Source: Eledone cirrhosa (lineage: Eukaryota). From it: a stretch of 64,000 nt of DNA. Positions within the stretch are counted from its first letter, which is position 1, and each line of letters starts with the position of its first letter. The stretch is from the NCBI GenBank assembly GCA_964016885.1, contig OZ024743.1, forward strand, positions 189,224,001 to 189,288,000, read 5' to 3'. Position numbers and translations under genes: made by a program. This document shows, one piece after another, positions 1 to 64,000 of the stretch. The notes beneath the pieces are model-generated. The model saw only the letters and a program-made list of their open reading frames with translations. It was not told the origin of the DNA and searched no databases.

Positions 1-2670
1 TCTACCTTACATTCCTCAGTTAGCAATGAACTCAATGGTGAGCACATTTACTACTCATGTTTAAAGTAACTCTCCTGTTACCACCAATTCAAAGACACAG
101 CAGCAGATATATATATCTGAGATGATTCTCACTTCCCCACAATGCACCTCAGAACAAACATAGTATATCCATTGAACAACAGCTCCTTGTTCTTTCTATC
201 TCTCTAACACAAGACATCAAAGTCATACTAAATGATGCCACCAATCTTCTGCAACACTGATTTGCTTTTGCAACAAGCTGAACACATTTATTTTCCAAAG
301 TAGATCTTCAAGGAAAAAAACTATCACCTATATATGTCATATTGTTTTTGTTTTATTTTTCTTGTTAGGTTATCTATCCCCTCATCCTATTAAGCCTGAG
401 AAAAAAATTACATTAAGAAAACAACCAACAAGAAAAAAACATTATGAAAGGAAATAAATTCAGACATTAAAACTATAACCTGAGGTTGGCATAAATCATA
501 ACTCCTGTAAATGGCCCATTCAGGCTTTTAGGTGTGATTAATAAAGAAATAAATCAGAAAGTTGTTTTACTAAAATCGAAAAAAAAAAATTATAAGTCAA
601 AAGAATGCGAACAAAGTTCAGAATGGAGCCAGTTTCATTATCACAAGAAGAAAATAATGAAAAAGATTGATTTTTTTCTTTTTGTCTCGTGTTACTTTTT
701 CATTTTCTCAAACCAATATTTTTTGTCATGTTTCACCAAGCAGTGATATTCATAGCTAAACAGAATAATTTATTATAAGCTATATAACCAACACGAACAG
801 CTTGAAGGCCAAGTTCAAATTGAAAAAGAAATTACTGGATACCTTTGTTACAGTTAAGATATTTAAATTTAGATGTTTTTAACCATTATTTTTTTTTTAA
901 CTATAGGGATTAAACTAAAAGTTGAATTTAACCTTGTAGAGATATTGTAGTTAAAATAATTTTGAAAATTAAATCTAATGTTATTGCTGTTTGTATTTTG
1001 ATGGATAGATTATATTTTATACCATCTACAAGCTTTTATATTCCTCTACGCTCTCACTCTGTCCATTCCTTGAAAATTCATTTTTTTAAAATCAGGAACA
1101 AACAATATTTTAATAGGGCTCCAAACAATTATTAGATTATAGAACACATATTCATTAAATGCCATCTTAATATAAATATGGTTCCATATAATTTGAGATT
1201 CCCAGCTATCTGGAATATAAATTCACAATATATTATTTTATTTTCAACAGAACATTTCCTTTTGTGAATTAAATGCTAAGAATTAATTGTAAATAGCAAT
1301 ATAATTTCAGACTAAAGCGAGTAACTAGCCCACTAACAAATGGGTTTCTTATTCTTTTTTGTAACACTTAAACAGAAGAAGGGGCAGTGCCAATGACCTT
1401 TTTTCCAACACCTCCATAACTGATGGAAGTGAGACAGAAAGGAGATTATTTTCATGCCAAAGCTGATCCCAGTAAAAGCAAATAGTGGAAACGAAGTACA
1501 AGTCTCCTTTATAAGTTTTATAAATGAAATTTTTGTAGCAGTTCTTTTCTTTCCAAAGTATATTTTAAGGGCTTAGTCAAAAGCAGAAAGAACAGTGGTC
1601 ATGGCCCTTTTAAAGGCTTCCATGACTGGTGTGAGGGGAAGAATTTATTCTTTAGCAAGACTTCTGTCTAGAATGTTTGTAACTGACTGGATTCAGCTCA
1701 AGTTGCCCAAGAATTAGATGGTGATAAGAAATTGAGAGAGGAATTAATATAACCTCAGTATGTTTGAGTATCTATAGCCATGTGAGATTGCTAATCATTG
1801 CTTAGCTTCAACCAGATAAGTTACCTATAATCTGAAAGAACCTTGTAGGGAGCCTCTACTTTGTTACTCAATGTGATAAAAAGAACAGTCAAATTTCCCT
1901 ATATCACACCCTAATATATTTTATAAGGATAGGAGACATTTGAGAATGGGAGTGTCATGAGAGAAATATCCCCTGATTGTAGGCCTCTCAATTAAGGATA
2001 ATCTAGGGGTTAAACAACAATTTATAATCTTGGGTCAACCCTTGATTTTTATGGGTTTAAATCTGTTAATTTTCTGATTGTAAAGAATAATATTCATGAA
2101 AGATCAGACAAATTGAATGTGAGAACTAATTATCTCACAGAGTCTACTAATGATATTTTTAACAGATATATATGTAGAAAAAAGTTAAAGATGGTGAACC
2201 CATCAATAAATTAATAATGTCATTTTTCGGTTTTCTATATTTAATGATTAATGTAATCATTTCCTATTTTACAGTGAAAGACATCAGAAAATATATATGA
2301 ACAGCAGATTTTTACACACATTATAACGGTTGTAATCATATATTTACTTTCTTACATTGTTATGGTTTTGCCTTTTCATTTTTAAAGCTCCTAGTAAATT
2401 CTTAAAAAGTAGTTAGTTTCAATTTTTATGGGTTTATCCAAGTTTTAGAACTTGCTTCTGAAGCTTCAGGATAATATCTAAATATCTTACATACAAACCA
2501 ATAGCTTATTTAATGATTGAATATTAATGTTTTCTACTTGACACCTAAATGATACACTGTTGTGAGATTTCATTCAATCTAAACTATAATAAAGTAAGGA
2601 GTGCGGGACTGTGTACGGTTTATTTCTTTTAATCCAGTTAGCAAAATAAGTTGAATTACTTTGAATAAAT

Positions 2671-2848
2671 AATTGTTTCTATTTTTGGTACAAGGCCAGC
2701 GATTACCCAGTGCATTACTGGTATTTATTTTATCGACCCCGTAAGGATGAAAGGCAAAGTTAACCTCGGCGGGATTTGAACTCAGAATGGCAAGGACCGT
2801 AATTCTATGCATCAAAGCATGGCATCCGACCCTCTACCGATACAGCCA
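2671..2848 (-). mobile_element. tRNA-derived SINE copy
   Basis: Reverse complement reads B-box GAGTTCAAATCCC followed by the family core GAGGTTAACTTTGCCTTTCATCCTTACGGGGTCGATAAAATAAA, shared with about 10 other copies in the window. Confidence 0.85.
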
Positions 2849-5329
2849 AAACGAATGAATATTACATACTTTATTTACTGAATTTCGTAGCTAGCTCTTG
2901 ATTAAATATATTTTATTGTTTATTTAAAGATTCACTTCTTTAAAATGTTCAAATGTCAACACTTCCGGTTAGCAATCGTTTAAATAAACATTCATATATT
3001 TCTGTCACTAATTTTCTCCTAATGCAGTTTATATATAATATCGTCTTTTTTTTAATGTATCATGGATTACGTTACTGATTACATAAGAGACTGTAACGCA
3101 GTCTTCGTTCAATGTCTGTGTATATTGTCAATTACGATTTTATTTCATGTATATCTACAAGCATATATATTTTTATTTTATTAAATAATGTTACAAATGG
3201 GAGCGAAAATATGAACACATATGATATATGCAAAGCATATAAATAAATTTACAGTAGAATAACATAACAAATATGTTTTAAATATATAACATAAATAACA
3301 TTATAAATGCTTAGATAACATTATAAATTGCTTGCGATTCTGTCTGAAGGATATATTCCTTTAATGTTGCAATATTAAAGAAAATGTAAAGGAAGGGGTG
3401 AACAACCGAGCCACCACCAGAGCAAAAGACAGCAGCGAGGAGTACTGGGCAACCTCTCTAATGATTTTTTTAGGCAAGCCAGCACACTTGCAGTGTTACC
3501 TCGGGTGATGGTGAGGCTAATATCAATATGCACACTACACATGCTAGCAGAAAACCATCCAAAGGGTGGTTTTTCTGCTAGTATTCTTAAAAATAGAAAT
3601 TATTTCCTTGTCCTTTTATACTTTCTCAGATGGTTTCAAAAATAGGAATATTTGCATGATCAAACTGTTCTCTATTTTATGAAAGAAATCTCCTTTGAAA
3701 CTGGTGAAGTACTTATGTTAGATATACTATATGTGGAACTGAGTTTGCAATTGGGGATGCAGAATCTTACACTTTAATCACAAAGCTACTTAAACATCTC
3801 TCTGTGCAAGTTTTTGTATGTGAGTGTACATTTCCAATTATGTATATTGATAATCGTACATTAATATTAAAAAATTCTAATAAATTTCTTTCAAAAATCT
3901 AATTTGTCATGATGACTACCAAGTAGTGACCCAACTGTCTAAAATAACACCAAACATTATTGCAACACCAGCTACATAGCCTTATTGAATATAAAGTAAC
4001 AAATATATTTTTAATTAAAATCATTGCAAGGGTTATCTTGCAGAAATCAAGTTCATTTTCACATCTTGATATCCTCTTTTATATGTCAAGGATTATGGCG
4101 CCTTCCCTACTTAATAACAGATTAGCAGTATAGTATACTTTGTTCAAACTATTTTTACAGAAATTGAAAAATGTAGGCACATGATGATTTTAGAGTGATA
4201 ATTTTCAATTATTTGATTATTCCAGAAGTTTTTAAAAAATGTTAAAAATAGAAAAAGAATAATCCAAAAAGAAATTTTAATTTTAATCTTACAAAAAATC
4301 AATAACCAAAATGTCAAGTTTTTACATTTTCTTTAAATTCTAATCATGTCAGATACTTTGAATTTCAATTGAATTCTTGTTATTTCATGCAATGCACAAA
4401 ATTCGAATTCGATACAATCTTATTTTTAAAGAAACCTGAGAATGTTAGTTCACTCAGGCACTTATATTCTAATAAAACAGTCTTATTCCATAGCTTATAC
4501 AGAAATATGGATAAAAACAAATCACACCTAAATTCTGTTATTAGAAGCTTAAGAATATATTGACAATTTGAAACTCATATGAATCAAACCAGTATCACAT
4601 GAGGTATTGTACATTGGTGGGTATTACAATTTCAAGAGTCTTTCCGTTTCTTGATACCTAGTTAACAAAAGTCTGTGTTTTATAAAACTGTTAAAAATAA
4701 CAGTCAAATCTCCATAAGTTATATCTTATTGGATAATGCCTGGAATATCCTTGGTCATATGACTACTCAGTCAAAGATAACTTGGATATGCACAACAATT
4801 TCTTGAACTGAAACTAGGTTGAATTCTAATTTTCCCAAATGTACCATCACATACCATATTTCCTGGCCTATTAGACACCTCTTTGTATAAGATACTCCCT
4901 GGTTTCCCAAGGATATTTTGAGAAGATCTGAATTATAGTAAATTTATTCATAGAATTATTAAAATTATTTTATAGTTTGTTCACACTCATATACATTCAA
5001 CATCATTTTGCTTATATAAATTGTATTACTCTAATAGTAAAACAAAATAAATTATTTTAGCCATTGTTGTCTACACCCTTCTTTCAGCCTCTCATTGGTG
5101 ATACAAAATTTATTTAACAAATTCTTATGACGTGAGGGCTGGTCAAATTGACGAAAATAATCAACATAAGACTATTTTGGAAAACAATTGAAGAACATAT
5201 TCAATAATGAGTGCTACTGAATGAGTAAAGCATTTTAAAGTGAATATATAGTAATTAAAATATATTTTACTTATTCTAAAATTAAATTAACCAGAGTTGA
5301 TGAACTAAAGAAAGATTTCTAATATTTTT

Positions 5330-6620
5330 TATGGAGATGTTGCACCTCAATGACATGCACCTGGCATTCTTCCTTCTGAAAAACTGCTGCACCCTTCCTA
5401 AATTCTTGTTCATGCTGTGCGATGCACCCCATTACCCTCTCACACATCACCACAGTGAACTCGATGCCATCATCTGACACTGTGCAAAACTCATTTGCAA
5501 TGTTAGTTTTGATAGCACCAGCTGGCAACAAGCAAAGCTCCCTGTGAAGTTCGGAGGCCTTGGCCTTTGATCCATGTCAGATCTCGCACTGCTGGTCTAC
5601 CTCTCAATCTCTTCCAGTCACACCCTCATTAGAGAGGTCTTCAGTAAGATGGCACAATCTGATGTGGCTCAAGATATGGATCTGGCTTTGGCTGACTGGA
5701 CTAGCAAAGCCCTCTCTGTCCCCCAGTATACACATTTCCAACATAACTGGGATGACATCAAGCTCAGGTTTACATACAAGTGGATTGAGTCTAGCTTGGA
5801 CTTATACCACCTTACCTGCCCTCATTCTGCTTGCAGCTAAACAGCAGTGTGCTAAACGATTCAGTGCCCTCTTCAACCCGTATCCTTTATGATGATGTGT
5901 GCACTCACATTGGAGCAGCCCAACGCATCGGCAACCATGTGTGTGGGCCCACACAAATGCTGTTGTCGACAAGTTTAGCCTGCATCCAGTATCATGCCAC
6001 CAGAGCACAGGCTGGTTCCCCTGGCATACCACTCTCAACAAAATATTGAAAAGGAACCTAGATTCAGCCAGCTTCCCATCATAACTGGATCCAGCTTGCC
6101 TCAAACATGGAGACAGCAAGCACCCCAACAGAATTAATCTCTTCCCATTCAAGGGAGGTAATTCCTTAATCTAGGCTGTGACATGCTGCAACACATTCTC
6201 TGCCTCCAACTTAGTTGCTTCAATTACAATCCCTGGTACCATGGACTACAATGCAGAGGACAGGAAAACATGCAAGTATCAGGGCTTGTCTGGCCACTTT
6301 CACTTTGCAACAGTCACTGTCAAGACATCAGGCACCCTCGGACCCCATGCAGCTGACCCCCACCATGAAATCAGAATGACAGTAGCCTATCTGAGAAAGA
6401 AGCCCCATGCTTTGCGGTGGTGGTTACAGCTGGTGTCACTGGCCATTGTCTGCTGAAATGCCTTTTCTATTTTGTCCATGGGATGCAGCTGAAACACCAC
6501 TCTGACTTAGGTCTAGAGTCTGTCATCCTCTTCTCCTCCCCCTTTGTTTTCGTTGCCTAATAATCCTGACTCTTTCCCTCATTTTGTTCTCATTTATAGT
6601 ATCTTTAGTTCTTTCTGATG
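5330..6620 (+). mobile_element. Decayed CRE-like non-LTR retrotransposon, 3' part (RT thumb, zinc knuckle, restriction-like endonuclease)
   Basis: Broken frames give LPVKFGGLG, VDKFSLHPVSCHQSTGWFPWHTTLNKILKR, GDSKHPNRINLFPFKGG (degenerate DGKRPDG), TCCNTFSASNL, AEDRK..KY, VKTSGTLG and LQLVSLAI. These are typical C-terminal motifs of CRE-clade RLE elements. Many stops and frameshifts. Confidence 0.8.
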
Positions 6621-6627
6621 CTACTCT

Positions 6628-6990
6628 TTCTAGAGAGAGAAATGTGGGCAATTTAAAAATAAATGAAGCCTTGCTTATACATAGATTCAACCCATCAAAT
6701 CAATAACGGAATGGAACTCAGCACACAATACTTGACATAAAAGGACACACCCACTCACACATGCAAGCTAAACATCAATTTACACAAATTTGTTTCCATG
6801 AGATATTACATATGGTAATTGACGTCATCCTTCTGCTTCTTATAAAACTACAGCAAATATCAAACAATGCTTGAAAACAGTTTATAAATTTAAAATCTAT
6901 TTCAATATGAATAGAGTGAAACATTTTTCAAGAGTTCCTTATACTCTGAGGAAGGGAATTTTAAGTACCGAAATATTAGGATGAATGAAA
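6628..6990 (+). mobile_element. Decayed Penelope-like element 3' end (GIY-YIG C-terminus plus degenerate hammerhead)
   Basis: Translates SRERNVGNLKINEALLIHRFNPS (PLE 'LKIKEALLI...P.LN' end motif). Downstream lies CTGAGGA...CCGAAATATTA at 6946-6978. Confidence 0.55.
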
Positions 6991-7094
6991 CAACAAAAAA
7001 ACAAAGATTACCAGATAACTAACTTTTTTCATTGCCTTCATCTTACTGTCCATTTTGCATTGTTTAGCCTTCTTATATATACATCACTTTCAAC

Positions 7095-7242
7095 AACCCT
7101 AGTACATTAATGATACTAGATTTTATCAAAACCAGAAGGATGAATGGCAAAGTTGACTTCAGTGGTATATGAACTCAAAATGTAAAGGGCCATAGCTAAA
7201 CGTCACAAAGCACATTGTGCGATGCTGTAACGATTCTGCCAT
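7095..7242 (-). mobile_element. Old diverged SINE copy
   Basis: TTTTATCAAAACCAGAAGGATGAATGGCAAAGTTGACTTCAGTGGTATATGAACTCA aligns to the reverse complement of the SINE core and B-box. Confidence 0.65.
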
Positions 7243-8160
7243 ACAGATATCTAAATAAGGAATGATGTGATATAGTCATTCAGAACGTCTTAAGTGAATA
7301 TGAAATGATTTATTCAGAAATCATTGAGTTAAAGCTTCAAAAATTCCTCCATAACAACAGATAGTTTTGAGATTATTTTGAATAAAACATGAAAATTTAT
7401 GTAAAAAATACAAGACATTAAATATTGAGAAATACAGCTTATAAATTTGTTCTCAATGATCATCTCAACTTCAGAGATTTTAGACTATTTCATTCCTTGT
7501 AGAATTCAGCTTTTAAAGTTGATGTAATGCTAATTCCAAAATGTCAGTTAAAATAAAATATGTAATTCATCACAATCTGATAAACATTTTCCAGTTTAAG
7601 TTTGAATATTATTATTGTTAGTAACAAGTATTAAAAAAAAAAAAACATTCTTTATTTTTGCTTTGTTACTTCATTAAACTTAGGTTACCAAACATAATTA
7701 ACATAGAAACTAGGTTCAGTCATGCATGCAGGATAATGATTTCCTTCTGTAACATCATTGTTACAAACACCAGATTTTGACATCTTTAACAAATTATGCT
7801 CAAATTTACATATAGCTAATAGAGAAAAATCTTTATTACTTGAAGAAAAAATTTAGAAAATCTTCTAGAAAGATGTTCATACTACTTAGCTCTTTGGAAA
7901 ATGTGTTGGAAACCCATAGTAACATATTTGTCATAAATATATTAATTTCATTCATTTCTAATAAATATCAATACCATTATCATAAAATGTTATATAATAT
8001 TTTAAAAAATCATATCCCATGAATTGTGTGTGAAGGGGTTCAATGGGGGGATATAAATTTAGAATTTTTCTGGAGAACTAATTTTGAGAGTTGAATCAAT
8101 AATCCTTGTAATATATGTATACAAGCCCATTTTACTTCAGAGGCCTGATTTAACCCAACA

Positions 8161-8352
8161 CAAGGATCAGCTTAAAAGTTCATAGGCTGACTAAGATACG
8201 CTCATGGAATGACCAAATGGGTTTTATTTATCAACATAAGCCTTAGAAGGGAATAATGCAGTTAATAAGATTTGAAATTAATGCATACAAGATTTCACGG
8301 ATCTAGCATCAATCCTTCATAGTCAATCTATGAATGTTTCAACTGACCCTCA
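8161..8352. mobile_element. Mariner-type MITE
   Basis: Imperfect ~30-bp terminal inverted repeats: AAGGATCAGCTTAAAAGTTCATAGGCTGACTA versus (reverse complement) GAGGGTCAGTTGAAACATTCATAGATTGACTA. The right end abuts TA. Confidence 0.6.
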
Positions 8353-8624
8353 TATGTGGCATGTGGGTAGCTTTAAATTAATTCCATTTACTTTAGAGCT
8401 AGTTCTATCTAGCAGACCATGCTTCTAAGTTCAATTGCACTTGAATCATTTTACTTAAAGGTGGCTGGTTTTAGAATATATGCAACTAGTTGTAGGAGGG
8501 GACTAAAAGGGTTGGCATTTCTTAAGGTATCCAGCTGTAAAATATTGTCACAAACCATCTCTTCCAACTAATACCTGCATGGGAAAATGATGAGTACTGG
8601 TTATGTGTTGATGTTGAATTAATT

Positions 8625-8840
8625 AGTGGTGAATTGGGAGAATAGGTAAAGTATCAGACAACCTGCTTCGTGGCATAGAGTTACAGCCCTTTACGTTCTG
8701 ACTTTGAATCCCACCAAGGTTAGCTTTGCCTTTCATCCTTACAGGTCGATAAAATAAAGTACCAATCATACACTCGGGTTAATTTAATCGACTTTCCCTC
8801 CCCTAAAATTGATGGCCTTGAACCTATATCAGAAACCATC
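8625..8840 (+). mobile_element. SINE copy
   Basis: Degenerate A/B boxes, core GGTTAGCTTTGCCTTTCATCCTTACAGGTCGATAAAATAAAGTACC, and family 3' tail. Confidence 0.8.
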
Positions 8841-11800
8841 AATTGGCTTTCTATCCTCTTTCTTCAACCATCACAACAAATTATCTTGTTCTTAGTAAAA
8901 CAAAGAAAGCACTAAAATTCCTTTCGATGCCACAGAAGGGATTGTATAATAATGAGTGAATAATTTGCATAAAGATGGTCTAGAGCAGCTGACAGAGATC
9001 GTCATAATTGTGTTAATGACTAGAATGAGAAGGAAACTAAAGATTATACACACACACTGGTATTTTAGTTCCATTACTCATTCATTTGATTTAAGCTGTG
9101 TTTTTCTTCTCACAAAGTAAATTTTATATATAGATTCCCACATTTTGAGAGGAAAATTTCATTTTATTTATTGTTTTCTTTTTCAATCTTCTTATTGCCT
9201 CATCTGTAATTTTACTTCTGCTCTAAATTTCCAGCTTGCACGATGATATTGTACACCAACTATTAAAAATCTATACTGGGTCTTAAAGTATGTCTAATAT
9301 AGCCATGCTATTAGATGACTATGTCAATATTTAAATGTTGATTATGTCTTATGGTGTGATAAATGTTCTTTATGTATGAGAGTAATATGTAATATGAGGC
9401 AGAAGGGTTGTTATTTCTACAAATTAACCGACTGCACTGAGGCTCTCTCATGTTTTCTGTAGTTGACTTTTACTTTCTAATACTAACTAAACTAAGCAAT
9501 TAAAAATATCTGGTTATTTGAATTCAATTTCAATTTTTTTTTTCAAGAAAATATATGAAGATGGGTTAAAAGCAATCATTTACTCTTTTCAGTAAATGAT
9601 GTATAGGCAAGTCTAACATTTATTTAGAAAGAAAGGCCATAAAAAGTAGCAATAATTTAATTTCCATAAACTTATTCATCAACTTCATGAACTAATTTCC
9701 ATAAACTTAATTGTCAGTCAGCAAAGAGAATTATAAATTAAGAATGAAATATTAAAAACGTTATAGGGTAATGATGGTTACAAAGTTTAGAGAGAGACTG
9801 AAGGTGATGGAGTAGGTGATTTATAACCTTTAAGATGTTGCAAGTGAAAACCATTAGTCGATATTTGGTTGTCATTATGAGGTCTAGTCACAATGTTTCA
9901 GGTTTTAAAAGATTGGGATAGAAATATTAAAGGACTCAATGTATACAAGTGCTAGAAGTGGGACTCACTGTTTGGCAGTCAAGGAGTACACAGGAATAAT
10001 TGCTTTCTTAGTTTGAAGAGAATTTAGTGTGACTTGTGGTATATGACCATGGGAGTTGTGAAATGGAGAAGAAAAGCTTAGAGAAATTTTGTTAAGAATA
10101 AAGTGAAATTATACTCAGATCAGGCAATCTCAGTTATGTTCCATAAGTACCAACGTTGAGAAGTGGTAGGTAAGAGTATTCTACAAAGTTAGTTAATCTT
10201 TGTATTGATCCTAAAGGGCTTGCTAAAATTTGGGTGAAGTGAGCCTTTGCAGGTTGTGCAATCCACAAAGGTGTCTTCATGGATAATAATCATGCAAATG
10301 TTGCTTTAGTAGATAATTGCCACCCAGTTGGTAAAAGTCATGGATTTTTTTCAAGCCATTGTAAATAATAGTATTCATCTATACTGCTTTATTACAATTA
10401 CCTGCAAATCACTTGAACATTTTAGGGTTATGGGCTTGGGTTGTATGTGAGATGTAATATAACATATATAAGAGGAAGATTTGGACCACCAGTTGTCTTT
10501 GATAAGCATGAGGTGAAGCACATTTGCTGCTAAGGGTAGGTAGTGTGAAACAGTTCAGACACACTATCTTACTTGAAGTGTCATGGGTTCCAGAAGGTGT
10601 GTGTGTGTAATGTAAATTAGTGGTAGTGTGTAGCCATGAATAGACAATTGGCAAACAATCAGAGATTAAAGATGTTTAGCAATCTGAGCATCTGAGTGTA
10701 TGTCAATCAGAGATATGTATGAGAAACAATACACATTCTTGCCAGGAGTTCAGTAATGCAATGTATTCTGTTTCTACACTAACTGCAGCAGTATAAAGTA
10801 AAGTAGATGTCATCAATGCAGGATGAGAGATAATAGAGCAACAGTAGGTGATTGAAAGAATAAGAAATGTGGTTAAAGATAGCAGATGAGTTTAGAACGT
10901 GAAAAAGGAATATTTTGAATCAAAGTAAATGGAAATCCTTGTTGATAAACAAGTGAAAGAAATGGGGAAAGAGGATTTTATCTTTACGTAGAATTTACAT
11001 TTCAAGTTAAAATAGGATTAGTGAAAATAGATTTAGCAGCAGATATATGATATTGATAAGGTTGGAGAGTTTTTTGTATTAGGAAATAGTAATATCTCAA
11101 TTTCGTTTGTTTAAAAGAGATAATGAGGGGTATCTTATGTTCAACCAGAGTGCACATGTGTTCATAAAATGGAGGGGGAATGTAACTTTGTTATTTTCAA
11201 AAGGATGCATTTTAGGTTTGGTTGTAGGAAGAACAGTATCCGAATCTTGAGTTGGCACTGTACGTAGCTCAGCAGAATATCAATAAACTTGGATGGTCTT
11301 CTAGAAATCCTGTGTTTGCTGAAGGCTCTATTTACACATTGGGTGTGAAGGGGATATGGAATTATATAACAGTTCATAAGGCAGCCACTTAAGATGTTAT
11401 CCATAAGGCAGGTCTTCGTCCATTTTGACGTTGGACTTCTGCTGTAAGTCAATACCACCTAGTCATTACCATATATTTAAAATGTTTGTGGAACATTTCA
11501 ATCTCTACTAGTAGATATTAAAATAGCTGTTTGACTAAAATTGCCTCGAATGCAAATGTGTCATATGATTGCCAAACCCATCAGTGGAGAAGAGAAATGT
11601 AAGCACATCAGTTATAGCTTTGGTTAACATAAACTGTGATGGAAGAGATAAATTAGACGTTTTGCAGTAAACCGAAAAGAAAAATGGACCGTTAAAATAA
11701 ACAATTTCTCTGGTGGTAAAAATAAAGCGCTCGACTTTGTATCGAAGAGACAGTTCAACATTCTAGCTATAACATTTACTGCATATAATTTTATACTTTT

Positions 11801-11974
11801 TAGAGATATAGAAATGGTTTTTGCAATAATATAGTAACAGTGTTACGTAAATTAAATGTGTACAATTATAAGTTATATTGGAAACAAACCAGTTTATGAT
11901 AGTAGTCATAAAATTCAACAGCCTTTTGCCTAAGAAACTGAGTATTTTCAAATGCTAATCATTTATAGTTATTT

Positions 11975-12258
11975 ACTTTACGATCTGAGTTCAAATCCCG
12001 CCGAGGTCGATAAAATAAAGTACAAGTAATGCACTGGTAAATTGGTGGCCTTGTGCGTAAAGTAGAAACAATTATAACCGGTGAATTGGCAGTATCGGTA
12101 GAGGGTTGGATGCCATGCTTTCTAGCATAGTTACGTCCCTTTACAGTCTGAGTTCAAATCCCGCCGAGGTTAACTTTGCCTTTCATCCTTACGGGGTCGA
12201 TAAAATAAAGTACCAGTAATGTACTGGGTAATTGCTGGCCTAAAGTAGAAACAGTTAT
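11975..12258 (+). mobile_element. Tandem SINE pair (5'-truncated copy plus full copy)
   Basis: Two GAGTTCAAATCCCGCCGAGG B-box/core units. The second has the A-box TGGCAGTATCGG. Both end in GTAGAAACA. Confidence 0.85.
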
Positions 12259-13020
12259 TTACTATAACGGTTATTGTAAGAACACTCAACATTGACGAGA
12301 GGTGTAATTTCGTTCGCTCGGTTTATAGAAAAGTAACATAGCTTCATTCCACCTTATGAATTTTATGATAGCCCGAACTAATTAAAATGACAAGTATGCT
12401 GTACTTCATTACCACAGATGAGTACTGTAAATGTACGAGAAATGAAACACCTGAAGCAATTTTAATTAAATATTACTTGGATACGTGTGTATGTTTATCT
12501 GCTTGAACACATTACAATTGGTAATCTTTCAATTTCAGTGATGGAAAATACACAGGAAAACTGGTATATGAATATAAAAGAAAGATGGAACTAAAGCAAT
12601 GTCTCGTTTTCTCAGGAAAATAAGGCAAACACAAATCCAACAAATCAAAATATATAACAATTAATTCATATTACATACACATAAACCTTCTGGAAGCCTA
12701 TGGCACTTCAAAGGTAAACAAACATTATTCAAGTGAATCCGTAAATTATTTACACAGAAGAAGCATTGTCAGTTGAACAAATCGAAATATTTAACAAATA
12801 CAGTAGAACAATTCAAAGGCATCATTTTGGTGAACGGTCTGGGTGATGAAGTATGCCATATTTAATCAGTAGAAATATGAAAAGAAATAGGATATATTTT
12901 AAAGAGAACCGATATTGAGAAGTCATACTGTACAACTTTTTAAATAAGCAAAATCTAACAGAAAATAATATGGTGGATACATCAAGTAGCACTAACTTGT
13001 GTTTATGGGTGTAATTGAAA

Positions 13021-13058
<38 letters not shown>

Positions 13059-14019
13059 TCAACTAGAGTACAAGTAATTTGGTATACGGTGGATAATATT
13101 ATGCCGGTTAATATTTAAAGCAATTCCAAAAGTTGGTCCATAATCTTGTTGTTTCTTTGGCCTTACAATGCTGACATAATATTCGTGTAAAGAAGGGTTT
13201 CCCAAATTAAGCAATATCGCCCACCAGAGAACGATTTTAAATTTCGAGTGGGCGATAAGCAACTAAAAAGAAAATGGTGAGTGATTGGAAATGTTGGTGG
13301 ACAATATAGGATATCAAGAAGGTATTTCAACATATGCTACCTGAAAAATATACTCAAACGAGATATACAAAGAACGTGTATGAAAAAACAAACAAACAAA
13401 AGACAGGAGGCTAAATGTGAATAATTAAGTCACATAACTGTATAAGATATACACATGCCAGCTAACATGGAACATTTGGTATTTTCTGTAGTTTTGAGAA
13501 GGGTCATGCTTCGAACGAAATAACATTTTATTCGGATATAAACCAGATAAGGGAAGACCAAAAACAAATTTGACAGTAAAATTAAGAAGTGACTTCAAGA
13601 TAAACTCATCACCAGCACTGAGAACTCTGACTACAGGTAGTAGGCAAGGACGACAATGTCAGGAAAAGTGTGAGAATCCCAAGATGGAACCTGTTCACAG
13701 TTCAATCCTCATAGAAACAGATAGCCACTTGACGTTGTTGGATTGTAAGTGGTTGCAATGCTCTTATGTTCTCATATTTGTGGATTATTGAAAACGGATT
13801 TCGAGTAACAATATAAATTAGTGGACAAAAAGTTGGTTATCTACCTTTCTTACTGCTTTCTGTGGCTTTTTAAACATCCAATGATTTAACATCGTGTAAG
13901 TAGTTTCAACAATGGTTATCTTTTTTGCATATGTGAACTTTCAATAGCACCGAAAAAATATTAGACGTAACAAAATAAATATTTGCTGAATTTTTATTAG
14001 CTGCTAGTAGTATATTCTT

Positions 14020-15540
14020 TTTCTTCGCCTACTCATTCCTGAGAGGGGAGTAGGCAGAGTCCTCAGACACTCATGTCAGCGGGTCCTATCAAAAGCAACC
14101 ATCTCCAACTGATCCGACTGGATCCCCAAGCGAGACCAGCCTTGTTCTGGGTCTCCTGTCAGATGGTTTTGCCCGTAAAATCTGCCCAGCGCTTCTTTCC
14201 TGAGTCATCCTACCCACAGTGTCGGAGCTGTAGACTCTCAATTCGGAGTAGCCGCGCACCATGTAATGACACTCTGATCTCCGAGTTAAGCACTCTATCG
14301 AGTAATGTTACTCCAATCACCATTCAGAGGAACCCCATTTCGGCCGTTTTAATTCGCAGTCGTATTATTTGATTATTACTCAAGATTCATGAGCATAGAT
14401 AAGGGTTGGTACGAATACACAATTGAAGTTAGCGAGTTTGGCTTTTACGTCTACCTCCTTTCTTTCGATTACTAAATGCTGAATATGGCGCATTACTACA
14501 CCAGTTCCTGCAATTCTTGCACTTAACTCAGCCTCATGACTTCCATCACTCGTGAATATGACTCCCGAGATATTTGAACTTCTCTACCTGCTTCAGTGGA
14601 ATTCCATTCACATGTAGAGTGCACTGTGCAGGCTTCCTTGGGAGGACGTCAGTTTTCGCAGTACTGATTGTCATTCCAGTTATGCATCTCTCGGCAGCAA
14701 ACTATCAAGTGCATGTCGGCGATCACCTTTTTAAGTAACACTGTCTCATCTGAATATTCCAGTCGACTATATTTCACCTGTCAGTCATAACACCATTTCC
14801 AACCGGGATGTGCATGTCAATCCTGTTCATGTAAATAATAAACAGAAGTGACAGTACGCACCCTTGGCAGAGGCCGACTCACATTGAATGGTTTCGATTT
14901 AGTACCATATATCCAAACACAAATAATTGGGCATTCGTATAGAAACATCAGGGCAGCAAGAAGCTGACCATTGATCCTATATTCCTGCACAACCTTCCAC
15001 GACATTTTCAATGTGAACAAAACAAGAATATACCGCTTGGCCATACTCGCACAATTTCTTGAAGACCTGCCGCAGTGTGAATATTTGGTCAGCTGTGCGA
15101 AAACCGCACTGTTCATCAGCTATCTTGGATTCGACAATCTCCCTGCGTTTTTTTGCTAGACATTGAGCATGGACTTTATTGGTGGGATGGGGGCTCTTAA
15201 CAACGAGACCCCTCAATAATTGGAGCAATCTCTCTTGCCTCGCCTAGGTACCTTTCCAGAGATCCAGGCAACCTGGCACACACGAGTCAGTCAGAGAATA
15301 CCTTCTCTATTTAACGCTTTTAATATCTCGGACTGGATTACATCTTCCCCAGCGGCATTGCCAACAGCTGAGCTCTTTAACTGTTCTTGTGACCTCAGCC
15401 TCTGACGGATTAGTCACCGCTCCCAGATGCACCACCTGTACATCCGAAAATGCTTTTGTGATCGGATTTAGAAGATCAGCAAAGTATTCTCTCCACCACG
15501 CCGGTAGAGCTGTTCTGCTTGAGAGCAGGTCGCGTGTGGT
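14020..15540 (-). mobile_element. Decayed RTE-clade LINE (RT domain to 3' end)
   Basis: Minus frames give REIVESKIADEQCGFRTADQIFTLRQVFKKLCEYGQAVYSCFVH and RIKTAEMGFL...GVTLLDRVLNSEIR...LRIESLQLR. GAA-rich tail near 14020. Multiple stops. Confidence 0.85.
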
Positions 15541-15780
15541 GGATAGCTATACGGCCACCAGATATATTCTATTTAAATATATAATTGTGAAAAAAAAATG
15601 TTAGATTTATTTTCGTCATCACTTGCAACACTAACCCTAACCATAAAACCAATTTATATCCTTTATAATTAAATTTAATAAAATACAATTTTAAATGGTG
15701 TAGTTTGCTTTCAATTGTTCTTTAACATTGAAGCATCATCAGTCGACGCATGTCAACATTATTTATCGAACATCATGTTT

Positions 15781-15930
15781 TGCAGCATAGAGTTACGGCC
15801 CTTTATGATCTGAGTTCAAACCCCGCCATAGTTAACTTTGCTTTTCATCCTTACTAGGTCGATAAAATAAAGCTCCAGTAATGCACTGATATAATTGCTG
15901 GCCTTGTGCTAAAAGTAGAAACAATTATTT
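15781..15930 (+). mobile_element. 5'-truncated SINE copy
   Basis: B-box GAGTTCAAACCCC, core, and GTAGAAACAATTATT tail. Confidence 0.8.
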
Positions 15931-16046
15931 ATTATACCTCTTTGATATTTTGTCTTAACTATAACATAAGTCAGTTTACGAACCAGAAAGAAACTTTTAC
16001 TAAACATTTACTATATAGGTGGGTGTGTCTTATAGCATTCGTATTA

Positions 16047-16843
16047 TCTACTTATATATATAACCAGCAATTTCTCTGTCTGTCTGTCCGACAGTGGAAA
16101 CACTTGCGCGCGTGCGAATGTTTTTTGCACACACGTAGAGAGAGAGTGAGAGTGAAAGAAAGAGACAGACTACGAGAGGGGGATAGCGGGAGGGAGAGAT
16201 GGAGAGAGAGAGTGAATAGACGCTAAAACACGTGCTACAGAAATATTACCTTCCCCTTCCTTTCTCCACTTTGGTACTACCAAGAGAAACACTGTCGCTA
16301 TAGAAACATTACCTTCCCCTCTCCACTGACTTTGGTCACTGAGGCCGAGGGAATCGCTGGTTGCTATAGAGACACCTTGCACAAGCCAGAAGTAACCAGT
16401 TCGAGGCGGTTCTAACTTGACACCATGCCAAATCTACTTATAATATATAACGGGCATTTCTCTGTTTGTTTGTCTGTCTGTCCGTCTGTAAAAAATGCCA
16501 AGGAAACAAATAGACGCGGTTTCAAATCTCTATGCTTTTCAAATTCATTACATTAATCTTTATTTATACGTTTCGCGTGTTGTTTACACACCACAGCGGT
16601 AGCGGCCAGTTGAAGATTTGAACTCGCTGTGTAAGCATGGATTGCTGGAAAAATTCTTCTTCCTTGTTGATAATCCCAAAATATCCACTTCCGTGACTTA
16701 CCATCTGATTAATTGGTGAAATATATTTCTTTAATGGAATATATACAGGGAAGATTAATCATATTAAAAGGTATCTATTTTTGAAGTTCTAGTCAACTTT
16801 ATTTGTTTATTACCTACCTAGCTATGGGTGGTTACACGCTTGT
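16047..16843 (+). mobile_element. Non-autonomous Helitron-like element with duplicated 5' end
   Basis: Two copies of A/TCTACTTAT..ATATAAC..GCA.TTTCTCTGT(CTGT)n CCG at ~16047 and ~16432, a TC start plus CTGT microsatellite typical of invertebrate Helitron MITEs. Putative degenerate 3' end CTTGT at ~16843. Confidence 0.5.
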
Positions 16844-17029
16844 AAAAATTATCTTCTGTGATTATTCATGTTTATATATATGTTAATCAATTACTAGTTA
16901 TTATAAAATGCTCGGACCTACACGATAGAATCTTTGAGCTTATTTTCCGGGCGATATGGTGCACGCCGTTATGGCATGACACCCATAATTTCGATTTGGA
17001 TTAAATTCATTTAATTTATCTTAATTTTG

Positions 17030-17097
<68 letters not shown>

Positions 17098-17165
17098 GAA
17101 TCCTCATACCAAGCAATAATTACTTTTATTATGAATTCATTGTTATATATAAGAAACCATTATTA

Positions 17166-17475
17166 TCCCGCCGAGGTTAACTTTGCCTTTTATCCTTACG
17201 GGGTAGATAAAATAAAGTACTAGTAATACACTGGGATAATTGCTTGCCTTGTGCTAAAATGTAGAAACAATTATTATATATAAGGCGGTGGATTGGCAGT
17301 ATCGGTAGAGGGTCGGACGCCATGCTTTGATGCATAGAGTTACCTCCCTTTATGATCTGAGTTCAAATCCCGTCGAGGTTAACTTTGCCTTTCATCCTTA
17401 CGGGGTCGACAAAATAAAGTACCAGTAATGCACTGGTTAATTGCTGGCCTTGTGCCAAAAGTAGAAAAATTATTA
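17166..17475 (+). mobile_element. Tandem SINE pair flanked by a 21-bp direct repeat
   Basis: Truncated copy 17166-17280 plus full copy 17284-17475 (A-box TGGCAGTATCGG, B-box GAGTTCAAATCCC). TTATATATAAGAAACCATTAT occurs at 17143 and 17473. Confidence 0.9.
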
Positions 17476-17572
17476 TATATAAGAAACCATTATGAATTCA
17501 ATGTTTCTCAAGTGGAGTCTGGGGTCAACACAAGAATTTTAGAGGTACACAGAAAAAAATAATAAATTCTGT

Positions 17573-17700
17573 GTGGTTAACTTTGCCTTTCATCCTTACG
17601 GGGTCGATGAAATAAAGTACCAGTCACGCACTGGGGTCGATTTAATCGACTTTCCCCTCCCCCAAAATTGCTGGTATTGTGCCTATATAAGAAACAATAT
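17573..17700 (+). mobile_element. SINE 3' half (variant tail with GTCGATTTAATCGAC hairpin)
   Basis: Core GGTTAACTTTGCCTTTCATCCTTACGGGGTCGAT..AAGTACCAG followed by CTGGGGTCGATTTAATCGACT. Confidence 0.8.
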
Positions 17701-17899
17701 TTGTACACACACACGCGTGCATATATATAAATGTAAGTATCAAATTTTACTCAAACCTGATTAGCCGACGCTACTTTCATAAATGACTATTGACAAGCAC
17801 ACACGGACTTACAAAATTACAAAGGCATTTCTGGAGAGTAACATACCCTTTTACAAACTCAATTCACAGCCTTCTATTGTGTCACACATTTCTTCATAA

Positions 17900-18750
17900 G
17901 AGTTCTCAATTCGGGAGGTAGTTTTCTTGCTTTTCTCTGGATTCTTTCAATAGCTTCTATGTAATTTTGGATATGGTGGTCAAGCTTTATTGCGTTATCT
18001 AAATGGAATACACATATCTTTTATATGGAACTTCTTTTTTTTTATATTGAGATAGGTAAAGAATGCTTTATTTTCCTATCATTTGACCGGTTCTTCTTGT
18101 TATTTCTTTAATATGATCATTTAGATTCGAACTTTACACATTCCCAAATCGTATTTTCTCGCAATCTTAAACCCACTAGCTGCCTTCATAATTTCAAATT
18201 TCATAGAAGTATACTTAAATCTAACACGTAGACGTCTAGATGCACCATTACACCTAATACCTAGAAGTCTATATTGCCCAGTATTGTATCTTAAGTTATT
18301 TATATCATCCACATCTATTTTCAACTTTTTGTATGCATCCACATGATATTTTAATTCAGCATTCTTGACCATATCGTGAACTACTAGAATTCACAAAATC
18401 ATTAGATCATCTTCCTCTTCTTTCGGATAGTCTTCAAGGGTGATATTTTGATCACTACTTCTATAATATTGGTCCCACATTTCTTACAGGACTATTCAAT
18501 ATTTTTTTTATTCATAATGGACATGTATTTTAATAATGTTCACCATATAAGTAACTGGCGATATAGTTTTTAGATTGGATGTATTGTCCTTATTTTAAAG
18601 GGGTTTTATTTAAAATTGCAGGCTTCATCTTTCGTGAATTTTTTTTTATTTTGACTATGTAATTTGTCTAACTTATGTTTTTGACATTATATTTTCTAGA
18701 TTAGGATATTTCTTCACCATTTTATAACATTCGTGTAATTTTTGTGAAAT
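17900..18750 (-). mobile_element. Highly decayed RTE-like LINE RT fragment
   Basis: Minus ORF contains KIDVDDINNLRY (RTE 'INNLRYADD' motif). Upstream QSKNY resembles the RT 'C.NYR' motif. Boundaries approximate. Confidence 0.5.
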
Positions 18751-18795
18751 GCATTATATTTATGGTATGTAACTGCTGACGTCATTCCTGTACGG

Positions 18796-19106
18796 TAGAG
18801 GTTCTCAAACGTTTTGGGCCACCACCACCCTCATGTCAGCGCCCTCCTACCTCTATTCCCAGAAAGACCTTCCTACACGCAAATTGTAGATGATATATAA
18901 TACATAAAATCATTAATTTATATATAATAAATAATATATATACTGTGTATAAATATTATATACTATTTTTTATTTTAATATATTTATATACATAATATGT
19001 TCCATTTGATATTTAATATACTATTGTATCATCTCTACTGTCGTCCACCGGACCCTTGACCTACTCAGCGCCCCCGGGGTGGTAGCGCTCACTTTGAGGA
19101 CATCTG
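18796..19106. mobile_element. hAT (Charlie-like) MITE
   Basis: TIRs TAGAGGTTCTCAAAC and (reverse complement) CAGATGTCCTCAAAG. 8-bp TSD CTGTACGG / TTGTACGG. Confidence 0.75.
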
Positions 19107-19462
19107 TTGTACGGTATATATTTAAGTAGTCTCGTAGGTGTATGATGTTCATTACCTTGTAAATTAAGATGGACAGATTTCCCAATTATTGTCGATAATA
19201 TTTAGTATTTTAGTGCAAGAGAAATAGAACTAATTTCAGTCTCTTGTTAATTTGCCAGCTTTATAGTCATTCCGGTTAATAGATTTCATTGTTTTGTAAT
19301 ATTATAGGAAAGTAGTCACTTTTCACACAAGCCATCGTATATATTTCAATAGAAATTTAAGCGATAATGAAAGTTGAGGCGGAAAGAGTGCGAGATCAAG
19401 AGAAATATGTTCACTATTCCCTAATACAATTACGTAAAAGTAACAATAGTAATAATAATAAT

Positions 19463-19768
19463 TGATGAAAGGCAAAGTTAACCTCGGCGGAATTTGAACT
19501 CAGATCATAAAGGGCCGTAACTCTATGCTGCAAAGCATGGCGTCCGGCCCTGTACCGATACTGCCAATCCACCGCCTTTATAGTAATAATAATAATTGTT
19601 TCTAATTTAGGCACAAGGCCAGCAATTACCCAGTACATTACTGGTACTTTATTTTATCGACCCCGTAAGGATGAAAGGCAAAGTCAACCTCGGCGGGATT
19701 TGAACTCAGATCGTAAAGGGACGTAACTATGCTGGAAAGCATGGCGTCCGACCCTCTACCGATACTGC
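19463..19768 (-). mobile_element. Tandem SINE pair
   Basis: Two reverse-complement copies of the A-box/B-box/core unit separated by a (TAA)n tail. Confidence 0.85.
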
Positions 19769-19789
19769 ATAATGACAACTATAAAGACG

Positions 19790-20281
19790 GCAATAATAAA
19801 AAAAGGGAAACAAAAAGAAAGAAAAGGGGAATGTATAGAAAAAAGAGAGAAAGTAAGAAAAAAACGGGAGATGGCAAGAACTCCGGTGTCGCAGGAAAGG
19901 GGAGGGGTAAAGGGGGAAGGTGATTGGGCTTTGGGCCTAAATGCTGCACCCCGCGGACAAGACGGCAAAAGCATTCCCGCGAATGATGGCCAGTGATACC
20001 CACTGCAACAGCCACCCAACCTCGCAGGGCTGCCTCCTCAGACGGCTGCTGACGCTCCGATCCTGTGGGGAGCTCGGCAGTAAGCCTGAGGTCTAGACGG
20101 TGACCAGTGCGAATTTGAAGCGGCCGGACAAACTCCGGTATTTGTTTATTTACATTCTTCTGCGAGGCGGGCCGCGGTGCTTGGCTTTGTGGCCGAAACG
20201 ACTAAGTTGGAGGCGGAGAACGTGTCGCAGCAGGTGGCGTCCCAGATGAGGGATATACCTCCTTCGAATGGGAAGAGGGTA
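19790..20281 (-). mobile_element. Second CRE-like element, 5'-truncated 3' end
   Basis: Minus translation TLFPFEGGISLIWDATCCDTFSASNLVVSATKPSTAARLAEE..KYRSLSGRFKFA...WLLQWVSLAIIRGNAFAVLSAG is homologous to 6140-6490. Pyrimidine-rich 3' UTR. Confidence 0.85.
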
Positions 20282-22819
20282 TATAATTGCAATGTTTTAC
20301 TAGAAAAGGTTCTTCATAGGTTGTAAATATTAAAGTCTCCCATAATTATGTAAGACTAAACACTTTGATATTCAGTTACAGATTTCAGTGTGTTTGGTGG
20401 AAAATATTTTGAGCTGAGCAGTTTTTAGTTTTCTGTTTGAGGTCTCATATCTCACGAGACCATGGATCTTCATTTGGAAAATTCATGAAGAGGAAAGCCT
20501 GGGCTTTTGTGGCAGTCCGTCTCCTCTCCATGCTACTGATAGTGTCAAAACAAGTAAACTAGATGAGAAAACTGTCGAAACATATTGCAAGGTATCCACG
20601 AATTGCATTACAGTTATTGACTTTGAAAGAATGGTAAGTAAAGTTAATTTTATCAGGATTTGAACTCCAGAGTGCAGAGAGTTGAACAAATAATGCAAGA
20701 CCAAACGTCATAGTGCACTTGGCTTAGTGGTTAGGCCATTGGGTTTCCAATGCGTGGTTTGGGTAAGCGGGATGAGAGTTTAGAGGGGGAGGCAAGTAAG
20801 CAAGTTCAACCTTGACAAGGTGCATTTAGCTGGTGAGGGTGGGGTATTAAGATTAAAGAAAGTGAATGCGGAAGGGTGACAAGAAGATTGGTGCAGACAT
20901 ATATATATATATATATATATATGATGGCTGCAACTCGATTTCGAGTAATGCCATCGCTTGATACTTAAGCATTAGCATCGCGGACGTGGCTTTTTATTCC
21001 TGCTTGGGACTTTGCCTATGGCCAGCAATGAAATGCATCGCAAAAAAATATCACATCTCAAGCGATTCCTATGCTTGGGGCTTTTTTAAATGAGGAATGG
21101 CTTTGCACGGTGCCAATCCCACGCTCTGAACATCGAAAGCATTTACACAAAAAGTAGAACTGGTCTACATCATTGGATACAAATCAGAGTGACATTCTTC
21201 TAGAGAGACGTCTTAATGAAGACTAGGCGTCTCTCGTTCCACAAAAAGAAAAAGAAAGAAAATACTTTATTGGGTAGCTGTTGACACACCCGAGTTCTGC
21301 CCTTTGACAGGTATTATATTTCATCCTGCAGGGTGTCCAAAATCACCCTCCTCAGAAAACAACCTTGATGTGGGTTGTCGGTTTAGTCGCCAGCGACCTG
21401 CCCATGCACAGGTTGTATTGAGTTACATGTTGCCAGTAACGCTGAAGAGCGACTTGACACACGTGCACACACACACGCACGTAAAACCTGATAAGCATGA
21501 ACCTAAGCAAACTGCCATAGATTTTGTTTTATTTCCAATGCGGAAAAAATTATTATTGAAGAAACATTGAAATATTTTATTTTGCATTTAATTTCCAAAA
21601 AGAATGTATTTGACAACATTTCATGCTTCATGTAATCTATAAAGTTTTACATTCCTCATCAGCTTATTTTCTGTCAACCATAGCTATTTAGTTATAATGA
21701 AGATTGCGTAATTAAAATTGTTTATTCCAATAAAGTGGGGTGATAGATAAAAGGAAAAAGGGTAAAATATGACAAATTTAGAATAGGAAGAAAACAAAAA
21801 CATGATTTCCTGGCCTATTTTAGTTAATTAAACTTGTCAAGAAACTCACACTTATAACAAAATAATTGTTTTTTTTCTTGTCACTGTTGACAGACGTAGC
21901 AGCTCAGCAAGAAAAAAGAGTTCATTTAGCAGTCAAAAAGCAATAAATACAAATTGTTTTTGTTAACAGCTTCATTTTCAGTATGGTTGTAGAACTTATC
22001 AGCTGATTCAGTTTTTATGACTTTCATTCACACCCAATAGTCTGACTATGGAGCTTTTGAGGTTATACTGTGATTAACATATTTTGAAAGAAATAACACT
22101 TCCACTTTAACAGACAAAAATTAAAAAGATAAATTCAACACTCACTCTATCCATTTTGGAGCTTTACTTCACTACTCACTACTATTAATATATTACGGAC
22201 AAAACCTTATATGCTACACGTTTCTTAATTTTAACTTAATTGTTTTCTCCATTCTCCCTTAAAGGATTTAATGCACTAATTGGAATATGTATCCTGAAGA
22301 TAATTTCGGTTTTAAATTCCAAACAGATCTTAAGTTGCTTCTCCAATCATCTAGCCATACTTCTAAAACATTGACTAAATAAGCAATAAATATTTCCATT
22401 AACTTTCTCTGGTCGACGTATTTAGTGTTCAATAATTATTTTAATGGCAAGAATACATTTCAAATTCTAGCCTTTTAATGAAGAAGTCCAAGTATTTATT
22501 GGTACAAGGTCTCCTTGAAGATGAATCCAATTTGTTCATCAAGTTAAGCCAAATAATCAACCCCCCCCCCCTCCCAGCAAAATAAACAGAACAAAAACAC
22601 TTCGAGTGGCTTAAGACGTGTGAATGCAGAAGTCGTCAATAAAACAATTTTATTTTTAACTCGATGTCATTTGCATATATTTTCAACCCATGTCTAAGGG
22701 TCATATCCTGCATTATTGATGGTTTCTTCCTTCACATTCGTTTATTTACATAATGGTTTTAAATACGTTTTCTCAAACAAAATAAATGAAAATGCAAGCA
22801 CAGCACTTTAAATAGTGTT

Positions 22820-23488
22820 TTAATGTCCTTCGTGAATACTTATTGAACTGATGAAAATATAGGCAATGATCATTAGTACACCTTGGGTGGTGAAAATTAA
22901 GAAAGAAAATGTTGTGACAACAGAATCGTTTTCAGTTAAGAGATGCGATATTTTTTCATAACAGTCTTGTGTGTAGAGAAGGCAATTTGTGGTAGAATTA
23001 ATTTCTTTATCAACACAACATTTTGTGAGATTTTGGAACATTATCATGTTCTCTTTCAAAGAAGTGTTCAATACGGCATTTTTCATAATGTATTTCAAAT
23101 TGTTTCTCAAGGAATGTTCAAATGTAGACATATTGAGGATATTTAACACAAAAGCAGAGAACTCGATCCCCAAAATAAATATCATAGAGAAAACATAGAC
23201 AACAAGTAAAAACTTTAGTTCTCGATGTGTTCCACAATAACCTAAGATAGCCAGAATTAGCACTATCAATGAAGACGAAATCATAAGATAAGCACTGGCC
23301 GTTAATCTGTAATCATGAAGGTTGCGATCAGATGTAAGTTTTAATTTAGTCATACGGTCAAAGACAACTTGTTCATTGTGATTGGTTAAATAACCTGTAA
23401 TGATACCAGATAAACCAAGAAGAAACAGTAAGATGTTAGAAAACAACAAGATATATTTAACAACCTTAGTTCTCTGACTCAGTGGCAT
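22820..23488 (-). CDS. Tetraspanin-family membrane protein, single coding exon, 222 aa
   Basis: Intact ORF with four hydrophobic segments. KY.L...N in TM1, LGYCG..RE...L..Y at TM2/TM3, conserved E in TM3, large extracellular loop with CC(V) plus two more Cys, and Q in TM4. Confidence 0.88.
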   Translation of the reverse strand: MPLSQRTKVVKYILLFSNILLFLLGLSGIITGYLTNHNEQVVFDRMTKLKLTSDRNLHDYRLTASAYLMISSSLIVLILAILGYCGTHRELKFLLVVYVFSMIFILGIEFSAFVLNILNMSTFEHSLRNNLKYIMKNAVLNTSLKENMIMFQNLTKCCVDKEINSTTNCLLYTQDCYEKISHLLTENDSVVTTFSFLIFTTQGVLMIIAYIFISSISIHEGH

Positions 23489-23555
23489 ATTCTGAATGTA
23501 ATGTTGTTTTCAAATGGCTGTTGTCTTCTACTTCAATTTTAAAGCATGAAACAGA

Positions 23556-23562
23556 TTTTATA
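23556..23562 (-). promoter_or_regulatory. Candidate TATA box of the tetraspanin gene
   Basis: TATAAAA on the minus strand about 70 nt upstream of the ATG. The AT-rich context makes a chance match possible. Confidence 0.3.
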
Positions 23563-26500
23563 TTCTTTTAGATATCCCCTTTGTAAATTAGTTTAATATA
23601 TATGAATTAAAGGTTAGCTGAAATTTGAATATTAATTTGATTAGGTAGAAAAACATAATTTTATTTATAAGATGTTAAATAGGTTATTCCATTATTTGAT
23701 TTTTTTTTATATTGGAAAAGTTTGTTACTCTCGAAAAGCTAGGTTCAATATCAGCCATGTTTGATTCTTTGCCTTCAAAATATCACATTTTATGGCATAT
23801 TTACATATAAAAGAACATTTAAAATTTTGAGATTATAGAAATAAATATTAATGACATTTTTAACAATTTATTGCTATCAAGTTACATTCAATTTTTTGAT
23901 AACAACTTGACCAAAGCTGCTTTTTTCTATGAAAGTGTTCCTATTTAAGTAAAAACTTTCCAATTCAATTTTGTCTGAGAATATTTTGCTTTTTTGCAAA
24001 TACCATCTTAATGAAATTGTGAGTTTTGTACATCCTTCCCAAATTCTTCATTAATTAAAATACAAATTATTTCATTGGCAATACCGTAAATACAGATTAA
24101 ATTGTAAAAGGCTAACTGAAAATTAACTGACATTATTATGAGAATGTAGGATAGTGAAACTAATATATTTGGTATTTCGTCATGTGTTAAGCCTAAAACA
24201 ATAAGTGAATTAGATTAATTATGATGCTAAGAGGGCCAAGTCAATAATGTAGCAGACAAATAGCTTAGCATTTATCAGTTCACATCCAGTTACAACTGTG
24301 TTGTATCTGAAGTTGAGAGGGTTAACTTCCAATGGCTAGCTTAACTTATAAAAATCAGTATTATAATTCTGCATTGGTGAATATGCTAGAGTAAGATGTT
24401 AACTTCTCATTTGTTAACCAAGTCAATGATCCAGTTTCACTTTCAGATGCAGGCTGCAACCCAGTACAATCTGCTTCTTGGTCGAATGGTCAGTGACTAA
24501 ACCAGCTTCCTGGTCTGGTGAAGAGGGTAAGTGGAACCTCAGTAGCACAAAAAACGAGTTGTAAGAAAGGGGTGAATTAACTCCTTAGAGTCAATGATAA
24601 TTCACCCCAAGTATACATTAAATAGCTTTACCAACCCACAATTAGCCACGTGTGGTAAGTATGACTACACCCCTAACACGACCAAAACCAAACAGAAATC
24701 AGTGGAGGTCAGCCAAGGGGGGATTCCTTCAATAGGTGTGAGAAGGCCCTGGATTGGATTGGATTGGATTGATCCATAAAAGGCACCAACATCTGAATTT
24801 TAACTATTATGCATTTGCTGATTAGATGAGGTTTTAATTTATTTAATTGCTCTACTTTGGGATGCCAGGATGCCAGCTCTTTAAAGAATTATATATGTGC
24901 AAATGTTACCTGATATTCTATTGAATGGACATTCCCAATTCATCATTGATAAGTGATTGGTGAGTCAAAAACAAAATGCGTTGCCATATATAGTTGTGAC
25001 TTTTTATGTGTTTACACCTATTTTCATTCTTTTTGGATAAGTAAAATAATAAACAAGTCAAGTATTGGGATCAATTTATATTTTTATAATGTATATTAGA
25101 TGTGAATTGAACTATAATAGACAAATCTGTAGTAAAAGGACATCATTGTCAGTCTTTTTCATTACAGAACAGTTGTGTAGTTAGGACTTTTATACAAGTA
25201 GCTAATAGTATGTGATTTTAAGTTTACTTCAAGTATTGTGTTGTTATTGGACAAGGTACATTTTTCAGTTATACATTTTTCTAGTTCACCTAGCAGTCAG
25301 AGGTTTATTAGATTCTGAAAGAAAAGCTCTTTAAAGACACTGGCATATCTGATGTTAAATGAACCCAAATGAAACATCAGTCCTATAAAAAAGTTTGATT
25401 CATGAAAACAATATTCTTAAAAGTTGTTTGATTCTTTGAGGCTCATAGATTGATTTTCATCATATCATGTCACATGCTTTATAACATCTGTTGGTCATGT
25501 CATTATTTTATATCTCATGAAGATCTCCTTATATCATACACATTCTTATGTTCACACTAAAGGGCCAGTGCCATCTGAGCACTAATAATATTTATAGTAT
25601 AGGATTAATGTAACTTACATACTTGGATTACCAAATATTTGAACAATTCTACAAACTAGGAAATTTGTGTTTGATAAATTTATGGCTTGCATAAGAGAAA
25701 CTCTATAGTTTATGTTGATTATTGGCACATGCAAATTATCAAATATAAACATGATATTTTAAGTATTTCTATGATATAATGATATAAATGATCAGCATAT
25801 ATGTACAAATGACATACAAGATTAAATGGATGAGTACCTTCGGAGAAATAGCTATTTACAGGAACAAAAGTAGGGTTAGAACCTAAGATTGGAAAGTGAA
25901 ATTTTTATGGTAGCAGCATGACTGAAATAGGAAATACACCGTGAGTATGCATGTGTAATTTATAAAACGTTACAGATGGATATATATATATAAGTAATAG
26001 GAAAAGAGTCAGGACTCCGATGGCTGAGCTCGTATTACTCACTCTACAACTCTAGGCATCGAGTACTATGGTGCATTATGGTCCACCTGGTTCCTTGCCA
26101 CACTTTCTTTGGTATATATATAAATATAATAATGCGCATTCTGTATTATTATGATGATAGTGACAAAAGCAGATGTTATGATATGACATTCCTATGAAAT
26201 ATAAAAAAAACATATGATATGATATCTTGCTGCAGTAAAATGTTATGACAGGAAGCTTTTGATCTACAAGATAAGTTATCTACTGGGAATGAAAGATCAA
26301 CAGCTATCTCATAGATAATGAGCTTCCTGACAAGTTACCCAACAGAAACACGTATAAGGTTGGGTTATATCCAACCCACACTATCATAAATATGGTATAC
26401 TCCAAAGTACAATTAGAACTCTTACATTCTTCCCTCTTTATATTAATGACTTACCATAACTTCTGACATGACATACTCCTCTAGACATGGTATAAGCCTT

Positions 26501-26642
26501 CACTCTCTTGCATCATTTTGTATGCTAGCATAATTCATAAGCAAACTAAAATGCTTATGCCAGACTCGATAAGTTTAACAGGGACAGCCCAGCATGTCTA
26601 TAGTCCAGTGATTGAAACTAATAAAATAATACACACATATTC

Positions 26643-26697
<55 letters not shown>

Positions 26698-28438
26698 TAC
26701 ATATATACATATACATATATAATATATGTACACACACATGTATATGAACACGCAATTAGATTATTTATAGCCTGAAATATCCATGATTGCTGATATTTTA
26801 AAAGTTGAATGTGTTTATTGTTTTGTGTGGGCCTTGACTTAAAATTGTCTTGTTTGATCTATTCTCTTTTCTGTACAATATAATTGAAATTCCTCTCTCT
26901 TCTAAGATTTCCTGCTTCTCTTACAATCTGTTATAATCCCACCCAACCAATTCCCATCTTCTTTGTTTCTGTTCTTCTTCATGTTTTCCTCTTCCAATCT
27001 GAATCTGAAAATATCAAGAGATATATTCACTTTAGCTCCATAAATTATGTTCAGTTTCTTTTCAGTGAGAAAAAGAAAAAAAACCCCAAGAAACTGCTTT
27101 CAAATATCTTGAACCAAGATTTATTGATATTAACGTTTAGCAGTCTATATATAGAAAAAAAATTTATGGAGTCAGAAAACAAGAGTATATTTTTCTTGTT
27201 TTAACTTTTTAAAATATATTATTCCAGTTTATTCATGTTCTGTTTTATATTCACATCTTAATAATATTTATGATTTTATTCAATAACATAAAGCATACTA
27301 TAATACCCAGGCGGGTTCAACTTGTGAATTGAATTAATTTCCTTTCACTTACATTGCTAATACTGTTTGAAAAAACATGAATGTCAAAATTTCCAATTTT
27401 TCCTATTAAAATGTGAGTACTTTTTATCTATTAAAACAAATAAGCAGTGTTCCATTATCAAAGTTTTTGGTTTTGTTAACGCCACATTCCAAGAAATGGG
27501 AAAAACATATCATAAGTGCAAAGTGTCATGCAATCAAAGAAAAGTAAATTTAACAAGAAATAATTCCAACAAGAATCAAAATGGTATTGAAGAGACAGAC
27601 TCCTATGTGTTTAGTAACATTCTACAAATTATGTAGTTTATACTATATCTTTGCTACTGATAATAAAACTATGAGCAGGTTGGCTTGACTGAAAAGAAAG
27701 TTGCTATTTTTTGATGTTAGATGATACTCTTTTAGTGAGGCCTTAACGTCGAGATCATATTGACCTTAGTAAATATTTGGACATAAACAGGTATAAAAAC
27801 AGACACAGACACAGACAAAGAGACACGCACTTATTACAAGACGCCAACATCAGCTTCTCCACACACTGGGATATTGTCGGTAGGACTGCACCCTACAACT
27901 TCAGGAGGAAATGCCAGCTCTGCCTCATGGAGTTGTACTACATCATAAGAACACCCCCACGAACTCATAAACAGCCGAGCAGAATCAGTCATAAATTGTA
28001 GACACCGGGTGCAGGTGTCGTATTTTGCCTTGGAAGCGACTGCGATATGAAAACTATGAACTGGGTCCCCCTGCCCTAACCATAACATCTCGGTGGGCAG
28101 TCGGTATAAACAAACATCTGTGAATCAAATGTACATCGCAGACCATGCTCGAACAAGCATTAGTGAAGCAACACCCACAAAATAATAAATGTACACTCCA
28201 GACCCGACTTGAACTGGCACTAGTGAAACAACACCAATAATATAAAAATGCAAAACACCATCATATGAACAGGTATAAAAAAACAAATGGGATTAGATTG
28301 TTTGAACACCTGCAAAAATTATTCCCCCTGCTCTGCTATAATAACAGCACATGCATGTAGGAGAAGAATGAACTCTGATGTTAATTTAACCGTGAAACCC
28401 CTCCTGGGTCCTGTATTGATTATTTTTTTGTTTTCCAT

Positions 28439-28478
28439 GCCCTTGATAAGCCCATTCCGGGCGAAACGTACGTAGGCG
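28439..28478 (+). ncRNA. Minimal type I hammerhead-like motif, U3-A8 core variant
   Basis: TTGATAA-GCCC-attcc-GGGC-GAAA-CGTAC-GTA, with palindromic stem III ACGTACGT and a weak stem I. Lies just before a (TA)n run. Confidence 0.55.
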
Positions 28479-28527
28479 AACTGTTATATAAACATGTTCT
28501 AACGGTTTTAAACACCTTGTATTCATT

Positions 28528-28570
<43 letters not shown>

Positions 28571-28789
28571 CAGTGCCCCCTCATTATCGAAAATGGGCGT
28601 TGTATGATATACCATTATCAAAATGTATTAATTAATTCTATCACGCAAGGCCTATGCGTGAATAATTTATTTTAAGTGAGGAAAGACTGTGCACTGAGCC
28701 AATCCCACTCTCTGAGCGACAGTAGCTATAACCCAGAAAGAAGAAAAGATCAATTTCATCGTTAACATGAACAAAAAAAAAAAAAAAAT

Positions 28790-29064
28790 AAATAGACAGA
28801 CTAAATAAAGATGGCGTATGCATACAATACAACGGGAGGAAACATAATAGCACCACTGACGGTGTTGCAGATGTGCAACGAAAGAATTTTGTTAGACTAT
28901 ATATATGTGTTTGTGTCTATATTATAACTGTATTTTTGACCGTTGGTCAGTCAATGGTAACATTGAGGACCGAATAAATTAAATTAACCGATATAAAAGA
29001 CACAGAAGCGAAATCCAACCAAACAGTGAGTGTGTTCTGTTATTAATTGTGGCAATATTATTAC

Positions 29065-29069
<5 letters not shown>
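28790..29069 (+). repeat. PLE 3'-terminal (pLTR-like) segment, copy 1
   Basis: Colinear diverged copy of 37652-37950, which lies downstream of a GIY-YIG ORF. Runs directly into (TA)n. Confidence 0.7.
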
Positions 29070-36652
<7,583 letters not shown>

Positions 36653-36852
36653 NNNNNNNNNNNNNNNNNNNNNNNNNNNNNNNNNNNNNNNNNNNNNNNN
36701 NNNNNNNNNNNNNNNNNNNNNNNNNNNNNNNNNNNNNNNNNNNNNNNNNNNNNNNNNNNNNNNNNNNNNNNNNNNNNNNNNNNNNNNNNNNNNNNNNNNN
36801 NNNNNNNNNNNNNNNNNNNNNNNNNNNNNNNNNNNNNNNNNNNNNNNNNNNN
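36653..36852. other. Assembly gap (200 N)
   Basis: Run of N. Confidence 1.
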
Positions 36853-37950
36853 GCTAGACATAAGATAGGGAAGGCCACATCATGGTACGACAACCAGAGA
36901 TATCAGAGTGTCATGTTTGTGGACGCCACCCCTGGAGGGAAATTAGCTAACCAGTGTAGAAAGGCCCTGAGAAAGACCCACTTAAAAATAAAGGTGGTAG
37001 AAAAGCCAGGAACCACCATAAAATCCCTGATCAGCAAAACCTACCCTTTTAAGAAAACCCACTGTACCAATAGGAAATGTATCATATGTAAGGTGAACCC
37101 CCGGATAAACTGTAAAACTAGAAACGTAGTCTATAGCATAAGATGTACAGAGGGTACTTGTAGAAACACGACAACAACATACATAGGTGAGACAGCTCGT
37201 AGCATAGGTGAAAGGATAGACCAACACTGGGGGGAACTAAAAGGACGAAAAAACGGGTCAGTACTATACGAACATGCTAGACAACATCATGACGGTAACA
37301 TAGACAACATAGAAATTAGAATAATATCTAAACATAGGAATGACCCAGCAGATAGGCAAATCAGAGAGGCCAGTGAAATAGAAATTAGAAGACCAAAGCT
37401 AAACAGAAAGAATGAGTGGAACAACAACAACACCCAAACAAACAACACTGACCTAAGAGAAGTATAAATAAATAAGTAAATTAAATTAAATAAAATAAGA
37501 TAAATAAATACATACACAAGCACATAAACACACACTAGTCACCCAGCAGACACAACACTATACACACTAGTCACACATCACACACGCAAACGCATGCGCA
37601 AAGAAGACAAAATAAAATAAGATAAACAAACAAGCAAACAAATAAATAAATCTTTAGACGGACTGAACAAAAAAAATGGCGTAGACATACAACACAACAG
37701 GAGGAACAATGAATATAACACCACTGACGATGTTGCAGATGTGCAACGAAAGATTTATGTAAACTATATATATATGTGTTTGTCTATATTGTATCTGTAT
37801 TATTTTATTTTTGACCACCGGTCAGTCAATGGCAACATTGAGGACCGAGTAAGTTAGATCGCAGATATATATATATAAAAGACAGCGAGAAGCGAAAACC
37901 AACCAAACAGTGAGTGTGTTCTGTTATTAATTCTGGCAATATTACGCAAA
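36853..37950 (+). mobile_element. Penelope-like element 3' part: Zn-rich linker plus GIY-YIG endonuclease (ORF to 37467) and pLTR-like tail
   Basis: Open frame FVDATPGG...KVVEKPG...CTNRKCIIC...NVVYSIRC...YIGETARSIGERIDQH...LYEH...H...RQIREA..I....PKLNRKNEW. The 5' part is lost in the gap. Confidence 0.9.
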
Positions 37951-38033
37951 TATGACCCTCCCCAAATATAACAATATCTGTTTCGACACACGATTTCATA
38001 TAAAAAAACCTCGCAAAACTAATTCATCGCCGC

Positions 38034-40862
<2,829 letters not shown>

Positions 40863-41049
40863 GATAAATCTACCAAGAGTTTACGGTAGTGTCCAATCCG
40901 TATGAAGAACTCAATGTATTCCGGATATCATGGAAAGAAGAGATGTAATGAAAAATCACTTTCGGTGAAAGATAAACGGTATACAGAGTCAAGATAAAAT
41001 ATTAAACAAATAATGAATAAACAATTCCTTATATTAAACAAAAAAAGTT

Positions 41050-41199
41050 CATTATTTAACGATCGTTTCTAGGATATATATGTGTTAGAATTGGTATGCA
41101 TATTCAACAGATCTATGTACAAAATTATACAAAATTATACAAATTATCAAGATTAAATATACATACCAACACATATATACGCCGTCTTCAGAAATAATG
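41050..41199 (-). ncRNA. Type I hammerhead ribozyme with long stem II
   Basis: Minus strand: CATTATTT-CTGAAGA-[~115 nt, paired TATATATGTGTT/AACACATATATA and TTGGTATG/CATACCAA]-GAAA-CGATC-GTT-AAATAATG. Perfect 8-bp stem I and palindromic stem III AACGATCGTT. Confidence 0.75.
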
Positions 41200-41848
41200 A
41201 AGTATATTTATTGATAATAACAACAATTCAAAATTTCAGGTCCGTTTGGGAACAAAATTGACCAATGAAAACACAAAGGGTTAAATGCAGTTCGGTGTGT
41301 GTATATACATGTAAAACCCTTACACATATTTTACAAAAATGTATGTATAATTTGTATACGCATACTAAAAGGATGGATGCAAATACAAAATTTCAAGGTT
41401 AATGTCTCTGTAAGTTTATAATGCAAATATAAGATACGTATTGACACAAGTATGAAATTAATTATATAAATATATTTTTTCATACTCACACATATCCGTA
41501 CAATCACACATACACGCGCGTATATGCATAAATATACACATAACCACGAACATACAAACACACACACACCCCCACTCACATTTATATATGTGGATATAAA
41601 ATCATAAGCACATGGATATTTATTCACTCACATAAAACACTGGCACACACATTTTTAGATCAAGATACAGAAATTAGGTGGGAGGGGGGGGAGAGGTCAG
41701 TATTCAACGGTCTGAGCAGACTGCCTAATATAGATGTATCTATAAACTAAGAAAATAAAAAAATAAAAAATAATAAATAAACATTAAAGAGGAAAGAATA
41801 GAAAGAAAAAAGAAAAAAAAAGAAAAAAGAAAAAAGAAATATATCAAG

Positions 41849-41894
<46 letters not shown>

Positions 41895-41895
41895 C

Positions 41896-41926
<31 letters not shown>

Positions 41927-42110
41927 TATATATATAATATACATATATATACACATAGACACACACACACACATACATAAATATACACACATATACAAAC
42001 ACATACATACATATACACACATCCACACTAAGAACATACATACACACACATATATAAACATATACACATACACACATACATACATATACACATATACATA
42101 CAAATACACA

Positions 42111-42140
<30 letters not shown>

Positions 42141-42142
<2 letters not shown>

Positions 42143-42203
42143 AATGTAAGTATGCATGTATACGTACATACATATATGTATACAGACGTACAGTAGCATG
42201 CAC

Positions 42204-42235
<32 letters not shown>

Positions 42236-45200
42236 ATATACATATGCATACAGGTACACATACATATATGCACGTATCAGTTTAGCGGCGCTAACGTCGC
42301 TTTGTTCGTTTGTAAACAAACTGAACAGCCTGAATTTATGCCATACGGTGTTAAGGCAACCACGTCACCTTTTTGTTCAACACTGACACAGGAACGATGT
42401 ACTAGTTTCAAGCTTGTTAGCTATCATCAGCACCGTTTACCCATCTGCCAGATAGTTGAACGTTCGAAAGTATATACTTTCCTTATGAAAATTAACGGCT
42501 GAGCAGCCTAATTTGCATATTGAGTGAGTTAAATCGGTTAGGCATACCGAAAACGATAAATTGAAACAAAATGAAAACGAAATTTCATTTCTCACTCTTA
42601 GTATGGCACTTACTTAAATGTAAGTATGCATGTATACGTACATACATATATGTATACAGACGTACAGTAGCATGCACATATACATATATATATATATATA
42701 TATACACATATATATACATATGCATACAGGTACACATACATATATGCACGTATCAGTTTAGCGGCGCTAACGTCGCTTTGTTCGTTTGTAAACAAACTGA
42801 ACAGCCTGAATTTATGCCATACGGTGTTAAGGCAACCACGTCACCTTTTTGTTCAACACTGACACAGGAACGATGTACTAGTTTCAAGCTTGTTAGCTAT
42901 CATCAGCACCGTTTACCCATCTGCCAGATAGTTGAACGTTCGAAAGTATATACTTTCCTTATGAAAATTAACGGCTGAGCAGCCTAATTTGCATATTGAG
43001 TGAGTTAAATCGGTTAGGCATACCGAAAACGATAAATTGAAACAAAATGAAAACGAAATTTCATTTCTCACTCTTAGTATGGCACTTACTTAAATGTAAG
43101 TATGCATGTATACGTACATACATATATGTATACAGACGTACAGTAGCATGCACATATACATATATATATATATATATATACACATATATATACATATGCA
43201 TACAGGTACACATACATATATGCACGTATCAGTTTAGCGGCGCTAACGTCGCTTTGTTCGTTTGTAAACAAACTGAACAGCCTGAATTTATGCCATACGG
43301 TGTTAAGGCAACCACGTCACCTTTTTGTTCAACACTGACACAGGAACGATGTACTAGTTTCAAGCTTGTTAGCTATCATCAGCACCGTTTACCCATCTGC
43401 CAGATAGTTGAACGTTCGAAAGTATATACTTTCCTTATGAAAATTAACGGCTGAGCAGCCTAATTTGCATATTGAGTGAGTTAAATCGGTTAGGCATACC
43501 GAAAACGATAAATTGAAACAAAATGAAAACGAAATTTCATTTCTCACTCTTAGTATGGCACTTACTTAAATGTAAGTATGCATGTATACGTACATACATA
43601 TATGTATACAGACGTACAGTAGCATGCACATATACATATATATATATATATATATACACATATATATACATATGCATACAGGTACACATACATATATGCA
43701 CGTATCAGTTTAGCGGCGCTAACGTCGCTTTGTTCGTTTGTAAACAAACTGAACAGCCTGAATTTATGCCATACGGTGTTAAGGCAACCACGTCACCTTT
43801 TTGTTCAACACTGACACAGGAACGATGTACTAGTTTCAAGCTTGTTAGCTATCATCAGCACCGTTTACCCATCTGCCAGATAGTTGAACGTTCGAAAGTA
43901 TATACTTTCCTTATGAAAATTAACGGCTGAGCAGCCTAATTTGCATATTGAGTGAGTTAAATCGGTTAGGCATACCGAAAACGATAAATTGAAACAAAAT
44001 GAAAACGAAATTTCATTTCTCACTCTTAGTATGGCACTTACTTAAATGTAAGTATGCATGTATACGTACATACATATATGTATACAGACGTACAGTAGCA
44101 TGCACATATACATATATATATATATATATATACACATATATATACATATGCATACAGGTACACATACATATATGCACGTATCAGTTTAGCGGCGCTAACG
44201 TCGCTTTGTTCGTTTGTAAACAAACTGAACAGCCTGAATTTATGCCATACGGTGTTAAGGCAACCACGTCACCTTTTTGTTCAACACTGACACAGGAACG
44301 ATGTACTAGTTTCAAGCTTGTTAGCTATCATCAGCACCGTTTACCCATCTGCCAGATAGTTGAACGTTCGAAAGTATATACTTTCCTTATGAAAATTAAC
44401 GGCTGAGCAGCCTAATTTGCATATTGAGTGAGTTAAATCGGTTAGGCATACCGAAAACGATAAATTGAAACAAAATGAAAACGAAATTTCATTTCTCACT
44501 CTTAGTATGGCACTTACTTAAATGTAAGTATGCATGTATACGTACATACATATATGTATACAGACGTACAGTAGCATGCACATATACATATATATATATA
44601 TATATATACACATATATATACATATGCATACAGGTACACATACATATATGCACGTATCAGTTTAGCGGCGCTAACGTCGCTTTGTTCGTTTGTAAACAAA
44701 CTGAACAGCCTGAATTTATGCCATACGGTGTTAAGGCAACCACGTCACCTTTTTGTTCAACACTGACACAGGAACGATGTACTAGTTTCAAGCTTGTTAG
44801 CTATCATCAGCACCGTTTACCCATCTGCCAGATAGTTGAACGTTCGAAAGTATATACTTTCCTTATGAAAATTAACGGCTGAGCAGCCTAATTTGCATAT
44901 TGAGTGAGTTAAATCGGTTAGGCATACCGAAAACGATAAATTGAAACAAAATGAAAACGAAATTTCATTTCTCACTCTTAGTATGGCACTTACTTAAATG
45001 TAAGTATGCATGTATACGTACATACATATATGTATACAGACGTACAGTAGCATGCACATATACATATATATATATATATATATACACATATATATACATA
45101 TGCATACAGGTACACATACATATATGCACGTATCAGTTTAGCGGCGCTAACGTCGCTTTGTTCGTTTGTAAACAAACTGAACAGCCTGAATTTATGCCAT

Positions 45201-46929
45201 ACGGTGTTAAGGCAACCACGTCACCTTTTTGTTCAACACTGACACAGGAACGATGTACTAGTTTCAAGCTTGTTAGCTATCATCAGCACCGTTTACCCAT
45301 CTGCCAGATAGTTGAACGTTCGAAAGTATATACTTTCCTTATGAACATTAACGGCTGAGCAGCCTAATTTGCATATTGAGTGAGTTAAATCGGTTAGGCA
45401 TACCGAAAACGATAAATTGAAACAAAATGAAAACGAAATTTCATTTCTCACTCTTAGTATGGCACTTACTTAAATGTAAGTATGCATGTATACGTACATA
45501 CATATATGTATACAGACGTACAGTAGCATGCACATATACATATATATATATATATATATACACATATATATACATATGCATACAGGTACACATACATATA
45601 TGCACGTATCAGTTTAGCGGCGCTAACGTCGCTTTGTTCGTTTGTAAACAAACTGAACAGCCTGAATTTATGCCATACGGTGTTAAGGCAACCACGTCAC
45701 CTTTTTGTTCAACACTGACACAGGAACGATGTACTAGTTTCAAGCTTGTTAGCTATCATCAGCACCGTTTACCCATCTGCCAGATAGTTGAACGTTCGAA
45801 AGTATATACTTTCCTTATGAAAATTAACGGCTGAGCAGCCTAATTTGCATATTGAGTGAGTTAAATCGGTTAGGCATACCGAAAACGATAAATTGAAACA
45901 AAATGAAAACGAAATTTCATTTCTCACTCTTAGTATGGCACTTACTTAAATGTAAGTATGCATGTATACGTACATACATATATGTATACAGACGTACAGT
46001 AGCATGCACATATACATATATATATATATATATATACACATATATATACATATGCATACAGGTACACATACATATATGCACGTATCAGTTTAGCGGCGCT
46101 AACGTCGCTTTGTTCGTTTGTAAACAAACTGAACAGCCTGAATTTATGCCATACGGTGTTAAGGCAACCACGTCACCTTTTTGTTCAACACTGACACAGG
46201 AACGATGTACTAGTTTCAAGCTTGTTAGCTATCATCAGCACCGTTTACCCATCTGCCAGATAGTTGAACGTTCGAAAGTATATACTTTCCTTATGAAAAT
46301 TAACGGCTGAGCAGCCTAATTTGCATATTGAGTGAGTTAAATCGGTTAGGCATACCGAAAACGATAAATTGAAACAAAATGAAAACGAAATTTCATTTCT
46401 CACTCTTAGTATGGCACTTACTTAAATGTAAGTATGCATGTATACGTACATACATATATGTATACAGACGTACAGTAGCATGCACATATACATATATATA
46501 TATATATATATACACATATATATACATATGCATACAGGTACACATACATATATGCACGTATCAGTTTAGCGGCGCTAACGTCGCTTTGTTCGTTTGTAAA
46601 CAAACTGAACAGCCTGAATTTATGCCATACGGTGTTAAGGCAACCACGTCACCTTTTTGTTCAACACTGACACAGGAACGATGTACTAGTTTCAAGCTTG
46701 TTAGCTATCATCAGCACCGTTTACCCATCTGCCAGATAGTTGAACGTTCGAAAGTATATACTTTCCTTATGAAAATTAACGGCTGAGCAGCCTAATTTGC
46801 ATATTGAGTGAGTTAAATCGGTTAGGCATACCGAAAACGATAAATTGAAACAAAATGAAAACGAAATTTCATTTCTCACTCTTAGTATGGCACTTACTTA
46901 AATGTAAGTATGCATGTATACGTACATAC
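42141..46929 (-). repeat. Left arm of 476-bp hammerhead tandem array (~10 units, HHR sense on minus)
   Basis: 476-bp period. HHRs start at 42393, 42869, 43345, 43821, 44297, 44773, 45249, 45725, 46201 and 46677. Confidence 0.97.
42393..42437 (-). ncRNA. Type I hammerhead ribozyme (representative of 10 left-arm copies)
   Basis: Minus strand: AACGGTG-CTGATGA-TAGCTaacaAGCTT-GAAA-CTA-GTA-CATCGTT. Confidence 0.9.
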
Positions 46930-47011
46930 TAAGAGTGAGAAATGAAATTTCGTTTTCATTTTGTTTCAATTTATCGTTTTCGGTATGCCTAACCGATTTA
47001 ACTCACTCAAT

Positions 47012-47019
47012 ATGCAAAT
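47012..47019 (+). promoter_or_regulatory. Octamer motif ATGCAAAT (one per array unit)
   Basis: Perfect octamer about 75 nt upstream of the HHR in each unit. Function is inferred only. Confidence 0.4.
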
Positions 47020-47092
47020 TAGGCTGCTCAGCCGTTAATTTTCATAAGGAAAGTATATACTTTCGAACGTTCAACTATCTGGCAGATGGGTA

Positions 47093-47137
47093 AACGGTGC
47101 TGATGATAGCTAACAAGCTTGAAACTAGTACATCGTT
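47093..47137 (+). ncRNA. Type I hammerhead ribozyme (representative of 10 right-arm copies), predicted cleavage GUA| after 47130
   Basis: Stem I AACGGTG/CATCGTT (7 bp, one G-U), core CUGAUGA, stem II AGCU/AGCU with AACA loop, GAAA, palindromic stem III ACUAGU, GUA triplet. Confidence 0.9.
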
Positions 47138-50100
47138 CCTGTGTCAGTGTTGAACAAAAAGGTGACGTGGTTGCCTTAACACCGTATGGCATAAATTCAG
47201 GCTGTTCAGTTTGTTTACAAACGAACAAAGCGACGTTAGCGCCGCTAAACTGATACGTGCATATATGTATGTGTACCTGTATGCATATGTATATATATGT
47301 GTATATATATATATATATATATGTATATGTGCATGCTACTGTACGTCTGTATACATATATGTATGTACGTATACATGCATACTTACATTTAAGTAAGTGC
47401 CATACTAAGAGTGAGAAATGAAATTTCGTTTTCATTTTGTTTCAATTTATCGTTTTCGGTATGCCTAACCGATTTAACTCACTCAATATGCAAATTAGGC
47501 TGCTCAGCCGTTAATTTTCATAAGGAAAGTATATACTTTCGAACGTTCAACTATCTGGCAGATGGGTAAACGGTGCTGATGATAGCTAACAAGCTTGAAA
47601 CTAGTACATCGTTCCTGTGTCAGTGTTGAACAAAAAGGTGACGTGGTTGCCTTAACACCGTATGGCATAAATTCAGGCTGTTCAGTTTGTTTACAAACGA
47701 ACAAAGCGACGTTAGCGCCGCTAAACTGATACGTGCATATATGTATGTGTACCTGTATGCATATGTATATATATGTGTATATATATATATATATATATGT
47801 ATATGTGCATGCTACTGTACGTCTGTATACATATATGTATGTACGTATACATGCATACTTACATTTAAGTAAGTGCCATACTAAGAGTGAGAAATGAAAT
47901 TTCGTTTTCATTTTGTTTCAATTTATCGTTTTCGGTATGCCTAACCGATTTAACTCACTCAATATGCAAATTAGGCTGCTCAGCCGTTAATTTTCATAAG
48001 GAAAGTATATACTTTCGAACGTTCAACTATCTGGCAGATGGGTAAACGGTGCTGATGATAGCTAACAAGCTTGAAACTAGTACATCGTTCCTGTGTCAGT
48101 GTTGAACAAAAAGGTGACGTGGTTGCCTTAACACCGTATGGCATAAATTCAGGCTGTTCAGTTTGTTTACAAACGAACAAAGCGACGTTAGCGCCGCTAA
48201 ACTGATACGTGCATATATGTATGTGTACCTGTATGCATATGTATATATATGTGTATATATATATATATATATATGTATATGTGCATGCTACTGTACGTCT
48301 GTATACATATATGTATGTACGTATACATGCATACTTACATTTAAGTAAGTGCCATACTAAGAGTGAGAAATGAAATTTCGTTTTCATTTTGTTTCAATTT
48401 ATCGTTTTCGGTATGCCTAACCGATTTAACTCACTCAATATGCAAATTAGGCTGCTCAGCCGTTAATTTTCATAAGGAAAGTATATACTTTCGAACGTTC
48501 AACTATCTGGCAGATGGGTAAACGGTGCTGATGATAGCTAACAAGCTTGAAACTAGTACATCGTTCCTGTGTCAGTGTTGAACAAAAAGGTGACGTGGTT
48601 GCCTTAACACCGTATGGCATAAATTCAGGCTGTTCAGTTTGTTTACAAACGAACAAAGCGACGTTAGCGCCGCTAAACTGATACGTGCATATATGTATGT
48701 GTACCTGTATGCATATGTATATATATGTGTATATATATATATATATATATGTATATGTGCATGCTACTGTACGTCTGTATACATATATGTATGTACGTAT
48801 ACATGCATACTTACATTTAAGTAAGTGCCATACTAAGAGTGAGAAATGAAATTTCGTTTTCATTTTGTTTCAATTTATCGTTTTCGGTATGCCTAACCGA
48901 TTTAACTCACTCAATATGCAAATTAGGCTGCTCAGCCGTTAATTTTCATAAGGAAAGTATATACTTTCGAACGTTCAACTATCTGGCAGATGGGTAAACG
49001 GTGCTGATGATAGCTAACAAGCTTGAAACTAGTACATCGTTCCTGTGTCAGTGTTGAACAAAAAGGTGACGTGGTAGCCTTAACACCGTATGGCATAAAT
49101 TCAGGCTGTTCAGTTTGTTTACAAACGAACAAAGCGACGTTAGCGCCGCTAAACTGATACGTGCATATATGTATGTGTACCTGTATGCATATGTATATAT
49201 ATGTGTATATATATATATATATATATGTATATGTGCATGCTACTGTACGTCTGTATACATATATGTATGTACGTATACATGCATACTTACATTTAAGTAA
49301 GTGCCATACTAAGAGTGAGAAATGAAATTTCGTTTTCATTTTGTTTCAATTTATCGTTTTCGGTATGCCTAACCGATTTAACTCACTCAATATGCAAATT
49401 AGGCTGCTCAGCCGTTAATTTTCATAAGGAAAGTATATACTTTCGAACGTTCAACTATCTGGCAGATGGGTAAACGGTGCTGATGATAGCTAACAAGCTT
49501 GAAACTAGTACATCGTTCCTGTGTCAGTGTTGAACAAAAAGGTGACGTGGTTGCCTTAACACCGTATGGCATAAATTCAGGCTGTTCAGTTTGTTTACAA
49601 ACGAACAAAGCGACGTTAGCGCCGCTAAACTGATACGTGCATATATGTATGTGTACCTGTATGCATATGTATATATATGTGTATATATATATATATATAT
49701 ATGTATATGTGCATGCTACTGTACGTCTGTATACATATATGTATGTACGTATACATGCATACTTACATTTAAGTAAGTGCCATACTAAGAGTGAGAAATG
49801 AAATTTCGTTTTCATTTTGTTTCAATTTATCGTTTTCGGTATGCCTAACCGATTTAACTCACTCAATATGCAAATTAGGCTGCTCAGCCGTTAATTTTCA
49901 TAAGGAAAGTATATACTTTCGAACGTTCAACTATCTGGCAGATGGGTAAACGGTGCTGATGATAGCTAACAAGCTTGAAACTAGTACATCGTTCCTGTGT
50001 CAGTGTTGAACAAAAAGGTGACGTGGTTGCCTTAACACCGTATGGCATAAATTCAGGCTGTTCAGTTTGTTTACAAACGAACAAAGCGACGTTAGCGCCG

Positions 50101-50625
50101 CTAAACTGATACGTGCATATATGTATGTGTACCTGTATGCATATGTATATATATGTGTATATATATATATATATATATGTATATGTGCATGCTACTGTAC
50201 GTCTGTATACATATATGTATGTACGTATACATGCATACTTACATTTAAGTAAGTGCCATACTAAGAGTGAGAAATGAAATTTCGTTTTCATTTTGTTTCA
50301 ATTTATCGTTTTCGGTATGCCTAACCGATTTAACTCACTCAATATGCAAATTAGGCTGCTCAGCCGTTAATTTTCATAAGGAAAGTATATACTTTCGAAC
50401 GTTCAACTATCTGGCAGATGGGTAAACGGTGCTGATGATAGCTAACAAGCTTGAAACTAGTACATCGTTCCTGTGTCAGTGTTGAACAAAAAGGTGACGT
50501 GGTTGCCTTAACACCGTATGGCATAAATTCAGGCTGTTCAGTTTGTTTACAAACGAACAAAGCGACGTTAGCGCCGCTAAACTGATACGTGCATATATGT
50601 ATGTGTACCTGTATGCATATGTATA

Positions 50626-50656
<31 letters not shown>

Positions 50657-51730
50657 GTATATGTGCATGCTACTGTACGTCTGTATACATATATGTATGT
50701 ACGTATACATGCATACTTACATTTAAGTAAGTGCCATACTAAGAGTGAGAAATGAAATTTCGTTTTCATTTTGTTTCAATTTATCGTTTTCGGTATGCCT
50801 AACCGATTTAACTCACTCAATATGCAAATTAGGCTGCTCAGCCGTTAATTTTCATAAGGAAAGTATATACTTTCGAACGTTCAACTATCTGGCAGATGGG
50901 TAAACGGTGCTGATGATAGCTAACAAGCTTGAAACTAGTACATCGTTCCTGTGTCAGTGTTGAACAAAAAGGTGACGTGGTTGCCTTAACACCGTATGGC
51001 ATAAATTCAGGCTGTTCAGTTTGTTTACAAACGAACAAAGCGACGTTAGCGCCGCTAAACTGATACGTGCATATATGTATGTGTACCTGTATGCATATGT
51101 ATATATATGTGTATATATATATATATATATATGTATATGTGCATGCTACTGTACGTCTGTATACATATATGTATGTACGTATACATGCATACTTACATTT
51201 AAGTAAGTGCCATACTAAGAGTGAGAAATGAAATTTCGTTTTCATTTTGTTTCAATTTATCGTTTTCGGTATGCCTAACCGATTTAACTCACTCAATATG
51301 CAAATTAGGCTGCTCAGCCGTTAATTTTCATAAGGAAAGTATATACTTTCGAACGTTCAACTATCTGGCAGATGGGTAAACGGTGCTGATGATAGCTAAC
51401 AAGCTTGAAACTAGTACATCGTTCCTGTGTCAGTGTTGAACAAAAAGGTGACGTGGTTGCCTTAACACCGTATGGCATAAATTCAGGCTGTTCAGTTTGT
51501 TTACAAACGAACAAAGCGACGTTAGCGCCGCTAAACTGATACGTGCATATATGTATGTGTACCTGTATGCATATGTATATATATGTGTATATATATATAT
51601 ATATATATGTATATGTGCATGCTACTGTACGTCTGTATACATATATGTATGTACGTATACATGCATACTTACATTTAAGTAAGTGCCATACTAAGAGTGA
51701 GAAATGAAATTTCGTTTTCATTTTGTTTCA

Positions 51731-51736
<6 letters not shown>

Positions 51737-51771
<35 letters not shown>

Positions 51772-52085
51772 TATGTATATACACGTACATATACACACAC
51801 ATATACATATAATCACACATACTATATAGACACACATATATATAACCACACACATACATGCACATATACAACACTTACATACTAATATACATACAGATAT
51901 ACACATACATAGCTATATATACACACAAATATATACAGACTTACATATATACATACAGACAAATACTTACGCATCTATATATCGGTATATACATACAAAC
52001 ACCACTACACTATCACACAACTTAGAAATACAAAGAGAAAGGTATATACCTATACACACATACATATACAAATAGAAAAACATAT

Positions 52086-52124
<39 letters not shown>

Positions 52125-52415
52125 TATATATATACATATCTATATATAACATATATATATATATATATATATACATACACATACATATACACATACACAC
52201 ACATACACATACACACACATACATACATGTACACACACATAGAAATATATACGCATACACACATACACACATACATATAAAGTCATACACACACAAACAC
52301 CTACACGAACATACACATACACATATATAATGATATATATATACACACACACACACACACAACACATACACACATACACATATATATAAAAAAAATAAAT
52401 AATAAAGATATATAC

Positions 52416-52466
<51 letters not shown>

Positions 52467-52862
52467 CATATATACATAAACATACTCATACATACACACA
52501 TACATAGACATATATGTACATACATACACGTACATCGATATACATACATATATATATACACACATAGACATATACATACATACACACACAACTTACATAC
52601 ACTCATATATATACATGTATATTCATACATAGAATTAGATATATAATCATACATACATATGCACTTACTTATACTCATATATACAAATACATACGCATCC
52701 ATATATGCGTATATACATAAAAACGCCACTACAACCTCACCTAACTCAGACATACAAATAAAAATAAAAAGGCATATGTATATACATATATACACGCATT
52801 AATAGAGACATATATATACATACATATATATATGTCTCTATTAATGTATATATATATGTATG

Positions 52863-52947
<85 letters not shown>

Positions 52948-53064
52948 GTATATATGTATATATATGTATATATATATATATATGTATGTATATATATGTA
53001 TATATGTATATATATGTATATATATATATATATGTATGTATATATATATATATATATATGTATG

Positions 53065-53155
<91 letters not shown>

Positions 53156-53160
53156 ATATG

Positions 53161-53198
<38 letters not shown>

Positions 53199-53202
53199 TA
53201 TA
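51737..53202. repeat. Low-complexity (CA/TA)n then (TA)n tract
   Basis: Directly visible. Contains a diverged ~110-bp direct repeat at ~51969 and ~52692. Confidence 0.85.
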
Positions 53203-54695
53203 TCATTGCGGGCAGCCTCACCACTTCCACTCTGGAGCAGAACATCTGAGGCAATATCATGGTTCCAAAAATTACCCGATAAACACCACACTCGCTTCCT
53301 GCAACTCGACATAGAAAACTACTATGCCTCTATCTCGGAGCCCCTCCTGAAGGACGCAATTAACTTTGCCAGGAACTTTACCACCATTACCGATGCTGAG
53401 CAAGTTGTTATCCTCCACGCTCGTAAGACATTTCCATACCACAATGGATCTTACTGGATCAACAAGAAATCTCAGACCCCATTTGACGTTAGCATGGGGG
53501 CGAGTGACTCGGCTGAAATTAGCGACCTTGTGGGCCTGTACATCCTACATAACCTGAAGAACCTCTTTACCGGCCTAACGGGAGGTTTATACCGAGACGA
53601 TGGCCTCTTCGCCCTGCATAAGGTTAACCCCAGAACCACCGATGGGTTTCGGAAAAACTTAAGCTCTTTCTTCTCTAATCTAGGATTTAGTATAACTATA
53701 GATTCTAATTTGACTAGGGCCAACTTCTTAGATGTCACTCTCGACCTAGATACTTCCCTCTATTACCCGTACCACAAACCTAACGAGTCCCTTAAATATA
53801 TTAATGTTAATTCAAACCACCCCCAAAACATCACTGATAACATGGTAAAAAGCGTCTCTATTAGAATATCTGGCCTCTCCGCCAACAAAGATATTTTTAA
53901 TGCATCTGCCTCCTACTACAATGACGCCCTCGCCCGTAGCGGATTTAAAGATAAGATAACTTACCTAGAAACCACCGCAAGATTGCAGAGGAGGAATAGA
54001 CATAGGCAGATTAGCTGGTACAACCCTCCCTTCAATAGAGAGGTTTCTACTCCGATAGCTAGGATTTTCTTCACTTTACTGAAATTACACTTCCCCATTC
54101 AACATAGGTACCACACCATCTTTAATAAGAACACAATAAGACTGTCTTACTCCACCACACCTAACCTAGCTAGGAATATAGCCAACCACAATTCTAAAAA
54201 ATTAAATAAGCCAACCACCTCCGAAACCAATCCCCGGACTGGGGCTCTATGTAATTGCCTAAATAAGGAAGCATGCCCACTTGAAAACAAATGCCTCACA
54301 AATGATATCGTATACAAATGCGATGTCATCTCAGGCACCGAGGATTGCAAAAAAACTTACATCGGCATGACCTCCAACAACTTTAAGACCCGTTGGTATG
54401 CCCATACCCACTCCTTCAGAAGACCGGATAAATCAAATCAGACAACACACGCCTCCTACGTTTGGGACCTCAAAAGGAACTCCACCCCCGTCACGCTTAA
54501 ATGGAAAATACTCCAGAAAGCGCGCTCTTACAACGGAGGACACAAGGGCTGCGACCTTTGTATTTCAGAGAGCTACGAAATTTTATTCGCCAAGGGCCGC
54601 TCCTGAACAAACTCTCTGAACACTGCCCGAACTGCATGCACAAGAACTTTGCAACTTTCAAACACTTTAAGCCAGTGTTAATGCCCGATGGCTAA
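53203..54695 (+). mobile_element. 5'-truncated Penelope-like retroelement: RT plus C-terminal GIY-YIG endonuclease
   Basis: Open frame of ~465 aa: [69 protein letters not shown]...YIGMT...FKTRW..H, CDLCISE. A single frameshift near 54597 moves LLNKLSE...CMHKN into another frame. Inserted in (TA)n. Confidence 0.93.
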
Positions 54696-54839
54696 AAAAA
54701 ACCTCCCCCTATTGGCCCCTATACCTCCTCCCCACCCTACCCCCACCCACCCTCAACCTGAAATACGGCCACTATGGTTATGTGAGTACCTCTTTCGTAT
54801 CTACATTTTCTGCCTGTAGAGGTGTTTTTATGTGCCTGC

Positions 54840-55138
54840 GTATATGCGTATATTTATTGAGTACTTATTTATTTGTATGTGTATATATATATTTGTTTGT
54901 ATGTGTGTATATGTATGTGTATGTGTATATATATATATATATATGTTTGTGTGTATATGTGTTTTATGTGTGTATATTTATGTATGTATATGTATGTATA
55001 TATGTATATATATGTATATATATATATGTATGTATATATATGTGTGTATATATGTGTACGTATGTGTATGTGTATGTATGTATGTATGTATGTATGTGTA
55101 TGTGTATGTATATATGTATATATATATATATATATTTG

Positions 55139-55191
<53 letters not shown>

Positions 55192-55224
55192 CTATATATA
55201 TGTGTGTGTGTGTGTATGTGCGTA

Positions 55225-55257
<33 letters not shown>

Positions 55258-55302
55258 GTGTGTGTGGGCAGGTGTGTGTATATATATATATATATATGTG
55301 TA

Positions 55303-55336
<34 letters not shown>
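54840..55336. repeat. (TA/TG)n tract
   Basis: Directly visible. Confidence 0.9.
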
Positions 55337-55337
<1 letters not shown>

Positions 55338-55390
55338 GTTAGAACACGAAAAGTGTGAAACACAGAATGTTCACTTTTCGTGTTCTAACA
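55337..55390. repeat. Perfect 19-bp inverted repeat hairpin (16-nt loop)
   Basis: TGTTAGAACACGAAAAGTG ... CACTTTTCGTGTTCTAACA. Confidence 0.9.
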
Positions 55391-56058
55391 TATATACCTA
55401 GCTTCTTTAAAAAATTTTCGGGGATAGCCGTGGTGGTGGTGATCGTATGTCATTGGCTAATTTTCAACCAATCAGAGTACCTCTCTCTATATCTCTTCCA
55501 CTGTTACTTACGCCTGTTTCTCTCTATCTGTTCCGTCTCTATATATATCTCTTACTCTTTCGCTTTGCACTCCTCCCCTTCAATACCATCTCTCCCCCTC
55601 TCTATATATTTGTTACTCTATCGCTGCACGCTCCTCTCCTTCAATATATCAATTACACACGCTTTACACTCCTTTATCCCCAGCGCCCCTATATATACTC
55701 CCCCCTCTCCCGCATCTATATTTTAATGTACCGTTGCACCGTGAATATATGTGTCTATATATATATACATATATATTGTATATACACATTCATGTATGTA
55801 TATACACTGGTTTTATGTGTGTATTGTAAATTTGTACTGTTAAAACACGAAACTAACATTCGATTGACACTTTGATTACCTGTACAGGCAATAGTTATTA
55901 GAATGCTGTTGAAGTGTGTATATATTTTTGGGGGACATCCTGTATATACACACATTATATATAATACAATAAACAGATAAATACACACATATATATATGA
56001 GCTTATTTAATTATAAATATTGTGAATTTTTAACTCAGTTCAATTATATATATAAATG

Positions 56059-56105
56059 GCTTCTACGGGACTAGAACTGTTTCATTCGAAAGAAATCATC
56101 ATAAT
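56059..56105 (-). ncRNA. Degenerate hammerhead, paralog of 60580-60630
   Basis: Minus strand: ATGATGA-TTTCtttcGAAT-GAAA-CAGTTCTAGTCCC-GTA-GAA. C3 is mutated to A and stem I is eroded. Confidence 0.55.
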
Positions 56106-56304
56106 ATTGAGAGGGGGGACTAGATAAAATATTTCAAATCAAATGTGTATAAGTTATAAGTTAAAATGTATAAATAGAGACGATAGTGGAGGTATATCTG
56201 TTTAGTGGAACAGTAGACGATAGAATTAAATACAGACGATAATCTCCCTTTAATGAAACAGCAGACGATAGAATTAAGGCAATTTAAATTTTAAGCATTT
56301 GCAT

Positions 56305-56357
56305 TTTTGCCTTTCATCGTTACGGGGTCGATAAAATAAAGTACCAGTAATACACTG
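56305..56357 (+). mobile_element. SINE core fragment
   Basis: TTTGCCTTTCATCGTTACGGGGTCGATAAAATAAAGTACCAGTAATACACTG. Confidence 0.75.
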
Positions 56358-56713
56358 TCACTAGACGACTTTCAAATTGAATTGTTGGTTCCATTTCTTT
56401 AGTATTTTCAATTGTAGTTATCTACTTAAAAAGCGTTACACGGTTAGAGACATAATTCGTAAGTTATATCTTCCCTATTAAACCATTGCATTATTTCGCC
56501 TACAATAGAACAAAAATGAAATGTTCTTTAAAGAAACAGGAATATAACTTTATAAAAAAAAAAGTTGCATCCGCTTCTTTTATCATTGATAATTTTTTCG
56601 TTTTAATATTAATTGTTTTTTGTAGTTGTTTATATTAAAAATCTTACTGTAATATTTACTTAAACGAAGGCAAACATCTAAACTTATAGATTAATCTTGA
56701 GCGAAGGACTAGA

Positions 56714-56784
<71 letters not shown>

Positions 56785-57176
56785 GAAGAATGATAAAATT
56801 TCAAGCAAAGAGTTTAATTAGGTATATTTTGTAATATTATTAACTAATTATTATAATTAACGCGCATATTTTGCTATCCTCAAACACGTTTACACATGGC
56901 ATGAAATATAACTAATCCGAGATGGCTAGGTTTCATCTTCTAACTGGATAAACGAAATCCATTATGTCTTGACAACAACATGAGGTAACATTATGTTATT
57001 CACAGACACACTTTGTACACTGTTCCATATCAGAATGTATTTCCTTCGTCACATTCACAAACAGTATTGAAAATATGTTCTTCGGCAAATAAAAATGTTT
57101 TGTTCATAATATTTCAACTAGCGATTGCTCTACTTCACGCACGACCACCATAAATTAATGACCAGCTCAACACAAG

Positions 57177-57345
57177 TATTGGTAGAGCGTCAGACACCAT
57201 GCTTTGCAGTATTGTTATGGTCCTTTGCATTCTAAGTTCACATCCTGCCGAGGTTAACTTCGACTTTCATACTTACTAATTCGATAAAATAAAGTACCAG
57301 TAATGGACTGCCGTAATGGATTTGTGCCGAAAAATAGAAACACTA
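57177..57345 (+). mobile_element. Diverged SINE copy
   Basis: GGTAGAGCGTCAGACACCATGC...GCCGAGGTTAACTT...GATAAAATAAAGTACCAG...TAGAAACA. Confidence 0.75.
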
Positions 57346-57898
57346 TTAATGTGCAATAAGAGCAAAATATAACGACATTGCTCAATTATTTTATCTAATG
57401 TTGTAATAACACAAGGAAATGTTGTTTGTGTATTTTTTTTTATATTTGCTCATAGGCTTTTACAATTTCGCTCAGCCAACAACTATTAAAAAGTGAGTTG
57501 CTTAAGATAACAATTTAATCACAAATTGTTGCTATCTTTTAATACACTCCAACAAGTCATCAAATTATGTACAATAAAAACAAATCTTATTAATTTGCTC
57601 AGGGAATATAAAGAAAATGTATATACACTGATAATTGCAAATGTATGTAAATATTTTGTTTTTGTATTGTATATTTTATGTTTTCTATTATGTATAATAT
57701 ATTGATTTAATATTGATTGTTTTTTGTAGTTGTTTATATTAAAAGTCTGAAAATATTTTTATACATCTTACACTAATATTTATAAGATAATTTATAATAA
57801 CAATTACATAATCTAATTACATTACAACGATAATTTATTATTAATATATATCCTGTTTAACTAGAGTTATTACAAGCGTTGCCTTAAAAAAATATTAA

Positions 57899-58851
57899 AC
57901 TAGACATGAAAAATGCGCAAGCTCAAAAGTGCCACAGAATGTTATAATAAACCTTCAAAAGTGTGGGACTAGAGTTGTTGCTAAAAAATATTGTAATCAT
58001 TATATATCGTACATCTGTGGCATCCTTTATAAAAATAGCTTAAACCAACGAAGCCTTTATTTTTACGCTATTTCACTTAGTTAATTCTTAGAGTGTAACA
58101 TATAAAAATAAATACATCTATGTTTAATGTAATAACAGCTATAAATAATTACGTAATATTATTATCATATACTCATAGTAACAAAATAATTGTGTTGAAA
58201 CTTAATATGATGCTTATATGAACGATCAAATCTATAATGATAATTTCTTAAATATACTAATAGTAAAATAATTTAGTTATCTATTGTTACATTTTCATAG
58301 AACTATAATATTAACAATCGTATTGCATTATCAAATTTTTATCACTACAAACTTTCATATTGGAATTACCTTAAGCCACTTATTACTTCGCTTTCGTACT
58401 TTTACAGCTGTAGATATTGCGCTGTATCTTATATCTAATATCAATATCTCGTGGTAATTTGCATGAAGTGTAAAATAGGTTTATTAATAACTTTAATATG
58501 AAATGTATTATACAGGGCTGCGGAGTCGGTCAAAAATTGACTGGCTCCAACTCAGGATCCGATACTCCATTATTTCCTAAATTTCAGCTCCGCAGCTCTG
58601 TTATTATATTAATTAATTTATTTTATAGTTGTAAATCATATTTTTATATGTTACACTCTAAGAATTAACTAAGTGAAATAGCGTAAAAATAAAGGCTTCG
58701 TTGGTTTAAGCTATTTTTATAAAGGATGCCACAGAATGTACGATATATAATGATTACAATATTTTTTAGCAACAACTCTAGTCCCACACTTTTGAAGGTT
58801 TATTATAACATTCTGTGGCACTTTTGAGCTTGCGCATTTTTCATGTCTAGT
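57899..58851. repeat. ~212-bp near-perfect inverted repeat (57899-58110 / 58639-58851)
   Basis: ACTAGACATGAAAAATGCGCAAGC...CATATAAAAATA and its reverse complement, with about one indel. The right arm abuts (TA/TG)n. Confidence 0.92.
58513..58600. mobile_element. 88-bp hAT-type MITE
   Basis: TIRs CAGGGCTGCGGAG and (reverse complement) CAGAGCTGCGGAG. 8-bp TSD GTATTATA / TTATTATA. Confidence 0.7.
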
Positions 58852-60120
<1,269 letters not shown>

Positions 60121-60579
60121 GTATGTTTTTTTTGTGAGTGTGTCTGTTGATTTTTGGCATATAGTTGATTAGTTTAAGAGAAGTTCGAAGATAATTGTAA
60201 GATATGCACTCAGTATTTTGAACCTGTCTACAGAATTCTCTAAACCTTTGTCACTTAGTAGAACCTTAATGATTTTAGCTTTTAAAGAATCTCCCTTTTC
60301 TTTAATTCTATCGACCATGACTGACCCCCCACTGATCTTATAGACATCTGTTAGCTTAAGAGAAACTTAATGACAAGGAATGGTATGCCATCCGGAACCT
60401 GTTTATAGAATTCTGTCTGCCCTTGTTACTCTAAAAAATAAAAATAAACTATAGCTTTGTAGAATTAGCTTTTAATGAATTCCCTTTTCTATCAACCAAT
60501 GACCTACACCCATCCCACTCCCCACCCTCTCCTACCACTTGTAGAGACCTATAAATACCATTTTTATTTTTTGACACCC

Positions 60580-60630
60580 AGATTCCTGATGATTTCTAAA
60601 GAATGAAACAGTTCTAGTCCTGTAGAATCT
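60580..60630 (+). ncRNA. Type I hammerhead ribozyme, predicted cleavage GUA| after 60624
   Basis: AGATTC-CTGATGA-TTTCtaaaGAAT-GAAA-CAGttctagtcCT-GTA-GAATCT. 6-bp stem I and 4-bp stem III. Confidence 0.85.
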
Positions 60631-60712
60631 CTTCTATATTAAAACTTTTATACTCTGCTATGTATTGAGTACCTTACTTACTGTGGTTACCTCCGATTCA
60701 ACCCGGAATAAC

Positions 60713-62081
<1,369 letters not shown>

Positions 62082-62253
62082 AATATAATATGTTGAGAAG
62101 GTAACACACCAGAGAGATATATATAGTGCGTTATCAATAATACAGGGAAAAAACCACCAGTGTATGGAATCTATAACCTATGAAAGGCAGACTATAGACA
62201 CGATAATTAAAAATATAAATTAAAGCGTAAATAAATACCTTTATAACTATATA

Positions 62254-62332
62254 ACACACGTACAAATCCAAAGATATGTTTCACCAGAAAATTTGTTGAA
62301 AGAAATGGTAGTCTCGGTTCATCAGCGTGTGT
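62254..62332 (-). ncRNA. Type I hammerhead ribozyme
   Basis: Minus strand: ACACACG-CTGATGA-ACC(G)AGA..loop..TCTGGT-GAAA-CATATC-tttg-GATTT-GTA-CGTGTGT. 7-bp stem I and 6/7-bp stem III. Confidence 0.88.
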
Positions 62333-62792
62333 AAGGCTATACATTTCAGACAACACTAAGAGAATTTTACAATTGACTGTCCAGCTACACGAGGGAGAGA
62401 GAAGTCACAGCGTGTTTAAGGGCAGTGAACCAGTGGCCTCTGAGAGACGAACTGCTAGAAAGGGCAGCCCAAAGCCACTCAGAGAAGTGTGCTCAACCAA
62501 ACAGAGATAGGAAAGACTGTTGTTAGGAGCGAAATATCACGATAAATTAACGTAGGCATAGGCCGTCGTTATTCCCTGTAAATAATGTGCTCAAAGGGGA
62601 AGAGATCCTGAGCCCTTTAAAATATAATATGTTGAGAAGGTAACACACCAGAGAGAGATATATAGTGCGCTATCAATAATACAGGGAAAAAACCACCAGT
62701 GTATGGAATCTATAACCTATGAAAGGCAGACTATAGACACAATAATTAAAAATATAAATTAAAGCGTAAATAAATACCTTTATAACTATATA

Positions 62793-62871
62793 ACACACGT
62801 ACAAATCCAAAGATATGTTTCACCAGAAAATTTGTTGAAAGAAATGGTAGTCTCGGTTCATCAGCGTGTGT
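62793..62871 (-). ncRNA. Type I hammerhead ribozyme (identical copy, +539 bp)
   Basis: Same sequence as 62254-62332. Confidence 0.88.
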
Positions 62872-63103
62872 AAGGCTATACATTTCAGACAACACTAAGA
62901 GAATTTTACAATTGATTCCATACAATAGATTCCATACACTGGTGGTTTTTTCCCTGTATTATTGATAGCGCACTATATATCTCTCTCTGGTGTGTTACCT
63001 TCTCAACATATTATATTCTAAAAGGCTCAGGATCTCTTCCCCTTTGAGCACATTATTTACAGGGAATAACGACGGCCTATGCCTCCGTTAATTTATCGTG
63101 ATA

Positions 63104-63169
63104 TATATATTATATATATATATGTATATATATATTATATATATATATATTTTATATATATATATATAT

Positions 63170-63222
<53 letters not shown>

Positions 63223-63600
63223 ATATATAGATATATATATATATTATATATATATATATATTATATATATATTATATATACATATTATATATACATATTA
63301 TATATATATTATATATACATATTATATATATATATTATATATATATTATATATATATTATATATATATATATTATATATATATATATATTATATACATAT
63401 ATATATTATATATATATATTATATATATATTATATATATATATTATATATATATTATATATATTATATATATATTATATATATATATATATTATATATAT
63501 ATTATATATATATATATATTATATAATATATATATATAATATATATATATATATAATATATATATATATACATAATATATATATATATATAATATATATA
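63104..63600. repeat. (TA)n tract with T interruptions
   Basis: Directly visible. Confidence 0.9.
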
Positions 63601-64000
63601 TGACTTATTATCTTCGTTTTTTCGTTCATTGCCAGAGAACGTCTCTATGCACCACCTAAGAGAACATTAGTCTACGACCTCTTTTATACCATAAACGTGG
63701 TTCTGTCTTTGCGCGTAATTGTTTTTCACCGCTCCTATTAATGACGTATTATTCGTTTTTTCCCGTTCTTTGCCAGCGAACGTCACCATGAACCAAAGTA
63801 TCGTCTTTCTGTCTTCCTCCGGTTGCAACGTTTTTTGAAATATCCAGTTCTGCGTTTACAGATTGACTTTGTTAGTTTCAGAAGATCCCGTTAAGGGTGA
63901 AAGCAGCGATTCTTTGCTTAAACTTTAATCTGTTATTTTAATAAATATATATACTATATATATATATTATATATATATATATCATATAATATATATATAA

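What the first reader, a model, noticed from the sequence alone, without database searches (positions are those of the whole stretch)
42141..51736. 476-bp satellite in which every unit carries a hammerhead ribozyme (20 copies): candidate retrozyme / circular-RNA system
Seen: ~20 almost identical 476-bp units, each with AACGGUG-CUGAUGA-uAGCUaacaAGCUu-GAAA-CUA-GUA-CAUCGUU, a complete type I hammerhead core, and no credible coding capacity. Known: tandem HHR repeats (newt satellite 2, Schistosoma SM-alpha, cricket pDo500, metazoan non-LTR retrozymes) are transcribed as multimers, self-cleave to monomers and can circularise. Inference: this array yields ~476-nt monomers or circles and arose recently by rolling reverse transcription of a circular RNA, probably using a Penelope-type RT like the one 1.5 kb downstream. 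I know of no description of this family but cannot search to confirm that.
Basis: partly seen in the sequence, partly recalled or inferred. Interest (0 to 1): 0.95.

Follow-up and report, generated by a model that had tools for sequence, protein, structure and literature searches.

The report
Two-armed ribozyme repeat with Penelope footprint
This is a known kind of jumping repeat that carries a self-cutting RNA, but it and its copies elsewhere in the genome are inserted as two back-to-back arms with two fixed ends, the footprint of Penelope retrotransposon enzymes, which points to how such repeats spread.

Summary
The 20 hammerhead-bearing 476-bp units are real, but they are not one head-to-tail satellite. 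They form a 9.6-kb palindrome: two 10-unit arms pointing away from each other, joined by a 5-nt overlap, inserted as one piece into a (TA)n run (empty sites found). The family is large (10,122 exact ribozyme cores) and dispersed. Of 56 sampled insertions, 47 are two-armed; in 46 of them one arm ends at unit position 50 and the other at about 461-467. Centre junctions carry microhomology, both arms share the same variants, and arms run through the cleavage site. Three Penelope-like element (PLE) families and two other hammerhead repeats here show the same anatomy, which matches the PLE 'tail' and the two-site, two-strand initiation shown in vitro for another PLE. Verdict: a non-LTR retrozyme (known class), most likely copied in trans by a PLE enzyme priming from both nicked strands on one RNA, probably a circle. 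Not shown: expression, cleavage, circularity, and which PLE is the partner (no terminal-repeat homology to the three tested). I did not find this footprint described for retrozymes in nine literature searches.

The parts
42141..46929 (-). Left arm, 10.06 units, ribozyme sense on minus strand; its outer (RNA 3') end is the short 'B' end, unit position 467
46925..51736 (+). Right arm, 10.11 units, ribozyme sense on plus strand; its outer end is the long 'A' end, unit position 50
46925..46929 (.). Central junction: 5-nt overlap shared by the 5'-truncated ends of both arms (unit positions 437 and 1)
47093..47137 (+). Type I hammerhead (first of 10 plus-strand copies; 10 more on minus): helix I 7 bp, helix II 4 bp plus U.U, helix III 2 bp with palindromic loop; predicted cut after 47130
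47386..47450 (+). 'Tail' segment between the B (461-467) and A (50) initiation sites, 59-65 nt, shown for one internal unit boundary; B lies in a hairpin loop, A in a U-rich stretch after a second hairpin (predicted)
47012..47045 (+). Octamer-like motif within an imperfect inverted repeat, conserved in the sister family; RNA hairpin or promoter element (untested)
47254..47374 (+). Long TA/TG hairpin of the unit; its TA run sets the unit length (about 454-494 nt across loci)
42109..42141 (.). Left target flank: (TA)n with one AC interruption, repeated on the right flank; likely target-site duplication
51737..51776 (.). Right target flank: (TA)n with the same AC interruption, then the host repeat continues

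Best explanation
The unit is a non-autonomous non-LTR retrozyme. Multimeric transcripts are cut by dimeric hammerheads and ligated to ~476-nt circles (inferred from the class). A PLE reverse transcriptase/GIY-YIG protein, probably a dimer, binds the RNA, nicks both strands of a (TA)n run, and starts two cDNAs at two fixed sites about 60 nt apart (A and B), one from each DNA end, using 2-3 nt of TA pairing. Each cDNA runs on for a random length, up to 16 turns, through the cleavage site. The two cDNA 3' ends then anneal by 1-5 nt and are filled in, giving a divergent palindrome with one long and one short end. Shown: the anatomy, its regularity, single-variant origin of both arms, the empty site, the same anatomy in PLEs of this genome. 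Inferred: transcription, cleavage, circle, enzyme identity, order of steps. Odds within this reading that the template is a circle: about 0.65.
For: 47 of 56 A-anchored loci are two-armed; 46 of the 47 end at B on the other arm, 1 not reached. 6 of 6 loci picked by internal sequence are A/B two-armed. From coordinates on C1 to 344.5 Mb: 0 A/A, 0 B/B, 29 A/B divergent pairs. 36 of 37 filler-free junctions have 1-5 nt overlap against about half expected at zero. Both arms agree at a SNP in 17 of 17 loci and at a 6-nt insertion in 31 of 31; private variants run through both arms in three loci. 27 of 43 A arms and 24 of 43 B arms cross the cleavage site; 2 of 86 5' ends lie near it, 2.7 expected. 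Three empty copies of the host site. A 4,117-bp PLE has one long and one short end in 18 of 19 divergent pairs; two other PLE families have two such ends. PMC11167929: a PLE protein nicks and extends both strands and initiates at two adjacent RNA sites that define the tail. PMC8557442: inverted 5'-truncated copy plus tail at one end is the PLE hallmark.
Against: No homology between the unit and any of three PLE terminal repeats (z at most 1.9), whereas the 2026 preprint finds such homology for 24 of 57 Xenopus families. The tail here is 59-65 nt, longer than the 30-40 bp of the literature. Whole-molecule covariation with the sister family is not significant (29 of 80 changed pairs still pair, 22.7 expected, p 0.06); the hammerhead covariation rests mostly on one family split. 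U.U in helix II and the minimal helix III predict slow cleavage; only 1 of 9 Xenopus dimers cleaved in vitro and the studied PLE used uncleaved RNA. Arm lengths are uncorrelated (rho -0.05). 8 of 56 loci are single-armed. TA-run length varies inside some arrays. Agreement between arms could also come from conversion between palindrome arms.
Confidence: 0.8

Rival explanations
1. Same PLE-driven twin priming, but the template is a long uncleaved multimeric transcript read through an existing array; the hammerhead is slow or silent and no circle is involved. (A variant within the best explanation that removes the circle.)
For: Source arrays are themselves nearly clonal, so a multimer would also give clonal arms. 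Weak ribozyme features. Unprocessed RNA was the dominant substrate for the Anolis PLE. The 4.1-kb PLE also forms tandems.
Against: Arrays of 8-16 near-identical units with locus-private variants in every unit (L049, L075, L194, L063, L078), and a period-2 pattern over six units in L192, are the simple output of monomer and dimer circles. Ribozyme core and helix III palindrome are invariant in 31 of 31 distinct rows. Circles are shown for coral, mussel and axolotl retrozymes.
Confidence: 0.28
2. A DNA-level satellite: short PLE-derived seeds expanded in place by unequal exchange or extrachromosomal DNA circles, with the inversions made by fold-back repair.
For: The 2026 preprint favours local tandem expansion by unequal crossover. 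L065 shows irregular repeated variants that suggest later duplication.
Against: DNA fold-back gives mirrored ends (A/A or B/B) and mirrored variants; neither is seen. Fixed ends with strand polarity matching cDNA priming, uncorrelated arm lengths and random inner ends fit reverse transcription.
Confidence: 0.07
3. Assembly or library artefact (fold-back chimera, repeat over-expansion).
For: The two arms here are nearly equal in length and almost error-free; one sister-family locus (L168) is a perfect mirror including flanks. No long reads could be laid.
Against: Ends differ (A vs B), private variants are not mirrored, flanks keep one polarity and join into an empty site seen three times elsewhere; dozens of loci share the anatomy; contigs of public runs hold the family. 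The exact unit count at this locus is still unverified.
Confidence: 0.03

Closest known systems
Metazoan non-LTR retrozymes (Cervera and de la Pena 2020, PMC7229834; coral, mussel, axolotl; newt satellite 2, Schistosoma SM-alpha)
   Same: Tandem non-coding units with a type I hammerhead in each, GC below 45%, no LTR, structured predicted circle, thousands of copies, PLEs in the same genome. Axolotl HHR_Amex2 also has a U.U at the base of helix II and works better as a dimer.
   Different: Unit slightly longer than the 150-450 bp given. The parts I read describe no inverted arms, fixed ends or tail; PLE mobilisation is argued there from co-occurrence and shared ribozymes. No RNA evidence for this family.
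Li, Clavereau, Pollet 2026, bioRxiv 10.64898/2026.07.22.740005
   Same: Concludes that animal retrozymes are non-autonomous PLE derivatives.
   Different: Evidence there is distribution and terminal-repeat phylogeny in vertebrates, not insertion junctions; here junction anatomy is PLE-like but no terminal-repeat homologue was found among three PLE families.
Endonuclease-bearing Penelope-like elements (Neptune/Nematis-type and Hydra clade; PMC8557442, PMC11167929)
   Same: (TA)n targeting, inverted 5'-truncated arm, tail at one end only, two initiation sites, both strands used, hammerhead.
   Different: No ORF; many more tandem turns; tail about 60 nt; canonical rather than minimal hammerhead by the PMC4209133 description.
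L1 twin priming
   Same: Two cDNAs from the two target ends joined at microhomology give a divergent inversion.
   Different: In L1 the second primer starts at variable internal sites and the arms do not overlap; here both starts are fixed and both arms copy the same sequence.

Membership tests
non-LTR retrozyme | Tandem units each with a type I hammerhead core | tested here: met
   20 of 20 units; helices supported by compensatory changes; below Rfam thresholds
non-LTR retrozyme | Non-coding, GC below about 45-50%, no LTR | tested here: met
   GC 0.35-0.36; longest ORF 137 codons. Primer-binding site and polypurine tract were not searched separately
non-LTR retrozyme | Dispersed multi-copy arrays | tested here: met
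   10,122 exact cores, 910 A junctions, 478 B464 junctions
non-LTR retrozyme | Unit size 150-450 bp | tested here: inconclusive
   476 bp, just above; within the 51-972 bp range of the 2026 preprint
non-LTR retrozyme | Self-cleavage of the transcript | not testable with these tools
   needs in vitro transcription; monomer helix III cannot close
non-LTR retrozyme | Expressed as monomeric linear and circular RNA | not testable with these tools
   no RNA run could be laid
non-LTR retrozyme | Target-site duplication longer than 4 bp when present | tested here: inconclusive
   AC interruption on both flanks, once in 2 of 3 empty sites; same nearest interruption on both flanks in 13 of 26 informative loci, confounded by microsatellite structure
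PLE-mobilised element | Inverted 5'-truncated arm at the 5' end | tested here: met
   47 of 56 and 6 of 6 loci
PLE-mobilised element | Tail at one end only (two initiation sites) | tested here: met
   46 of 47; 0 A/A, 0 B/B; length 59-65 nt rather than 30-40
PLE-mobilised element | Microsatellite (TA)n target | tested here: met
   flanks of 41 loci listed
PLE-mobilised element | Homology to the terminal repeat of an autonomous PLE | tested here: not met
   three PLE families tested, none significant; other families in the genome not surveyed
autonomous PLE | RT plus GIY-YIG ORF | tested here: not met
   no ORF in the unit

The most novel reading that the evidence does not exclude
These arrays are a genomic record of a PLE enzyme dimer starting from both ends of a cut (TA)n site at two fixed points on a single 476-nt RNA circle and rolling round it many times, with strict one-long-one-short end pairing; at least three unrelated or distant circle families in this genome parasitise PLEs this way without detectable terminal-repeat homology, so recognition is by RNA shape. 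One chimeric insertion (retrozyme arm joined to a PLE arm) would be the same reaction with two different RNAs.
Probability: 0.5. Interest if true: 0.72.

Novelty: new variant of a known kind. Interest (0 to 1): 0.55.

Why it matters
Which enzyme moves animal retrozymes, and how PLEs make their tandem/inverted insertions, are both stated as open in the papers read. This family supplies base-level predictions (start sites at unit positions 50 and 461-467, one per DNA end; one RNA per insertion; read-through of the cut site) on a 476-nt template, next to young PLE families with intact-looking ORFs, so both questions can be tested in vitro. It also explains how kilobase palindromes are seeded at roughly a thousand or more sites in a genome.

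Tried and rejected
Rfam scan: nothing at gathering, only weak hits. Pfam did not name either PLE fragment (GIY-YIG E 0.066); the ESM Atlas placed the longer one among RT/GIY-YIG clusters; clades were assigned from linker motifs in PMC8557442, not from a tree. RNA: no RNA holder listed; laying contigs of four runs of unknown kind gave 5,278, 1, 0 and 31 records and says nothing about expression. Fold-back of a single cDNA was considered for the window and rejected: the ends differ and neither arm can template the other fully. Lock-step of the two enzymes (equal arms here) rejected: arm lengths uncorrelated in 43 loci. Linear monomer as template rejected: no pile-up of 5' ends at the cut site. 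Partner search by blastn and local alignment with shuffles: negative. Whole-circle covariation: not significant. L054 first looked like an exception; inspection showed a B end followed by an older fragment. Four complex or unresolved loci (L050, L054, L063, L183) were left out of the 43-locus junction statistics. A possible B/B pair at C1:437.95 Mb was not inspected. Only 60 of the first 100 listed A junctions (of 910), all on C1, were seen as sequence. snRNA-type promoter idea: lead only; the primary paper was not held. Earlier findings of the scan: none. I guessed a cephalopod host from recall for two paper searches; the host was not determined. Supplements of PMC7229834 (too large) and of the 2026 preprint were not seen and may show inverted retrozyme arrays.
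Full report
Observation. The window holds two 476-bp arrays, not one: 42141-46929 (10.06 units) and 46925-51736 (10.11 units), each the reverse complement of the other. Ten hammerhead cores lie on each strand, pointing outwards; the first plus-strand cut is predicted after 47130. Of 19 full units 16 are identical, and the three private differences are not mirrored between arms. The arms overlap by 5 nt at 46925-46929. Both outer ends abut (TA)n but at different places of the unit: position 50 on the right (A end), 467 on the left (B end). No long ORF is present.

The ribozyme. Rfam gave 0 hits at gathering and a weak HH9 hit (18.5 bits, E 0.082). The motif fits the 'canonical' metazoan type I described in PMC4209133 (part 1 of 4 read): helix I 7 bp, helix II 4 bp, helix III 2 bp with a palindromic 2-nt loop that cannot close in one molecule and is expected to pair between two copies. 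Helix II begins with U.U, as in axolotl HHR_Amex2, which cleaves modestly alone and better as a dimer (PMC7229834, parts 2-4 of 6 read). In 31 distinct rows from the fetched loci (2 junction-truncated rows dropped), core and helix III are invariant except position 7 and the cut base; five pairs change on both sides (27 cells against 7.2 shuffled, 0 of 500), nearly all from one split between this family and a 59%-identical sister family. Predicted circles of the two families look alike but whole-molecule covariation is not significant (p 0.06).

The family. The genome (3.0 Gb, host not determined) holds 10,122 exact 40-nt cores, 910 exact A junctions and 478 exact B464 junctions; reversed controls 0. 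I read 56 A-anchored loci from the first 100 listed, all on C1 (39, 17): 47 have an adjacent inverted arm, 8 are single-armed, 1 did not reach the junction. Of the 47, 46 end at B (mostly 461, 464, 467, where the unit offers TA or AT), 1 ran beyond the fetched DNA (L054 corrected). Six loci chosen by internal sequence are all A/B two-armed, up to 16 units in one arm. By coordinates alone on C1 to 344.5 Mb there are 0 A/A, 0 B/B and 29 A/B divergent pairs within 25 kb, 28 of them under 10 kb; one possible B/B pair further along C1 was not inspected.

Junctions and template. In 43 loci (4 complex ones left out), 37 central junctions have no filler and 36 of these overlap by 1-5 nt, where about half should show none; 6 have 2-15-nt fillers. 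Inner ends scatter round the unit, with 2 of 86 near the cut site (2.7 expected); 27 of 43 A arms and 24 of 43 B arms run through it; arm lengths are uncorrelated, so the equal arms in this window are chance. Both arms carry the same allele at a SNP in 17 of 17 loci (6 of them preselected for identity to the window) and at a 6-nt insertion in 31 of 31; private variants run through all units of both arms in L049, L075 and L194, and L192 alternates with period 2. Against a perfectly clonal origin, TA-run length wanders inside several arrays and L065 is irregular. The right flank belongs to another young repeat; three copies of that repeat show the two flanks joined, and the AC interruption found on both sides here occurs once in two of them, which suggests a target-site duplication. 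The palindrome is thus one insertion, not a fold-back chimera; the unit count itself awaits long reads.

PLEs in the same genome. A 4,117-bp PLE, a fragment of which lies at 36856-38034, has one long and one short end in 18 of 19 divergent pairs taken, 1 unresolved. The PLE at 53206-60714 and a second Hydra-type family also show two ends. The sister retrozyme and a third, unrelated hammerhead repeat (62077-63104) follow the rule in 11 of 17 and 10 of 18 distinct loci, with 1 and 3 exceptions and the rest single or unresolved. None of three PLE terminal repeats is detectably homologous to the unit. One locus joins a retrozyme arm to a PLE arm, but a later rearrangement is possible.

Mechanism. 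PMC8557442 (passages and section 11) gives the PLE hallmarks: inverted 5'-truncated copy, 30-40-bp tail often at one end only, (TA)n bias. PMC11167929 (parts 1-2 of 4) shows a purified PLE protein, predicted dimeric, nicking and extending both strands of AT-rich DNA and starting at two adjacent internal RNA sites that bound the tail; ribozyme cleavage was not needed. The arrays fit this in polarity and detail: each arm is the cDNA expected from priming at its own flank, one at each site, the two joined at microhomology as in L1 twin priming (recalled). I put 0.8 on PLE-driven twin priming from one RNA, and about 0.65 within that on a circular template; an uncleaved multimer from a clonal array is the main rival. 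Expression, cleavage and circularity are not shown.

Comparison and novelty. It works like a metazoan non-LTR retrozyme and meets every sequence criterion tested except size (slightly over) and terminal-repeat homology to a PLE (not met for three families); RNA criteria were untestable. PLE mobilisation has been proposed from co-occurrence (PMC7229834; PMC7761336 passages) and terminal-repeat phylogeny (bioRxiv 10.64898/2026.07.22.740005, parts 1-3 of 5). Opposite-strand hammerhead pairs from truncated PLEs were noted in PMC4209133. I found no description of retrozyme arrays with inverted arms and a two-end rule in nine searches (listings only unless cited above) nor in passages of PMC6431247; the library lacks most subscription papers, two relevant papers were not held and two supplements were unseen. 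Verdict: new variant of a known kind; interest 0.55, because it turns a proposed partnership into precise testable predictions while the class and each half of the signature are already known.

Noticed in passing
window 36856-38034 (+): 3' part of a very young PLE (CX4CxxC linker, Neptune/Nematis type by PMC8557442): 150 of 150 scored matches 100% identical in protein, 4,117-bp tandem unit, 1,217-codon open frame with a long Asn-rich stretch; one long and one short end in 18 of 19 divergent pairs, tail 43-63 nt, long end at an ATG. Closest tail length to this retrozyme; candidate partner.
   Followed up: partly
   Followed up: partly
window 62077-63104: Third hammerhead repeat family, 539-nt unit, also two-armed in (TA)n; of 18 distinct loci 10 long/short, 3 with other ends, 5 single-armed; ends about 85 nt apart; no similarity to the 476-nt unit.
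   Followed up: partly
L037:3549-4278: Sister retrozyme family, 469-nt unit, 59% identical, canonical G-C at the base of helix II, same A-end motif; of 17 distinct loci 11 long/short, 1 mirror, 3 unresolved, 2 single-armed.
   Followed up: partly
L076:4300-7000: Chimeric divergent insertion: retrozyme arm with A end joined through a 13-nt filler to a 5'-truncated arm of a second Hydra-type PLE; the filler resembles another repeat nearby, so a later rearrangement is not excluded; single case in 56.
   Followed up: partly
L192: Six tandem units alternate in one SNP and TA length (period 2), as a dimeric circle would give; single case.
   Followed up: no
L168: Sister-family insertion with identical ends and mirrored flanks; likely a later inverted duplication or an assembly fold-back.
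   Followed up: no
window 41850-42140 and 51737-52810: The array sits inside another young, low-complexity repeat with at least 40 near-identical copies, often in inverted pairs 4-10 kb apart; probably the 3' region of a further PLE-type element.
   Followed up: partly
unit ends of all six families: A short A/T-rich-ATCG or AACG motif lies at or within about 10 nt of one of the two ends in each family; chosen after the fact, not tested.
   Followed up: no
window 47012-47019: Octamer motif conserved in both sister families; newt satellite II is said to use an snRNA-type promoter (passage in PMC2220036). Ten further octamers occur elsewhere in the window, so weak.
   Followed up: no
window 29069-40859: About 11-kb (AT/GT) microsatellite with a 200-N assembly gap at 36654-36852 directly before the PLE fragment.
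   Followed up: no

Follow-up and report, generated by a model that had tools for sequence, protein, structure and literature searches.

Within a 64,000-nucleotide stretch of the Eledone cirrhosa genome (the window; contig OZ024743.1, positions 189,224,001 to 189,288,000), a short unit with a hammerhead-like motif is repeated in tandem. The original prediction was that this ribozyme cleaves efficiently only where two units lie side by side, which would give the tandem organisation a function. The locus raises the questions of whether the motif is a true hammerhead, whether it depends on a neighbouring unit, and whether such a dependence explains the arrays.

The hammerhead motif and its helix I

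The motif is a real type I hammerhead, present once in every 476-bp unit. The first copy of the right arm of the array, at 47069..47155 (+), was examined by sequence, folding, a hammerhead descriptor and Rfam. Its core elements are CUGAUGA (47100-06) and GAAA (47121-24). Together with a proximal helix I of 6 bp (47094-99/47131-36) and U1.7 at 47137, the core spans 47094..47137 (+). The cut is predicted after GUA, between A17 (47130) and 47131 (+). CUGANGA, GAAA and NUH are in register, three helices can be drawn, and the ends lie in helix I. In the monomer, helix III (47124..47129, +) is reduced to 1 bp, an A-U pair closed by a palindromic CUAG loop. The whole strand, ACUAGU, is self-complementary, as had been noted at the outset, and makes a 6-bp duplex in the predicted double hammerhead. 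Stem II (47107..47120, +) comprises 14 nt, starting from a U.U base, followed by pairs and a loop with A as its last base. This U10.1.U11.1 stands where G10.1-C11.1 is usual, as in the active HHR_Amex2, and was present in 70/70 copies, a count largely imposed by the search motif.

The 5' strand of the distal helix I (47069..47090, +) pairs with 47138-47155. The segments named in the original prediction all pair as claimed, namely GUUCAAC/GUUGAAC (47069-75/47149-55), CUGGCA/UGUCAG (47079-84/47142-47) and GGG/CCU (47088-90/47138-40). The 87-mer folds with -27.4 kcal/mol (z = -3.6), and none of 200 shuffles was equally stable. The extended and bulged character of helix I therefore stood, but the proposed 7-bp stem I did not. 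In AACGGUG/CAUCGUU (47093-99/47131-37), the seventh position, 2.7/1.7 (47093/47137), carries U.U in 64 of the 70 distinct copies of the family and an A-U pair in 4, so that helix I is better described as 6 bp, a bulge and about 16 further pairs. The U at 47137 was found in 68/70 distinct copies. In PMC11875169, U1.7 is reported to pair with the final A of loop II; the bases for the predicted contact between loop II and helix I are present. A2.7 is the mark of the window's own subfamily (8,754 cores), where it could pair with U1.7 in competition with the loop II contact.

In the window, the descriptor recognised the 20 copies of the array and a single further hammerhead, that of a PLE, and it returned no match in 30 shuffles. 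Rfam gave no match to the motif at gathering score; the strongest of four sub-threshold matches was Hammerhead_HH9 (E 0.022, 18.5 bits versus a gathering score of 52). A match to a curated model would support the assignment but does not define a type I hammerhead.

Judged from the variation among copies, helix I is conserved as a structure. Recurrent variants at paired sites retained the pair in 7/10 cases and rare ones in 12/52 (Fisher p 0.006; 88 distinct gap-free copies, which are related and include loci chosen for loop or U16.1 changes). Three common changes in the distal helix are one-sided (C-G/U-G, G-U/A-U, A-U/G-U), and the sole two-sided change in helix I is at 47097/47133. Two subfamilies share 78/87 positions (90%) of the 87-mer, versus 199/286 (70%) in the non-microsatellite remainder of the unit. 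Once the linear monomer is folded, its 5' and 3' ends are brought together by the distal helix. Because helix I must swap partners in the double hammerhead, the likeliest role of the distal helix in these models is that of a clamp, closing the excised monomer for circularisation, rather than that of a dimerisation aid.

A genome-wide search with the U.U-type pattern gave 47,763 matches in 3.0 Gb, versus 586 for the control. Family A, the type in the window, accounted for 26,439 cores, with CUAG retained in 25,179. Family B had 14,580 cores and a 310-bp unit, and smaller U.U-type groups contributed 1,440 matches versus 169 in the control. Four runs (all contigs) contain family A, with no change in the CUAG loop at 10% or more; ends, strand and level are not readable from them. 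The unit appears to be non-coding; its only frame of note runs for 137 codons from stop to stop and shows no evidence of coding. In the element, non-coding units a few hundred bp long thus follow one another in tandem, and each contains a type I hammerhead (20/20 cores intact); the element is dispersed in many copies, low in GC and without LTR structure. We conclude that it is a non-LTR retrozyme family, a new member of a published kind that fits the elements described in PMC7229834.

Upstream of the ribozyme we noted an octamer, ATGCAAAT (47012-19, +), and TATATA (47054-59, +). The octamer and a TATA-like box precede the hammerhead in family A and in family C (family C loci L106, L108, L140-L142) and are absent from family B. 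We take the stretch 47012..47059 to be a possible, putative internal promoter. Retrozymes seem to be promoterless according to PMC7761336.

Cleavage as a dimer or as a monomer

From its predicted folds, the family A hammerhead likely cleaves as a dimer of two adjacent units. In a two-unit RNA (563 nt, ViennaRNA), the double hammerhead was 7.7 kcal/mol below the monomer-active fold, with probabilities of 6e-3 and 2.5e-8, respectively; family B gave -7.6 in the same comparison. In trans, -56.0 was calculated for the dimer, versus -50.0 for two open monomers and -39.2 for two active ones. The helix III strand was computed to be unstable as a monomer and stable as a dimer. Loops were also swapped in silico. 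The difference between double and monomer fold was -5.3 to -11.3 for five palindromic loops, and -4.3 to +3.7 for seven non-palindromic ones. The MFE structure of the two-unit RNA, 0.9 kcal below the double hammerhead, is inactive and relies on a second palindrome, CAAGCUUG.

The sister families are consistent with these calculations, and so is the young PLE of this genome (see below), which combines a U.U-type core with a 4-bp helix III. The loop III comparison covered families A, B and C, which have in common a 6-bp helix I, U1.7, the final A of loop II, and a long distal helix that differs in sequence. The family B loop is CGCG (100/100 among the matches listed of 14,580 cores) and that of family C is UGCA. 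Families with a long stem II and UAUA loops were left out of this count. A family with an apparently non-palindromic CAAU loop was also left uncounted, since the pairing at L104 and L116 does not support a 1-bp helix III.

A monomer might nevertheless cleave adequately, if the contact between loop II and the bulge and the long helix I offset the 1-bp helix III; the palindrome would then be ancestral or merely helpful. We consider this unlikely. It would agree with the retention of U1.7 and the loop II A in all three families, and with the order of folding, in which the local helix I (-25 kcal) is the first to form during transcription and may trap monomers. Contacts within the core and between loop and bulge, which nearest-neighbour energies omit, could rescue a monomer, and coral and mussel retrozymes cut as monomers (PMC7229834). 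Those retrozymes, however, possess a 2-bp helix III, and the axolotl type with 1 bp and every tertiary contact was only 6% cleaved after 1 h as a monomer, dimers being far more efficient (PMC7229834). In the MFE structure of the isolated monomer C3-U4-G5 is buried by mispairing, and the active monomer has a probability of 1e-6. Moreover, a monomer offers no reason why CUAG, CGCG and UGCA should all be palindromic.

Folding energies, the palindromes of sister families and published assays of the same architecture thus favour the predicted need for two adjacent units, though not its novelty. Dimer cleavage of tandem type I hammerheads is already stated in PMC4209133 and PMC6765202. Published axolotl retrozymes already show a helix III of 1 bp under a palindromic tetraloop, a U.U stem II and cleavage as a dimer. 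Dimer dependence for such an architecture is therefore known, and family A adds one more example.

Inverted arrays, their ends and the PLE

The arrays have two arms. In the window, the right arm (46925..51736, +) contains 10 head-to-tail units of 476 bp and terminates at a site A into (TA)n, and the left arm (42141..46929, -) contains 10 units in the opposite orientation and terminates at a site B into (TA)n. The arms overlap by 5 nt (CATAC) at the inversion junction (46925..46929). A 58-nt 'tail' between end sites B and A is present solely at the end of the right arm (51678..51735, +). The units are nearly identical, with deviations in 3 of 18 compared. The first seven arrays examined were all inverted, and in each of them the two outer ends lay in (TA)n. 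Arm copy numbers in the six others were 16+2, 3+1, 3+6, 6+8, 3+9 and 4+4, with differing junctions, and many insertions carry one unit per arm.

Two outer ends of different type are the rule. One A end and one B end were found in 23 of 28 inverted family A loci, and two A ends in none (0/28), these loci being those among the fetched sequences rather than a random sample. The other five of the 28 comprised one B end with an end inside the tail, and four loci with a truncated end. Site B lies 58-70 nt upstream of site A in family A. Family B had heterotypic ends in 4/4 loci and a tail of about 33 nt. Among the first 100 matches, all 12 strand switches within 700 bp were minus-then-plus. The unit haplotype is array-specific and common to both arms; the haplotype of the window equals that of C1_87, and those of C1_252, C1_123, C1_116 and C1_337 differ.

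An inverted insertion with a tail at one end and a microsatellite target (23/28 inverted loci) is characteristic of PLEs. The heterotypic (TA)n ends, which are the PLE 'tail' signature, together with the array-specific haplotypes in both arms, point to a PLE copying a single template in one step. From these sequence features we infer that one template, either circular or multimeric, underwent twin priming.

It is less probable still than cleavage as a monomer that the ribozyme is a nearly inactive, dispensable passenger from a PLE terminal repeat, with arrays coming from uncleaved multi-unit transcripts or local DNA duplication. Adjacent units sometimes share inactivating or loop changes (C1:333144127 and 333144558; L152), suggesting that tandem copies have in some cases arisen without a functional ribozyme. 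Stem II carries U.U, and A2.7 is able to pair with U1.7 in the subfamily of the window. In vitro, PLE insertion is independent of hammerhead cleavage, and unprocessed RNA is the main substrate (PMC11167929). Eight of nine Xenopus dimers did not cleave, and unequal crossover has been proposed (bioRxiv 10.64898/2026.07.22.740005). Against this, core and helices are conserved while the spacer diverges, and recurrent changes retain pairs. Inverted arms with one haplotype and fixed heterotypic ends are not expected from unequal crossover either. An origin of the 10+10 palindrome as an artefact of assembly or of fold-back reads, as the equal copy number and near identity of its arms might suggest, can be dismissed almost completely, since neither flanks nor variants are mirrored, the six other arrays show the same design with mostly unequal arms and different junctions, and the 12 close strand switches all run in the same direction.

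A possible mobiliser is encoded in the same genome. An autonomous young PLE is present in copies that are 96-98% identical and have intact 758-codon frames. In the window, a 5'-truncated frame of this family with RT and GIY-YIG-like motifs lies at 53203-54606 (+). The young PLE's hammerhead at 60586-60715 (+) has a 4-bp helix III with CUAG at the centre of loop III, and is followed by the long end into (TA)n. This hammerhead has a U.U-type core and an active-monomer probability of 2e-4, versus 1e-6 in family A. Of the 25 hammerhead copies of the PLE, 9 terminate at a short site and 6 at a long one, about 69 nt further on; 9 others continue into the frame and 1 is diverged. By eye, the family B core closely resembles that of the young PLE.

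Direct sequence links between family A and a PLE were sought as well. Among the matches listed (100 of 280), there was no autonomous PLE with the stem II of family A and a long helix III. A blastn comparison of the unit with 30 PLE loci yielded microsatellite matches alone among the first 40 matches listed, and the similarity of the PLE tail to families A and B was not significant (p 0.50 and 0.92). Family A has no terminal-repeat sequence in common with the one PLE family examined. The PLE assignment itself rests on motifs and architecture, because Pfam gave no name to either PLE frame, a PDB sequence search gave no meaningful match, and GIY-YIG (PF01541) was found in 2 of the 120 homologues listed.

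The steps from transcript to array can be proposed as follows. A multi-unit transcript would be made, in which the 3' helix I strand of unit n would exchange its partner for the 5' strand of unit n+1 and the two ACUAGU strands would pair as a 6-bp helix III. The cut after GUA would free a 476-nt monomer with its ends kept together by the long helix I. A host ligase would close the monomer, and a circle with one weak hammerhead would resist re-cutting. The PLE reverse transcriptase/GIY-YIG protein would then nick (TA)n and prime two cDNAs on the template, one at site A and the other at site B; joining of the two by microhomology would give the back-to-back array. Within this scheme, the type I hammerhead of the retrozyme quite probably cuts as a domain-swapped double hammerhead of two adjacent units.

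A broader reading joins two proposals, and we give it somewhat better than even chances. First, arrays would be born whole in one PLE event, by twin-primed rolling-circle reverse transcription on one circular RNA with one fixed site per nicked strand, so that tail and inversion would be two faces of the same event. Second, a natural series would begin with a PLE hammerhead of the monomer type, with its 4-bp helix III, and lead to dimer-only retrozymes (family B, with families A and C having independent palindromes). The proposed function of the tandem organisation is only half right. The arrays, tandem and inverted as they are, look mostly like a by-product of insertion, circle-forming retrozymes need two ribozymes anyway, and many insertions have a single unit in each arm.

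The insertion architecture, two-ended and inverted, matters more than the dimer idea, which was already established. PLE mobilisation of animal retrozymes has hitherto been argued from co-occurrence and terminal-repeat similarity, and PMC8557442 regards the origin of PLE inversions and tails as undefined. The young, short insertions, which number in the thousands, are nearly identical and carry one end of each type; they provide a large natural read-out of the inversion/tail step, and the young PLE with its intact frames could be assayed. If the joint reading is true, PLE second-strand priming and retrozyme mobilisation become directly testable.

Several observations concern the surroundings of the arrays. 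A transcript reading through 42141-51736 from either flank would form a perfect hairpin of 4.8 kb, a possible source of small RNA that would also block ribozyme folding. At L124 (G000:C1:5539000-5548500), a family A insertion is flanked by an inverted 27-bp target duplication, and a family B array adjoins it. In the window, about 11.8 kb of (TA)n-type microsatellite (29069-40859) is broken by 200 N and a PLE piece; the 3' piece of a second PLE-like frame follows the N gap at 36853-37467 (+). A minimal-type hammerhead-like motif with an extra U, G10.1-C11.1 and a GAUU loop is found at 37724-37762 (+) and fails the descriptor. A 539-bp direct repeat at 62325 and 62864 (-), followed by an inverted piece, contains in each repeat a hammerhead-like motif whose stems II and III are long and which also fails the descriptor; the repeat is possibly another retrozyme or a PLE terminal repeat. 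Further hammerhead-like families lie beside PLE copies at L084, L086, L094, L096, L097, L098 and L101. A single-frame tetraspanin match is located at 22820-23509 (-; Pfam PF00335, E 4.6e-19).

Comparison with known systems

The closest relatives in design are HHR_Amex1 and HHR_Amex2 of axolotl and newt (PMC7229834), which are likewise tandem, non-coding type I hammerhead units with GC below 50% and tens of thousands of copies. HHR_Amex1 shares the 1-bp helix III with a palindromic tetraloop, and HHR_Amex2 the U.U at the base of stem II; family A differs in uniting both weakening features in one ribozyme. Cleavage as a dimer is common to both systems, although here it is predicted from folding. 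The unit is 420-500 bp in length here versus 330-350 in axolotl. The inverted, two-ended (TA)n arrays are absent from the main text of PMC7229834. We did not find such an architecture described for retrozymes in passages of this and other literature, including bioRxiv 10.64898/2026.07.22.740005 and PMC7761336; parts of the architecture may already be described in supplements or elsewhere.

PLE minimal hammerheads (PMC4209133) are alike in the palindromic loop III, the predicted dimers and the occurrence of PLEs in the same genomes. They are reported to have a long helix II, a helix I of 4-5 bp and an additional base preceding G10.1-C11.1, and to lack a clear loop 1. In contrast, family A has the canonical 14-nt stem II geometry, U1.7, an extended helix I and no ORF. 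We therefore rejected its classification as a PLE minimal hammerhead, for which the long helix II, the extra base with G10.1-C11.1 and the short helix I would be needed.

PLE insertions resemble the arrays in the inverted 5'-truncated copy, the tail at one end and the (TA)n targets (PMC8557442), and also in having two adjacent start sites for reverse transcription (PMC8557442, PMC11167929). The PLE tail corresponds to the distance between the two start sites (PMC11167929). PLE tails are described as 30-40 bp long (PMC8557442, PMC11167929); the tail of family A measures 58-70 nt and that of family B about 33 nt. Among PLEs, non-autonomous head-to-tail elements have been reported as well (MRC1; PMC8557442, PMC11167929). 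What distinguishes the arrays from PLE insertions is that the entire insertion consists of many copies of a short ribozyme unit, and that each arm uses a different site.

Retrozymes have been proposed to be non-autonomous PLEs (bioRxiv 10.64898/2026.07.22.740005), and the co-occurrence with a young PLE and the PLE-like core of family B agree with this proposal. The argument presented there relies on co-occurrence and pLTR similarity and invokes local amplification, whereas here its basis is the architecture of the insertions.
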